Made by a program: the position numbers and the translations under genes. DNA of 49,850 nucleotides from Minisyncoccota bacterium (lineage in GTDB: Bacteria > Patescibacteriota > Minisyncoccia > Phycocordibacterales > UBA9973). The notes under the pieces were generated by a model, which did not search any database, was not told the origin of the DNA, and saw only the letters and a program-made list of their open reading frames with translations. The DNA lies in assembly GCA_035491955.1 (NCBI GenBank), contig DATJJU010000010.1, positions 1 through 49,850 on the forward strand. The letters run 5' to 3'. Within the stretch, counting starts at the first letter, position 1. Every line of letters begins with the position of its first letter. Shown one piece after another: positions 1-49,850 of the stretch.

Positions 1-214
1 CTTCTTCTTTTTTAAATCGGTATAATGTTTCCAGGGTGCTGTCCAAGGAGTGCCCATCAGGCGTGGCTACGGCCTTTGAGGCCCAATATGCTCCTTCTAC
101 TATTACAATTTCATGAGCAAAAGGATAAATCGCTCGAAGATTATAAGGAATAAATGGTTCACCGTTGAGTATGATGATGCCAAAAGTAATGGTAGGTTTA
201 TGCAACGGGTTCAT
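1..214 (-). CDS. Glycosyltransferase family 2-like protein, N-terminal part (runs off window)
   Basis: Manual translation from ATG at 214: MNPLHKPTITFGIIILNGEPFIPYNLRAIYPFAHEIVIVEGA...GHSLDST, a GT2-like N-terminus. Overlaps the stop of the upstream deacetylase. Not in the ORF track. Confidence 0.7.
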   Translation of the reverse strand, partial: MNPLHKPTITFGIIILNGEPFIPYNLRAIYPFAHEIVIVEGAYWASKAVATPDGHSLDSTLETLYRFKKEE

Positions 215-1001
215 ACTTTTTTGTTTTTAGGTAGCTATATAATATATGCATTACTTTTTTTCTGCCAGACACTTTTACTGCAAAATCATATAAAGAATCT
301 TTATTACTCATGGCGACGCGTTCTATTGCGAACACGTCCGTTTTACTGTCATTGCCTAGGCTATCACGTACTGTAACAGCTGATAGGTAACCAGTATTTT
401 TTACCGCTTCAATTTCTCTGTCTGTATATTTGCCAAATGGATAGGAGAATGAAGGTATGGTTATGTGTAGTTCGTTTTCCAACATTTGTTTTGACTGACT
501 TAGTTCATCTTGCAGCTGCTCATTGGTTAGCATGGTTAAATCTGGATGTGTTTTAGAGTGGCTTCCTATGTCGTATCCGAGCCTTGCTACCTCTTTCAGT
601 TCCTGCCAATCTAAAAGAGGCTTATTTTTATTAAAAGAATCCCACTGACTGGTAGAACCTATCAGTTCAGTTGGAATAAAAATGCTGGCAGTGAAATTAT
701 TTTTTTTTAAAATAGGAACTGCAGCCTCTAAAAAATCTTTGTAGCCGTCATCGAATGTTATGACTATACATTTTCTATTATTTTTACTCTGGAGTATATG
801 CTCAACTGCTTGATCAAGTGATAGTACATTGAATTTTTTGCGCTTAAGCCAGTCCATTTGTTCTGTAAACATTTGAGGTGTTACAGACCAAGGATCTTGT
901 TTGTCGGTAGAGATACTGTGATACATCAGAACAGTAATTCTGTTGTTACACCACAGACGGTATGCAGTAGTTATTTTTCGAAATAGAGAGGCGGTATTCA
1001 T
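198..1001 (-). CDS. Polysaccharide deacetylase (NodB/PgaB-like)
   Basis: Motifs VLMYH, ITFDDGY, IGSHSKTH, FSYPFG. Confidence 0.92.
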   Translation of the reverse strand: MNTASLFRKITTAYRLWCNNRITVLMYHSISTDKQDPWSVTPQMFTEQMDWLKRKKFNVLSLDQAVEHILQSKNNRKCIVITFDDGYKDFLEAAVPILKKNNFTASIFIPTELIGSTSQWDSFNKNKPLLDWQELKEVARLGYDIGSHSKTHPDLTMLTNEQLQDELSQSKQMLENELHITIPSFSYPFGKYTDREIEAVKNTGYLSAVTVRDSLGNDSKTDVFAIERVAMSNKDSLYDFAVKVSGRKKVMHILYSYLKTKKYEPVA

Positions 1002-1014
1002 ATATGAAATAGCT

Positions 1015-2268
1015 TTAATGTAATATCCAGTAGTGGGGAACTAGTACTGCACGACCTTCCCAGCCCTCAGGGCTTACCTTACCGGTTTTAAAGAAATCTC
1101 CGTTTATCACTGGAAGTGTTAGAGCGCCCTGAACCCAGTCTTCTATTTCGCCATCTACTTCGAGAAAGAATGTTAGGGAATAGTCACCTTGGCTTAATGG
1201 CAATTGCGGAATCACACAGGTTATAGTGCCATCTAAATCTATATCTGATTTATCAGTACTTGCTACTTCGGTTGAACAATTAAATAATGCCTGACCATAC
1301 ATATCGTAAAACGCTACTCCGATTCGGTACGGATACGGCATTGCTTTTGTTTTTTTGGATGAGTAGTTCAAAACTACATTTAACTGCTGCCCGGATGTAC
1401 CATTTGCAACAATAGCATTCTTCTCGTCAGTGAACGTTACGCCCGAAAGCTGTATATTGCCCTTACCTTTGCGGTCGAGTGCATCAAAGGATATAGAGTC
1501 ACTTTTGGCAGTCTGTAAGCTTTTGACATAGTATTGTATGACAGCCTGAGGTTCTCCGTCCATCACAACAGTTCCTTTTTCCAATAAAATAACTCTGTTG
1601 CATAACTGCATTACCGCCCCCATGTTATGGCTGACGAAGACAATAGTGCGACCGTCTTTCTTGGTAATTTCGTCCATTTTACCAAGGCACTTCTTTTGAA
1701 ATTCAATATCTCCAACAGCCAATACTTCATCAATAATGAGAATATCTGGTTCCATGTGCGCTGCCACAGAAAAAGCCAGACGAACATACATGCCACTTGA
1801 GTAACGTTTTACTGGTGTATCAAGGAATTTTTCAATACCGGCGAATGCTACTATCTCATCAAATTTTTTAATAATCTCTTTTTTCTTCATGCCTAGAATC
1901 GCACCGTTAAGAAAGATATTTTCTCTTCCTGTTAGTTCAGGATGAAAGCCTGTCCCTACTTCAAGCAAGCTGCCAACACTGCCGTGTATAGTAATTTCTC
2001 CATGAGATGGTGGGGTAATTTGAGAAAGGATCTTAAGTAAGGTTGATTTACCGGCACCGTTATGCCCAATGACGCCCAAGACCTCTCCAGGATTGACCTT
2101 AAAATTAATATCCTTCAATGCCCAGAACTGTTCTTTTGTAATTGCTTTTTTTCTGTTAAATCGAAAGAAGTTTGTAATACTGTCACGCAATGTAATATAC
2201 CCTCCATTTTTTTGATGGGAGATGGTGTATTTTTTACTCAGTTTTTTTACTTCTATCGCTGGTTTCAT
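1015..2268 (-). CDS. wzt: Polysaccharide ABC exporter ATP-binding subunit with Wzt_C domain
   Basis: Walker A GHNGAGKST, YSSGM signature, IIDEVLAVGD, C-terminal extension. Confidence 0.92.
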   Translation of the reverse strand: MKPAIEVKKLSKKYTISHQKNGGYITLRDSITNFFRFNRKKAITKEQFWALKDINFKVNPGEVLGVIGHNGAGKSTLLKILSQITPPSHGEITIHGSVGSLLEVGTGFHPELTGRENIFLNGAILGMKKKEIIKKFDEIVAFAGIEKFLDTPVKRYSSGMYVRLAFSVAAHMEPDILIIDEVLAVGDIEFQKKCLGKMDEITKKDGRTIVFVSHNMGAVMQLCNRVILLEKGTVVMDGEPQAVIQYYVKSLQTAKSDSISFDALDRKGKGNIQLSGVTFTDEKNAIVANGTSGQQLNVVLNYSSKKTKAMPYPYRIGVAFYDMYGQALFNCSTEVASTDKSDIDLDGTITCVIPQLPLSQGDYSLTFFLEVDGEIEDWVQGALTLPVINGDFFKTGKVSPEGWEGRAVLVPHYWILH

Positions 2269-2277
2269 ATTTTATAT

Positions 2278-3108
2278 CTATATAATGTCTGCAAAATATC
2301 GCTCTGTCTTTTTAAACATATAAATACCAAAAATGGTTAAGGCAAAAGTAGCCGCTAGTGAAATACCTATAAGTTCCCAGTTTAAAACGGTTGTTCCTAA
2401 TAGTGCGGCACGAGCACTCTGAATGACACCCATCATAGGGTTGAGTGCTAATACCCAAGAGTATTTTCCGGCAATCCCTGCTGGATAAATAACAGGAGTT
2501 ACGAAGAGCAGCATTTGAATGAAGAATGGTAATACATATCGCACGTCACGATACTTCACGTTAATTGAAGCTAGAAAAAGACCCAGTCCGACTGATGCCA
2601 GAAAAGTTATAATTAACAGAAGCGGTAGTATCAAAAGGCCGATAAGGTGTGGCGTGTAGCCGTAATAGAACATTAAACCAATGAGTATTACTGTGCCTAT
2701 TATAAAATCAACACATTGCGTAACGACACTAGAAATAGGTAAGACAAGTCGAGGGAAATAAATTTTTGTCACGATAGCCTGATTGGTGATCAAAGAATTG
2801 CTGGTATCAGACAGTGATCCGGAAAAAAACTGCCAAAATAATAAACCGACATAGACAAAGATAGGGTAGGGTACTCCATCAGAAGGAATCTTGGCCAATT
2901 GTCCGAAGAAAACACTGAATACAACCATTGTGATAAAAGGTTGAAAGATTGCCCATAAAACACCCACAAAGGTTTGTTTATAACGAACCTTCAGGTCTCT
3001 CCAGGAAAAAAAGTATAAAAGTTCCCGATAGTCCCAGATTTCTTTCAGATCAGAAAAACTGAATAATTTCTTGGGACGTATGGTTGTAGTGTGCTCGTGC
3101 ATGTCCAT
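2278..3108 (-). CDS. wzm: Polysaccharide ABC exporter permease
   Basis: RDLKVRYKQT..G.LW, KIYFPR, TPVIYP, LNP motifs; about 6 TM; adjacent to wzt. Confidence 0.92.
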   Translation of the reverse strand: MDMHEHTTTIRPKKLFSFSDLKEIWDYRELLYFFSWRDLKVRYKQTFVGVLWAIFQPFITMVVFSVFFGQLAKIPSDGVPYPIFVYVGLLFWQFFSGSLSDTSNSLITNQAIVTKIYFPRLVLPISSVVTQCVDFIIGTVILIGLMFYYGYTPHLIGLLILPLLLIITFLASVGLGLFLASINVKYRDVRYVLPFFIQMLLFVTPVIYPAGIAGKYSWVLALNPMMGVIQSARAALLGTTVLNWELIGISLAATFALTIFGIYMFKKTERYFADII

Positions 3109-3127
3109 ACAATATCACGTATTGCGC

Positions 3128-4411
3128 CTAATGCGTAAAGATTATTTGTAAGGTTTTTAAGATAATACCGACGTCAAGCAAGGGGTTACGGTGCTTGATA
3201 TAGTACAAATCGTATTCAAATTTCTCACGAGCATCATCGGCGCTGCGAGCATAGCGGTATTTGATCTGTGCCCAGCCAGTGAAGCCGGGACGAATGGTAT
3301 GACGAAGGAAGTAGTAGGGCACTTCTTTCTCAAGCTGGGACACGAATTCTGGTCGTTCTGGTCGCGGTCCAACAATAGCAATGTCGCCTTTGATGATATT
3401 AATCATTTGCGGCACTTCATCGATATGAGTCTTGCGTAAAATTTTTCCTACTGTCGTAATCCGAGGATCTTTATGCTGCGCCCATTGTGCACCATTTTCT
3501 TTCTCGGCATCCTTAGTCATAGAGCGTATCTTGTACACAGTAAAGAGTCTGCCGTTTTTACCGACGCGCTTGTGAGTATAGAGAATAGGGCGACCATCTT
3601 CGATCAATCGAGCGATAATGGCAATGAGAAGAAAAGGGGAGGCAACGATAAGCACAATAGAAGCCAGCAGCACTTCTGCCACGCGGTAGAAGAAATAGGT
3701 AGCCTTGCTCTGGTGTTTGGTCATAAGAGTGGTGGCTTTTTCATTTGTTACTAATGACAGAGGAATCTTGGCAAAGAATGTCTCGTAGCTCTCGGTGAGA
3801 GTCAGCGGCTCTGCTCCCAATGACATAGTGGTTGTTAATAATTTTTGCGCATCAGTGTTTTCCGCAATAAGAATGTCCACAGGCTTTGAAAGATCTACTT
3901 CTTCAATAGTATTCCAGTGTACGATATGCTCTCCGAAGTGCGGGTTTCGCTCTAGTTCAGCTTGCAAGTCAGTAATAAGCGGACTAATGCCAATAGTGGC
4001 AATAGTGCGAGTAAAGCGCACGGTGAAGAGGTGGTAGAACAAACGTCGCCATACTGCTAAGAGAAGGAATGCAAAGAGAGAGACTAAGAGCAGATTTGTT
4101 TTTGGTGTGATACCACTATTGTTTGAAAAGATATAAAAGAAGGCGACGCCGAGCAGGGTATTTAAAAGAGTGCTGACAAGCAAGAGTCCGATATTGCGAG
4201 GGTTTGGGTTTACGCGGCGAAGGTTATAGAGATCGAAAATAAAGAATACTAGAAGCCAGATAAGAAAGAGCCAGCCAAAAAGTATGCCTTGGTGAACAAT
4301 AATCGCATGATCGTTTATTTCATTGAAGCGAATGGCGATCATGGCTACGAATGCCAACACTAACGCAATGACGTCGCCAATGAATAAAATAGTGCGCTGA
4401 TACTGCAACAT
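3128..4411 (-). CDS. Polyprenyl glycosylphosphotransferase (WcaJ/WbaP-like sugar transferase)
   Basis: C-terminal KIRSM, DPRIT.VG..LRK.HIDE.PQ, VGPRPERP, RPG.TGWAQ; N-terminal TM helices. Confidence 0.92.
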   Translation of the reverse strand: MLQYQRTILFIGDVIALVLAFVAMIAIRFNEINDHAIIVHQGILFGWLFLIWLLVFFIFDLYNLRRVNPNPRNIGLLLVSTLLNTLLGVAFFYIFSNNSGITPKTNLLLVSLFAFLLLAVWRRLFYHLFTVRFTRTIATIGISPLITDLQAELERNPHFGEHIVHWNTIEEVDLSKPVDILIAENTDAQKLLTTTMSLGAEPLTLTESYETFFAKIPLSLVTNEKATTLMTKHQSKATYFFYRVAEVLLASIVLIVASPFLLIAIIARLIEDGRPILYTHKRVGKNGRLFTVYKIRSMTKDAEKENGAQWAQHKDPRITTVGKILRKTHIDEVPQMINIIKGDIAIVGPRPERPEFVSQLEKEVPYYFLRHTIRPGFTGWAQIKYRYARSADDAREKFEYDLYYIKHRNPLLDVGIILKTLQIIFTH

Positions 4412-4495
4412 GGCAAAATTATATAATATTTTCGTCTTTTGTACAGATTATAGAATCTTTAGACAATTTTGAAGGCAATGCTACACTGTAAGGGT

Positions 4496-4984
4496 ATGGA
4501 ACAAAACAACACCCAAAACGGTAACGGATCTTCATCTAAAAGTAATTCAAAAAATCTGATCATTGCCGCTATTGCCATTATCGTCGTTATTGCAGTTGCT
4601 ATCGCTATTCCGCACTTCAAGCACTCTGGCTCTGAAGCGGCTCCTGTAGATACTGTCAGTGCAACCGATACTTCTGGCACCCAGTCTACTGATGGCAGTG
4701 CCGTAGCCTCTCTTGCTGCCTGGAATGCGCTTTTCAGCAAGTACGAAGGACATCTCGTAGTATTTGGTTCAGACTGTCGTGCTACTCCTGAAACTCAGTC
4801 TCAAACAAAAGGCAGTACAGTCCTTCTTATGAATAATGGCAATACCCCTCACACATTCGTAGTAGGCGGAACAACTTATTCAGTCGGTGCGTATCACTAC
4901 AAGACCTTCATGCTTAACAATGGTGGCAACGTGCTTATCAATTGTGATGGCAAAGCAACTGCCTCTATTACCGTTCAAGGATAA
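4496..4984 (+). CDS. Membrane-anchored exported protein, possibly cupredoxin-like fold
   Basis: One N-terminal TM, Ser/Thr linker, CRATP...INCD. Start at 4496 chosen because TGcTACACT ends 8 nt upstream. Confidence 0.6.
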   Translation: MEQNNTQNGNGSSSKSNSKNLIIAAIAIIVVIAVAIAIPHFKHSGSEAAPVDTVSATDTSGTQSTDGSAVASLAAWNALFSKYEGHLVVFGSDCRATPETQSQTKGSTVLLMNNGNTPHTFVVGGTTYSVGAYHYKTFMLNNGGNVLINCDGKATASITVQG

Positions 4985-4986
4985 TC

Positions 4987-5484
4987 ATGTCTACCAAGCA
5001 GAAATGGTTTGTCGGCATAGCAGCAATAGTAATCGTTATTCTCGGTTTCTTTGCGATCTATAGCAAGCATATCTATTTCCGCAGTCCTATTATCTTCCTG
5101 CCTCAGCCTCAGCAGAATGTCAGCGTTGATAGAGGGGAACAGCTCTTTGATCAGGGCAGCATCCCTTCATTCAGCAGCGTCAAAGAGGTTGCAGGAGGGA
5201 CCGTTACAAACGCTATGAGCTATGAGAGCGCCTATCGTCAATATCAAGGACGCATTATTCAGCTTGATCAGAATTGCCGAGCGCAGCCGTTGACTATCCT
5301 TGTTCCTCAGAAAAGCGTCATCATGATAGGGAATGACTCGCAGTGGCAGCGCTCTATTGCTGTTGGTTCTCGTCTCTATAACATTGCGCCATATGACTAT
5401 ATTCTAGCTTCATTCAACATTGCGGGTACCTTTCCTATAAACTGCGACTCTGTGAAGTCAGTAGCTATCGTTTCCGTCCAATAA
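4987..5484 (+). CDS. Membrane-anchored exported protein, paralog of the upstream gene
   Basis: N-terminal TM; Y.G.I...D..CRAQP...APY.Y...INCD aligns with the upstream ORF. Confidence 0.6.
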   Translation: MSTKQKWFVGIAAIVIVILGFFAIYSKHIYFRSPIIFLPQPQQNVSVDRGEQLFDQGSIPSFSSVKEVAGGTVTNAMSYESAYRQYQGRIIQLDQNCRAQPLTILVPQKSVIMIGNDSQWQRSIAVGSRLYNIAPYDYILASFNIAGTFPINCDSVKSVAIVSVQ

Positions 5485-5518
5485 TTGACTTTTTCGACAT
5501 TTTTGATACAGTAACAGC

Positions 5519-5574
5519 GTGTAGATTGAAGACAGCGGGCGACCGTAAGTCCTGCCGAAATCTAATCTCTACAC
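5519..5574 (+). promoter_or_regulatory. L10 (rplJ) leader autoregulatory RNA
   Basis: GAAGACAGCGGG...CCTGCCGA inside a GTGTAGA/TCTACAC stem upstream of rplJ; promoter TTGACT(5485)-16-TACAGT(5507). Confidence 0.8.
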
Positions 5575-5596
5575 GTTCATTAAACAATTAATCATT

Positions 5597-6085
5597 ATGG
5601 CAATTTCAAAAGAGAAGAAACACGCTATTGTGTCTTCTTTTTCAGATATCGTTACTGGATCAGAATCATTAGTATTCGTTCAGTTCGATAAGCTGACCGT
5701 TGCTAACAGTAATGCCCTCCGACGCAAGCTTCGTGCTGCAAATGTCGGATATAAGGTAGGGAAGAAGACGCTTCTAAAGCGTGTTCTTAGTGAGCAGGGT
5801 TATACCGGCGAGCTCCCAGCCCTTGAAGGCGAAATTGCTGTTGCATACAGTGCTGACCCTCTTGCTTCTGCGCGTGAAGTCTACGAATTTCAAGCTGCAA
5901 ACAAGGGTCTTATCAGCATCGTCGGCGGCATCTTTGAAAAAGGATACAAGAGCCAGGGTGAAATGCTTGCTATCGCGACTATCCCACCATTGCAAACGCT
6001 TCGTGGCATGTTCGTCAATATCATCAATTCACCAATTCAGCGTTTCGCAATTGCGCTCGATCAAATTGCAAAGAAGTCTGCGTAA
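5597..6085 (+). CDS. rplJ: 50S ribosomal protein L10
   Basis: MAISKEKK, LRRKLR, KKTLLK, ATIP motifs; upstream of L7/L12. Confidence 0.96.
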   Translation: MAISKEKKHAIVSSFSDIVTGSESLVFVQFDKLTVANSNALRRKLRAANVGYKVGKKTLLKRVLSEQGYTGELPALEGEIAVAYSADPLASAREVYEFQAANKGLISIVGGIFEKGYKSQGEMLAIATIPPLQTLRGMFVNIINSPIQRFAIALDQIAKKSA

Positions 6086-6114
6086 AAGCAGCATTACTAA
6101 TTTAGAAAAAATAT

Positions 6115-6513
6115 ATGGAAGAAAATAACGAAGTAAAGGTTCCTGCAAAGTTCAAGGATATCGTTTCAGCAATCGAAGGATTGTCTGTACTCGAGCTCAA
6201 TGAACTTGTGAAGGTATTTGAAGAAAAATTTGGCGTATCAGCATCTGCAGTAGCAGTAGCTGGTCCTGCAGCCGGCGGCGCAGCAGGTGAAGCTGAAGAA
6301 AAGGATAGCTTCACTGTTGTATTAGCATCAGCTGGTGAACAGAAGATCGCTGTTATGAAGGTTGTTAAGGAAGCGCTTGGTCTTGGCTTGAAAGAAGCAA
6401 AGGACCTCGTTGACGCTGCTCCTTCAACACTTAAGGACGGTATGAAGAAAGATGAAGCTGAGGCTCTCAAGAAAGGTATTGAGGAAGCTGGAGGTACAAT
6501 CGAACTTAAATAA
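6115..6513 (+). CDS. rplL: 50S ribosomal protein L7/L12
   Basis: [20 protein letters not shown]; [11 protein letters not shown]. Confidence 0.98.
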
Positions 6514-6516
6514 CCG

Positions 6517-6559
6517 AAACGCAAAAGGGCGGACCCGTAGGGTCCGCCCTTTTGCGTTT
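6517..6559 (+). terminator. Intrinsic terminator after rplL
   Basis: Perfect inverted repeat AAACGCAAAAGGGCGGACCC/GGGTCCGCCCTTTTGCGTTT. Confidence 0.85.
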
Positions 6560-6611
6560 ATTGACATTTTTTTAAATACGTGTATACTTACAGCAATAAA
6601 ACCACAACCAC

Positions 6612-6917
6612 ATGAGAACAACGGTTTTTATGTACTGTGTGGCATTCGCTCTTTCTGTAATGGTTTGTTCTGCAAAAGTAACAAAGCCGGGAATCAAAAG
6701 GAACGGTAAACTTCTTCACGCAAGATACTGTGAGCTCGCTCAGAGCCGTAAGCAGAATATTGCCTCTGTCGCACTAACCGGCCAACAGCCTTCGATTAAA
6801 GAAGCATTCCCACCATCTTTGCCAGATTTGCAGGCCTCCATCGGGATACCGGTCCATTACAACAATCACGAATTACACGCCAGGATTGAGGTGAGATGCC
6901 GATCAGATACCTTCTGA
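6612..6917 (+). CDS. Hypothetical exported protein
   Basis: Signal-peptide-like N-terminus; own promoter TTGACA(6561)-16-TATACT(6583). Confidence 0.5.
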   Translation: MRTTVFMYCVAFALSVMVCSAKVTKPGIKRNGKLLHARYCELAQSRKQNIASVALTGQQPSIKEAFPPSLPDLQASIGIPVHYNNHELHARIEVRCRSDTF

Positions 6918-7089
6918 ACGCTATTGCTTACTAATTTTCTTGGTGCACAGGAGTGCCACAGGTCGCATTCTCCCATGGGAGAATGCGATTTTTTATTTAC
7001 AACCCAAAATTGCCTTGTGTGCAACTTGTATGAAGGGAAGCGGGGATTGTATAATAAAGATACCTTTAAGAAAGAGAGATATAAGTGAG

Positions 7090-7722
7090 ATGGAAATTCT
7101 AGGAAAACTACTAGGCGGTATACAACGCGTCAAAATTATGCGCCTCTTTTTGCTCAATCCTGAGCAGGGCTTTGAGGCGCAGCAGATTGCAGAGCGTTCT
7201 CGCATGCAGATAGCGGCTGCTCGGCGCGCTACCAACCAGCTTGCTGCTATGTCTCTGGTAAAGAAGCGGTCCTTTACCAAGGAAGTAGCGGACGGCCGCA
7301 GCGGCAAAATCAAGAAAAAGCGCGTACAAGGATGGTTTCTTAATACCGAATTTCCCTACATCATCGAACTCAAGCAACTATTGATAGAAGGAGACTTTTT
7401 CAAACATGCTGACTTAGTGCGACGCTTTCGCCCGGCTGGCCGTATTCAGTTCTTGGTTGTGTCAGGCATTTTTATACAAAACAGTGAAAGCCGTTTGGAT
7501 GTTCTGATTGTCGGTGATCATTTGAAGCGTACTGCTATCCAAAAAGCTATTGCAGTCTTGGAGAGCGAACTTGGCAAAGAGCTCCGCTATGCAGTCTTTG
7601 ATGTCAGTGATTTCAACTATCGCGTCTCTATGTACGACAAGCTTCTCCGCGATGTCTTCGAATATCCTCACGAGCGCCTTATTTCAATGAAAGAGTTTTC
7701 CACTTTCTCATTACCGAGCTAG
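7090..7722 (+). CDS. Winged-HTH plus degenerate nucleotidyltransferase-like domain protein
   Basis: MEILGKLLGG..RVKIMRLF (ArsR-like start) and SGIF...RLDVLIVGD. Start moved to Met 7090. Confidence 0.65.
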   Translation: MEILGKLLGGIQRVKIMRLFLLNPEQGFEAQQIAERSRMQIAAARRATNQLAAMSLVKKRSFTKEVADGRSGKIKKKRVQGWFLNTEFPYIIELKQLLIEGDFFKHADLVRRFRPAGRIQFLVVSGIFIQNSESRLDVLIVGDHLKRTAIQKAIAVLESELGKELRYAVFDVSDFNYRVSMYDKLLRDVFEYPHERLISMKEFSTFSLPS

Positions 7723-7803
7723 CCATTTTAGCGCTATACTGTAAGTACTGTAGAAAGATTCTGTCATACAGTATTTATTAAGTTTTTAATACAATTACAC
7801 ACT

Positions 7804-8493
7804 ATGCTTATTCAAACATGGAGCCAGGTATTCCTGCTCTCGCTCGAAGGATTGTGGTATGGCTTTATTGCTATCTTCCCTAAGATTCTTCTCGCGATTA
7901 TTATCTTTATTATTGGTTGGATCATTGCTTCAACACTCGGTAGTCTCGTGACTGCAGGTATTGATGCTTTGAAGCTTGACCGTTTGTTCAAGAACGCAAA
8001 CACTGAACAGGCTCTCGCTCGTGCAGGCCTTCGCCTTCATATCGGCAAGATCTTCGGTGAGCTTGTAAAGTGGTTCATCATCGTTGTTTTCTTGGTAGCT
8101 TCATTGAATATTCTTGGTCTTGATCAGGTAACAGTATTCTTGCAGGAAGTACTTGCGTACATCCCACAAGTTATTATCGCTGCATTGATCTTGGTTGCTG
8201 GTACTATTCTTGCAGACTTCGCTCGCAAGTTCATTGCTGGCAGTGCTGCAGTAGCAAATATCCGCTCAGCTCGCTTGCTCGGCACTATTAGCTACTACGC
8301 AATCTGGATCTTGGCAGTAGTAACTGCTCTTGATAAGCTCGGTATCTTTGGCTACTTTGGACAGATTCTCTTCACTGGCTTGGTAGTAATGTTCGCGCTC
8401 GCATTTGGCCTCGCATTTGGCCTCGGCGGCAAGGACGCTGCTGGTCGCTTTGTGAACCGCATTTCTGAAGATCTCTCTACAAAAAGAGACTAA
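7804..8493 (+). CDS. Conserved TM-helix repeat protein (MscS/CmpX-like)
   Basis: Two P.II.A.II...G..IA repeats; C-terminal ALAFGLAFGLGGKD. Confidence 0.85.
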   Translation: MLIQTWSQVFLLSLEGLWYGFIAIFPKILLAIIIFIIGWIIASTLGSLVTAGIDALKLDRLFKNANTEQALARAGLRLHIGKIFGELVKWFIIVVFLVASLNILGLDQVTVFLQEVLAYIPQVIIAALILVAGTILADFARKFIAGSAAVANIRSARLLGTISYYAIWILAVVTALDKLGIFGYFGQILFTGLVVMFALAFGLAFGLGGKDAAGRFVNRISEDLSTKRD

Positions 8494-8520
8494 GAAATAA
8501 GGCGTATTTGCAAGAGATAT

Positions 8521-8552
8521 AAAAGGCCGGCCCCTTTGGGGGCCGGCCTTTC
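8521..8552 (+). terminator. Intrinsic terminator
   Basis: AAAGGCCGGCCCC-TTT-GGGGGCCGGCCTTT hairpin. Confidence 0.8.
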
Positions 8553-8571
8553 TCTGTTTCTAATCAATCTC

Positions 8572-8600
8572 TTGACTTTTATTCTGGGCTCATCTATACT
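8572..8600 (+). promoter_or_regulatory. Sigma70 promoter of the stand-alone 23S-5S unit
   Basis: TTGACT(8572)-17 nt-TATACT(8595). Confidence 0.8.
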
Positions 8601-9121
8601 CTCCGAGCCTATGATTTTTATTCATAAAAACGCAGAAAAACCGGCGGTATAGCCAAGTATTTTGCTTGTCTCCGCCGCAGGGCGGTTTTTTAGTCTAAAG
8701 ATCAAAGGTTCGTTTTTTGAAAAATACATCCTGTCCTCTAGTTGTGTCCATCTAATTGATGCGCACGGCAGGTAATAGAGAGACAGAATTTTTTGTTATT
8801 ACGGAGCGGTCCGAAATAATAAAGAAAGAGAACATCGTATCTATTTAAAGCGTAGATACGAATTATGATTTCTAGATTTCCTAATAGGAAATTAAGAGCA
8901 TATGGTGGATGCCTAGGTTCTACATGGCGATGAAAGACGCGAGAGGCGGCGATACGCTTCGGGGAGGTGCCTCTAACCTTCGATCCGGAGATTTCTGAAT
9001 GGGGAAACCCTATTGAGCAAACCTCAATAATCTACTCGCATAAGACGAGTGGAAGCGCACCCCGGGAAGTGAAACATCTCAGTACCGGGAGGAAAAGAAA
9101 AAAATGCAACGTAGTTGCGAT

Positions 9122-9163
<42 letters not shown>

Positions 9164-9387
9164 TCTGTCTTCGGATAGGGGTGTTGTAGGGCAGTAATGT
9201 CGTTTTACGAGAAGAGTTACAAAGTATATGTATAGAAAAAGTTGTTGGAAACCAACACCATAGTAGGTGATAGTCCTGTATTCGAAATATATATACCTCT
9301 TTTATTACTGTTCCTGAGTACTTCAAGACACGAATAGCTTGGAGGAATCCGCCAGAACTAACTGGTAAGGCTAAATACATTGTAGAA

Positions 9388-9428
<41 letters not shown>

Positions 9429-10006
9429 GTCCGATAGGACAGTGAAATAGTACTGAAACCATATGCTTACAAGGAGTCGGAGCGGGTATTTATATCCGTC
9501 ACGGCGTGCCTATTGAAGAATGAGCCAACGAGTTTATGTGTGCGGCTTGGCTAAGGGCCAAAGGTCCGGAGTCGCAGGGAAACCAAGTGTTAATAGCGCG
9601 TAATTGGTCGTACACATAAGACCCGAAGCCAGGTGAGCTACCCATGAGCAGGGTGAAGTGTTGAGAAATCAGCATGGAGGCCCGAACCGGTATGTCGTAC
9701 AACGCATTCGGATGACTTGTGGGTTGGAGTGAAAAGCTAATCGAACCTGGTAATAGCTGGTTCTCTCCGAAATAGCTTTAGGGTTAGCGTCAAATGATCC
9801 CATTGGGGGTAGAGCACTGGAAGGTTTCGACAGGGAGCAATCTCGCGACGCCTATCAAACTCCGAATACCAATTGGTTATAATTTGGCAGTTAGACTACG
9901 GGGGCTAAGCTCCGTTAGTCAAAAGGGAAACAGCCCAGATCTCTAAATAAGGTCCCAAAATATACACTCAGTGCATCTTAAGGAGGTAAGATTTCTTCGA
10001 CAATGC

Positions 10007-10038
<32 letters not shown>

Positions 10039-10835
10039 GAAAGCGTAACAGCTCACTCATCAAGAGATCTCGCGCCGCAGATAATCGGGGCTTAAGTGTA
10101 TTACCGAATTTGAGGGCTCATGCATTAGCATGAGCGGTAGGAGAGTATTCCACTCTAGCAGTGAAGCCAAAGACGTGAGTCATGGTGGAGCGTGTGGAAG
10201 TAAGAATGTTGGCACAAGTAACCGCAAGCAGGGTGAGATCCCCTGCCGCCGAAACACTAAGGTTTCCTGGGCAACGGTAATCGTCCCAGGGTTAGTCGGG
10301 TCCTAAGGCAATGGTGAAAACCGCAGTCGATGGACACAGGGTTAATATTCCCTGACTTCTGTAGTATTCGATGGAGTGACGAAGAGTAGTAGTATGAGCC
10401 GGTTATTGGATTCCGGTAGGCAACTCGCATGTGAAGGATAGGTAAATCCGTTCTTCTGACTTTAATGTCAACACCAGGGTTGTCTCGTGCAGAGGTACGC
10501 CGAAGCGAAGTCATGTGAGCACACTTCCGAGAAAAACTTCTAAGATTAGTACTATAGAACCCGTACCGTAAACCGACACAGGTAGTGAGGTCGAGTAGAC
10601 CAAGGCGAACGAGTAAGAGATCCCCAAGGAACTCGGCAAATAAGCAGCCGTAACTTCGGAATAAGGCTTCCCCTCAGCAATGGGGGGCGCAGCGAAAGTT
10701 TTCCTGGCAACTGTTTACCAAAAACACAGCTCCCTGCGAACTCGTAAGAGTATGTATAGGGGGTGACACCTGACCGATGCCAGAAGGTTAATTACGGGTG
10801 GTGCGATTATATCAAGCTGACTTGTACAAGCCCTG

Positions 10836-10870
<35 letters not shown>

Positions 10871-11124
10871 TCTACTATTGAAACTTATTTTCGATAGTAG
10901 AAGGACTGGGACTGTTATTCAGTCACGGTTGCATCAAAAAATGCAAAACAGTTTTTGTAAACAAATTAAAACAATAATCATTACATTTCTAGCTACCTAT
11001 CGCATAGTAATATGTGAATAGTCCAGACATGATCAACGAGAGACCAACGTCATGGGTCCCGGATCGTTCTTATAAATAAGAACGATCCGGGATTAAGATA
11101 GAGTCCTTCTGAGAGGAATAGAAG
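10871..11124 (+). mobile_element. 254-nt group I-like intron at 23S position L1931, ORF-less, apparently reduced
   Basis: Interrupts CCTAAGGT^AGCGAAATTCC; exon ends in U and intron ends in G; GAGAC and AAGATAGAGTCC (R/S-like), long P8-like hairpin, GAGA-loop P9. Confidence 0.8.
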
Positions 11125-11431
11125 AGCGAAATTCCTTGTCGGGTAAGTTCCGACGCGCACGAATGGTGTAATGACTGGGAAGCTGTCTCGGGGATTTGCT
11201 CGGTGAAAATACAGTACCGGTGAAGATGCCGGTTACCTGCAGTTAGACGAAAAGACCCCGGAAGCTTTACTATAGCTTGGTATTGGGTATGTTTGTGTAC
11301 TACGTAGCATAGGAAGGAGACTTTGAAGCGCCGATTTCGGTCCGCGTGGAGTCGTCAGTGAAATACTTCTTTGTACATGGGCATATTCTAACCCTGACGG
11401 AAAAAACGTTAGGGAACAGTGCCTGGTTGGT

Positions 11432-11472
<41 letters not shown>

Positions 11473-11725
11473 GTTCAAAGGTACGCTAGGCGCGAATGGA
11501 AACCGTGCCGATAGTGCAATGGCATAAGCGTGCTTGACTGTAAGACGGCCATGTCGAGCAGGTACGAAAGTAGAACATAGTGAACCGACAATTCGCATTA
11601 GATGCGGTTGAAGATTAACGGATAGAAGCTACTCCGGGGATAACAGGCTAGTTCCGCCTAAGAGTTCATATCGACGGCGGAGTTCGGCACCTCGATGTCG
11701 GCTCACCTTATCCCGGGGCTGGAGA

Positions 11726-11758
<33 letters not shown>

Positions 11759-11785
11759 AAGGTACGCGAGCTGGGTTCAGACCGT

Positions 11786-12298
11786 CCTGAAGCTGATCAT
11801 GTTTACATAATCGGCTGAAGGATCGTCTGAATCCCATGAGGAAAATTTTTTAATTATTTTTAATGAAATAAAAAATAATGTTAGGTCTTTTCGTCTAATA
11901 AAAGTAAAGCTTGCAAGTATTACCAAATATTTGTAAGAGAAAGATAGTATAAATGAAACCAATACTTATTACGGCGGTCTCATACAGCAATGTATGACGA
12001 CATGCTCAACTAATATCGGAGAAACCCGCCAACGGCGGGCAACACCGAGGGAAGTATGGTTTGTGAATTTCATAGAGGATTTATTCCTTAAAAAGTGTCT
12101 GTTAGCTCAATTTGGGTAGAGCAGTGGTTTTTGGTACCATTGATATGGGTTCGAGTCCTGTACAGGCAGCTTAGGCAAATTATTTAATTTGCCTCTTCTA
12201 TGAAATTCATAAACTAATACACCCGTAGAGACTGAATGTTGAGATTCCCTCTGGGAATAAGTTACAGTCCATTCCATACAGTAATGTGTGAAAAGAAG
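11786..12298 (+). mobile_element. 513-nt group I intron at 23S position L2593, no homing endonuclease, contains a tRNA
   Basis: Interrupts AGACCGT^CGTAAGACAGG; U before and terminal G. P3 CTCAAC/GTTGAG, P4-P5 TCGGAGAAACCCGCC..GGCGGGCAACACCGAG, P7 GACTG/CAGTC, P8, GTAA-loop P9. Confidence 0.93.
12096..12169 (+). tRNA. tRNA-Gln(UUG) nested in the L2593 intron
   Basis: Acceptor TGTCTGT/ACAGGCA plus G73; D-arm GCTC/GAGC; anticodon stem GTGGT/ACCAT with loop TT-TTG-GT; T-arm ATGGG-TTCGAGT-CCTGT; no encoded CCA. Confidence 0.85.
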
Positions 12299-12678
12299 CG
12301 TAAGACAGGTTGGTCTCCTATCTACTGCAGGCGTCGATGATTGAGGAAATTCGCTCCTAGTACGAGAGGACCGGAGTGAACGAACCTCTGGTGTACGGGC
12401 TCTAGCGCCAGCTGGACTGTCCGGTAGCTATGTTCGGAATGGATAACCACTGAAAGCATCTAAGTGGGAAGCCAGTTCCAAGATTAGTCATCATTTGAGG
12501 GCCGTGAGAGATGATCACGTTGATAGGCATTAAGTGGAAGCGTAGCAATGCGTTGAGCTGAGATGTACTAATTGCCCGACTCCTATTAGGAAATCTGGAA
12601 ATCATGCCCGTATTTAATACGGACCAGAAACAAAAAACAAAATTCAAAAAACGAAAATAAACAAGCTTGAACGCTTTG

Positions 12679-12788
12679 TCTTGGTGGTTTGTCGCGAGGG
12701 TCACACCTTTTCCCATTTCGAACAGAGAAGTTAAGCCTCGTAGAACCGATGATAGTCTCTTGTAGGCAAAAGTAGGTAGCTGCCAGGA
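12679..12788 (+). rRNA. rrf: 5S rRNA
   Basis: TCTTGGTGG...CACC..TCCCATTTCGAACA.AGAAGTTAAGC...AGTAGGTAGCTGCCAGGA with paired ends. Confidence 0.95.
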
Positions 12789-12809
12789 CTAAGCGTTTAA
12801 GAATGTTTA

Positions 12810-12844
12810 ATAGAAAAACCGAAGATTTATCTTCGGTTTTTCTA
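12810..12844 (+). terminator. rRNA unit terminator
   Basis: TAGAAAAACCGAAGA-TTTA-TCTTCGGTTTTTCTA. Confidence 0.85.
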
Positions 12845-12916
12845 TTTCTCCACTGTTTTTTCTTATGGGGAAAAGGGCAATTGACAGAACTATTTCTAAA
12901 AGGGAAAATTTAGCAT

Positions 12917-14740
12917 ATGAAAAAATATATCGGTGCTGTCATCCTTGTTGCTGCTTTAATAGGAGTAGGTCTTACTACGCACGTGTTTAAGGGCGGTCTT
13001 ACTGCTATGGTGTCGCCTATAAGCGGCACTTCTACCGGAGCCTCTGGCATCAGTAGTCCAGTAACGAATCCTACTACCACTCCAGGGTTGGCTGCGCCTG
13101 TATCACATCTGCCTGCAGGATGTATTTCTACTACTGGCTATAGTTCTACTACTGGTCAGCCATGTAGCGGAGTACCTTCTACTCCAGGAACCTCTCTAAC
13201 TATTAACAGCGTTACTCCTATCTCTGGCCATCTTTCAACACAAGTCGGAGTAGGCGCATTAGATGAAGCTGTTGGCGACCTTCGCATCATTACTGGTGCG
13301 GGCGGTTCCGCAAAGCTTACTGGTGTATATGTATCGTTTTACAATCGCGGAAACGGGAGTCCTGCTCTCATCAACTATCTTTCAGCTGTCTCTATATGGC
13401 TTAATGGCGTAGAGATTGGAACTCTTCCTGCTACATCGTTGACACAGTCCAATAATCAATATTCTGCCTTAATTCCAGTATCGTCAGCAGTTCTTAATGC
13501 TTCTACTACAAATGATCTTATTGTGGCTGTTTCTGCACTTCCTGTTGTTAATAGTGCAAACCTTGGCGCAACAGCTAATACATGGGCCTTCGAAATATCA
13601 GGGGTTAATTACTCTGGAACCTCTGGCGATACGTATACTATGAATATTCCATCAAATTCACGATTTGATGGAGGTAACCTTGTTTCTGGTACACTTCAAT
13701 CATCTTTTATTGTCTCCCCAGCAAGCGTTCCTGCGACACCAACGCTGACAATCAGCAGAGATGCTAATGACTATAGTGATCATGTTGTATCAGGTCAGAC
13801 AACTACTTCTACGCAAAATATTACTCTTGCTCTTATAGATATTGCTGCTCAAAAATCAGCTATCACTATGACAAGTCTTCCAGTGCATCTTGCTGTAACA
13901 AACCCTGGAACAGGCGGCACCAATGCCAGTGCTGTCATTAAAACACTGCGTCTTTACAATAGTGCAGGCACACTCATTGATTCTGAAAGCGTGCCGACAG
14001 GGACCAATCCTCAAACAGTCTTTAAGCAGCTTTCGACTACTATTTCAGCAGGATCAACACAAGTCTTTACTATCAAGGGAGACCTTAGTCCTGTGGATGG
14101 CACTACTGTTGCAGCAGGATCAACTGCTCGCATTAGTATCACAGCTGCAGATACTACTGCTATATCAGCATATGACGCAAATAATAATGTGGTGAGAGGA
14201 TCGGCATCACTGCTAGGTACGGTTGCTGGTAGTACTATTACCTTTTATGTGAATGGTATCCAAGTAACATCTACTGCTTCATCCGGCACAGCTACTGCTT
14301 CATCTGTAGGCGGTTCGCAGACACATAGCACACTTGGCTTCACTATTCCGTTTTCTGTGACGGCATTTGGCAAGATTGCGTATGTACCGTCTGTTGCAGT
14401 TGCTGCGACTGGGGTAAGTGCAGTACATGGTATTCAGTTCTGTGTTGATACTCCTAGTGGTTCATGTCAGGCTGTAGGAAAGGGTGTTATCACCTATGCA
14501 GGGAGCGGCAGTCTCGCTGTAGATGCTAACGGCAATTACACTATTCCTGCAGGTCAAACAAAGAATTTCGTTATTCAAATTACCTCTACTGCGAGTACTA
14601 CCGGATCATATCGGGCATCATTGATTAATGTAAATTGGAATAATACTGATTCTTCATCTGCCTACATGACTTCTCCTACTACATCGAATGCATTCAAGAC
14701 AAACTATGTATCAGCGAATGGCGGTACTCCACTTCTCTAA
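12917..14740 (+). CDS. Secreted Ser/Thr-rich beta-sandwich-repeat surface protein (S-layer/adhesin-like)
   Basis: Signal anchor, LPAGCISTTGYSSTTGQPC motif, repeated TI.AG.T..F.I motifs. Confidence 0.65.
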   Translation: MKKYIGAVILVAALIGVGLTTHVFKGGLTAMVSPISGTSTGASGISSPVTNPTTTPGLAAPVSHLPAGCISTTGYSSTTGQPCSGVPSTPGTSLTINSVTPISGHLSTQVGVGALDEAVGDLRIITGAGGSAKLTGVYVSFYNRGNGSPALINYLSAVSIWLNGVEIGTLPATSLTQSNNQYSALIPVSSAVLNASTTNDLIVAVSALPVVNSANLGATANTWAFEISGVNYSGTSGDTYTMNIPSNSRFDGGNLVSGTLQSSFIVSPASVPATPTLTISRDANDYSDHVVSGQTTTSTQNITLALIDIAAQKSAITMTSLPVHLAVTNPGTGGTNASAVIKTLRLYNSAGTLIDSESVPTGTNPQTVFKQLSTTISAGSTQVFTIKGDLSPVDGTTVAAGSTARISITAADTTAISAYDANNNVVRGSASLLGTVAGSTITFYVNGIQVTSTASSGTATASSVGGSQTHSTLGFTIPFSVTAFGKIAYVPSVAVAATGVSAVHGIQFCVDTPSGSCQAVGKGVITYAGSGSLAVDANGNYTIPAGQTKNFVIQITSTASTTGSYRASLINVNWNNTDSSSAYMTSPTTSNAFKTNYVSANGGTPLL

Positions 14741-14780
14741 TTCGATTGACTCCTAAAATTGTACATGTAAAATCATTGTA

Positions 14781-15818
14781 ATGATTACTCCAGAATTACT
14801 CTCGTATATCCGTGCGGAATTAGCAAAAGGAAGAAATAAACAAGCAATACATGACGACTTGATTGCTGGCGGAGGATGGCTGACAGAGGATGTAGACGAA
14901 GCCTTTCGTGAGCTTGGTGGTGTGGTTCAGTCACAACCTGTACCAGCGCCAGTCCCTGAGCCAGTAGTCATCGCCCCGCAAACACCTGTAGATTTGCCAG
15001 TACAGCCCACTATCCCTGAAATACCAGATCCGCTGGCTCAGCCTATGAGCATGCCTGAGCCACAATCACTAGAAATACCGGGACCGGTTGCCCCTGCTGA
15101 GCCAGTAGTCATTGCTCCCGCAGCCCCTATCCCAGAACCAACCCCTGTTGTCGTACAGCCAACGATTGTTGTTCAGCCACAGATTGTACAGCCCGTCATT
15201 CAGCCTCAGCCAGCTCCTGCACCAGTGCAAGTTGTTCAAAAAAGAAAGCCGTATCTCTTTTCTGGAGTCGTGTTGTGTATTGCTTCAGGTATCGCATTAA
15301 TTATTTCTCTAGTTATTACTTCTAGTTCTGTCCTTAATGCGTTTCTTCTTGCTGTATTTCCACGAACATTTCTCGGACTTATTATTCCAGTATTTTTGAT
15401 TGTTGAAATAGTATTCGCATTGATCGGAGGATGGATCTTGGATCTTGTTACTCGATGGCTTGATATTCCTGAACCATCATGGCACAAAGGCGTGTATTGC
15501 ATGGGCTGGTTTACATTCATCGGTGCGCTGTTCAGTATCATCGAGATGCATGCCAAGCTTTCTCTTTCATTTGTACTTATATTGATACTGCTCGCTATTG
15601 GTCTTGGCGTACTTATTATTGTTGAGACATATCATATTCGTCCAGGCCGAGCTATTCTTGTCGGCATCATTATGTCAGTACTGATGGCAGTTGTTACTGG
15701 TATTCTCGGCGGCATCTTTTCTGTCATATTTACTTCTATGCAAAAATCCAACACCCCGCCAACTCCTATCATGGCCCCATCATCTACTATAAACACCATA
15801 AACACGTACCCTCAGTAA
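14781..15818 (+). CDS. Proline-rich membrane protein
   Basis: Small helical N-terminal domain, long Pro/Val/Gln linker with a duplicated EPVVIAP, about 5 C-terminal TM helices. Confidence 0.75.
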   Translation: MITPELLSYIRAELAKGRNKQAIHDDLIAGGGWLTEDVDEAFRELGGVVQSQPVPAPVPEPVVIAPQTPVDLPVQPTIPEIPDPLAQPMSMPEPQSLEIPGPVAPAEPVVIAPAAPIPEPTPVVVQPTIVVQPQIVQPVIQPQPAPAPVQVVQKRKPYLFSGVVLCIASGIALIISLVITSSSVLNAFLLAVFPRTFLGLIIPVFLIVEIVFALIGGWILDLVTRWLDIPEPSWHKGVYCMGWFTFIGALFSIIEMHAKLSLSFVLILILLAIGLGVLIIVETYHIRPGRAILVGIIMSVLMAVVTGILGGIFSVIFTSMQKSNTPPTPIMAPSSTINTINTYPQ

Positions 15819-15838
15819 ATTTGCTATACTAACAATAC

Positions 15839-16627
15839 ATGAATTGGGCACAACGCCGAAAGATAACGTACATTGCCATTATCCTGGCGACTATTGCTCT
15901 TGTGGCTTTTCTGATTATTCATAAAGCCACAGCAGTTGCCCCAAGTTGTTTCGATAACAAGCAAGATGGTACTGAAACAGGCATAGACTGCGGGGGCACG
16001 TGCAATACCTATTGTGCTGGACAGCTTTCGGACCCGATCGTTGAATGGGTGAGAGTCTTTCCTGTTACTCCTGGTATTTCCGATGCTATTGCATACATTC
16101 AACACAATCACCCTGTAGCAGGCGCAGAAAATGTCAGCTATGATTTCAAGCTCTACGATGCCAACAATACTATTCTGGCTGATCGTACTGGTACTACCTA
16201 TCTTGGTCCAGCAGGGCAGAGCGCTATTGTCGAAACGCTTATTCCTGTTGACAGCAGCAAGGTGACTATTGCTCGCTTCTCTTTCTTTGATCCTGTTCAC
16301 TGGCAAAAGATTTCGCCAGCCTTTTCTCAGATCGTTATCAATACTGATCAGCATAGTGTGGAAACATTTACTACCGGTTCTCAAAACAATACTCGCCTTG
16401 TAGCAGTATTGCAGAATCTTTCGCGCTATAACTTTACCAATCTTGATGCTATTGCCATCTTTTACGATAGCGACGGCAATGCCCTTACGACTTCCAAAGT
16501 CTTAGTACCGTCGCTCGGTGCCTTGCAAAATAGAACAGTGTATTTCACATGGCCGTATCAGATCAACAATATTGCTCGCACTGAGATCATTACTCGCTTC
16601 AATCCTTTCACTACGCAGTCTCTCTAA
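15839..16627 (+). CDS. Membrane-anchored protein with Cys-rich SCFD.KQ.G.ETG.DCGG.C motif
   Basis: N-terminal TM, Cys motif, beta-rich C-terminus; stop overlaps the rodA start. Confidence 0.75.
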   Translation: MNWAQRRKITYIAIILATIALVAFLIIHKATAVAPSCFDNKQDGTETGIDCGGTCNTYCAGQLSDPIVEWVRVFPVTPGISDAIAYIQHNHPVAGAENVSYDFKLYDANNTILADRTGTTYLGPAGQSAIVETLIPVDSSKVTIARFSFFDPVHWQKISPAFSQIVINTDQHSVETFTTGSQNNTRLVAVLQNLSRYNFTNLDAIAIFYDSDGNALTTSKVLVPSLGALQNRTVYFTWPYQINNIARTEIITRFNPFTTQSL

Positions 16628-17757
16628 TGAAAAAGTTTGCTGAACAAATAGACTGGGTACTGCTTATTGCTATCGTACCTATCATGCTTGGCGGTCTTGC
16701 GACAATGACATCCTTTAGCGCGCAAGCTGGCTTTTTCCTTAAGCAGGCCATGTGGCTTGGTGTCGGTATTGCGATCATGATTGCTCTTGCACGCAGTGAT
16801 ATGCGCTTCTTGCGCGACTCGCGTTATATCACGCTGTTTTATATCGCGTCTCTCGGCCTGCTACTACTTGTATTGATAGCAGGGAAGACAGTGAAGGGCG
16901 CAAAAAGCTGGTTTAGTTTCGGCTTCTTCTCATTTGAGCCAGCCGACTTGGTGAAGCTATTGGTCATTATGGTGCTGGCGAAATATTTTGCTCGTCGCCA
17001 TGTTGATATTGCGAGAGTGAAGCACCTCTTCATTTCTGTTGTATACGCATTCGTACCGATCGGTCTCATCATGCTTCAGCCTGACTTTGGATCGGCAATG
17101 GTTATTGCAGGGCTATGGCTCGGTATGTCATTGGTGGCAGGTATTTCCAAAAAACAAATCCTTATAATTGTCGGCGCATTTGCAGTCGTCTTTGCATTGA
17201 TGTGGGGCTTTGTCTTCAAGCCGTATCAAAAAGCTCGTATCGATACCTTCTTTAATCCGACCGCTGACGTACGAGGTCGAGGCTATAATGCTTATCAATC
17301 AGTGATTGCTGTTGGTTCGGGCGGTTTCCTCGGCAAAGGCTTAGGCTACGGTACGCAATCTCGCTTGAACTACTTGCCTGAGTATCAAACAGATTTCATA
17401 TTTGCAGCATTCGCAGAAGAATGGGGCTTTATCGGCGCGCTTATTATCATTGCGTGTTTTGTTGTCGTACTGTGGAGACTCATTGTGCATGCCCGGCGAG
17501 GTGCCTCGAACTTTGAAACATTGTTTTGTGCCGGCTTTGCATTGTTACTCTTCGAACATATTATTGTGAATATTGGCATGAACATCGGCATCATGCCGGT
17601 GACAGGAATTCCGCTGCCATTTATGAGCTATGGCGGATCGCATATTTTGGCAGAATGCGTTGGTCTCGGTATTATTCTTTCTATGAGCAAGTATGAGCGT
17701 GCCATGCATCCAGATGATATTAATAATGAGTTTATCGGCTATGCACAACCTTATTAG
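16627..17757 (+). CDS. rodA: SEDS peptidoglycan polymerase RodA/FtsW
   Basis: GAKSW, QPDFGSA, AVGSGG..GKG, LPEYQTDFIFA..AEEWG, PVTGIPLPFMSYGGS. Confidence 0.9.
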   Translation: MKKFAEQIDWVLLIAIVPIMLGGLATMTSFSAQAGFFLKQAMWLGVGIAIMIALARSDMRFLRDSRYITLFYIASLGLLLLVLIAGKTVKGAKSWFSFGFFSFEPADLVKLLVIMVLAKYFARRHVDIARVKHLFISVVYAFVPIGLIMLQPDFGSAMVIAGLWLGMSLVAGISKKQILIIVGAFAVVFALMWGFVFKPYQKARIDTFFNPTADVRGRGYNAYQSVIAVGSGGFLGKGLGYGTQSRLNYLPEYQTDFIFAAFAEEWGFIGALIIIACFVVVLWRLIVHARRGASNFETLFCAGFALLLFEHIIVNIGMNIGIMPVTGIPLPFMSYGGSHILAECVGLGIILSMSKYERAMHPDDINNEFIGYAQPY

Positions 17758-18301
17758 CATACTGAATACGCAGTCGTTCGAGTTCTTAAACAATGCTGCC
17801 GGCTACTACCATCCGCTCGATCTCTTTTTTGTATTCATCACTTCGTACGTCACAATGGCTTTTGTCGGCGTAGCTGTGCTTGTCTATTTTGTTTTCTACT
17901 TGCCTGCAAAAGCAGAAGAAGGCTGGCTACGAATCCAAGCATTTAAAAATGCCTGGAAAGTTATTGTGGGGGTATTTCTGGCATGGCTTTTCACTAATAT
18001 CTTGAAAGTGATAGTGGCATTTCCTCGCCCGTTTCAAACACTGAAGCATCTGCATGTTCTTGTTAGCTTGCCAGAAAGTTATTCCTTTCCCTCTGCACAC
18101 GCTGCGGTAACAATGGCGCTGGCAACTGGCGTGTATTTTTATAGAAGAAGGCTAGGGGAGTTATTGTTTATTTTTGCATTTGCTGTCGGACTTGCGCGCA
18201 TCTATGTCGGTGTTCATTATCCGCTTGATGTCGGTGTCGGTTTTTTGATCGGCTATCTTATTCCAAAATTACTGCATATAAAAAGAGAGGTTGTCAAATA
18301 A
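17741..18301 (+). CDS. PAP2-family phosphatase (undecaprenyl-diphosphatase-like)
   Basis: K...FPRP, SFPSAH, ARIYVGVHYPLDV; start probably Met 17741. Confidence 0.9.
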   Translation: MHNLISILNTQSFEFLNNAAGYYHPLDLFFVFITSYVTMAFVGVAVLVYFVFYLPAKAEEGWLRIQAFKNAWKVIVGVFLAWLFTNILKVIVAFPRPFQTLKHLHVLVSLPESYSFPSAHAAVTMALATGVYFYRRRLGELLFIFAFAVGLARIYVGVHYPLDVGVGFLIGYLIPKLLHIKREVVK

Positions 18302-18362
18302 GGCTCGTATTGTTTTTAAGATCAAAAAAGGCTAGAATACGCACCATATAACCAATATATTT

Positions 18363-19715
18363 ATGTTAAAGAAGAGAATTACTGCAATTGTTGTTTTATT
18401 AGTTGGTATTGCTCTAGGATGGATGGTCTTTCGCTCTCAAGAAGCGAATCCTCCACACTTCCTCGCTCGCTACCCATTCCGTCTCGGACTTGATTTGTCA
18501 GGCGGTAGTCATCTTATTTATGAGGCTGACGTTAGCCAGATTCCCGCCAGTCAGATTGATAACTCCATGGCATCCGTTCGTGATGTTATTGAACGTCGCG
18601 TGAATGCGTTCGGTGTTTCAGAGCCAGTGGTGCAGGTACAGAATGGCGGCTTTGGTGCAGTGAATACCCACCAGCTTTCTATTGAGTTGCCAGGCGTGAC
18701 CGATATTACCAAAGCGGAAGAACAGATCGGTCAGACTCCTTTCCTTGAATTCAAGGTTCAGTCAGACAAGCCAATGGCTCCACAGAATATCGTTATCGGT
18801 CCTGATGGCAAAGCAAGTACCAATATTGATGTCAGCAATCAGTTTGTTTCGACAGGCTTGAACGGCAAATATTTGAAACAAGCGCAGCTTGTCTTTGCTC
18901 AAGGCACCAATGAACCAACTGTCAGCCTTCAATTTGACTCAGAGGGTACAAAACTCTTCGCTCAGATCACCAAAGATAATATTGGCAAAGTTGTTGCTAT
19001 CTATCTCGATGGACAAGTTATCTCTGCCCCTGTCGTGCGCGATGCTATCACTAATGGTACTGCTGTTATTTCCGGCAGCTTCACCCCTGAACAAGCGCGT
19101 GAATTGGTGAGCAGTTTGAACTCCGGTGCTTTGCCTGTACCGATTCATCTCATCTCTACAGAAACTGTTGGCGCAACACTTGGCTCACAGGCAGTGCATG
19201 CAGGAGAAATGGCAGCTATCATCGGCTTCATTATTGTCGGACTCTTCCTCTTGGCATGGTATCGCTTACCTGGCTTGGTAGCAGTCATTGCATTGGCCCT
19301 CTATGTTGTTATTACTCTTGCTCTCTACAAGCTTATCCCTGTAACATTGTCTGCTGCAGGTATTGCAGGCTTCATTATCTCGATTGGTATGGCAGTGGAT
19401 GCCAATATCTTGATATTCGAACGAGCGCGTGAAGAGCGTATTCGCGGTCGTGCCATAGGAGAGGCCCTAAGCGCAGGCTTTCAGCGTGCGTGGACATCTA
19501 TCCGCGATGCAAACATTTCAAGTATCATCATTGCGCTGATCTTGTACTTCTTCGGCAGCTCATTGATCAAAGGCTTTGCATTGACCTTCGGTCTTGGTGT
19601 GCTTATCAGTCTTTTGTCTGCCATCACCATTACTCGTCTCTTCCTTCAGGCTTTGCCAACTCCAAAAGGCAACAAGTCTTTCATCTTTAGTAGCGGTTTT
19701 ACCACTAAAAAATAA
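18363..19715 (+). CDS. secD: Protein translocase subunit SecD
   Basis: LGLDLSGG, IERRVNAFGVSEP, GMAVDANILIFER. Confidence 0.97.
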   Translation: MLKKRITAIVVLLVGIALGWMVFRSQEANPPHFLARYPFRLGLDLSGGSHLIYEADVSQIPASQIDNSMASVRDVIERRVNAFGVSEPVVQVQNGGFGAVNTHQLSIELPGVTDITKAEEQIGQTPFLEFKVQSDKPMAPQNIVIGPDGKASTNIDVSNQFVSTGLNGKYLKQAQLVFAQGTNEPTVSLQFDSEGTKLFAQITKDNIGKVVAIYLDGQVISAPVVRDAITNGTAVISGSFTPEQARELVSSLNSGALPVPIHLISTETVGATLGSQAVHAGEMAAIIGFIIVGLFLLAWYRLPGLVAVIALALYVVITLALYKLIPVTLSAAGIAGFIISIGMAVDANILIFERAREERIRGRAIGEALSAGFQRAWTSIRDANISSIIIALILYFFGSSLIKGFALTFGLGVLISLLSAITITRLFLQALPTPKGNKSFIFSSGFTTKK

Positions 19716-19719
19716 GTAT

Positions 19720-20601
19720 ATGTTTGTCATTAAATACAAAACTCTTTTCATCAGCATCTCAGCATTCTTTGTTGCTATTGCTATTGTTTCTTTGATTGCT
19801 TTCGGTCTTCCGCTTGGCATCGACTTCAAGGGCGGTTCAGCATTGGAAGTACAATACTCCGGCGCTCGTCCTGCTATTCAAACTGTAAATACTGCTGTTG
19901 CAAATGCTGGCTTTGACCATACGTTGGTTCAGCCTATCGGCGATCAAGGATATCGTATTGAAACCGCTACACTTACCGATGCACAGCGTGCGCAATTGGT
20001 AACAGTCAGCGGTGGAACACAAACCAGCTTCACCTCTATCGGCCCTTCAGTTGGCACAGAGCTTAAGCACAAGGCTATTGCCTCGATTATCTTGGTGCTT
20101 ATAGCCATCATTCTTTTCGTAGCATATGCATTCCGCAAGGTTTCAAAGCCGGTTTCTTCATGGAAGTACGGTTTGGCTGTCATCATTGCCCTTATGCACG
20201 ACATTATTATTCCAACAGGTGTCTTTGCACTGCTCGGACACTTCATGGGTGCACAGGTGGATACACTATTCATCGTGGCATTGCTTACAACACTTGGTCT
20301 TTCTGTGGCAGACACTATTGTGGTATTCGATCGTATCCGTGAACACTTGAAGACTAAGGCAAATATGCCATTCGCCCAGTTGGTAGGGGAAAGTCTTTCC
20401 GAGACATTTGTTCGCTCAATCAATACTTCACTGGTTGTTCTTGTCGTTGTGCTTTCACTAGCAATCTTCGGCCCTGCAACAACCCAGCTCTTCGCTATCG
20501 TTCTCGCTGTCGGCATGTTCTTCGGAACCTACTCATCAATCTTTTTGGCATCTCCACTGCTTGTAGTAATGGAACAGTCTCAGAAAAAGAAAAACAAGTA
20601 A
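19720..20601 (+). CDS. secF: Protein translocase subunit SecF
   Basis: LGIDFKGG, IGPSVG.EL, DTIVVFDRIRE, GTYSSIFLASP; start Met 19720. Confidence 0.97.
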   Translation: MFVIKYKTLFISISAFFVAIAIVSLIAFGLPLGIDFKGGSALEVQYSGARPAIQTVNTAVANAGFDHTLVQPIGDQGYRIETATLTDAQRAQLVTVSGGTQTSFTSIGPSVGTELKHKAIASIILVLIAIILFVAYAFRKVSKPVSSWKYGLAVIIALMHDIIIPTGVFALLGHFMGAQVDTLFIVALLTTLGLSVADTIVVFDRIREHLKTKANMPFAQLVGESLSETFVRSINTSLVVLVVVLSLAIFGPATTQLFAIVLAVGMFFGTYSSIFLASPLLVVMEQSQKKKNK

Positions 20602-20606
20602 GCACG

Positions 20607-20890
20607 GCTTATTAAACCTATAGCACCCATGCTGCGTGTATGTTTCCAAAAGTCATCGGTAAACCTCTGATTTTGAAAACATACAGCTCCGCCCAGTTTT
20701 TTGTAGAAGTGTATCTGTAGGTGGTATTGGGGTTTAACGTTCTGTACTAAGAAACGTCCAACCCCAATACCACACAAGGTTTCCATTACCACTCTTAGCT
20801 GGGCGGAGCTACACGTTTTAAAATCCGCGGCTTGTCCAAGGACTTTTAAAACGTGTACGGGGCATGGGTGAGAGAGGTATATATTGAGGC
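20607..20890 (+). ncRNA. Unknown ~280-nt structured repeat element, copy 1
   Basis: Nested stems, G-U pairs favouring the + strand, homologous inverted copy at 49718-49850 with compensatory changes. Confidence 0.7.
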
Positions 20891-20901
20891 TTTCTGAAAT
20901 A

Positions 20902-20932
20902 AAAAAAGCCCCGGCGTAAGGCGGGGCTTTTT
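20902..20932. terminator. Bidirectional intrinsic terminator
   Basis: AAAAAAGCCCCG-GCGTAAGG-CGGGGCTTTTTT. Confidence 0.8.
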
Positions 20933-20936
20933 GTTT

Positions 20937-21128
20937 TTAATCTTCGTTAATTCCGAGCTCATTCTTAAGGTAGGCTCTTTGTTTACCTATAATGAATGTC
21001 AGTATTATGGAGACTAACATGGGCAGGATGGCCCAGATATTTTTTATGAATACCGGGCAAATAATAAAAACAGCGATACAAATAATACCTAAAAAGGTCA
21101 GTAAGTCGTATTTTTCTTCCGTTGTCAT
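20937..21128 (-). CDS. Small two-TM hypothetical protein
   Basis: 63 aa, two hydrophobic helices, ends at the bidirectional terminator. Confidence 0.5.
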   Translation of the reverse strand: MTTEEKYDLLTFLGIICIAVFIICPVFIKNIWAILPMLVSIILTFIIGKQRAYLKNELGINED

Positions 21129-21215
21129 CGTATTTAGTTTTTGTTTAAATTTTATTTATTTAACCATAAAGGTATTGACTTGTAAAGTTTTTCTATGGTG
21201 CTATAATATGGGCAT

Positions 21216-21767
21216 ATGACATGGATTTTGATTGCAATTGTAGTGATCGTTGTGTTGTGGTTCTTCATCACATATAACGGTTTTATTACCAGTAAGAACC
21301 GCGCAGAAGAAGCCTGGGCTGATATTGAAGTACAGCTCAAGCGTCGTTATGACCTTATTCCTAACCTTGTGAACACTGTGAAGGGCTATGCTACTCACGA
21401 AAGTACTGCCTTTGAAAAGGTAACAGAAGCTCGCGCCAAAGCTATTGGTGCACAGGGCACTCCTGGTGCTGCTCAAGCAGAAGGCGAACTCAGTGGCACA
21501 TTGAAGTCACTCTTCGCTATTGCTGAAGCCTATCCAGAGCTAAAAGCTAATACCAACTTCTTGGCTTTGCAGACAGAGCTCTCTGATACTGAAAACAAGA
21601 TTCAAGCCGCTCGTCGCTTCTATAACGGCAACGTTCGCGACTACAACACTAAGCTCGACATTGCACCTTCAAACATTGTGGGTCATATGTTCGGCTTCCA
21701 AAAGAAAGAATACTTCGATCTTGCTGACAACGATGCAGCACAACAGCCTGTACAAGTACAATTTTAA
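21216..21767 (+). CDS. lemA: LemA family protein
   Basis: AW.DIEVQLKRRYDLIPNLV, EAYPELKAN.NF, ARRFYN. Confidence 0.96.
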   Translation: MTWILIAIVVIVVLWFFITYNGFITSKNRAEEAWADIEVQLKRRYDLIPNLVNTVKGYATHESTAFEKVTEARAKAIGAQGTPGAAQAEGELSGTLKSLFAIAEAYPELKANTNFLALQTELSDTENKIQAARRFYNGNVRDYNTKLDIAPSNIVGHMFGFQKKEYFDLADNDAAQQPVQVQF

Positions 21768-21769
21768 GA

Positions 21770-22666
21770 ATGGCAACAATTTATACTCATAGAACTGAAA
21801 ATGTCGAAAAGACTTGGCTGCTTGTAGCGGTCTTTTTGGCTGTAGTAGTAGGGCTAGGGTATTTCTTGTCATATGTGTACAACTCTCCAGGTATTTTGGA
21901 TATCGCAATTGTTTTTGCGGTGATCATGAATATTGCAGGCTATTGGTATTCCGACAAGATCGCCCTTGGTATGGCTAAAGCAGTACCGGCTGATCCTGCA
22001 CAATATCCCACACTCAATAACACAGTTGAAAATCTTGCCATCACTGCCGGTCTGCCAAAGCCTGCTGTCTATATTATTCCTGATCGCGCACCGAATGCAT
22101 TTGCTACCGGGCGCAATGCCAAGCATGCCAGTATTGCGGTCACGCAAGGCTTGCTTGATATGATGAATCAAACAGAGCTTGAAGGCGTACTGGCTCATGA
22201 AATGAGCCATATTGGCAACAAGGATATTCTTTTGCAGAGCATGGTGGCAGTGCTTGTCGGCTTTGTTTCTATTGTAGGAAATATTTTCACGCGCTCATTG
22301 TTGTGGGGCGGTGGCCGTAGCAGAGATGATGGTGAAGGTGGAAACATCCTCGCTATCGTCGGCATTATCTTCATTGTCTTGTCGCCTATCATTGCTACGC
22401 TTATTCAGCTAGCAATATCTCGCAAGCGTGAATATCTGGCAGATGCTTCAGGTGCGCTCCTTACTCGCTATCCCGATGGCCTTGCAAGTGCTTTGGAAAA
22501 AATCGAAGCCTACGGCCGCCCTATGCGCACTGCTAACAATGCTACTGCCCATATGTATATTAGCAATCCCTTTGGCCAGCGGGCGGTACGAGGCATATCT
22601 GCACTCTTCATGACCCATCCGCCAACAGAAAAGCGCATTGCTGCGCTTCGCGATATGGCACTCTGA
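21770..22666 (+). CDS. htpX: Zinc metalloprotease HtpX (M48)
   Basis: PNAFATGR, HEMSH, SRKREYLAD, THPP. Confidence 0.95.
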   Translation: MATIYTHRTENVEKTWLLVAVFLAVVVGLGYFLSYVYNSPGILDIAIVFAVIMNIAGYWYSDKIALGMAKAVPADPAQYPTLNNTVENLAITAGLPKPAVYIIPDRAPNAFATGRNAKHASIAVTQGLLDMMNQTELEGVLAHEMSHIGNKDILLQSMVAVLVGFVSIVGNIFTRSLLWGGGRSRDDGEGGNILAIVGIIFIVLSPIIATLIQLAISRKREYLADASGALLTRYPDGLASALEKIEAYGRPMRTANNATAHMYISNPFGQRAVRGISALFMTHPPTEKRIAALRDMAL

Positions 22667-22717
22667 TTTTCTTGCCAGAACAGGATCTTTGAGTACAATG
22701 AGAAAAAAGGAGGTTAT

Positions 22718-22867
22718 ATGAGGAACTTAGATCTATCAGGGTACGGTATCGGTATGCCGTACAAAAACTATTCTCGTATTAAAAAAGTAATTGCAGGGGC
22801 AATAATCGTTATCGGTTCGGGTCTGTTCCTGGCATATCTAATAAAATATAAACCGATAGAAAAATAA
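22718..22867 (+). CDS. 49-aa single-TM small protein (below the ORF-track cutoff)
   Basis: MRNLDLSGYGIGMPYKNYSRIKKVIAGAIIVIGSGLFLAYLIKYKPIEK; promoter TTGCCA-16-TACAAT, AAGGAGGT before ATG, hairpin after stop. Confidence 0.55.
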   Translation: MRNLDLSGYGIGMPYKNYSRIKKVIAGAIIVIGSGLFLAYLIKYKPIEK

Positions 22868-22924
22868 AAAAGTCGTCATACGCTTCTTCAAAAAAAGATG
22901 TATGACGACTTTTTCATACACAAT

Positions 22925-23011
22925 AGAGGGTTCGCATAGTGGTCTAGTGCGCTCGCTTGGAAAGCGAGTAAGGTGTCAAAGCTTTCACGGGTTCGAATCC
23001 CGTACCCTCTG
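22925..23011 (+). tRNA. tRNA-Ser(GGA)
   Basis: Acceptor AGAGGGT/ACCCTCT plus G, anticodon stem CTCGC/GCGAG with loop TT-GGA-AA, long variable arm, GGTTCGAATCC. Confidence 0.95.
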
Positions 23012-23079
23012 CCTTCGAAAATAAAAATGCCCTCACACAATTTGTGTAAGAGCACTTAGTAATACGTTTCAATGGTATG

Positions 23080-23697
23080 TTATTGAACAACAATCTCTTT
23101 GGCATTGATCGCTGCTTCGATTGAAACAAGATATCCGCCGACAAGAATCTGGCCGTCAGGTTTGTAAAAAAAGTAAGTATTGCCATTTTTAGAGTAAAAC
23201 TTCTTGATGACAACTTTCTTGTTTGCAAAGTCTCCGACTAATTGCTTGTTTTCGATTGGCTGATCTGCTATTGATCTAACGATATCAACGAATAGATTGT
23301 TTACCGTATTAGCAGGACTGCCAAGCTGTATTGTTTGCCCAACCTTTAATACCTGGCCGCCGACTGTTGTGTAGGTCTGCTTGTCATCGGACAAGGTGCC
23401 TGCATTTGTTTTTGCAACAGGAGCAGCAGCTGGTTCGTTGTTTTTGTTAACCATTACTTCAATGACATCGTCGCTAACACCGGCATCTTTTAAAGTTTTT
23501 AATGACGTCATGTCAGTGGAAAAATTAGAAGGAGAGTTTTTGATCTTGCTTTTAATCAATCCATCGCTGAAGCCATAATTTTTCTTCATAGTGATGATAG
23601 AGGCATTAGTCAGTGTTTCCACTGACGCTGTCTGCGCATACGTTGCAACAGAGGCGAGCAGTACAAGGAGTACTGTTACTACTACGGTACGTTTCAT
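23080..23697 (-). CDS. Secreted hypothetical protein
   Basis: Signal peptide ending ATYA-Q; helical LTN..II.M...G.SD..I..KI...L..LK.AGVSD.VI..M domain. Confidence 0.75.
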   Translation of the reverse strand: MKRTVVVTVLLVLLASVATYAQTASVETLTNASIITMKKNYGFSDGLIKSKIKNSPSNFSTDMTSLKTLKDAGVSDDVIEVMVNKNNEPAAAPVAKTNAGTLSDDKQTYTTVGGQVLKVGQTIQLGSPANTVNNLFVDIVRSIADQPIENKQLVGDFANKKVVIKKFYSKNGNTYFFYKPDGQILVGGYLVSIEAAINAKEIVVQ

Positions 23698-23740
23698 TTT
23701 CTTTATCGATTTTAATGTGTGATTTACTAGATTAATTCTC

Positions 23741-24856
23741 TTATATCATATCACTTTTTACATTAAAAGTCAATAGCACCACTTCTGGGCTATTTAAGAA
23801 GCGTAGAGGGGGTCCAAATGTCCCTACACCGTTTGAGGTAACAACAGTCATGTTTTTATACGCCTTAACACCGTAGTCATACCCTTTGTATACACGGCGA
23901 GTGATATAGCGAAATGGCCAAAATTGTCCACGATGCGTATGGCCGGAAACCATTAATGATATATTCGCTTCAGATGCTTCGGGAAGGGAAGTTGGTGGGT
24001 GGTTTATGAGGATAGAGGCTTTGGCACTATCCAAATTCATATGAGCCAAAGCCTCTGCCACCTCCTTGCTCTCTCTGCCGCTATGGTACAGTGTACCAGC
24101 AATTTGCACTCCATCGTATTCAGCCACCTTGTCATCCAATACTGTTGCGCCCATCTGTCGTAAAGAATTCACAAAGAGTTCGTAGTCACCATATGCTTCG
24201 TGATTGCCCGGTGTATAAAATAGAAGAACTTCTTCTGTCAGTTTTTTCCATGATGCCACCAATGGAGCTGTGTCCACGATAGGGCCGTCATAAAAATCTC
24301 CGCCATGCAGTACAAAGTCAGGCTTCAAAGAAAGTATTTTTTGTACCACCATGTCAGAAAACTTTTTGTAATTAACCAAACCGAAGTGAGTATCGGTTAC
24401 AAGTACTGCTGTTTTGCCATTCCAAGATGCTGGAGCGTGAGGCAGAGTAATGCTGTATCTTTTTACAGTAATGATGCGTGCTTGAATGAAGCCGATAATG
24501 CTTGCTAGTACAGAAATGCAAACCATAGCCCAGCCAATCCATAGAGGAGCGGTATGAATACTAAGAAAAAGTATTGTATCGATGATACCTAGTGCAATTG
24601 CGCCAAGAAAAAGATAAAAGAATATTCCGGCGATTATATTCAAAATAGTATAGAGAGTTCTATGCAATACATTACTCGAACGACGCAGTAGCAAGCTCGC
24701 CATGTATGAAAAAGCAATAAAGAGGGAAACAATACTAAGCGTCTTAGAAACGGAAGGATTAGCTTCTAAAGCCGCACTATATACCTTGGAGGTAAAAAGA
24801 CTAATAAAGACTACTATTACAGCTACAATCACAAAAAATACTGTTCGGGAATTCAT
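23741..24856 (-). CDS. Membrane-anchored calcineurin-like metallophosphoesterase (YkuE-like)
   Basis: DTH, GGDFYD, GNHE, NHPP, SGHTH.GQ motifs after N-terminal TMs. Confidence 0.92.
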   Translation of the reverse strand: MNSRTVFFVIVAVIVVFISLFTSKVYSAALEANPSVSKTLSIVSLFIAFSYMASLLLRRSSNVLHRTLYTILNIIAGIFFYLFLGAIALGIIDTILFLSIHTAPLWIGWAMVCISVLASIIGFIQARIITVKRYSITLPHAPASWNGKTAVLVTDTHFGLVNYKKFSDMVVQKILSLKPDFVLHGGDFYDGPIVDTAPLVASWKKLTEEVLLFYTPGNHEAYGDYELFVNSLRQMGATVLDDKVAEYDGVQIAGTLYHSGRESKEVAEALAHMNLDSAKASILINHPPTSLPEASEANISLMVSGHTHRGQFWPFRYITRRVYKGYDYGVKAYKNMTVVTSNGVGTFGPPLRFLNSPEVVLLTFNVKSDMI

Positions 24857-24979
24857 TTTTTCAGTATAGCACGATAATTAGAGGGAATATTGACAATAAT
24901 GCTATTTTGTGCTAATATACTGAAAACAACAGATTAATTCACATTTTTCTTTCACCTTGAATTTTAAAAATCGAATACA

Positions 24980-26377
24980 ATGAAAAGAACCAAAATCTCA
25001 AATGAAATTTTCCTGGAAGCGTTGGATGGTGCAGAAGACGCAACTTCGTTTAAGCAAATTAAATCTGCTTTAAGCAATGAAGAAAACGAAACTATCAGCA
25101 ATTCATTCGCCTCTTCTTTGGAGGAGGATAAATCGAAACATGCTGGTCGCACTGTACTATTTGTAGTTACCTTAACTCTGGTTTTGGCTGCCGGCCTATT
25201 TTCTTTTAAAGGAAGCAGGTTTGTTGCCAGCTGGGGGCCCGCTATCAGCTTACTATGCGTTGCATTGGATGTTAGCGTCGCCTATTTCCTCTATAGGAGA
25301 TCAGTGAGGGGCACTATGAAAATAATATGCGTAGCCATTGAAGTTGTATCACTGCTTTATTTCGGCTACACCATTACAATTCTGTTTGGATCCGATACTG
25401 CGCCTGTTGTTGCAAGAAGTTACATAAGTGCTGATTATAATGCTGTAGAGCAAAATAATCATGGACCAATGGTAAGCATTGCAGACTTGCTTGAGAAAGC
25501 AAAAAAACAAGCCGGCGTAGTTGCACTTTCAGAAAATGAACATGGCGGTCATGGAGTGGTATTTGCTAAAGCAACGCTCATAAACCAAATTGTACCGGGC
25601 AATCTACCAGCAGCCCTTCCAAAAGAAGCACCGCAAGCTCCTTCATTTAAAAGTATTGAAGAAGCCAATAAATGGCTGCAGTCTGAACAAGGGAAGTTGG
25701 CAGCAATTGCTACGAGCTACAATTCTTACTACAACGCTATTAGGGAAGATGCCCGTGGTGTTGACAGTGCTATTGTCGCAGAGATGCGCCAGAACAGCCG
25801 CTTAAGCGAGTTTCAAATGGGAAGCCTCCGTACACTTGAAAGTTCAATGTCAAACATTGCTTCAAAGCCAGAACTGAAAGGAAAAAGCTTTACTGAAAAA
25901 AGTATTGACCCTGAAGATCTGAAAGAAAACGGTATTGCTGGTTTTATTGGCTGGGTTGTAGAGCTTGTTCCTATTTTCTTTATTTTTCTTCTGGCATACT
26001 TACCTGATTCCAGGGAACCATTTGAAAAATTACAAGAAAAGGAGATTCGCAATCTGATTAAAAATCAGCTTAACACCAATGCTATAAGCTTTGATCCAAG
26101 TAGAATAAGAAAAGCTGATTTGGAAGACCTTATTGTTTTTGCAAGAAGAGTCTTCACTTCACTGGCTTTACTAAAGTATTTGAAAGATCGCAAAGCTTCC
26201 TTTGATCAGTTATTTGACTTTAACGATAAGAATCCGCATCTTCTTTACTATATAGAACAAGGAGATTGTGTGTGGACTATGACTCAAATTAACGCTTCAT
26301 TGGAAAATGATCCTGATTTCGCAGATAATATGGAAGAAGCGATCAGGCAGCCGAAGAGGAAGTTCTCGATGGTGTAA
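24980..26377 (+). CDS. Hypothetical membrane protein
   Basis: 465-aa ORF with 3+1 TM and coiled-coil region; upstream TTGACA at 24890. Confidence 0.7.
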   Translation: MKRTKISNEIFLEALDGAEDATSFKQIKSALSNEENETISNSFASSLEEDKSKHAGRTVLFVVTLTLVLAAGLFSFKGSRFVASWGPAISLLCVALDVSVAYFLYRRSVRGTMKIICVAIEVVSLLYFGYTITILFGSDTAPVVARSYISADYNAVEQNNHGPMVSIADLLEKAKKQAGVVALSENEHGGHGVVFAKATLINQIVPGNLPAALPKEAPQAPSFKSIEEANKWLQSEQGKLAAIATSYNSYYNAIREDARGVDSAIVAEMRQNSRLSEFQMGSLRTLESSMSNIASKPELKGKSFTEKSIDPEDLKENGIAGFIGWVVELVPIFFIFLLAYLPDSREPFEKLQEKEIRNLIKNQLNTNAISFDPSRIRKADLEDLIVFARRVFTSLALLKYLKDRKASFDQLFDFNDKNPHLLYYIEQGDCVWTMTQINASLENDPDFADNMEEAIRQPKRKFSMV

Positions 26378-26449
26378 TTAATTCATTTGTACCTTTAATT
26401 CCTAGACCCGTATTGTGAAAACAATGCGGGTTTTGTTATACTTAGGCAT

Positions 26450-26740
26450 ATGAAAAACCTGGATGACTTCATCGATCAGATTATCAAAGATAAGGGTCTT
26501 GATAGCGAAGACCCAGAGGTAGTGGCTCAAATCAAGTCTGATCTGTCAGACAGCGTTGAGAGCCGCATTAATGCCATGATTGTTACGAATATTCCGGAAG
26601 ACAAGCTTCCTGAATTTGAAAAAATGCTCGATAGCAATGATAACGAAAAGATCGAAAGCTATCTCCTAAAAACAATTCCATCATTTGAAGAAAAAGTTGC
26701 GATAGAGCTCGCAGAATTCAAAGCTTTTTATTTGAGCTAA
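26450..26740 (+). CDS. Small acidic helical protein (DUF5663-like)
   Basis: 96 aa acidic helical ORF with TGtTATACT ending 7 nt before ATG. Confidence 0.65.
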   Translation: MKNLDDFIDQIIKDKGLDSEDPEVVAQIKSDLSDSVESRINAMIVTNIPEDKLPEFEKMLDSNDNEKIESYLLKTIPSFEEKVAIELAEFKAFYLS

Positions 26741-26749
26741 CAGATATCT

Positions 26750-29700
26750 ATGGAAAATAACACTGAAGACCTAACTCCTGAGCAGAAGAGAATCATTTTA
26801 TTAAACGAACAGCAGGAGAATCCTGAGAAGAAAGAAATTGTTCTTTCTTCTGGGGCTGAAGTTGAAAAAAGGAAAGATCCTGAACAAAAAGAGGTTGAAA
26901 CTAAAAACCCTTTTGAGGTGACGATTGTTGATACGACCCAATTGGCAGAGTCTCAAGCCCGTGATCGTGGTGACGCCAGAATGACAGAGTCCAAAGAAGA
27001 CCGCTCTGCCAATATTTTTACAAGAACAGCGAAGCGTATTTGGAAGCATAATCTTTTTCAAGAGGTATACCGCCAGAAAGAGATCAGTAAGGCTCGTGAG
27101 GAAATTAAAAAAACTGGAAATATTTTAAGTGATGCAGCTGCTGATGCTGAAGCCAATGCCGCTATTGTTGAGCGTTTCGCACTGGAATACGATCAAGAGT
27201 ACAAAGGGCAGATGTTGAAGGAAGGGGAAACTCTTTCGCCTGAAAATGAACAGCTCAATAAGGAAATCAAAACGCTTATTGATCAGCATGCGCATGCTCC
27301 TATGACAGAAGCGGTCTTTCAAGAAGAGCGCAATCGTATATTGGGCCAATATACCGAGAAGCCGGGCAAGATGGGGCAGTTGTATGCCGACAATCTCTTT
27401 AAAGTAGCGCAAGAAGTCAGAAAGGCTATTGAAAATGGCAAGAAGCTTGAAGAGCTTAATCTCGACGTGAAAGTTCGCCTCGGTAAGGCCCAGGAAGGTT
27501 TGAATACTGAAGCCAAGAAAAATACGTTTGAGAAATTACAGAATTCAAAAGTAGGAAAATATATTCTTAATGAAGGCGTTGTAGCTGCTGGTGTCTATTC
27601 TGCCAGTAAGTTTTTGTTTGAGAAAACATTGCGAAGCAAAGCGGCTCAGCTTGCAACATTTGGCGGTACTGCAGTTGCTGCCGGAGCATTGGCTGGCGTA
27701 AAGGAAGCTGCTCGTATAGAGCGAGAGCGTGCTCAGTATGCTCGTGAGTCTGCAAAAGGTTTGGGCTCTGACCCTGAATCAAAGCGCAGAAAGGAATTCG
27801 CTGATGTGAACTATGAGACTATTTCAATGGCCGGCACTATTAGTGCGCTTGAAAAGAATCTTGAAATCTTGAAAGGCGGAACGGTTGATCCCAGTGTCAT
27901 CCTGAATGATTTTGCCGACATTGAGTCACGCATCGTGTTGGGAAAAGAGAGAAAGATCGATCTTTTTCATTACTCTGGTGAAAATTCGGTGGAAGTTGAA
28001 AGAACAAACCTCTTGAAAGCGCGTGCCAAATTGAATAATGCATTGCGCAAAGAATTAGGTGAGGATAAATACAAGACAATGCTCGAAGAGAGAACAAAGA
28101 ATTTCTCAGATGAGCTGATGAAGGGCGAAAAGGGTCTTGAGGCAAAGGATAAGGCATTTGCAAAATTGAAGCGCAGCGGTGTTGCTAAGCATGTTATTAA
28201 GACAGCACTGATAAGTGCTGGGGCTGGGATAGTGGCACAAGAAGGTACTGCTTTGGTGAAATCAGGTCTTCATTCCTGGCTTGGCATAGGTAAGGGTGAG
28301 GATAGTTGGATTCAAGGCGCTTTCAAAAGCCTTACAGGCAAAACTAATAAGCTCAATCAAAATGCTACGATGCTTGAAGCATGGCGTCGAAGCATTAGCG
28401 GCGAAGTGCCGCGCATGCCGATGGGCAACGAGACTCTGGGCGTGATTCATAATCCTCTGGGCTCTGGCGACTACAATATGCGCTTGCCGCAAGGCGTTAG
28501 TCTTACCGATCATGGTAATGGCGTGTTTGATATTGTCCGCAATGGAGAAACTGTTGCTTCAAACGTGAAAGCCTTTGATCCTTCCGGGCACATGAATCCT
28601 GATCTTAAGTTTGAATTATTGAAACACGATATTTATGCCGGCGATCCTGCTATGGTAGGCGGTCATGACCCTCAGTCAGCAATGGATTATATAAATGGAC
28701 ACAAGGGAGACACCCAGCTTGTTCATCGCGAACTGCATTATGATAATGACACCCCTAAAGTATTTGATAAGAATGAGCTGGAAGAGAAATGGGGCGGCAC
28801 TGGTATTCGAAATTCATTTGATCATGCTGGTAAATTTGTAGGATATGAAGGTTCTGGGCTTGATGAACACGGCAACTATGTTTTGAATATCAATCGCATG
28901 GCTGCTGATGGTTCATACCACAATCATCTTTCTGTGAATGCTCAGGAGGCCATGAAAAAGGGCGGACTAAAAATGCTATTCTCAGTTTCTCGAGACACAC
29001 AGCAGCACGTCTTCCAAGTTGAAATTGATGCCAATGGTAACGCTATAATTCCAAAAGATAGTGAAATTGCAAAGTTGATGTTCCAGACTCAAAACGGTCA
29101 TGCTGTCTTTACTGGAAAGTATGCGGAGGTGGCCCAAGTCATGGGCTCTGGAAAAGACGGAGTAGAAAACGTTCGCATCCTCTCTACCGTTGTGGGTCAT
29201 GGTCACGACTATATTACCGATCCAGGCCATCCCGTTGTTCGTCTTGATGTCCCTGGTTCGACTGACTACTCTGTACCGCCAGTTATTCCGGCTGTTCCTC
29301 GTACTCCGCTTGAAAGAGCAGTAGAGACAGAAAAAGAAAAGAAGCAGGAACCGCCTAAAGAGGCACCAAAGAATGCAACAGGAGAAGAAAAGCCAAAGGA
29401 CTCTGTTGTTGTAGATTCAATATATCAGCCTGAAAATGGTTTCCGTGCTGAAGAAAAAATTCCGGCCGGCACATTCGCCGCGCATGAACAGCTGGAAAAG
29501 GCTAAAAAAGAAATGACAAAAGCGGAGTACGATGCACTGCGTGAAGATTTGGAATTCATCAATAAGAAAATCCAAAGCCATGAAGGCATCATTGCTGTTG
29601 ATCGAAACAACCTCAAATCAAAGCTCGGCCGAGACCTTTATGAAAATCTCAAACACATTCCTGACGGCGATAAGCCAATACAGTTCAATAGAGACGAGCT

Positions 29701-30787
29701 TCGCAAGATAGGGGACCAGCTAGAAAAGAATCTCTCCGCAGCCGTTATTGTTGAACGGAAGAAAAAAGAGGAATCAAAGACAGCGCCTGCGCCCGTCAAT
29801 CTTCCGACTGGAACTGTTGAGGAACAAGTTGAAGAACAACCAGAAAAGCAGCCGCAACAAGAAGAACAAAAGCAGGAAGCTCCAACATCTCATGAAAAAA
29901 CTAATAAAAAGCTGCCCCGCATGGTAATTGAAACAATAGACAGAGCATTAGCTAAACAGCTGCAAGGTAAGCCGCTCGATAGCGGGGAGGCTGCAGTTCT
30001 TAAAAGAAATCCTGAAGAAGCTGAGAAAAGATTGGCTCTACTGAAAGCAAATAATGGCCAATTACCAATTCCTTCTGTGGAAAAGCAGCCAGCAAGACAG
30101 AGAAGAAATAGGATAGAAAAAGCATCCTTTGAAGATGCTGAAAAGCGATGGACCACTGACCAAGATAAGGCGTTATTACGGTATCTTTCTTATGCAGATA
30201 CAAATAAAGATCCGGATTTCCTAAATAAACAGTACAACAATGAGCATGATGAAAATGGTAACTTGAAGCCAGAGTGGCAAGGATATGCCGATAAAATTAT
30301 TGAAATTGAGGCGGATCCAAAAAAGAAAGAAGCATATCTTGAGATTGCAGATGAATTACATAAATATGTCACTAATGCAATGAAAATATGGAAGGTTCCA
30401 TTAGAAAAGAATACTCAGAGTAAATCATGGGCGTACTTCAGTATTGTGAGGATGCAGACTATCTTTGATAGTAAAGGGCGCGGAAGAAGCGGAAAGGATC
30501 CTATTGGTAATATTCTCAATAAGAAAAATAAAAATGCCGGTAATCTTCTACAAAGCATGGCAGATAAAGAGTTTGGATATGTTTTTTCTAGAGCCGGATC
30601 GAATGAAAAAGAGGCTCTCTTAAAGAAAATTGCTGGTACGAGCCAGGAACAAAACATTTTGGACTTAATAAAACTAGCAGAAAAGGCAAATGGAGCAGAA
30701 GAGAAACTCAAGCCTATCGAGCTTATTGAATTAGGCGGTCTTATCCGAGAGGCTCAAGATGAGTTTTCTGAAAAACAGGCTAAATAA
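26750..30787 (+). CDS. Large (1345 aa) hypothetical protein
   Basis: Long ORF: coiled-coil N-terminus, Gly/Ala hydrophobic helices, His/Gly-rich beta region, Glu/Lys/Pro-rich C-terminus. Confidence 0.8.
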   Translation: MENNTEDLTPEQKRIILLNEQQENPEKKEIVLSSGAEVEKRKDPEQKEVETKNPFEVTIVDTTQLAESQARDRGDARMTESKEDRSANIFTRTAKRIWKHNLFQEVYRQKEISKAREEIKKTGNILSDAAADAEANAAIVERFALEYDQEYKGQMLKEGETLSPENEQLNKEIKTLIDQHAHAPMTEAVFQEERNRILGQYTEKPGKMGQLYADNLFKVAQEVRKAIENGKKLEELNLDVKVRLGKAQEGLNTEAKKNTFEKLQNSKVGKYILNEGVVAAGVYSASKFLFEKTLRSKAAQLATFGGTAVAAGALAGVKEAARIERERAQYARESAKGLGSDPESKRRKEFADVNYETISMAGTISALEKNLEILKGGTVDPSVILNDFADIESRIVLGKERKIDLFHYSGENSVEVERTNLLKARAKLNNALRKELGEDKYKTMLEERTKNFSDELMKGEKGLEAKDKAFAKLKRSGVAKHVIKTALISAGAGIVAQEGTALVKSGLHSWLGIGKGEDSWIQGAFKSLTGKTNKLNQNATMLEAWRRSISGEVPRMPMGNETLGVIHNPLGSGDYNMRLPQGVSLTDHGNGVFDIVRNGETVASNVKAFDPSGHMNPDLKFELLKHDIYAGDPAMVGGHDPQSAMDYINGHKGDTQLVHRELHYDNDTPKVFDKNELEEKWGGTGIRNSFDHAGKFVGYEGSGLDEHGNYVLNINRMAADGSYHNHLSVNAQEAMKKGGLKMLFSVSRDTQQHVFQVEIDANGNAIIPKDSEIAKLMFQTQNGHAVFTGKYAEVAQVMGSGKDGVENVRILSTVVGHGHDYITDPGHPVVRLDVPGSTDYSVPPVIPAVPRTPLERAVETEKEKKQEPPKEAPKNATGEEKPKDSVVVDSIYQPENGFRAEEKIPAGTFAAHEQLEKAKKEMTKAEYDALREDLEFINKKIQSHEGIIAVDRNNLKSKLGRDLYENLKHIPDGDKPIQFNRDELRKIGDQLEKNLSAAVIVERKKKEESKTAPAPVNLPTGTVEEQVEEQPEKQPQQEEQKQEAPTSHEKTNKKLPRMVIETIDRALAKQLQGKPLDSGEAAVLKRNPEEAEKRLALLKANNGQLPIPSVEKQPARQRRNRIEKASFEDAEKRWTTDQDKALLRYLSYADTNKDPDFLNKQYNNEHDENGNLKPEWQGYADKIIEIEADPKKKEAYLEIADELHKYVTNAMKIWKVPLEKNTQSKSWAYFSIVRMQTIFDSKGRGRSGKDPIGNILNKKNKNAGNLLQSMADKEFGYVFSRAGSNEKEALLKKIAGTSQEQNILDLIKLAEKANGAEEKLKPIELIELGGLIREAQDEFSEKQAK

Positions 30788-30816
30788 ATAGTTTTTGAGC
30801 GTGGTACAATGGCGTT

Positions 30817-33771
30817 ATGAGTGCCCAGGATACTTTTTTGGCTGCATATAATGCTTTAAATACTGAGCAAAAAAGGGCTGTAGATGCTATCGAAGGGCCT
30901 GTCATGGTCATTGCTGGACCAGGAACGGGGAAGACGCAGGTCTTGGCGGTGCGTATCGCTAATATTCTGACAAAGACCGACACTAGTCCTGATGGCATAT
31001 TGTGTCTGACATTTACTAATGCCGGGGTGAAGGCCATGCGAGAGCGTTTGATGCGTCTTATTGGCCCTACTGCATCGCGAGTGCGCATTGCGACATTCCA
31101 CAGCTTTGCGCTTGATCAGATCGAACAGCACTACGGTGTTCTTGGTTTTGATGAAAAGCCGACATTGCTTGAGGGTCCGAGCAGTATTATTTTATTTGAT
31201 GAGCTATTGCAGAGCCGGCAGTGGCAGTATTTGCGCCCTCGTGCTAACAAAGCGCTCTATGTCCACGACTTGCAGTCGCTTATTTCAAATTTGAAAAGAG
31301 AAAATATTAGTGCTGCTCAGTTTCGTTCTAGTGTTGCGGAAGAAATAGAGCGAGTAAAAAATGATCCTGACAGTATTTCTTCTCGAGGGGAATCAAAAGG
31401 ACAATTCAAAAAAGAAACAGAGAAAAAGATTGAGAGTTTGGAACGTAGTCTTGAGGCGGCAGATTTTTATGAAGCGTACGAGGATATAAAGAATGAACGC
31501 AGTCTTATTGACTACAGTGATGCATTAAACCTGCTCGTACAGATCGTTGAACAGTCTGATGATGCACGAGATACTATTCGTGAACAATTTTTATACGTAC
31601 TCGTTGACGAGCACCAAGACTCAAGCGGAGTGCAAAACCAATTCCTGGAAGCGGTGTGGAAAGATAGCGAGAGGCCGAATATTTTCGTCGTCGGCGATGA
31701 TCGCCAACTGATCTACGGTTTCGGCGGTGCTTCCATTGGTTATTTTGAAAACTTCACGCATGCATTCGGCAGGGCTGAACGCATTACGCTGACTCGCAAT
31801 TATCGCTCTACACAGATCATTCTTGATGCCGCTGAACAATTGCTGCAGAGTCAACTAGCAGAAGGAAAACTGATTGGAGATGATACTGTCTCGCACCCAT
31901 TGCGACTAGTTGAAACCGACTATCCTCGTGATGAAATTATTGCAGCAGGCTTGTCATTCAAAGCAAAAGTAGAAGACGAAGAAACAATCTATGACAATTG
32001 TGTCGTATTAGTGCCAAAGAATCGCCAGGTCAAAGCCGCTATGCAAGTCTTGCGAGATATGGGCCTGCCTGTAGCAGCCGCTACCTCTTTGCAATTGTTT
32101 GAATTACCAGATACGCAAGCATTACTGACTGTTCTACGTGTCATAGCTGCGCCTGTTGATACTATCTCGCTTTCGCATAGCATTCTTGATCCTATTGCTG
32201 GCATAGATGCTCTCACTGCGCATCAGTTTTTAATGAATAAAGATATAAAGAAGCTTAGCATTAAAAGCTTACTGGAAGACGCCGACGCGAGTATTCAACA
32301 GTGGGGAGAAAAATTGCAGTCATGGCTATCTTTGTCTCAAAAGCATGATGCCTATCATATGATCCAGCTCATTGCAGATGAATGCTTGCTGAGCACTGCA
32401 ACTGAAGATGAAACTGTTCGTCGCAGAGTAGAAATCATTCGCACCTTGCTTCATATTGCATTGATGCAGTCAGAGCGAGGCGAGAAGGTAGATGTAGCAA
32501 GCTTTGTATCATTTATTGATCGTCTGCAGGAATATGGACAAGACATTCCACTGGCAGTGTTTGGCGCAGACAAGGGCATAAAAGTTCTGACATTGCATGG
32601 ATCCAAAGGATTGGAATTCGATGCCGTCTGGATTGCCCACATGGACGAACGGTCGCTGATGTCAGCCAAGCGACAGATGTTTACCTTGCCTGAAGCTATT
32701 GAAGAAAAAATCGTACAACATGATGAAGATGTGAAAAAGCGCGAGCTCTATGTCGCCATTACTCGCGCTAAGCGTTTTTGCACTATTTCGTGGAGTCGCC
32801 ACAATTACAACGGCACTGACCAGCAACTGGCAAATATTATTATGGAGCTGCCGGAGCAGCTATTCGAAAAAGAAACAACAAGTCAGAGCGAAGAAGCTAT
32901 TTTGAAAGAGGATGAGCGCTTGTATGTTACGGCTGCGCCATTAATAGAAAATGAGGATCTGACAGAAATTGTGGCCAGAGAATATGAAAAGCACAAAGTA
33001 TCCGTAACGATGCTCAACAACTTTTTTGAATGTCCGTGGAAATGGTATTTCAGAAATCTTTTGCAATTGCCTGAGCCAGTAAATGATTCGTTGAATATTG
33101 GTAATATTGTCCACAAAAATATCGAAGGGATATTAAAAGGAACAATAACGGATCTAAAAAAGAGCGTTGAAGAATGTGCCTTGATACAAGCGCGATACGA
33201 TGAAGTTGATGCAAAACGTTTTGCTATCCAGGCACTGCCTATTATAGAAGCATGGAATGTGAATTATTTGCCGAACATCACAAAGCCATTTTCGACAGAG
33301 AAAAATCTACCGTTTATTGATGCTGATTTCCCTAATCTTTCTCTGTTCGGCAAGATCGACTTGGTTGAAGAGATCATTAGCGAAGAAGTACGAGTCACTG
33401 ACTGGAAGACAGGTAGCCCTAAAACCAGTAATGAAATAGAAAAGCGCGATGAAGAGGGAAGAATGTCAGGACTATTGCGCCAGCTCGCAATGTATACCTA
33501 TCTTATCAATGGCGTATCTCGTGGTGATACTACTGTTTCGGAATCACGCCTCATATTCCTGGAAGCAAAAAGGGGAGATAAGAATGCTATCCATAGTCGC
33601 CATATCGGTTCAGAAGAATTGGAATTGCTCCATAAAGATATTTCCGACTATAACGAAAGCGTAAAAAATGGCACATGGCTCAATCGTCCTTGTAATGCCA
33701 AAACCTACGGTAGCGAGTCAGAATGTGAATATTGCACCATGGCAAAACGCTATGGAATAAAGGCTAATTAG
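30817..33771 (+). CDS. UvrD/PcrA-like SF1 helicase with C-terminal PD-(D/E)xK nuclease (AdnB/AddA-like)
   Basis: AGPGTGKT, LVDEHQD, VGDDRQ.IY.F.GA, NYRS, H.SKGLEF, YVAITRA; then ECPW, GKID, DWKTG, RQL.MY, C...C..C. Confidence 0.9.
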   Translation: MSAQDTFLAAYNALNTEQKRAVDAIEGPVMVIAGPGTGKTQVLAVRIANILTKTDTSPDGILCLTFTNAGVKAMRERLMRLIGPTASRVRIATFHSFALDQIEQHYGVLGFDEKPTLLEGPSSIILFDELLQSRQWQYLRPRANKALYVHDLQSLISNLKRENISAAQFRSSVAEEIERVKNDPDSISSRGESKGQFKKETEKKIESLERSLEAADFYEAYEDIKNERSLIDYSDALNLLVQIVEQSDDARDTIREQFLYVLVDEHQDSSGVQNQFLEAVWKDSERPNIFVVGDDRQLIYGFGGASIGYFENFTHAFGRAERITLTRNYRSTQIILDAAEQLLQSQLAEGKLIGDDTVSHPLRLVETDYPRDEIIAAGLSFKAKVEDEETIYDNCVVLVPKNRQVKAAMQVLRDMGLPVAAATSLQLFELPDTQALLTVLRVIAAPVDTISLSHSILDPIAGIDALTAHQFLMNKDIKKLSIKSLLEDADASIQQWGEKLQSWLSLSQKHDAYHMIQLIADECLLSTATEDETVRRRVEIIRTLLHIALMQSERGEKVDVASFVSFIDRLQEYGQDIPLAVFGADKGIKVLTLHGSKGLEFDAVWIAHMDERSLMSAKRQMFTLPEAIEEKIVQHDEDVKKRELYVAITRAKRFCTISWSRHNYNGTDQQLANIIMELPEQLFEKETTSQSEEAILKEDERLYVTAAPLIENEDLTEIVAREYEKHKVSVTMLNNFFECPWKWYFRNLLQLPEPVNDSLNIGNIVHKNIEGILKGTITDLKKSVEECALIQARYDEVDAKRFAIQALPIIEAWNVNYLPNITKPFSTEKNLPFIDADFPNLSLFGKIDLVEEIISEEVRVTDWKTGSPKTSNEIEKRDEEGRMSGLLRQLAMYTYLINGVSRGDTTVSESRLIFLEAKRGDKNAIHSRHIGSEELELLHKDISDYNESVKNGTWLNRPCNAKTYGSESECEYCTMAKRYGIKAN

Positions 33772-33825
33772 GCCACAGAAAAGGGTCGCCTTAATCTCAT
33801 AAATATGCTATAATTTCAGCATATT

Positions 33826-35904
33826 ATGGCGAAAACTGCGGCAAAAGACGATGCGAAAAAAGGCTCTTATGGAGCAGAACAAATCTCAGTCCTTGAAGGA
33901 CTAGAGCCGGTACGTCGCCGTCCGGGTATGTACATCGGTTCTACCGGTGTAGATGGCCTTCACCACTTGGTATGGGAAATCTTTGATAACTCTCGTGACG
34001 AGGCTATGGCAGGACATGCCAACACTATTGAAGTAACACTTCTTCCCGGCAATCGCGTACGAGTAGTTGATAACGGTCGCGGTATTCCTGTTGATATTCA
34101 CCCAAAGACAAAGGTCTCTGCATTGGAAACTGTTATGACAACGCTGCACGCCGGAGGTAAATTTGGCGGCGAAGGAAGTGGCTATAAGGTCTCCGGTGGT
34201 CTGCACGGCGTCGGTGCTTCTGTGGTGAATGCACTTTCTATTTTCACTCGCGCTGAAGTTCACAAAGACGGCGCTATCTGGATGCAAGAGTATTCACAAG
34301 GTAATAAGGAAGCCAATGTGAAGAAAATTGGTACGACAAAGAATAATGGTACTATCATTACTTTTGAGCCTGATGCCAGTATCTTCAAAGACACTGTTGA
34401 TTTTGACCTTAAAACAATCATCGATCGTCTTCGCCAGCAAGCGTATCTCGTTAAGCGTTTGCGCGTGACTGTTATCGATGCTCGTGCGGTAGAAGAAAAG
34501 TTTGATGCTACAAAAGTATTTTGGTTCAAAGAGCTTGGCCTTGAAGCGCCATCAACCACCTACTACTTCGAAGGAGGCCTGCAATCATTGGTTCGCCACT
34601 ATAATGAACATCAGAAGGTTATTAATCCAACTATTTTTTACGTTGAAAAGGATCAAGACAATGTTGGCGTAGAAGTGGCATTGCAGTATGTCGACGATAT
34701 CAGCCCTCGCATTGTTGGGTTTGCAAACAATATCTATACACCAGAAGGCGGTGCGCATGTAACTGGTTTCAAGACCGCGCTTACTCGTCTTATCAACAAC
34801 TATGCTAAGAAAAATAATCTTGTAAAAGAAGCTGATGGTGCATTTTCTGGAGATGATGTCCTAGAAGGACTCACTGTAGTTATTTCTGTAAAGCTTGCCG
34901 AGATCCAATTCGAAGGCCAAACAAAGGCCAAGCTTGGCTCAACGGAAGCGCAGGGTGCAACCGCTACTGCATTTGGTGAAGCCTTCGGTATCTTCTTGGA
35001 AGAACATCCTGATGAAGCGAAAGCTATCATTATGAAAGTATTGTTGGCATTGCGCGCTCGCAAGGCAGCGAAGGCAGCGAAGGATTCTATTTTGCGAAAA
35101 GGTGCCCTTGAAGGCATGACATTGCCGGGTAAGCTCGCTGACTGTATGACAAAGGATGCATCAGAAGCAGAAATCTTCATCGTAGAGGGAGACTCTGCGG
35201 GTGGTACTGCCAAAATGGGACGTGATCGTCGTACTCAAGCTATCTTGCCATTGCGTGGAAAGATTTTGAATGTGGAGCGCGCTCGTCTTGATCGTATGCT
35301 AGGTTCGCAAGAAATCAAGAACCTAGTCATCGCTATGGGTACTTCTATTGGTGATACGTTTGATCTTGATAAGATGCGTTACCATAAGATCATCATCGCA
35401 ACAGATGCGGATGTCGATGGATCACACATCACTACGCTTATTTTGACATTGTTCTATCGTTACTTCCGCGAAGTTATTGATGCAGGATATGTGTACATTG
35501 CATTGCCACCGCTCTACAAGATTAAGCGCGGTAAAGAGCTTGCGTATGCTTACACTGATGAAGAAAAGAATCGTATCTTAAAGGATTGGGGTGCATCAGA
35601 CGTGCAGGAAATTGTTCCTGAAGGAGAAGGCGAAGCTACTGAAGAGGAGGAATCTGAAGAAGAAAATCCAAAAGCTAAGAAAACCACAAAGGTTTCTGTG
35701 CAGCGCTACAAAGGTCTTGGTGAAATGAATGCCGAAGAGCTTTGGGAAACTACTATGGATCCTGCTAATCGCGTGATCAAACAAGTGATCATCGAAGATG
35801 CTGAAGAAGCAAACAAGACCTTCGATATCCTTATGGGTTCTGAAGTTGCTCCCCGCAAATCCTTCATCCAATCTAATGCCAAGATGGCAAATCTGGATAT
35901 ATAA
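33826..35904 (+). CDS. gyrB: DNA gyrase subunit B
   Basis: VLEGLEPVRRRPGMYIG, SGGLHGVG, EGDSAGG, PLRGK, DADVDG, QRYKGLGEM. Confidence 0.95.
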   Translation: MAKTAAKDDAKKGSYGAEQISVLEGLEPVRRRPGMYIGSTGVDGLHHLVWEIFDNSRDEAMAGHANTIEVTLLPGNRVRVVDNGRGIPVDIHPKTKVSALETVMTTLHAGGKFGGEGSGYKVSGGLHGVGASVVNALSIFTRAEVHKDGAIWMQEYSQGNKEANVKKIGTTKNNGTIITFEPDASIFKDTVDFDLKTIIDRLRQQAYLVKRLRVTVIDARAVEEKFDATKVFWFKELGLEAPSTTYYFEGGLQSLVRHYNEHQKVINPTIFYVEKDQDNVGVEVALQYVDDISPRIVGFANNIYTPEGGAHVTGFKTALTRLINNYAKKNNLVKEADGAFSGDDVLEGLTVVISVKLAEIQFEGQTKAKLGSTEAQGATATAFGEAFGIFLEEHPDEAKAIIMKVLLALRARKAAKAAKDSILRKGALEGMTLPGKLADCMTKDASEAEIFIVEGDSAGGTAKMGRDRRTQAILPLRGKILNVERARLDRMLGSQEIKNLVIAMGTSIGDTFDLDKMRYHKIIIATDADVDGSHITTLILTLFYRYFREVIDAGYVYIALPPLYKIKRGKELAYAYTDEEKNRILKDWGASDVQEIVPEGEGEATEEEESEEENPKAKKTTKVSVQRYKGLGEMNAEELWETTMDPANRVIKQVIIEDAEEANKTFDILMGSEVAPRKSFIQSNAKMANLDI

Positions 35905-35929
35905 AAATCCCCGAACGGGATTTTTATAT
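35899..35929. terminator. Terminator between convergent gyrB and thrS
   Basis: ATATAAAAATCCC-CGAAC-GGGATTTTTATAT. Confidence 0.75.
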
Positions 35930-36017
35930 ATTTAGTTTATATCATCCTATCGTGAAGCAAGGCGTCACGATAAATTAAATATAAAATCTGTTTATAACTG
36001 AGGTCAGACCTCAGTGG

Positions 36018-37766
36018 TTAGTTCATAGTGCGGTTTTTAATTTCTTCGGAGATTTTTGAGATGAGGTCAGCTTGGGAAAGGGAAATCTTTTCGCCGTTAC
36101 GGAGTTCGATACCGTAGGTACCGGACTCTATTTCCTTGTTGCCGATTACGATAACATATGGTGGCTTGAGAGTTTTCGCTCCGTGGATGCGCTTGCCGAG
36201 ACTGTTGTTATCCAAGTAGATATCGCTGCGGATGCGTGCTGCCTGCAATGTTTTCTTTAATTCCTCAGCGTGAGCAAGCTGTTCTTCGCCGACAGGAACA
36301 ATACCAACATGCAACGGTGCAAGCCAAGTAGGGAATGAGCCGGCAAAGTGTTCAATGAGAATGCCGAGGAAGCGATCAGGAGAGCCGATCAATGCGCGGT
36401 GAATCATGACAGGATTTTTCCGAGTGCCGTCCTTGTCGGTGTATTCCAACTCAAAACGCTTTGGCATATTGAAGTCGAGCTGTACTGTTGATATCTGCCA
36501 CTCACGCTTCAATGCGTCCACTGCCATAATATCGATCTTTGGGCCATAGAAGGCTGCTTCACCTTCAGCTGCTTTATAGGCAATGCCTTTATCCTCCAAA
36601 AGTTTACGCATAATAGCTTGAGAATTCTCCCAGACGCTATCATCACCAAGATACTTTTCTTTATTGTTAGGATCTCGCAATGAAAGACGCATCCAATAAT
36701 CAATATTGTATGTTGCCAACGCTTCCTGAATAGCAGCAAGTACATTAGATACCTCTTCTTCAATCTGGTCTTCACGGCAGAAAATGTGCCCATCGTCTTG
36801 TGCAAATGAGCGAAGACGGGTGAGTCCTGACAATTCTCCAGGGCGCTCATCGCGATAAAGATTTGCGAAGTCTGAGTAACGCAATGGCAAATCACGATAG
36901 CTGCGAGGCTGTGACGCATAAATCTGCGTATGTTGAGGACAGTTCATTGGCTTGAGGAACATTTCATCACTGACATATTGAGAGTGAACAGTGAGCATGT
37001 CTTCTTTGTACTGATCATAGTGTCCAGAAATTTTAAAGAGTTCTGCCTTGTTTACATTTGGCGTATGTACTTCGCCAAAGCCAAGCTTTTCATTCAATTC
37101 ACGAGAGTAATTGATGATAGCATTGCGAATATGGTTGCCGCGAGGAGTATAGAGTGGCATGCCTGACCCTACAAGGTCTGAGAATACGAGAAGATCAAAC
37201 TCTTTAGCGATTTTACGATGATCACGCTTCTTCGCTTCTTCTTTATTATAAATATATTCTTCTAGTGCTGCTTTTGATTCAAATGCTAAGCCGTAGATAC
37301 GAGTAAGCATCGGACGGTTTTCGTCGCCGCGCCAATATGCACCAGCAATGCGATCAAGCTTGAATGAGTCGGCATCAATAGTACTGAGATCATCAATGTG
37401 GCCACCACGGCAAAGGTCAGTAAATGAACCCATAGTGTAGAGAGTGATTTTCTCACCACGATCCGCAATTTCATTGATGAGCTCAGTTTTAAATTCGTTA
37501 CCCCCGTATTCCTTTAAAGCCTCTTCTTTTGAGACTTCTTTGTGGGCGACGGTGGTCCAGGTCGGTAGGAGCTCGCGCATTTTCTTTTCAATGGATGCGA
37601 GCTCATTTTCTCCTACTGCGCCAGAGAATTTTATATCGTAATAAAAGCCGTCATCCACCGCCGGGCCAAGGGTAAGCTTAGCATCAGGGTAGAGCTCCAT
37701 AACTGCAGCTCCTAAAAGATGGGCAAGGGAATGGCGTTGGTGGGCAATAGATTCTTCTGTAGACAT
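36018..37766 (-). CDS. thrS: Threonine--tRNA ligase (no N-terminal TGS domain)
   Basis: RHSLAH, DLCRGGH, RDHRK, KPMNCP, YGPKID, MIHRA. Confidence 0.97.
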   Translation of the reverse strand: MSTEESIAHQRHSLAHLLGAAVMELYPDAKLTLGPAVDDGFYYDIKFSGAVGENELASIEKKMRELLPTWTTVAHKEVSKEEALKEYGGNEFKTELINEIADRGEKITLYTMGSFTDLCRGGHIDDLSTIDADSFKLDRIAGAYWRGDENRPMLTRIYGLAFESKAALEEYIYNKEEAKKRDHRKIAKEFDLLVFSDLVGSGMPLYTPRGNHIRNAIINYSRELNEKLGFGEVHTPNVNKAELFKISGHYDQYKEDMLTVHSQYVSDEMFLKPMNCPQHTQIYASQPRSYRDLPLRYSDFANLYRDERPGELSGLTRLRSFAQDDGHIFCREDQIEEEVSNVLAAIQEALATYNIDYWMRLSLRDPNNKEKYLGDDSVWENSQAIMRKLLEDKGIAYKAAEGEAAFYGPKIDIMAVDALKREWQISTVQLDFNMPKRFELEYTDKDGTRKNPVMIHRALIGSPDRFLGILIEHFAGSFPTWLAPLHVGIVPVGEEQLAHAEELKKTLQAARIRSDIYLDNNSLGKRIHGAKTLKPPYVIVIGNKEIESGTYGIELRNGEKISLSQADLISKISEEIKNRTMN

Positions 37767-37852
37767 GTTAAAAACTATAGCATTTCTAATGATATTTGCG
37801 AGGTATTGACAAACTACATATATTTGTTATTTTATTGTATAAATCATACTTT

Positions 37853-38554
37853 ATGAAAAGTTATAAAATGGGTTATCAGTGCATTTCCAATCACGATGAG
37901 CTCAATCAGTACCTTACATTCATATACAACAGTGTCCCCCCTGGCATCTCGCGATTAATACAATTGCGAACATTTGCAAAGACTTTTCCAAACAAAAAAT
38001 CTTCGCTCATTGCCTTTATTCCAGATGAAGAGAAAGAATATACACTTTTAATTCCGTATAATATCCTAATGTCTCACATCAACGACAGTGATGACGATAC
38101 GTATGGAGAAACAGATCCAAAGATTTTTAATTCGATCGATTTTGTTTTAAGGAAAGGTATAGGAAAGGAGACAGGTTTCAATATTAAGGGAAACAAAGAT
38201 TATCTAGGTTTACCTATCGATGTTACGGACTCGCTTGATCCCTATAATAAGCACTTGAAGCATGTCTTGGTTGCGCTGAAGGTTTCCTTGAAAAGGGCAA
38301 TACGGGTTATTTCTTTTTCAGGAAAAACAGGTGAACCGATATGGTTGCATAACAGCCTTCTTTCAAGAGTATACGATACAAAAACAAAAGTAGGGGATGA
38401 AACCAAAATTCATCCTCAAAAAGAAGCATTTGAAAGATATATGGAATGGCTTGAAAAGAATACTCCTTGTCAGAAAAGAAAAGAAGGCTGGTTTGCAAGA
38501 CATTTTCCTTTGTGGGGGAAAAAAGCAACGGTGACAGCTCAATATGCTGTGTGA
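37853..38554 (+). CDS. AT-rich hypothetical protein
   Basis: ORF with promoter TTGACA(37806) and terminator 38571-38604; no recognised motif. Confidence 0.55.
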   Translation: MKSYKMGYQCISNHDELNQYLTFIYNSVPPGISRLIQLRTFAKTFPNKKSSLIAFIPDEEKEYTLLIPYNILMSHINDSDDDTYGETDPKIFNSIDFVLRKGIGKETGFNIKGNKDYLGLPIDVTDSLDPYNKHLKHVLVALKVSLKRAIRVISFSGKTGEPIWLHNSLLSRVYDTKTKVGDETKIHPQKEAFERYMEWLEKNTPCQKRKEGWFARHFPLWGKKATVTAQYAV

Positions 38555-38643
38555 TTGGACGGTGGCGCGAAAGCCTGACCTCAGAAATGAGGCGGGCTTT
38601 TTTTATTTTACAATTTCGCAAAAGTAGGGTAGTATAGTCGGAT

Positions 38644-38856
38644 ATGGTAGTACGCATGAGACATACGCGTGCGCATACGGCTAATCGTCGTTCGCATCAC
38701 GCATTAAAAAGCCCAGCTCTTTCTACTGACAAGACCGGAACAGTCCACCTCCGTCACCGCGCAAGCATTGATGGTGTGTACAAAGGACGTCAGGTTGTCG
38801 GAGATCCAGTAAAGGCTGTTACAAAAAAGCAACGTAAATCAGCTTCAAAAAAATAA
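38644..38856 (+). CDS. rpmF: 50S ribosomal protein L32 (Cys-free form)
   Basis: MVVRMRHT....NRRSHHAL...RHRA...G.YKGRQV. Confidence 0.93.
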
Positions 38857-38862
38857 TCATCT

Positions 38863-39771
38863 ATGGCCAACAGGCACCTTTCACGATCAATTGTTCTTCA
38901 AGCACTATTCGAATGGGATTTCTCAGGGAAGCCTGAAGAGTTGAAGGCTATTATTGATCGTGACATTGCAGAGTTCGCACCGGGACATACCGATGCAGCT
39001 TTCATGTATGAGCTAGCAGAAACTGTGCAGCGCAAGCAGGCTATTATTGATGACATCATCATAAAGGCTGCCCCAGAGTGGCCGCTTGAAAAGATCTCAA
39101 ATGTTGATCGCAATATTCTTCGCATGGGTTTGGCCGAGCTGCTATTCGGCGATCGCGATCAGGTTCCTCCAAAAGTAGCTATCAATGAATCAATTGAACT
39201 AGCAAAAAACTTCGGTGGTGAAAACAGTGGTAAGTTTGTAAACGGCGTACTCGGTGCTGTCTACAAAGAAATCGGTGAGCCAGGCAAGGAGCAGCTTAGC
39301 AAGCCTCGCGCTCCGAAAGAACCGGAAGAGCCAATTGATATTTCAAAGCTTGTTATAGAAGCGAAAGCCGGCGGTATTGTGCATGCGCGTCATGATGGCG
39401 TGGACTACATTGCGCTTGTACACGATGTCTTCGGCTATTGGACTCTCCCGAAGGGTGGCGTAGAGGAAGGGGAGAGTAATGAAGAGGGCGGTAAGCGCGA
39501 AATGGAAGAAAAGCTCGGTATTACTATTGATGGACTTGGTCCAGAGATCGGCGCTATCGACTATGTGGCCTCTCATCCTGAAAAAGGCAAGATCAGAAAG
39601 ATGGTAACCTTCTATTTGGCATATGCGAAGTATCAAGAGCTCGACTTGCACAGCAATGGCGGTTTGGACAAGGCAGCATGGTTCCAGCTTCACGAAGTGG
39701 TTGACCTCACGATTTATGATGATATATTGCCGGTAATTGCTAAGGCGATTGAACTTATTACCAAGAAATAA
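38863..39771 (+). CDS. nusB: Transcription antitermination factor NusB fused to a C-terminal Nudix-like domain
   Basis: MANRH..R...LQ.L.E, DRNILR, VAINE.IELAK.FG, FVNGVL; then WTLPKGG..EGE...RE. Confidence 0.93.
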   Translation: MANRHLSRSIVLQALFEWDFSGKPEELKAIIDRDIAEFAPGHTDAAFMYELAETVQRKQAIIDDIIIKAAPEWPLEKISNVDRNILRMGLAELLFGDRDQVPPKVAINESIELAKNFGGENSGKFVNGVLGAVYKEIGEPGKEQLSKPRAPKEPEEPIDISKLVIEAKAGGIVHARHDGVDYIALVHDVFGYWTLPKGGVEEGESNEEGGKREMEEKLGITIDGLGPEIGAIDYVASHPEKGKIRKMVTFYLAYAKYQELDLHSNGGLDKAAWFQLHEVVDLTIYDDILPVIAKAIELITKK

Positions 39772-39785
39772 AAGAGTCTAAGACA

Positions 39786-40478
39786 ATGAAAGACTTCACA
39801 CCATTTGAACAATCCATCGGCATTGTCTTTTCTGACAAAGCGCTTTTGCAGCGAGCATTCACGCATCGCTCTTTTATTAATGAAAACCCTCGCTCCGGCC
39901 TTGAACATAACGAACGCTTTGAATTTCTGGGTGATGCTGTCATTGAACTTATTGTCACAGACTATCTTTTTCGTAATTTTCCTACACATAATGAAGGCGA
40001 GCTTACAGCCTTTCGTTCCGCCCTGGTGAATGCTGTTATCATGGGTGAAGTTGCAGCAGAACTTAATATGAACGACTATCTCTTGCTTTCAAAAGGCGAA
40101 GCGAAGGATACTGGTCGTGCTCGTCAGACTATTCTTGCTAATACCTACGAATCATTTGTGGGTGGACTCTATCTTGATCAAGACTATGAGCCGTGCAAGA
40201 AATTCATTCACGAGACACTTCTCCCTCGATTGGAAGATATCTTGAAGCAGAAATCATGGAAGGATGCCAAAAGTCAGGTCCAAGAAACCGCACAAGAGCG
40301 CGTTGGCTTCACTCCATCATACGAAGTCTTGTCTGAAACTGGTCCGGATCACGACAAATTCTTCACTATCGGCATCTTTTTTGGCAGTGAGAAAATTGCT
40401 GAAGGCAAAGGCCGCTCCAAACAAGAAGCTCAGCAAAATGCCGCTCTCGCAGCTCTCGAAAAGAAAGGCTGGCTCTAA
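39786..40478 (+). CDS. rnc: Ribonuclease III
   Basis: AFTHRS, NERFEFLGDAV, dsRBD GPDH.K.F...G.GRSKQEA. Confidence 0.97.
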   Translation: MKDFTPFEQSIGIVFSDKALLQRAFTHRSFINENPRSGLEHNERFEFLGDAVIELIVTDYLFRNFPTHNEGELTAFRSALVNAVIMGEVAAELNMNDYLLLSKGEAKDTGRARQTILANTYESFVGGLYLDQDYEPCKKFIHETLLPRLEDILKQKSWKDAKSQVQETAQERVGFTPSYEVLSETGPDHDKFFTIGIFFGSEKIAEGKGRSKQEAQQNAALAALEKKGWL

Positions 40479-40517
40479 AACAAAAAGGCTTTCCCTATAG
40501 GGAAAGCCTTTTTGTTT
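40478..40517 (+). terminator. Terminator after rnc
   Basis: AAACAAAAAGGCTTTCCC-TATA-GGGAAAGCCTTTTTGTTT. Confidence 0.8.
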
Positions 40518-40533
40518 GTTATACTTCTATATT

Positions 40534-42798
40534 ATGCGTCTCAAGGAGATAGAAATATCCGGCTTTAAGTCTTTTGCAAAAAAGGCGCTCCTTTCTTTTA
40601 CTTCGCCTGTGACCAGTGTCGTGGGGCCAAACGGTTCCGGCAAGAGTAATGTCGTAGAAGCCTTTCGTTTCGTGCTTGGTGAACAATCTATGAAGAGTAT
40701 GCGCGGCAAGAGCGGTGCAGATCTTATTTTCCGAGGCGGTAATAGTGCGCCGAAACTTTCTCGCGCTTCTGTTTCTATTACTTTCGACAATACAGACAAA
40801 GTTTTTAAATTCAGTGCTGACGAAAATGCCAAAACACCGCTTATTTTCGATGAAGTAACATTTACTCGCGAAATATACTCCGATGGCACCAGCCGATACT
40901 TAATGAATGGTACAGAGATCCGTTTGAAGCAGATGGTAGAGCTTCTTTCTTCAGTTAATATCGGCACGTCTTCGCACCATATTATTTCTCAGGGCGAAGC
41001 CGATGGTATTTTGCGTGCCTCTCCGCGCGATCGTCGCGAAATTTTGGAAGATGCGCTTGGCTTGAAGGTCTATCACTTCCGTATCCGTGAAAGTGAAAGC
41101 AAGCTGGGTAAGGCAATGGAAACGCTTAAGGAGGTCCAGTCATTGCGACGCGAGCTTGCTCCGCACTTGAACTTCTTGAAGAAGCAAGTAGAGAAAGTAG
41201 AGAAGGGTAGAGCTATTCGCCAAGAGCTTGAACAGCTGTTGGTGCAGTATCTAGCAACAGAACGGTCTTATTTGTCTCAGGAAGATGTTCGCTTGGCACA
41301 GGCTCGCAATCTTATTGAACATAAAAAGAAACAATTAGAAGAATTGCTTGCTACGTTGCCGGCGGAGAACACTGTAGATCACTCAGCTGCTGACCGTGCC
41401 AAGATCAATCAAGAGCTTCAGGATATTCGAGAGAAGCGTCGTGGTGTTGAAACGCGTATTAGCCGTCTAGAAGGTATGATTGAGGCTCAACGTCAAATGT
41501 TGCATGCTCAACATCCTCAAAACAGAGCGAAATCTGTTAGCTTTGAAATAAATGAATATGAAAACTTACTTGAAGACCTCGAGTCTTTGCTAGGACAGCT
41601 TCGCAACGCTCAATCATTAGAGGAAACAAAAGCGTCTCTTCATCGGTTGGATACTATTTTAGCGGCTTTGAAAGAAAAAGAGGGTAAGAATACCTCTGTA
41701 GAAGAAAAGCCTATTGTTGATACCGGCATTCGCGATACTGCGCTTGAGCTTGAAGATCTTCAGAGACAATTGAAAAACATTGTCGCTAAGGAAGAGCAGG
41801 CACAAGGACAGCTCCAAATGTTTGAACGAGAACGTGAGGCGATGCTTGCTACTACTCAGGAGGCCACCAGGAAGCGCTACGAGGTCATTGGTGATATTAA
41901 ACAGGCAGAAGCAGAGCTACAGATCTTAGAGGTGTCTCGCAGCGGCTTTTTGGAGCGAAGGGAGAATTTTGATACTGAACTTAAAGAAGCAGGCTTTCTT
42001 TTTGGCCCAAGCTTCTTGCATGAATTGCAGCAGGCTCAGGCTATTCCTGAATTCAATGTACAAGACCAAAAGCGGGCTATTGATCGTTTGAAGATCAGAC
42101 TGGATGAGCATGCTGGTATTGGCAATGAAGTAGTGACCGAATATGAATCCACAGTAGAACGCGATACCTTTTTGTCGCGAGAGGTAACTGATATTGAAGC
42201 AAGTATTAAAAATCTTGAGACTTTGATCATTGATTTAAAACGGATTCTGGATGAGCGCTTTAGTGAAGGGGTAAAAGTGATCAATGATCGCTTTGGAGAC
42301 TTCTTTAAGACTATGTTTGGAGGCGGCAGTGCGTCGTTATCAGTTATTTTAGAGAAGAAAAGGAAACGCCGTACCGGCGATGATGAAGAAGAGGGGGAGA
42401 TGGGTAGTATTGAATCTGAAGAGCAACAGGAACAAGAGTTAGAGAAGGGTATCGAGGTCCATGTAAACCTTCCTGAAAAGAAAGTCAAAGAGCTTAATAT
42501 GCTCTCCGGTGGCGAACGCTCATTGGTGTCTATCGCACTTCTCTTTGCTATCTCTCAAGTTAATCCACCCCCATTCCTTGTCCTCGATGAAACAGATGCA
42601 GCCCTTGATGAGGCAAACTCTCGTCGTTATGGTGACATGATCGAACTATTGGCTGAATACTCCCAGCTTATCGTCGTGACCCATAATCGTGAGACCATGT
42701 CTCGCGCTTCCGTACTCTACGGCGTCACACTCGGCTCTGACGGCGGCTCCAAGCTCCTCTCTATCAAATTTGACGAAGCTGTTAAAGTGGCAAAGTAA
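40534..42798 (+). CDS. smc: Short chromosome partition protein SMC (about 754 aa)
   Basis: GFKSF, GPNGSGKSN, IISQG, LSGGE, LDETDAALD; start Met 40534. Confidence 0.9.
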   Translation: MRLKEIEISGFKSFAKKALLSFTSPVTSVVGPNGSGKSNVVEAFRFVLGEQSMKSMRGKSGADLIFRGGNSAPKLSRASVSITFDNTDKVFKFSADENAKTPLIFDEVTFTREIYSDGTSRYLMNGTEIRLKQMVELLSSVNIGTSSHHIISQGEADGILRASPRDRREILEDALGLKVYHFRIRESESKLGKAMETLKEVQSLRRELAPHLNFLKKQVEKVEKGRAIRQELEQLLVQYLATERSYLSQEDVRLAQARNLIEHKKKQLEELLATLPAENTVDHSAADRAKINQELQDIREKRRGVETRISRLEGMIEAQRQMLHAQHPQNRAKSVSFEINEYENLLEDLESLLGQLRNAQSLEETKASLHRLDTILAALKEKEGKNTSVEEKPIVDTGIRDTALELEDLQRQLKNIVAKEEQAQGQLQMFEREREAMLATTQEATRKRYEVIGDIKQAEAELQILEVSRSGFLERRENFDTELKEAGFLFGPSFLHELQQAQAIPEFNVQDQKRAIDRLKIRLDEHAGIGNEVVTEYESTVERDTFLSREVTDIEASIKNLETLIIDLKRILDERFSEGVKVINDRFGDFFKTMFGGGSASLSVILEKKRKRRTGDDEEEGEMGSIESEEQQEQELEKGIEVHVNLPEKKVKELNMLSGGERSLVSIALLFAISQVNPPPFLVLDETDAALDEANSRRYGDMIELLAEYSQLIVVTHNRETMSRASVLYGVTLGSDGGSKLLSIKFDEAVKVAK

Positions 42799-42874
42799 AA
42801 ACTCTTTAGACCGGGTCCAAAGAGTTTTTTATTGCATTTTCTTAGGAAAGGCATAGGATGGAGAAAAAGCACGT

Positions 42875-43210
42875 ATGGAACCGAAAATCATACATTACAA
42901 CAAACTCGTTCGTGACAAAGTCATAGCCAAGCTTGAAAGGCTAAAGATATACCACACCTTTCATATTGCCAATAATCTTGAATTTGAAGAGAAGCTCTTT
43001 TCTAAGATCCCAGAAGAAATAGCTGAATTTTTAGAGTCTAAGGGGGCTATTGAAGAATATATTGATATTAAGCATGTATTGGAAGCATGGGCAGACCACC
43101 GGGGGTGGACAGCCGAATATATCGAACAAAAAAGCAAGGAAAAGCTTGATAAGGAAGGTGGTTTAAAAGACCGTATTATTTTGGACGATTGCGAGGAAAA
43201 GAGCCCTTAA
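42875..43210 (+). CDS. MazG-like / PRA-PH-like NTP pyrophosphohydrolase
   Basis: YNKLVRDK, K..EE..EF, EE..DI, K...GG...RI.L. Confidence 0.8.
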   Translation: MEPKIIHYNKLVRDKVIAKLERLKIYHTFHIANNLEFEEKLFSKIPEEIAEFLESKGAIEEYIDIKHVLEAWADHRGWTAEYIEQKSKEKLDKEGGLKDRIILDDCEEKSP

Positions 43211-43229
43211 AATGGGGCTTTTTTATTAC

Positions 43230-43257
43230 TTGACTTCCTTCCTCATTTCTATATACT
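43230..43257 (+). promoter_or_regulatory. Sigma70 promoter of the stand-alone 16S gene
   Basis: TTGACT(43230)-16-TATACT(43252), just after terminator 43199-43224. Confidence 0.75.
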
Positions 43258-43442
43258 AGTGGTCGCTCTCAATTTTGGGAGGGGTTGTTTGAAAATTGTA
43301 TACAAATGCATGTCCGTCTATTTTTCCAAACTAGACGGACAAAAATCTAAACATAAATTAACACCAATTATATTCCCAGTAGCAAAAGAGAAAGTCATTT
43401 TTCTTTTGCTTCAGTCTAGTCTGAGGCTTCGGCCGAAGACTT

Positions 43443-45243
<1,801 letters not shown>

Positions 45244-45429
45244 ATTGAGATAGTTCTGAGGCATTGCCGAAGAATTGATACGATCGATACTCGCAAGAGA
45301 AAGGTTTTGGTAACTGACTTAATAGTTACTCCTTGCCGCTAGGTTATGCGGCGAAAATCCTATTGTGTGTATCTATAGAGCACGGAATAGGTAGACTGGA
45401 GCAAAAGAAAGGTGGCATAATGGTGTCAC

Positions 45430-46059
45430 ATGTTTAGAACAACTCGCATTCGTACAATTTTCATAACAATAGCAATAGGAGCAGCAGCTGCAATAGTAGC
45501 CCTGCTCCTTTTGCATTTCAGATGGATAACCGCCGTATCGGCGATACTAGGAGAGGGAAGGGATATAAACAGTATTAGTAGAAGTGTAAATACCAATAAC
45601 ACCGGGCGCGCCGTCGGCGCGCCCGGTACTGAAGGTGTTACAACTTTTACTACTAATGATCAGACTAGTAGCTCCCGCGCCATAAGTGACAATCAAATAT
45701 ATAATCAGACACTTATGGCGGGGAGCCTTGCTATTCCTACCTCTATTGCCGACACTGATGCCGAGCGCGAGCAAGGATTGTCGGATACAGCCTCTCTTCC
45801 AGCTAATAGTGGTAAGCTTTTTATCTTTCCTACGCCCGGTAATTACGGCTTTTGGATGAAAGATATGAATTATGCACTGGATTTCGTCTGGATCAGCAAA
45901 GATATGAAAATTGTCGGCATTACTCCGGAGGTTGGACCTTCTACTTATCCAAATATTTACTATCCACCATCTCCTGCGCAGTATGTGTTGGAGGTGAATA
46001 GCGGGTTTTCCACACGTCACAACCTCTCTGTAGGTGAACAACTCTCTTTCAAAAAGTAA
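45430..46059 (+). CDS. DUF192 family protein
   Basis: IADT...REQGLS, G.LFIF, FWMKDM..ALD..W, YVLEVNSG. Confidence 0.9.
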   Translation: MFRTTRIRTIFITIAIGAAAAIVALLLLHFRWITAVSAILGEGRDINSISRSVNTNNTGRAVGAPGTEGVTTFTTNDQTSSSRAISDNQIYNQTLMAGSLAIPTSIADTDAEREQGLSDTASLPANSGKLFIFPTPGNYGFWMKDMNYALDFVWISKDMKIVGITPEVGPSTYPNIYYPPSPAQYVLEVNSGFSTRHNLSVGEQLSFKK

Positions 46060-46229
46060 AAATTTTTCTTTTAGTGAACCTCTGTTCAAAAAGACTTTCG
46101 TTAAAGGCTTCGTGAACGTTTCTCTTTACAATACGTTCCTTTTATTTCATGGAGGAAATTTTTGTCGATAATAATATGGTTGAGGTGAAGTTTTTTGTAT
46201 AATTAAAAAATAAATTTTGACTAATATCT

Positions 46230-47501
46230 ATGGCCCTCACTCTCATTAAGAAAAGAAGTGGATCACTCGCGGACTTTGACCGTGCTCGTATTGAGAGTGC
46301 TATCTCAAAGGCATACGAAGCCGCAGGAACACCGATTGATGAGATCACACTGTCTATACTGGTAGATCGCATTCTCGTAGTGCTAGAGCACAATTATGAC
46401 GAAAAAGATCTTCCAACTGTTGAAAATATTCAAGATATCGTTGAAAAGCAAATTGCTCGAAAAGGGGACTTTGAAGTGGCAAAAGCCTATATTTTGTACC
46501 GTGAAGAAAGAAATAAAGAGCGCCGAAGAGATATCTTTAAAAAGAGAGTCTATCTAAAACCGTATGAATACCCAGAGCTCTATGAATACGTTAGCGCTAT
46601 CCGCCACTCTTACTGGATTCATACAGAGTTCAACTTTGTCAGTGATGTTCAAGACTTCAAGGTAAATGTCGATGAGAAGGAGCGAAATGTCATCAAGAAC
46701 GCTATGCTTGCTATTGCGCAGATAGAGGTGGCAGTGAAGACATTTTGGGGAGATGTGTACAAGAAGCTCCCTAAGCCGGAGATCGGTGCCGTGGGTGCGA
46801 CATTCGCAGAAAGTGAAGTGCGCCACACGGACGCCTATGCTCACCTGCTCGAACTGCTAGGACTCAATGAAGTATTCAGCACTATCAATGAAGTTCCTGC
46901 CTTGATGAGACGCGTCCAATATCTTGAAAAAGCCCTGACGAATGCCAGAAGCGAGGATGTTCAAGAATATAGCGAATCTATCCTGCTCTTCTCTCTCTTT
47001 ATAGAGCACGTATCGCTATTCTCTCAATTCCTAGTCATGATGTCCTTCAATAAGCATAAGAACCTCTTCAAGGGTATATCGAATGCAGTGGAAGCCACCT
47101 CAAAAGAAGAGCAGATTCATGGACTGTTTGGGATCGACCTTATCAATATCATTAAGGAAGAGCATCCGGAGTGGTTCGATGAATCGTTTGAAGAAAAGAT
47201 CATCCGGATATGCGAAGAAGCGTTTGAGTCAGAAAAGCAGGTAGTAGAATGGATATTTGAGCAAGGAGACCTCGAATTTATCTCAAAAGACATTGTCACC
47301 GAGTTTATTAAACAACGATTCAACAACTCATTGCAGAGTATTGGCATTAGAAAGATCTTTACTACCGATGAAGCCCTTCTCAAAGACTCGGATTGGTTCT
47401 ATGATGAGGTTATAGCAACGAAGCACGGAGACTTTTTTAACAAAAAATCGATTAATTACAACAAAAAGAGCAAGAGTATAACGAGCGATGATCTCTTCTA
47501 G
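46230..47501 (+). CDS. nrdB: Ribonucleotide reductase beta subunit with N-terminal ATP cone
   Basis: IKKRSG...FD..RI..AI..A...VENIQD.VE...AKAYILYR, then QIEVAVK, ESEVRH, EH, EEQIH. Confidence 0.92.
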   Translation: MALTLIKKRSGSLADFDRARIESAISKAYEAAGTPIDEITLSILVDRILVVLEHNYDEKDLPTVENIQDIVEKQIARKGDFEVAKAYILYREERNKERRRDIFKKRVYLKPYEYPELYEYVSAIRHSYWIHTEFNFVSDVQDFKVNVDEKERNVIKNAMLAIAQIEVAVKTFWGDVYKKLPKPEIGAVGATFAESEVRHTDAYAHLLELLGLNEVFSTINEVPALMRRVQYLEKALTNARSEDVQEYSESILLFSLFIEHVSLFSQFLVMMSFNKHKNLFKGISNAVEATSKEEQIHGLFGIDLINIIKEEHPEWFDESFEEKIIRICEEAFESEKQVVEWIFEQGDLEFISKDIVTEFIKQRFNNSLQSIGIRKIFTTDEALLKDSDWFYDEVIATKHGDFFNKKSINYNKKSKSITSDDLF

Positions 47502-47538
47502 TCAAGATCGCATTAGCAGACTAAAATAATTAAAGCCT

Positions 47539-49272
47539 ATGTATTGGTTAAACGAAAACAGCAGAAAATTTTTATCAAAAGGATACCTGGTAGGGAATAT
47601 TACGGCTGAAGAGCGTATTCGAGAAATTGCAGAAATTGCAGAAAAGCATCTCAATAAGCCGGGCTTTGCCGACAAGTTCTATGACTATATGTCTCGCGGC
47701 TTCTATTCTCTCGCTTCTCCTATTTGGTCAAACTATGGGCTTGTACGCGGGCTTCCTATTAGCTGTTTTGGAAGCTATGTCGCTGATGATATGTCTCGCA
47801 TTCTCTATACTCACGCTGAAGTCGGCATGATGACAAAGTATGGCGGCGGAACATCTGTATTCTTTGGCGGATTGCGCCCTCGCGGTTCGATCATCAAAGA
47901 CAATGGACACTCTTCAGGTGCTGTGCACTTCATGGAGCTTTTCGATAATCTTATTAACATTGTTAGCCAGGGCTCAGTCCGTCGCGGACACGTCGCACCA
48001 TATCTTCCGCTTGAACATGGCGATATTGAAGAATTTTTAGATATTGGTAAGGAGGGTCATCCTATTCAAGAGTCTACGTATGCAGTGACTGTAGGGGATA
48101 AATGGCTGAAGGAAATGGTTGATGGCGATCAGGAAAAGCGAAAGATCTGGGCTAAGATAATTCAGCGTCGCACCGAAATTGGTTACCCATACATTCTTTT
48201 CAGCGACAATGTGAACAATAATACTGTCGATGTCTACAAGGACAAGAATATGAAAATTTACGGAAGCAATCTCTGTTCTGAAATCTGCTTGCCAAGCGCG
48301 GACGACATTTCTTTTGTCTGCTGCCTTTCTTCTATAAATATGCGCCATTATCATGAATGGAAAGACACCGATGCTGTTGAAACTCTTACAATGTTCCTCG
48401 ATACTGTTATTACAGAATTCGTAGAACGCCTCGAAAGCCTCCGTGATAGTGAAGATCCTCAAAAACAGTCTGCATTTGAATTCATGAAGCGTGCTCATAA
48501 GTTCGCCAAAGAGCATCGCGCGCTCGGTCTTGGCGTATTGGGCTGGCATACGTTCCTTCAGGAAAACAATATTCCATTTGATAGTGTAGAGGCCTCCTTG
48601 CTGAATGAAGAGATCTTTTCTGTTATCAAAGACCGCGCATACAAGGCATCAGAAGACATGGCAAAAGAATATGGCGAGCCAGAAATCTTGAAAGGATACG
48701 GTCGCCGCAACACCACTCTCTTGGCAGTTGCTCCTACTACTTCTTCAGCATTCATCTTGGGCCAGGTCTCTCAGAGTATCGAACCGTTGATGTCTAATGC
48801 ATTTGTGAAGGATGTAGACAAGATGAAAGTCACTATCAAGAATCCAACACTTGAAGCATTGCTCCAAGAAAAAGGAATGAATACTACTGATACTTGGAAC
48901 AGTATTCGCGACAATGACGGCTCAGTGCAGCATCTCGACGGTCTGACAGAACATGAAAAGCGCGTATTCCGAACATTCAGTGAAATAGATCAGCGTACGA
49001 TCATTGATCAAGCTGCAACGCGCCAGAAATATATCGACCAAGCTCAGTCGCTGAATATCATGATAGACCCGACTATGCCGGTAAAAGATTTGAACGCACT
49101 GTATCTGTATGCATGGGAGAAGGGAATCAAGACTCTCTACTATCAGCACAGTATGAATGCGGCTCAGCAGTTCGGTAGAAAGAAGCTTCAAGAAACAGAA
49201 TCTAAGAAGCCAAAAGAAATGAAAGTGGTAGTGGCTTCCGAAGAAAACATTTGCGTCAGCTGCGAAGCATAA
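47539..49272 (+). CDS. nrdA: Ribonucleotide reductase alpha subunit without ATP cone
   Basis: PISCF, GGGTS, SNLCSEI, VCCL, APT.SS, KTLYY, C-terminal CVSCEA. Confidence 0.95.
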   Translation: MYWLNENSRKFLSKGYLVGNITAEERIREIAEIAEKHLNKPGFADKFYDYMSRGFYSLASPIWSNYGLVRGLPISCFGSYVADDMSRILYTHAEVGMMTKYGGGTSVFFGGLRPRGSIIKDNGHSSGAVHFMELFDNLINIVSQGSVRRGHVAPYLPLEHGDIEEFLDIGKEGHPIQESTYAVTVGDKWLKEMVDGDQEKRKIWAKIIQRRTEIGYPYILFSDNVNNNTVDVYKDKNMKIYGSNLCSEICLPSADDISFVCCLSSINMRHYHEWKDTDAVETLTMFLDTVITEFVERLESLRDSEDPQKQSAFEFMKRAHKFAKEHRALGLGVLGWHTFLQENNIPFDSVEASLLNEEIFSVIKDRAYKASEDMAKEYGEPEILKGYGRRNTTLLAVAPTTSSAFILGQVSQSIEPLMSNAFVKDVDKMKVTIKNPTLEALLQEKGMNTTDTWNSIRDNDGSVQHLDGLTEHEKRVFRTFSEIDQRTIIDQAATRQKYIDQAQSLNIMIDPTMPVKDLNALYLYAWEKGIKTLYYQHSMNAAQQFGRKKLQETESKKPKEMKVVVASEENICVSCEA

Positions 49273-49275
49273 AAA

Positions 49276-49304
49276 GAAAAAACACCCTCTCGGGTGTTTT
49301 TTTC
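49276..49304. terminator. Bidirectional terminator between nrdA and rnpB
   Basis: AAAAAACACCC-TCTC-GGGTGTTTTTT. Confidence 0.8.
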
Positions 49305-49307
49305 ATA

Positions 49308-49656
49308 TTGTTGTACTCGTAAGCCGAATTCTGTTCTAGTGATCATTTATCTGTGATGGATGTTACCACCCACCTATAGCAGCACTCCCAATAAAGGGCA
49401 CGGCCTTGCACACAGGTAAGGATTTAGCCGTTTCATTCTAGGACTTCTCTTACCCCTTTATATTCCTAGCGCTAACCTGCTGAACTAATCCGAGTTTTTC
49501 AAGGGTACAGGTTATCCAACTTCTTTCGTTGTTGGCCGTTTCTGTTCGCACCTCGTATCTTGCAATAGACGGGCGTTACCCGCTACCCATACGAATTAAA
49601 TCGTTGTGTGTTCGGACTTTCCTCTGCATTGCTGCAGCGATCATTCGGTACAACAA
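49308..49656 (-). ncRNA. rnpB: RNase P RNA
   Basis: Minus strand GAGGAAAGTCCGAAC and ACAGAATTCGGCTTA; P1 TTGTTGTAC/GTACAACAA; TATACT just upstream. Confidence 0.95.
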
Positions 49657-49717
49657 CGCAAGTATACGCATATTTAAAAAGAGCACAAGTAAGAACAAAT
49701 TAGCACAGTAAAGGGCC

Positions 49718-49850
49718 ATATATACCTCTCTCACCCATGCTCCATAGACAATTTAAAAGTCCTTGGACAAGCCGCGGATTTTAAATTGTCTAGTTCCGCC
49801 CAGCTTTGAGTGGTAGTGCAGACCCTTTGTGGTGTTGGGGTTTGACGTTT
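49718..49850 (-). repeat. Unknown structured repeat element, copy 2 (3' half only, truncated by window end)
   Basis: Ungapped reverse-complement match to 20752-20884, about 18 differences in 133 nt by manual count. Confidence 0.85.

Follow-up and report, generated by a model that had tools for sequence, protein, structure and literature searches.

The window, by which we mean the whole stretch of 49,850 nucleotides that was analysed, carries a 23S rRNA gene whose model match extends from 8882 to 12590, that is 3709 nt for 2925 model positions, and the 5S gene lies next to it. The 16S gene (43442-45245) measures 1804 nt for a model of 1533 positions and therefore also contains about 270 nt of insert; about 31 kb separate it from the 23S and 5S genes, to which it is therefore not linked. 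In the 23S gene, a 254-nt insert occupies positions 10871-11124 of the forward strand at site L1931, where it splits a universally conserved stretch, ...GGUCCUAAGGU / AGCGAAAUUCC.... Its flanks are exact (...GGTCCTAAGGT, insert, AGCGAAATTCC...), with U (T in the DNA) as the last base of the 5' exon and G as the last base of the insert, just as the original prediction had delimited it. The insert has no ORF, and its fold is far more stable than those of shuffled sequences (z = -8.8). A second insert of 513 nt lies at site L2593 (11786-12298) and has an Rfam group I match of 24.7 bits over 11951-12291; by sequence reading, it appears to have P4-P5-P6. The assembly (96.6% complete, 17 contigs) contains a single 23S gene and no uninterrupted L1931 junction, and therefore the L1931 insert must be removed or tolerated. 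The features assigned to it and to its exons are given in Table 1.

Table 1. Predicted features of the L1931 insert and the adjoining 23S exons (window coordinates).
Feature	Position	Strand	Pairing or basis
5' exon -12 to -5 (CGGUCCUA)	10859-10866	+	pairs with intron 10907-10914 ("P1 extension")
5' exon end AGGU, P1 5' strand	10867-10870	+	5' splice site after 10870
Hairpin A, from the first intron nucleotide	10871-10901	+	covariation
Helix B 5' strand GGACU	10903-10907	+	partner 11020-11024
Second exon guide U GGGAC UG	10907-10914	+	pairs with 5' exon -5 to -12 (RNAalifold)
Hairpin C, UGUU 10913-10916 / AACA 10960-10963	10913-10963	+	MFE fold, 79-90% paired
A-rich joiner, 8-45 nt in the family	10964-10991	+	variable length
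Internal guide GCUACCU	10992-10998	+	exact complement of the ligated junction AGGU/AGC
Hairpin D (P2-like), GUAA loop 11007-11010	10999-11019	+	covariation
Helix B 3' strand AGUCC	11020-11024	+	partner 10903-10907
P3 5' strand CAUGAU	11028-11033	+	covariation
6-nt linker CAACGA	11034-11039	+	where canonical introns place J3/4, P4-P6 and J6/7
P7 5' strand GAGAC (11040-11044), then J7/3	11040-11048	+	invariant in 118/118
P3 3' strand GUCAUG	11049-11054	+	covariation
P8, long perfect hairpin in the window genome	11055-11094	+	outer pairs covary
J8/7 (AAGAUAGA) and P7 3' strand (GUCC)	11095-11106	+	invariant in 118/118
Helix E (P9.0-like), UUCU 11107-11110 with AGAA 11120-11123	11107-11124	+	covariation
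3' exon	11125-11135	+	AGC 11125-11127 with guide (P10); AUUCC 11131-11135 with intron GGAAU

The insert is not an isolated case. BLAST with the window insert found inserts of the same type at L1931 in 11 of 60 relatives, of which 8 belong to the genus (36 relatives examined) and 3 to other families of the order (24 examined), and a scan for the pair of P7 and J8/7 motifs, with one genome per species, gave at least 119 loci. Among the matches listed, 131 small inserts were extracted, 121 of them distinct and every one at L1931; together with six longer forms that have P4-P6, they provide the comparison across relatives that the original prediction had called for. The small inserts are mostly 189-257 nt long, with one of 353 nt and one of 365 nt. 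Judged by this length (365 nt at most), none of the 131 is ORF-sized. About 150 nt of extra sequence follows the P7 3' strand in one member (L070), and a similar amount lies within the hairpin C loop of another (L013). Nearly all hosts among the matches listed are Patescibacteria-type assemblies, with record titles naming Paceibacteria/Parcubacteria groups, Saccharibacteria and Gracilibacteria. Three contigs (L023, L036 and L079) are labelled Elusimicrobia, Nanoarchaeia and Segetibacter and carry the small intron in a Patescibacteria-like 23S gene; these labels are probably binning errors.

An anchor-based parse could read 110 of the 121 distinct inserts, leaving 11 unparsed. All 110 have a terminal G and a 5' exon that closes with ...AAGGT, and in each of them the distance from the 5' strand of P3 to P7 is 6 nt, as had been counted for the window sequence. 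According to this parse, all members that could be read lack P4-P6 where canonical introns have it, and this absence is a conserved trait of the family. The 254-nt insert is accordingly placed, by its sequence and its predicted pairing, in a conserved and numerous family of group I-type introns that are very small and have no P4-P6, so that the minimal intron originally proposed for a single locus reappears across many diverged genomes.

The secondary structure was evaluated with an alignment of 118 distinct inserts of 185-260 nt, extended upstream by 12 nt and downstream by 16 nt of exon sequence, and pairs were counted for a structure written from the window sequence. In these 118 rows, 91.4% of the cells are paired, compared with 76.1% in shuffles and 36-43% when the partners are slid, and 39 of the 58 pairs changed on both sides. 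RNAalifold, which was blind to the written structure, recovers hairpin A, hairpin D, P3, P8, helix E and P10, and adds a helix with the 5' exon. The two helices of the core that vary both covary: P3 (11028-11033 with 11049-11054) shows two-sided changes at 5 of 6 pairs, with 98.3% of its cells paired, and P8 has 6 of 7 pairs changed on both sides, with its closing pair (columns 325-380) read as CG in 81, GU in 23 and UA in 5 rows, while its inner 3 pairs are mostly unpaired across the family. All 4 pairs of P7 are complementary and invariant, and J8/7 is likewise the same in 118 of 118 sequences, so the earlier placement of P3, P7, P8 and J8/7 stands. Covariation is impossible for P7, P1 and P10 since they or their exon partners are invariant. 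From likeness to the group I consensus, A11041 would be the bulge of P7 and G11042 would belong, with C11105, to the candidate guanosine-binding pair.

Window position 11033, the last base of the P3 5' strand (column 302), covaries with the J7/3 base 11047 (column 317) as U/A in 85, C/G in 29 and C/A in 4 rows; the invariant G at the start of the P3 3' strand is another possible partner. The association may represent a base triple or an alternative register.

At the 3' end, the original prediction had drawn a GAGA-capped P9 (UUCU with GGAA). This pairing is formed in 69.9% of cells and fails where the 5' strand is AACU, and it is replaced by helix E, in which UUCU pairs with AGAA (98.5% paired, 4 of 4 pairs changed on both sides, two of them with 47 and 42 double changes). 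The loop of helix E bears GGAAU (11115-11119), and the omega-G is position 11124. The common ending AGAAG of the L1931 and L2593 introns was correctly observed; the other shared string, GACATG.TCAAC, does not appear to mark equivalent structure, as by sequence reading CUCAAC would be the P3 strand in L2593.

The Rfam group I model (Intron_gpI, RF00028) gives the window insert 20.1 bits, below the gathering score of 50, and matches the 3' part alone; another copy of the small intron, in genome G061, scores 11.8 bits. The alignment to the model has good posterior values at P8, J8/7 and the P7 3' strand, and in the region of the P3 3' strand, P4-P6 and the P7 5' strand 25 nt replace 106 model positions.

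The first 150 nt contain a second set of conserved helices. In hairpin A, all 9 counted pairs show changes on both sides, and 93.8% of cells are paired; its inner pairs 22-86, 30-85 and 31-70 came from further analysis of the alignment, including RNAalifold. Helix B occurs as GGACU/AGUCC in 72, UGACU/AGUCA in 25 and GGAUU/AAUCC in 6 of the 110 parsed inserts, and 3 of its 5 pairs changed on both sides. Hairpin C shows few double changes, and its pair 110-183 is paired in only 54%; the base of its stem overlaps the exon guide, and its loop carries a lineage-specific extra hairpin (10928-10949). Hairpin D is a GNRA hairpin across the family, with 7 of 7 pairs changed on both sides; its closing pair, 261-285, came from further analysis of the alignment. 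The second base of its tetraloop (11008, column 273) is associated with the P8 pair 11059/11090 (columns 329/376), with GUAA accompanied by C-G in 75 of 78 and GAAA by U-A in 19 of 34 sequences. After correction for the tree, 1-2 of 6 supported independent pairs are concordant (p of about 0.5), which is too few independent changes, and we take the association, as expected of an L2-P8 tetraloop contact, as a lead only.

The sequence GGACU (10903-10907) also fits the identical AGUCC of the P7 3' strand (11102-11106), with 94.1% of cells paired across the family, and the single-sequence MFE fold prefers this partner over helix B; it could represent a competing fold or a folding switch. As the main fold, the MFE pairing (10902-10907 with 11102-11107) was rejected, since it produces 29 U.C mismatches, whereas helix B shows 24 compensating U-A pairs at the corresponding place.

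The pairing of this domain with the exons was also evaluated. The 5' exon helix added by RNAalifold (columns 1-8 with 103-111), which we call the P1 extension, contributes 8 bp, and its both-side changes are CG106/UA7/UG4 at columns 1 and 111, GU65/GC19/CG12 with 20 G.G mismatches at columns 2 and 110, and CG114/UA4 at columns 5 and 106. The guide motif is kept as GGGAC, AGGAC or GGAAC in 110 of 110 parsed inserts, GGAAC being the form that matches the 5' exon variant of Saccharibacteria. The internal guide, G(C/U)UACCU in the family, can be divided into GCU (10992-10994), which forms P10 with the opening 3 nt of the 3' exon, and ACCU (10995-10998), which forms P1 with the final 4 nt of the 5' exon. 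In the 118 rows, P10 is 100% and P1 99.2% paired, and the sole changes are C-to-U changes giving wobbles, 15 in P10 and 1 in P1. The original prediction had seen no clear U-G pair in P1, and this was borne out, as U(-1) faces an A of the guide in all 118 small forms and the U.G pair at the 5' splice site is replaced by U-A. Further downstream, the intron GGAAU pairs with AUUCC of the 3' exon in 97.3% of cells, with 2 of 5 pairs changed on both sides (AU87/UA28 and UA91/CG16/AU4); where the exon reads AUACC, GUACC, GUUCC or UUUCC, the intron sequence tracks the change. Judged from these compensating changes, the intron is co-evolved with both exons, which is hard to explain unless the exons must be brought together.

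From these pairings, the P1 extension, P1, hairpin D and helix B read as meeting in a four-way junction with one unpaired base (A11020). The scissile bond would lie where P1 meets hairpin A, and hairpin A would be followed by one nucleotide and then helix B. The possibility that the first 150 nt are filler or a spacer was rejected because of the conserved covarying helices and exon guides found there; in the predicted structure, this part is the substrate-binding half of the ribozyme.

Longer introns at the same site provide the context for the missing domain. A search of 301 genomes with the loose pattern GTCCTAAGGTB gave three L1931 introns of 373-385 nt. Its matches cannot be used as a prevalence estimate since the pattern is too short (26 of 30 loci lay outside 23S genes), and the tally of 61/301 was discarded. 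A metagenome scan for G-type guides gave three complete L1931 introns of 497-746 nt and one incomplete intron; 111 of the 115 loci matched in that scan were chance matches outside L1931. A signature pattern for P6, J6/7 and P7 matched in 23 of 401 genomes, mostly in introns at other rRNA sites. The six complete long forms (L142, L163, L164, L255, L204 and L251) thus cover 373-746 nt. All six begin with hairpin A, followed by GGACU or GGAUU, then GGGAC or AGGAC, and then the guide; hairpin D and the 3' strand of helix B are present in all except L163. They have in common with the small form the site, hairpin A, GGACU/GGGAC, the guide position, the type of P3, P7 and P8, and J8/7. They differ in having J3/4, P4, P5, P6 and J6/7 between the P3 5' strand and P7, as well as a P9 hairpin, and in the base opposite U(-1), which is G in five of the six, a count that is biased because G was required in the metagenome scan, while the count for the small forms is unbiased. 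The RF00028 scores are 55.4, 49.0 and 39.3 bits for L163, L142 and L164; L255, L204 and L251 gave no RF00028 match at E <= 0.001, and their P4-P6 was assigned by eye. L164 as delimited ends in U and not in G, so that either the omega-G is missing or the boundary differs.

A LAGLIDADG_1 gene is found at least in L204, and L251 is of similar length. The L204 gene encodes 155 aa (94.1 bits), lies in the P8 loop at intron nt 231-698, and extends at its 3' end into J8/7 and the P7 3' strand. The idea that P4-P6 was lost along with a homing endonuclease gene was rejected, as P4-P6 lies intact upstream of this gene. It was also considered whether the upstream domain of the small form (10903-11024) is a relocated P4-P6; this was rejected as well, because the long relatives carry both, and the region in which the original prediction asked for a hidden P4-P6 (10908-11020) contains none. 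Since the longer L1931 introns share the 5' domain and carry a canonical P4-P6, the small form is, on this comparison, a natural deletion derivative of a longer L1931 intron from which P4-P6 and P9 were lost.

We therefore propose, with a probability of roughly 0.6, that the insert is a compact group I-derived intron which is removed from the pre-23S RNA by the ordinary two-step guanosine-initiated mechanism without P4-P6. The case for splicing comes from the invariant candidate guanosine-binding helix, J8/7, the omega-G, both exon guides and the location in a single-copy gene. In the structure supported by the comparison, the two guide segments (10907-10914 and ACCU 10995-10998) hold 12 nt of the 5' exon, and the 3' exon is held by GCU (10992-10994) and GGAAU (11115-11119). 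In the proposed mechanism, this substrate domain, hard-wired to P3 by a link of 3 nt, would set the splice site in the core, and docking of P1 onto J4/5 of P4-P6 would no longer be needed, which would fit the replacement of U.G by U-A. Once the first step is complete, hairpin A would yield to P10, helix E would present the omega-G, and the exons would be joined; the ligated exons would read ...CCUAAGGU followed directly by AGCGAAAU. The ancestor of such an intron would have been a longer L1931 intron that already had this 5' domain, and P4-P6 and P9 would have been lost. The more far-reaching version, to which we give slightly less than an even chance, is that the family forms a natural and widespread class of self-splicing group I introns without P4-P6, in which a pre-existing 5' domain takes over the positioning of the substrate by binding 12 nt of exon upstream of the splice site and by wiring P1 to P3 via the four-way junction, the wobble having been exchanged for U-A. 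Against splicing of the small L1931 introns, a U-A splice-site pair and a P1 of 4 bp are unfavourable in the introns that have been studied.

Of four sequencing runs compared with the window, none covers 10897-11112, and the best runs shared at most 0.47 of the sampled words, all of them conserved exon words. Exon-exon joints in these runs were rejected as evidence of splicing, as they are short contigs of conserved exon sequence (shorter side 21-27 nt) that also occur in a DNA run.

The alternative that survives best keeps the same core and adds a helper in place of P4-P6; the helper could be the pre-rRNA as it folds or a protein of the host (a ribosomal protein, a chaperone or a maturase-like factor). 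When P4-P6 is removed from the td ribozyme by engineering, activity persists at a rate about 1000-fold lower (Ikawa 2000, cited in the available part of PMC2879505). By analogy, the retained activity would count for autonomous splicing and the 1000-fold cost against it, and with nothing at the place of P4-P6 the small intron may profit from assistance, as many natural group I introns need proteins according to the portion of PMC2813881 available. However, the intron encodes no protein of its own, and since its hosts belong to several classes and have very small genomes, such a helper would have to be widely conserved. We consider this alternative unlikely, though it deserves more weight than those below.

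A clearly smaller chance is given to the reading that the insert is never spliced, being either kept in the mature 23S rRNA or cut out by RNases without ligation to give a fragmented 23S. The original prediction held that retention is unlikely to be tolerated, which was too strong, since an intron at L1931 in Simkania is on record as unspliced (title of Everett 1999; site table of PMC1995217). Against this reading, the candidate guanosine-binding helix, J8/7 and the omega-G are invariant in 118 diverged sequences, and both exon guides are kept with compensating changes, for which it offers no explanation. The ends of the insert also do not pair with each other as in intervening sequences of the RNase III type but form separate local hairpins, A and E. 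The usual sites of bacterial 23S intervening sequences are helices 9, 25 or 45, and the present site is L1931. The accessible text of PMC11270868 names other sites for such sequences and states that rRNA inserts of CPR bacteria are removed from the transcripts.

A further idea of the original prediction was that P4-P6 may come in trans from a second group I intron that the precursor contains, for instance that at L2593. This we regard as very improbable: the L2593 site is interrupted in 40 of the 45 readable small-intron loci (86 further loci are unreadable) and the window L2593 intron appears to have the domain, but the site is uninterrupted in the other 5 loci, and locus L026 has the small intron as the sole insert in its 23S between model positions 912 and 2925 (2227 nt for 2014 positions), with no other RF00028 match at E <= 1 in its genome (G061, of unstated completeness). 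Moreover, only 3 of 61 relatives, and 0 of 36 in the genus, yielded a match to the uninterrupted L2593 junction, although lack of such a match may also arise where the 23S gene is not assembled; the small intron itself is present in only 11 of the 60 relatives besides the window genome. Interruption at L2593 is thus near-universal in relatives with or without the small intron, and its co-occurrence reflects the base rate and says nothing about a partnership.

P4-P6 is regarded as part of the universal group I core and is the best-studied RNA folding domain, its J4/5 site recognises the wobble at the splice site, and to our knowledge it is present in every natural group I intron described. For example, the group I introns of Azoarcus and Anabaena tRNA genes are about 200-250 nt long, have no ORF and use GNRA tertiary contacts, with a full P4-P6 and a U.G pair. 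The small L1931 intron is similar in size, in lacking an ORF and in its GNRA loop, but it has no P4-P6 and a U-A pair. In terms of classification, the group I core and the guides are present by sequence, but two defining features, P4-P6 and the U.G pair, are absent. We found no description in the literature of a natural group I intron without P4-P6; the CPR survey PMC11270868 classes rRNA inserts by the Rfam model, without analysing their structure in the consulted text, and its supplements may list the small inserts. The bacterial and organellar L1931 introns described so far (Simkania, Thermotoga, Synechococcus), as presented in the available part of PMC1995217, have the same 23S site and a group I core in common with the window intron. 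They are IC1-like introns of 654-700 nt with a LAGLIDADG gene, a complex P5 and no P2, whereas the window intron has neither ORF nor P4-P6 and contains a P2-like hairpin. A group I core without P4-P6 is also shared with the engineered td or P3-P7 "minimal catalytic domain" ribozyme in the consulted section of PMC2879505; the latter is a laboratory deletion with a rate about 1000-fold lower, whereas the L1931 family is natural, abundant and selected, with an elaborate exon-binding domain.

With more than 100 distinct members selected in single-copy rRNA genes without P4-P6, the family bears on which parts of the fold catalysis truly needs. It further raises the questions of how a substrate helix can be positioned by covalent wiring instead of docking and of whether the small hosts supply a helper. 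If the more far-reaching version of the proposal is true, nature can dispense with P4-P6, and the minimal catalytic domain, which has been put forward as the ancestral group I ribozyme, has a natural equivalent in this family. The existence of the family also accounts for the failure of the Rfam group I model to detect many rRNA inserts of these bacteria, and its members offer constructs of about 200 nt suited to in vitro splicing, chemical probing or cryo-EM.

The L2593 insert of the window holds a complete tRNA-Gln(UUG) at 12096-12170, detected by ARAGORN and by the Rfam tRNA model (54.4 bits), at the tip of a long hairpin that we read as an extension of P6. A second tRNA-Gln(UUG) gene lies elsewhere in the genome, on contig C1. 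Among the 35 loci scanned, 33 of which include a complete L2593 insert, the intronic tRNA is present in the window locus only.

Follow-up and report, generated by a model that had tools for sequence, protein, structure and literature searches.

Homing endonuclease and maturase genes are known cargo of group I introns; one such intron, that of Chlamydomonas I-CreI, lies at 23S position 2593. The spacers of rRNA operons hold tRNAs (e.g. tRNA-Ile and tRNA-Ala between 16S and 23S) that are freed by RNase P together with RNase III-type processing. Cyanobacterial tRNA-Leu genes contain group I introns, and a 2025 preprint by Nakagawa et al. reportedly describes group I introns inside tRNA genes of Patescibacteria. 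Processing signals that resemble tRNAs are found in mitochondrial tRNA punctuation, in the MALAT1 mascRNA and in viral tRNA-like ends. For CPR bacteria, passages of PMC11270868 describe a 23S site at 2593, named '23IS12', where group I introns contain a LAGLIDADG homing endonuclease gene, and passages of PMC3073962 describe, for corals and corallimorphs, an ND5 group I intron of the mitochondrion whose P8 loop contains as many as 15 ordinary mitochondrial genes.

The locus considered here, from a small uncultured CPR bacterium, is a group I intron of the 23S rRNA gene with a tRNA gene in its P6 loop. It shares with the LAGLIDADG introns at L2593 the insertion site, the ribozyme class and the placement of cargo in a helix-closed peripheral loop, but the cargo is a tRNA gene rather than a protein gene and no ORF belongs to a Pfam family. 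As in the coral ND5 intron, to judge from the passages describing it, a peripheral loop holds normal housekeeping sequence that needs expression from the intron transcript; the coral intron, however, is organellar, about 18 kb long, interrupts a protein gene and uses P8, whereas the present one is bacterial, interrupts an rRNA gene and carries a single 74-nt tRNA in P6. With spacer tRNAs it would have in common the co-transcription with rRNA and an output of tRNA that follows that of rRNA. However, spacer tRNAs sit between rRNA genes, whereas this tRNA lies within a 23S intron of an rRNA unit that lacks spacer tRNAs, so that its release would interact with splicing. Introns in tRNA genes combine a group I intron with a tRNA as well, in the case of the preprint also within Patescibacteria, but the nesting is reversed: there the intron lies within the tRNA, here the tRNA lies within the intron. 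Finally, in tRNA-like processing signals a tRNA-shaped part of a longer RNA serves as an RNase P cut site, which fits relatives of this intron with abnormal anticodon loops; yet none of these signals resides in a bacterial ribozyme, and the tRNA described here resembles a full decoder rather than a mimic. In the full-text literature searched, tRNA genes within rRNA introns of bacteria are not reported. The word 'tRNA' has no occurrence in the main-text passages of PMC11270868 that were searched, and the supplementary tables of that paper might list cases.

A group I intron at position 2593 of an unlinked 23S rRNA gene

The window, that is, the whole stretch of 49,850 nt that was analysed, belongs to a metagenome-type assembly of 17 contigs. 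Its 23S rRNA gene (8882-12590, plus strand, 3709 nt) matches Rfam RF02541 with 2349 bits over model positions 1-2925 and is followed by a 5S gene at 12680-12788. The 23S and 5S genes lie about 30 kb from the 16S gene (43442-45245), and ARAGORN and Rfam searches of the window place no tRNA beside either unit, in agreement with a preliminary description of this DNA that had called the rRNA unit unlinked and devoid of spacer tRNAs. In the 24 public sequencing runs listed for the locus, at most 0.22 of the sampled words were found, and these were from rRNA exon parts only.

The intron spans 11786-12298 (513 nt); it and the elements of it described below, including its exon flanks, are on the plus strand. 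The flanks are identical in relatives, and alignment to E. coli K-12 rrlH, in which the 5' exon ends with U2593 and the 3' exon begins with C2594, confirms the L2593 site named in the preliminary description. The group I assignment, also made there, is supported. RF00028 aligns along its full model (1-253) to 11951-12291 of the window with a significant E of 3.5e-4 and places a 141-nt insertion exactly in the P6 loop, but its 24.7 bits do not reach the curated cut-off of 50; the shorter introns of relatives likewise have significant E-values (3e-5 to 2e-8) and scores under this cut-off (32.3-42.8 bits). Folded as a whole, the intron has an energy of -153.4 kcal/mol (z = -6.27), a value that none of 100 shuffles equals. 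No homing endonuclease was found, three overlapping ORFs of 41-61 aa having no Pfam match at E <= 0.1. The intron, which we class as ORF-less, thus has no visible means of homing.

The 5' exon ends in AGACCGU (11779-11785), whose last base is the splice-site U corresponding to E. coli U2593. Direct reading pairs this strand of P1 with GCGGUCU (11974-11980) through six Watson-Crick pairs and a U-G wobble at the splice site. The internal guide sequence to which GCGGUCU belongs (11969-11980) begins with the P10 strand UUACG and is kept across the family of introns in the alignment. The partner of P10, CGUAA, opens the 3' exon (12299-12303; its first base is E. coli C2594), and P10 covaries with the 3' exon in three states among 50 unique introns: UUACG/CGUAA (n=26, plus two with AUACG), UCACG/CGUGA (n=12) and UUGCG/CGCAA (n=5), where the rows of the last state were read by eye because of a regex offset and the script set a wrong anchor in four rows. 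The last base is a G in each of the 50 unique introns, here G12298 (omega-G). The core strand CCGAGGGAA (12045-12053) just 5' of P6, which served as a search anchor, and the strand CCCGUAGAGACU (12222-12233) 3' of P6, in the P7/P3 region, are both conserved in the intron alignment, and the latter aligns to the RF00028 core. With its P1 wobble, covarying P10 and terminal G, the intron looks splicing-competent.

A tRNA-Gln(UUG)-type gene on an elongated P6 helix

P6 is drawn out into a long helix, the clamp, with its 5' arm at 12054-12079 and its 3' arm at 12194-12220. A repeat search recovers arms of 21 nt (12059-12079 and 12194-12214) that are 90% complementary and separated by 114 nt, and in the MFE fold of the P6 insert some 26 positions are paired between 12054 and 12220, so that the stem of about 26 bp initially described measures 21-26 bp. 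The small hairpin said to follow the cloverleaf was likewise recovered, at 12173-12194, with strands AGGCAAAUUA and UAAUUUGCCU as fully complementary 10-nt arms (12173-12182 and 12185-12194). The sequence of the 5' helix arm occurs in 11 introns. Within this genome the arm motif is confined to the intron. On direct reading, paired changes preserve the helix in the distant relatives L093 and L095.

It is very improbable that metagenomic mis-assembly joined the tRNA to the rRNA intron. In favour of such a join, the assembly consists of 17 contigs of metagenome type; however, the insert sits between two mutually fitting arms of one helix, and the same helix with a tRNA-shaped insert is present in five other independent assemblies (L002/L052, L009/L053, L075, L079 and L081).

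The insert is a tRNA-Gln(UUG)-type gene on the sense strand, located at 12096-12169 by Rfam RF00005 (54.4 bits, cut-off 29, the alignment flagging no pair as non-canonical) and at 12096-12170 by ARAGORN, whose cloverleaf has an acceptor stem of 7 bp, a D-stem of 4 bp and anticodon and T-stems of 5 bp each. The complete tRNA-Gln cloverleaf claimed for the P6 extension is thus present, and so are the claimed U1-A72, G73 and anticodon UUG. U1-A72, G73 and the 4-nt variable loop are common to the intron tRNA, to both tRNA-Gln genes of the host and to the tRNA-Gln genes of G036, a second genome that was checked. The 7-nt anticodon loop, UUUUGGU, has U33 and the purine G37 and is identical to that of the host tRNA-Gln(UUG), and direct reading finds all bases of the tertiary contacts (U8, A14, G18 G19, A21, U33, G37, G53 U54 U55 C56 A58 C61). 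The preliminary caveat that the copy might be decaying holds insofar as two T-stem G-U pairs and a D-loop of 10 nt can be read in the sequence, but the score argues otherwise: the gene ranks 37th among the 39 tRNAs of the genome (48.4-76.1 bits), next in rank to the host Gln genes (57.4 and 56.4 bits). Its score is that of a normal tRNA and, judged in this way, it is not pseudogene-like.

The best host match of the intron tRNA is the host tRNA-Gln(UUG), at 72% identity. That the cloverleaf and the identity bases are retained at this distance suggests selection. The D-arm, by contrast, departs from that of its counterparts. It reads UA GCUC AAUUUGGGUA GAGC, whereas both tRNA-Gln and both tRNA-Glu genes of the host have the Glu/Gln-type arm UC GUCU AAYGGU(U)A GGAC, which the Gln genes of G036 retain as well. 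By the identity rules of GluRS, such a departure could prevent charging if the host charges tRNA-Gln via GluRS. Concerning the source of the insert, recent capture from a host gene was rejected both for the intron of the window (L001) and for L002, whose best host match is at 70%. A blastn search of 12040-12230 against 50,697 phage records returned six weak matches (about 76% over about 75 nt) to Salmonella phage tRNA-Lys and indicated no origin.

tRNA-shaped inserts in related introns

The same L2593 intron occurs in each of the 32 genus relatives with a readable P6 and in all 16 order relatives examined, the latter a biased sample picked, among the matches listed, by intron length or similarity of the 5' region. 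The tip of P6 is a cargo site of 9-293 nt. The long P6 helix is common to 11 introns, and the search for embedded tRNAs in related rRNA introns that the preliminary description had envisaged was successful: six of them, L001 included, bear a tRNA or tRNA-like insert. The remaining inserts at the tip are non-tRNA RNA or small ORFs without mutual similarity and without a Pfam family over the cut-off. The intron lacks a tRNA in 29 of the 32 genus relatives and, among the matches listed, in the 16 order relatives. A strict pattern of P6 anchor, T-loop and P7 anchor, blind to inserts with other spacing such as those of L081 and L075, matched none of 400 other genomes of the order. A 20-nt core pattern found 21 loci in genome contigs, all of them this intron and mostly duplicates of genus genomes. 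Among 38 metagenome loci with a 20-nt arm pattern, five were this intron and 33 were dismissed as chance matches, having neither the partner arm nor rRNA flanks. The tree of intron cores is mostly unresolved, with 26 of 46 inner branches open and L002+L009 (99/98) and L089+L094 (100/90) as firm pairs; it comprises 49 rows, L027 being left out, and some of its P6 labels were mis-parsed by looser anchors. The P6 tRNA arrangement is real, recurrent but rare, and probably represents a new variant of intron cargo with a putative function.

The six inserts are Gln-UUG, "Val-CAC", one with UAU and an insert in the D-loop, one with ACA, one with an 8-nt loop and one that is degenerate. The fully canonical member is L001 alone. 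L075 combines its UAU anticodon with a D-loop insert of about 60 nt, L079 has ACA and a U-U mismatch, and L081 has the 8-nt loop. In L002 the anticodon arm is compressed and a C-C mismatch is present; the insert of L009 falls under the Rfam tRNA cut-off. The layout is common to them: a long helix, a leader, a tRNA body and a 3' hairpin, the latter in the same position in L002, L009, L075, L079 and L081, with differing sequences. The inserts are 53-76% identical to one another and 70-72% identical to the best host tRNA, values that fall inside the background range for different tRNA types (median 61%, 95th percentile 72%).

Perhaps the insert is a tRNA-shaped module for processing or folding rather than a decoder, selection keeping the body of the tRNA, with its acceptor and its elbow of T-arm and D-arm, while the anticodon would be free to drift. 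RNase P and other tRNA-binding enzymes would recognise the body, and the cut would fragment the ribozyme, very abundant once excised, for turnover and prevent its reverse splicing; or else the L-shaped body could aid P4-P6 folding. Such a module would be akin to tRNA punctuation and to tRNA-like processing signals in other systems. The scores speak for such a module: four of the six inserts reach 52-64 bits on RF00005, yet the anticodon arms are non-standard in four of six. Since these arms are mostly abnormal, decoding is not what the family retains, and with abnormal anticodon loops in about half of the tRNA-shaped inserts of relatives, a pure supply of tRNA is a weakened reading for the family. 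A shape kept through long divergence, as the identities imply, and the constant layout point in the same direction, as does the dispensability of the insert for decoding in both genomes checked: this genome (G000) has another Gln(UUG) and no Val(CAC) at all, and G036 has Val(GAC) and Val(UAC). However, L001 retains a perfect Gln anticodon loop and identity bases that a pure shape module would not need, the rarity of the tRNA among genus and order introns indicates that the intron does not require it, and the same site takes up other RNAs and small ORFs. We consider the module somewhat unlikely.

The graded damage of the six inserts (an acceptor mismatch, the D-loop insertion, odd loops and two scores under the Rfam tRNA cut-off) would also be expected of a neutral passenger, a functionless tRNA gene of perhaps foreign source that slowly decays in a tolerant loop and is least decayed in L001. 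The wide length range accepted by the P6 tip, the rarity of the arrangement and the duplication of a host gene's role agree with this idea. It is nevertheless an unlikely one, as L001 has no defect in its stems or tertiary bases despite its distance from the nearest host tRNA, all six inserts are in sense orientation, and direct reading shows the 3' hairpin to be held across inserts through changes on both sides.

Expression, processing and redundancy

The preliminary description had also considered that the intron might harbour the sole tRNA-Gln(UUG) and hence be indispensable. This idea fails, since whole-genome ARAGORN and Rfam searches place a second Gln(UUG) on contig C1 (26458-26529), along with a Gln(CUG) on contig C12 (52417-52488). 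Near 12096-12169 no terminator-like site was found, and promoter-like sites do not exceed the level of shuffles: the one such site, at 12239-12268, lies downstream of the tRNA, and shuffles have a mean of 1.7. Without a site of its own, co-transcription with the 23S rRNA is the default.

The RNase P RNA gene, whose enzyme is expected to cut 5' of the tRNA, lies at 49304-49656 on the minus strand (RF00010, 98.9 bits with E 1.3e-31, slightly short of the cut-off of 100), and the host encodes RNase III and an enzyme of the CCA-adding type. An encoded CCA is absent from the intron tRNA, as it is from 32 of the 39 host tRNA genes. No RNase Z was found over the cut-off in the genome, the best match having 25 bits against a cut-off of 293. 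In the MFE fold, the leader and trailer pair (AAG with CUU) and lengthen the acceptor stem, which may slow RNase P. U1-A72 is a feature tied to the amidotransferase route of tRNA-Gln charging. Since GatB is found in the genome and a GlnRS C-domain is not, U1-A72 would be the expected feature for this route.

A possible accessory tRNA as intron cargo

The reading that we tentatively prefer, as possible rather than probable, is that the tRNA-Gln(UUG) gene which the L2593 intron bears on its lengthened P6 helix is accessory cargo. Lacking a promoter of its own, the tRNA would be produced only within pre-23S rRNA. RNase P would cut its 5' end, and 3' trimming and the CCA-adding enzyme would complete it, as for most host tRNAs. 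The helix of 21-26 bp would hold the two halves of the ribozyme together, and we propose that 23S splicing would consequently be unharmed whether the tRNA is excised before or after it. The freed RNA would be a second, non-essential tRNA-Gln whose supply tracks rRNA synthesis. We infer transcription, cleavage, charging and use in translation of the tRNA from what the locus and its host encode: in favour of the accessory cargo we count the normal tRNA score, the Gln features, the distance from the host tRNA genes, the sense orientation in six of six introns, the absence of promoter-like and terminator-like sites of its own, the processing enzymes, the splicing-competent look and the helix kept by paired changes, and against it the exon-only matches in the public runs, the redundancy, the departing D-arm, the non-canonical relatives, the missing RNase Z and the AAG/CUU pairing.

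A broader scenario is that the L2593 intron serves as an expression platform in this Paceibacteria lineage. The sequence-conserved P6 clamp would be a cassette site exchanging tRNAs, tRNA-shaped RNAs with 8-nt or unusual anticodon loops, structured RNAs and small peptides; RNase P would excise the tRNA, the clamped two-piece ribozyme would still splice, and accessory tRNAs would be made one-for-one with ribosomes. Though doubtful, this scenario would, if true, mean a split-ribozyme design of natural origin and the first tRNA genes expressed from within rRNA introns of bacteria.

A tRNA gene would in itself be a novel sort of cargo for a bacterial rRNA intron. Release and use of the accessory tRNA would couple the supply of tRNA to the making of ribosomes in organisms whose genomes are very small and whose rRNA genes are unlinked; they would also give an intron that looks selfish a function useful to its host, and would show that in nature a ribozyme can withstand being split into two pieces. 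Should only the shape of the tRNA count, the insert would be a bacterial tRNA-like processing signal inside a ribozyme. Counts of tRNA genes in CPR genomes may include intron-borne copies, and surveys of rRNA introns that consider ORFs only will miss RNA cargo.

The region upstream of the guide sequence

Between the 5' splice site and the guide sequence, the intron has a region of about 185 nt with a conserved block, CGUCUGAAUCC (11824-11834), that is near-invariant in an alignment of 19 introns. By direct reading, this block is complementary to GGGUUCAGAC at 11773-11782 in the exon.

A group I intron within the 23S rRNA gene

An alignment with E. coli rrlH shows that the 23S rRNA gene (8882-12590, Rfam) breaks off after U2593 and picks up at C2594, placing a 513-nt intron (11786-12298) at the site to which the preliminary description had assigned it. 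The recognisable ribozyme core described there is borne out in part: RF00028 is matched over the whole model (11951-12291, E 3.5e-4), with a 141-nt insertion falling in the P6 loop, but the score of 24.7 bits lies under the cut-off of 50. Shorter introns of relatives reach 32-43 bits (E down to 2e-8). By direct reading, P1 joins AGACCGU, at the end of the 5' exon, to GCGGUCU (11974-11980), with a U-G wobble at the splice site, and P10 joins UUACG, just upstream of this guide, to CGUAA, with which the 3' exon opens. Among 50 unique introns at this site, P10 covaries with the 3' exon (UUACG/CGUAA, UCACG/CGUGA, UUGCG/CGCAA), and the last base is invariably G (50/50). P1, the P10 covariation and the terminal G thus make a good comparative case for a functional group I intron, and we predict that the element is splicing-competent despite missing the curated Rfam cut-off. 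The whole intron folds far more strongly than shuffles (z = -6.27). Since three overlapping ORFs of 41-61 aa match no Pfam family, it appears to be without a homing endonuclease. An AT-rich stretch of ~185 nt separates the splice site from the guide. A near-invariant intron block, CGUCUGAAUCC (11824-11834), is complementary to GGGUUCAGAC (11773-11782) in the 5' exon, and the two could form an alternative or extended exon pairing separate from the P1 guide.

A tRNA-Gln(UUG) gene in the P6 loop

ARAGORN and Rfam agree on a tRNA-Gln(UUG) gene within the intron (12096-12169; ARAGORN ends at 12170), as had been proposed. The long P6 stem and the small hairpin behind the tRNA are likewise recovered by repeat search, with helix arms of 21 nt and 90% complementarity (12059-12079/12194-12214) and the hairpin at 12173-12194. 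In the minimum free energy fold, this helix comprises ~26 paired positions (12054-12220) and encloses the acceptor, anticodon and T arms. The tRNA scores 54.4 bits against an Rfam cut-off of 29, which ranks it 37th of 39 in a whole-genome scan (48.4-76.1 bits) and near the two host tRNA-Gln genes (57.4 and 56.4 bits), not at the level of a pseudogene. It has in common with them U1-A72 and G73, correctly named beforehand as Gln features, a 4-nt variable loop and the anticodon loop UUUUGGU, and its standard tertiary-contact bases are complete by direct reading. CCA is not encoded, nor is it in 32 of the 39 host tRNA genes.

It had been suggested that the intron could be indispensable if this were the sole tRNA-Gln(UUG) of the genome. 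However, another Gln(UUG) gene lies on contig C1 (C1:26458-26529), and a Gln(CUG) gene on C12 (C12:52417-52488), which removes this reason for regarding the intron as indispensable. The C1 gene is the closest host tRNA, and its identity of only 72% rules out that the intron tRNA is a recent copy. ARAGORN also finds host tRNAs with unusual anticodons: a Ser-type ACU (C12:13973-14060(-)), an Ile UAU (C12:5387-5461(+)) and an Arg GCG (C2:838-910(+)).

The likeliest reading, although somewhat less probable than not, is that the product is a used accessory tRNA-Gln. Its Gln features are flawless and have been retained at this distance from any host gene. However, it is redundant with the C1 gene, and its D-arm is not of the Gln type, being unlike the arm common to the host tRNA-Gln and tRNA-Glu genes. 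No GlnRS-type C-domain was found in the genome and GatB is encoded, so that Gln-tRNA is presumably made via GluRS and amidotransferase; under GluRS identity rules, so unusual a D-arm might interfere with charging.

Since no promoter-like or terminator-like site was found near the tRNA, it is predicted to be made only within the pre-23S transcript. RNase P would then cut at 12095/12096, 3' trimming and CCA addition would follow, and the long P6 helix may keep the two ribozyme halves together. The genome encodes a CCA-adding-type enzyme and RNase III; no RNase Z exceeded its cut-off. RNase P RNA (49304-49656(-)) scores 98.9 bits against an Rfam cut-off of 100, so that automated pipelines applying this cut-off overlook the gene.

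Related introns and their cargo

Among 51 genomes of the genus searched, 35 matched an intron-plus-flank query, and P6 is readable in 32 loci, of which 29 hold a complete intron and 3 are truncated at a contig end. The intron occupies the same site in all 32, its P6 insert measures 9 to 281 nt, and ARAGORN calls a tRNA in three: the window intron (L001), L002 ("Val(CAC)", Rfam 52.2 bits) and L009, tRNA-like with an abnormal anticodon arm and short of the Rfam cut-off. A metagenome scan for the helix-arm pattern added five introns of the family, 33 other loci being chance matches. L075 is tRNA-like below the Rfam cut-off, with anticodon UAU and a ~60-nt hairpin-forming D-loop insertion; in L079 (64.2 bits) the loop is CUACAAA and the anticodon is read as ACA; L081 (56.6 bits) has the 8-nt loop CUACAAAA; L089 and L090 carry non-tRNA cargo. 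Near-identical helix arms occur in 11 introns (these eight, L007, L026 and L094, the last from a different family of the order), six of which hold a tRNA-shaped insert.

That most relatives' inserts have abnormal anticodon arms also speaks against decoding. All six are in sense orientation, with a homologous leader and a hairpin directly after the discriminator base, the stem sequences of which differ, and pairwise identity among the tRNA bodies reaches only 53-76%. The insert may instead be a tRNA-shaped processing or folding module, which we regard as rather unlikely given the flawless Gln features in the window. For the L002 body, the best match among the tRNAs of its genome has 70% identity, within the between-type background; that genome has Val(GAC) and Val(UAC) without another Val(CAC), and the window's genome lacks any Val(CAC). 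That the insert is a decaying passenger fits its redundancy, but its score lies near those of the host genes, and we consider decay slightly less likely still. Mis-assembly is highly improbable, the arrangement being found in several introns.

In four related introns, P6 carries an ORF-like insert in place of a tRNA (49-89 aa; L006:1244-1447(-), L024:152-421(+), L027:398-643(-), L093:318-467(-)). These four have no mutual similarity and reach no Pfam cut-off; one has AGGAGG ahead and a hydrophobic tail. L007, L089 and L094 have a related non-tRNA insert in the long helix, starting GGAGAUA...UCC UAA(A/C/U)GAUCCU, and L026 (243 nt) and L090 (293 nt) have other structured-looking inserts there.

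In the order, 16 relatives chosen by intron length or similarity among the matches listed, and hence a biased sample, all have the same-site intron (16/16) and none a tRNA within it (0/16). A strict pattern of P6 anchor, T-loop and P7 anchor was absent from 400 other order genomes of 224 genera. Thus, across the genomes searched, the arrangement is real and recurrent but rare, and as far as searched it does not extend beyond this genus and a handful of metagenome relatives.

In function, the closest parallel is offered by the tRNAs in rRNA operon spacers, and the reverse nesting, group I introns within Patescibacteria tRNA genes, is reportedly described in a preprint. Full-text searches of the literature turned up no tRNA gene described within an rRNA intron of a bacterium, and the tRNA is probably a new type of intron cargo, cargo as such being familiar from other introns. 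Insertions into CPR rRNA genes are known at position 2593, which LAGLIDADG genes often occupy (PMC11270868); the main text of that paper does not contain the word "tRNA". For housekeeping cargo, the nearest precedent is a group I intron of coral mitochondria, whose P8 holds 15 genes according to a review (PMC3073962).

rRNA genes of the genome and its relatives

The genome comprises 674 kb on 17 contigs, of which the window is C10. The 5S gene lies at 12680-12788 and the 16S gene at 43442-45245, ~30 kb from the 23S gene (both Rfam). With 1804 nt, the 16S gene exceeds its 1533-position model by ~270 nt and therefore contains insertions of about that total length; a search at E up to 0.01 gave no intron family for it, only two chance-level miRNA matches near 44683-44865. 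A second 23S insertion of 254 nt (10871-11124) falls between E. coli positions 1931 and 1932, and shows a weak resemblance to group I introns at 10966-11121 (RF00028, 20.1 bits, E 0.0045). In relative G012 (L010), a single 23S gene is followed by two 5S matches (1283-1392 and 2054-2165; 69.0 and 38.4 bits). The 23S genes of further relatives (L009, L004, L011, L105, L106) have ordinary tRNA genes close behind them, as with tRNA-Asp (800-874(-)) between the 23S (980-1890) and 5S (608-717) genes of G014 (L009), so that co-transcription of tRNA with 23S rRNA is not foreign to the group.

Follow-up and report, generated by a model that had tools for sequence, protein, structure and literature searches.

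The element at positions 20594 to 20897 of the window belongs, with a probability that we put at roughly two in three, to a previously undescribed family of non-coding, non-autonomous, MITE/REPIN-like palindromic intergenic repeats carried by a few species of one genus. The window, 49,850 nucleotides of DNA, is the whole of contig C10 of a 17-contig, 674,185-base genome (G000 below) that is 96.6% complete. A first-pass annotation of this stretch had offered two proposals, an undescribed ncRNA with a 6S-like central bubble and a non-autonomous mobile element under structural selection. Much of the second stands: the element is absent from three orthologous loci of relatives, two of its copies are identical over their assembled stretches, mosaic copies occur and the hairpins covary. 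Mobility itself is what we infer from these observations, as neither a mobilising gene nor a target-site duplication was found.

Alignment of both strands of all copies showed that the conserved unit is a half-unit of ~135 nt (76% mean column identity). From the outside inwards it consists of an outer box ending ..TATATACCT, a GCACCCAYGCT box, a hairpin, a CTCCGCCCAGCT box, a stretch of ~22 nt and a GGTGGTATTGGGG box, so that the hairpin is flanked by two invariant sequence boxes. There are two half types with different hairpin loops. Throughout G000 the two halves are inverted, head to head, and facing inverted halves are on their own sufficient to give a basal stem, a 'four-way junction', a 14-bp stem, a 22x23 'bubble' and an apical stem. 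The parts of the complete copy in the middle of the window (copy A), its neighbours, and the truncated copy at the end of the window are as follows.

19594 to 20601, plus strand: secF open frame; its final codons and stop, AAC AAG TAA, are at or beside the element end.
20594 to 20897, plus strand: full element, copy A, two inverted half-units (from the copy alignment, empty congener sites and the fold).
20608 to 20743, plus strand: left half-unit, a 143.3-bit match of R1, our covariance model of the half-unit; it holds a terminal box, a GCACCCATGCT box, the hairpin, a CTCCGCCCAG box, the 'bubble' strand and a GGTGGTATTGGGG box.
20625 to 20633 with 20862 to 20870: basal stem, CACCCATGC with GCATGGGTG.
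20637 to 20685, plus strand: left lateral hairpin (fold and covariation).
20685 to 20810, plus strand: central rod of 14-bp stem, ~22x23-nt internal loop and apical stem-loop (fold).
20685 to 20698 with 20797 to 20810: 14-bp stem.
20721 to 20734 with 20760 to 20773: apical stem.
20751 to 20886, minus strand: right half-unit, inverted and carrying the other hairpin-loop type (R1 match, 145.2 bits).
20810 to 20857, plus strand: right lateral hairpin (fold; three compensatory pairs against the copy at 49718-49850).
20903 to 20932, both strands: bidirectional intrinsic terminator, outside the element and ancestral to the locus.
49304 to 49656, minus strand: rnpB (RNase P RNA), neighbour of copy F (RF00010, 98.9 bits, E 5.6e-31).
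49700 to 49850, minus strand: copy F, the outer 141-150 nt of an element cut by the contig end (R1 138.7 bits; identical to the end of C7).

Every stem that the first-pass annotation had named within 20607-20890 was found in the sequence, as were the bidirectional terminator behind the element and the imperfect palindrome of the whole (69% minus-strand self-match over 269 nt, the terminal inverted repeats being the inverted homologous halves). Its limits of 20607 and 20890 were too narrow; copy similarity and empty sites place them at ~20594 and ~20897, with ends of approximately TAAG[AC]AC ... GT[GT]CTTA that are not fixable to the base. The element is non-coding, since indels between copies shift any reading frame. 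Because copy A precedes the ancestral terminator and follows the secF stop codon, it must be transcribed, passively, as secF 3'-UTR, and the copy in the def-fmt pair is probably co-transcribed as well.

BLAST and the covariance model together found five copies in the 674 kb, where only two had been counted at first: three complete and two split across contig ends. R1 alone gives 10 half-unit matches in G000, and the copies are 77-88% identical to copy A. Beside copy A (C10:20594-20897) the complete ones are copy B (C12:~49070-49380, 78% identical to A) and copy C (C9:~13955-14260, 77% identical to A), the latter a mosaic of both half types. Half-copies D and E, at the two ends of C13, are left-type halves; F and G, at the ends of C10 and C7, are right-type halves. 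Contig-end overlaps are exact over 141 nt (C13 start with C13 end, C7 end with C10 end), a pattern typical of assembly at k=141 halting at a repeat present twice. By synteny, def (C7 end) goes with fmt (C13 end) and rnpB (C10 end) with the secA side (C13 start), and it is this pairing that brings the total to five elements. The middles of the two split copies were not assembled; over the assembled stretches the two are identical, except that their outer ~20 nt differ. The contexts are a 3'-UTR (secF), the inside of the def-fmt operon and the space between the divergent rnpB and secA regions, and orientation relative to neighbouring genes varies. The first-pass annotation had correctly described the copy at 49718-49850 on the minus strand as 86% identical, with three compensatory changes in a hairpin stem around an unchanged loop, and had correctly given rnpB (49304-49656, minus strand) and secF as neighbours. 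The rnpB score of 98.9 bits lies below the Rfam gathering score of 100, so that default annotation would miss the gene; congeners score 105-109 bits.

These copies have practical consequences. The element causes assemblies to break, 4 of the 34 contig ends of G000 falling within it. It also alters where genes end: the final codons and stops of secF and def are either supplied by it or adjoin it. Other joins of the genome (C1-C8, C3-C11) show overlaps of ~26 nt, and the JGI contig L220 joins the end of C9 to the end of C17, so parts of the bin could be scaffolded. The rRNA genes of the window are unlinked, the 16S gene lying 31 kb downstream of 23S-5S, and the lengths of both large matches indicate insertions: 3709 nt for a 2925-position model in 23S (8882-12590) and 1804 nt for 1533 positions in 16S (43442-45245). 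A tRNA-Gln(ttg) at 12096-12170, called by ARAGORN and Rfam, lies within the span of the 23S match.

The unassembled middles allow another reading of the split copies, in which the half-units terminate an autonomous insertion sequence, the bin lacks the body of that sequence, and the complete copies are internal-deletion derivatives. Identity over 141 nt at each end would fit, as would the last 16 nt before the break, which differ from the short copies, and the JGI contig L214, which breaks at the same place. However, a k=141 assembler breaks in this way at any two-copy repeat, and as little as some tens of bases may be missing. Six transposase families are missing or sporadic (at most one in five) in the carrier genomes, neither 13 metagenome stretches nor viral contigs yielded a longer relative, and the tail of the broken copies loosely resembles, by eye only, the start of a hairpin module found in a relative (module X in L213, below). 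We regard this reading as improbable.

Orthologous sites were compared at three loci. At the secF site the element is absent in 10/10 close congeners (SecF 70-84% identical), where the stop codon is directly followed by a terminator-like hairpin (7/10) or by lemA (3/10); in G000 the element sits between the stop and what is apparently the same terminator. After def, fmt was found in 26 of 29 congener loci, with a spacer of at most 34 nt in 12 of those 26 (~3 nt in G048). The remaining def-fmt spacers hold mostly unrelated genes or other modules, and that of G018 holds a diverged copy in the opposite orientation. Between rnpB and secA the element is absent in all four congeners that gave a match, G018 and G008 holding other inserts; rnpB falls inside the secA locus in three congeners. 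A possible GAAA duplication, in A-rich context, was seen at the secF site and none at def-fmt or rnpB-secA, with element ends that are not fixed to the base. These comparisons, together with the mosaic copy, show that the family was gained at particular intergenic sites and that its units were exchanged between copies, at the level of DNA. The rnpB-secA interval also holds a small open frame rich in lysine and alanine (AAKKKAAKKKVAKK...; G000:C13:~395-520, with orthologues in L225-L228), whose upstream region is conserved; all five genomes examined have it.

The family has a narrow distribution. R1 matched 4 of the 50 other genomes of the genus (G048 with three matches, G062 and G006 with four each, G018 with one), so that 5 of 51 carry it, G000 included. 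Five further close relatives gave nothing at E<=0.1, and neither did 150 genomes that represent 131 other genera of the order. When the element was compared by plain BLAST with 24 congeners and with 16 genomes of the order, no match came up, a sensitivity miss because G018 and G006, both in that set, carry diverged units according to R1. A pattern scan of the genomes of 185,579 species returned at least 115 stretches, mostly chance matches in high-G+C genomes; among the matches listed two were true (L055 and L114), both recorded as Candidatus Nomurabacteria and matching G018 and G048. A tighter pattern run on a metagenome collection gave 13 stretches, of which R1 confirmed three, two from the window's own organism and one from a new relative (L213). 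Viral contigs, phage records and plasmid records yielded 0 matches. The one DNA sequencing run listed for the stretch, with a small share of it, matched unrelated pieces outside the element only, and no RNA run was listed for the locus. A literature search, judged on its search results alone, turned up no description of such repeats in this lineage.

Among the carriers the half-unit behaves as a module. Doublets are found in G000, G048 and G018; the units of G062 and G006 are solo. In G048, where the second half has diverged strongly, the basal stem and both lateral hairpins are kept and the 14-bp stem is lost; the central rod is not kept in any of the three G048 elements that we folded. One G006 unit has lost its hairpin by deletion between two GCACCCA boxes. 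In L213 a half-unit is joined to a different conserved hairpin module, here called module X (core GTTTCCGGGTT..GGAATAGC..GGTCCTCAAC), and to a matching right end. Module X uses the same intergenic hot spots in congeners: it stands alone in the def-fmt spacer of G022 (L135:~1990-2150) and of G001 (L133, at a contig end), forms an inverted pair in the rnpB-secA spacer of G018 (L225), and occurs also in L169 (G006). Rfam gave 0 matches for the relatives' elements and for module X. Six element motifs, searched elsewhere in the genome as antisense targets or extra copies, produced one-mismatch chance matches only.

Covariation separates the local hairpins from the rest of the structure. Over 23 half-units, hairpin cells are paired in 95.0% of cases against 63.4% in shuffles (0/500 as high), double changes occur in 13 of 15 hairpin pairs, and 103 double-changed cells compare with 33 expected; sliding the partner by 1-3 columns lowers hairpin pairing to 39-58%. 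Fitting that alignment to R1 biases it towards the structure. In 10 halves aligned independently with MAFFT and analysed by RNAalifold, 9 stem pairs had double changes. The three complete copies show double changes in 19 of 94 predicted pairs, of which the two lateral hairpins hold 15, a small local hairpin holds 2 and the remaining 2 are beside the apical loop, while compensatory change was seen in 0/19 basal pairs and 0/13 pairs of the 14-bp stem. Covariation had been claimed at the outset, and in the hairpins it proved both real and strong. This distribution argues that the local hairpin is the selected feature; the long-range stems are an uninformative consequence of inverted homologous halves. 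A within-half pairing proposed by RNAalifold, CCCAUGCU with GGUAUUGGG, was dropped for its near lack of covariation. Compensatory change in a DNA palindrome can also arise by template switching without selection, and the hairpin covariation cannot tell single-stranded DNA from RNA.

Nor does either strand stand out. RNA folding gave the plus strand of copy A -130.0 kcal/mol (z -11.5, 0/200 shuffles as stable) in a four-way shape, and the minus strand -125.1 kcal/mol (z -12.3). In the three full copies the gap between the two strands is 0.1-5.7 kcal/mol and the G-U counts are 5/4, 9/7 and 13/12, which lends no support to the idea that G-U pairs favour the plus strand. Each lateral hairpin has a conserved G.T wobble, placed on the strand that runs from the outside to the inside of its half, a pattern symmetric between halves and hence one that favours no single transcript.

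These results bear on a reading of the element as a structured ncRNA that stands alone, acts in trans and has several gene copies, such as a 6S-like imitation of open promoter DNA. In favour of it are the very stable fold, the central stem, internal loop and stem, and the bubble strands conserved within G000; it would also be new, being absent from Rfam. At gathering scores copy A has no Rfam match, and at E<=10 the stretch 20500-21000 gave sub-threshold matches over the following terminator only, none of them to 6S. That null stands against a 6S-like RNA, and so does most of what precedes: a promoter scan found no promoter-like site within or upstream of copy A, the strands fold equally well, orientation varies among unrelated contexts, the long-range stems do not covary, the rod is lost in G048 and absent from solo units, and the family reaches 5 of 51 genomes of the genus and 0/150 elsewhere in the order. 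A dedicated ncRNA, the first proposal of the first-pass annotation, is not supported, and we hold it to be the least probable of the readings considered.

A role in cis deserves somewhat more weight. The unit might act as an RNA element on mRNAs, as a 3'-end stabiliser, processing site or terminator module, perhaps a repeat later put to use, with its hairpin selected as RNA. Copy A is necessarily in a transcript, another copy lies inside the def-fmt pair, and the hairpins covary strongly. In G062 and G006 the hairpins have a terminator-like look (A-run, short G+C stem, T-run), a long open frame reads towards each of 7/7 solo units and ends within 8 nt of its start, and the downstream neighbour is convergent in 4/4 scorable cases, within 251 nt. 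But tail-to-tail spacers are also the least harmful landing sites, which makes the location non-discriminating, and a terminator scan called none inside copy A. One G000 copy lies between the divergently read rnpB and secA-side genes, the wobbles lie on different strands in the three full G000 copies so that no single transcript reads all hairpins well, and orthologous genes of congeners do without the element. As the main explanation we find this unlikely; a secondary role at mRNA 3' ends, from the location of the solo units and their terminator-like hairpins, is plausible. A rule that solo units follow a co-directional gene (7/7) was dropped, as in tail-to-tail spacers either orientation gives the same outcome.

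For a mobile repeat the natural question is which enzyme might move it, and the first-pass annotation had recommended looking for a co-occurring transposase or RAYT gene. Six DDE/TnpB families and Y1_Tnp were counted in the five carrier genomes, whose bins are 87-98% complete. TnpB (PF07282), DDE_3 (PF13358), DDE_Tnp_IS1595 (PF12762) and Transposase_mut (PF00872) were found in 0/5, DDE_Tnp_1 (PF01609) and rve (PF00665) in 1/5 each, and Y1_Tnp (PF01797) in 5/5. Y1 genes are common to all carriers, but no Y1 gene adjoins any unit and the RAYT is flanked by a different REP. G000 has four Y1 genes, one a typical RAYT (C3:50470-51015) and three COG1943-type paralogues (C15:21164-21874, C15:61486-62109 and C16:33212-33850). 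The RAYT type occurs in 6/51 genomes, four of the five carriers and two non-carriers, and each of the six orthologues is flanked by its own short REP of GGGGTC.GACCCC type, which varies between species and is unrelated to the element; R1 gave no match at the RAYT loci. Of the 51 genomes, 19-20 have COG1943-type paralogues: all five carriers and 14-15 genomes that lack the element. The genomes are related and so are not independent observations, and this distribution is compatible with a role, though far from specific.

The REP-RAYT pair is a classic one. It spans G000:C3:50386-51030 (L190:1407-2057) and comprises a 182-aa HUH/Y1 gene with a palindrome on both sides. The short palindrome has 6 copies in G000, among them further ones at C1:15459, C1:24753, C4:6806 and C13:12800, and RAYT orthologues in G066, G062, G008, G048 and G006 each have their own variant. 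A supposed likeness of the element's apical stem to the REP stem next to the RAYT gene came down to a few bases and was discarded. A third palindromic family, a ~45-nt nested palindrome (CCCATAGGTCTTTCCTATGG...), has 5 copies (C3:16453, C11:5995, C13:4983, C14:9194 and C3 start/C11 end), the last of which breaks the assembly between C3 and C11.

Taken as a mobile, palindromic repeat, the element would work as follows. Two ~135-nt units lie head to head and create the long-range stems, the hairpin being conserved in shape but not in sequence. The local hairpins would be the feature under selection, most plausibly because they are recognised in single-stranded DNA by a trans-acting enzyme. Our leading guess for that enzyme, a tentative one, is one of the HUH/Y1 transposase-like proteins. 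We infer an HUH, single-stranded-DNA mechanism over a DDE one since local hairpins are selected, no duplication was seen, Y1 is the only one of the counted transposase families common to the carriers, and singlets and doublets coexist, as they do in REP/REPIN systems. It is possible that the transposase lies in the unassembled middles of the split copies or outside the bin. Copy A would have landed between the secF stop and the terminator, and any effect of it at the RNA level, where it is carried passively as 3'-UTR, would be secondary.

A bolder version makes the ~135-nt unit a functional module, its hairpin between invariant boxes being read, as single-stranded DNA or RNA, by the orphan COG1943-type HUH/Y1 proteins of many CPR genomes; between convergent genes such units could in addition act as 3'-end modules. 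We think this doubtful, but were it true it would amount to a REPIN-like partnership of host and element with a new architecture, and would supply a substrate for widespread genes. The genomes of this lineage are dense, at ~0.6-0.8 Mb, yet G000 retains no fewer than three palindromic repeat families together with four HUH/Y1 genes. More generally, an inverted pair of repeat units can mimic a large structured RNA, complete with extreme folding z-scores, a 'junction' and compensatory changes, and this should serve as a warning for ncRNA discovery in metagenome bins.

Several known systems share features with the element. Like a MITE it is ~300 nt long and non-coding, has five copies and terminal inverted repeats, and shows presence and absence at orthologous sites; unlike a MITE it has no autonomous partner with the same ends among the six families in the five carriers. 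What it shares with 6S RNA (RF00013), in the G000 copies, is a large internal loop set between two long stems; it differs in having no model match, being multi-copy, strand-neutral and not conserved in the genus, and losing the rod in relatives. The IS200/IS605-derived PATEs have subterminal hairpins and are not known to make a target duplication, and a mechanism through single-stranded DNA would suit the element too. However, PATEs are not known to have long terminal inverted repeats, TnpB is found in 0/5 carriers, and the Y1 proteins here are RAYT- or COG1943-like rather than an IS200 TnpA adjoining the element.

Nearer at hand are the palindromic repeats of proteobacteria and the REP family. 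REPs and REPINs are hairpin units occurring as singlets and inverted doublets, intergenic, multi-copy, not known to make target duplications and kept in shape by compensatory change. Our element likewise has singlets and inverted doublets, covarying hairpins and Y1 genes in every carrier. It departs from them in the size of its units (~135 nt, against 20-40 nt for REPs), in the absence of a conserved GTAG 5' of the hairpin, and in its relation to the RAYT, which in this genome is flanked by another, short REP while no Y1 gene adjoins an element unit. ERIC/IRU and Correia (NEMIS) elements of proteobacteria are non-coding, co-transcribed imperfect palindromes of 100-300 nt in transcribed intergenic regions, with modular size variants. 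Compared by description, the element is likewise an imperfect palindrome, modular, non-coding and co-transcribed; it differs in its host, a 0.67-Mb genome of another phylum-level lineage, in carrying its covariation in local hairpins and not in the whole palindrome, and, from Correia, in showing none of the TA duplication that those elements make. Since the RAYT flanks belong to a different repeat, as would not be expected of a REPIN, and neither the partner nor the duplication of a MITE was found, we file the element as a new family of this general kind rather than as a member of a named one. On these comparisons, it appears to work most like the palindromic repeats of the REPIN, ERIC and Correia type.
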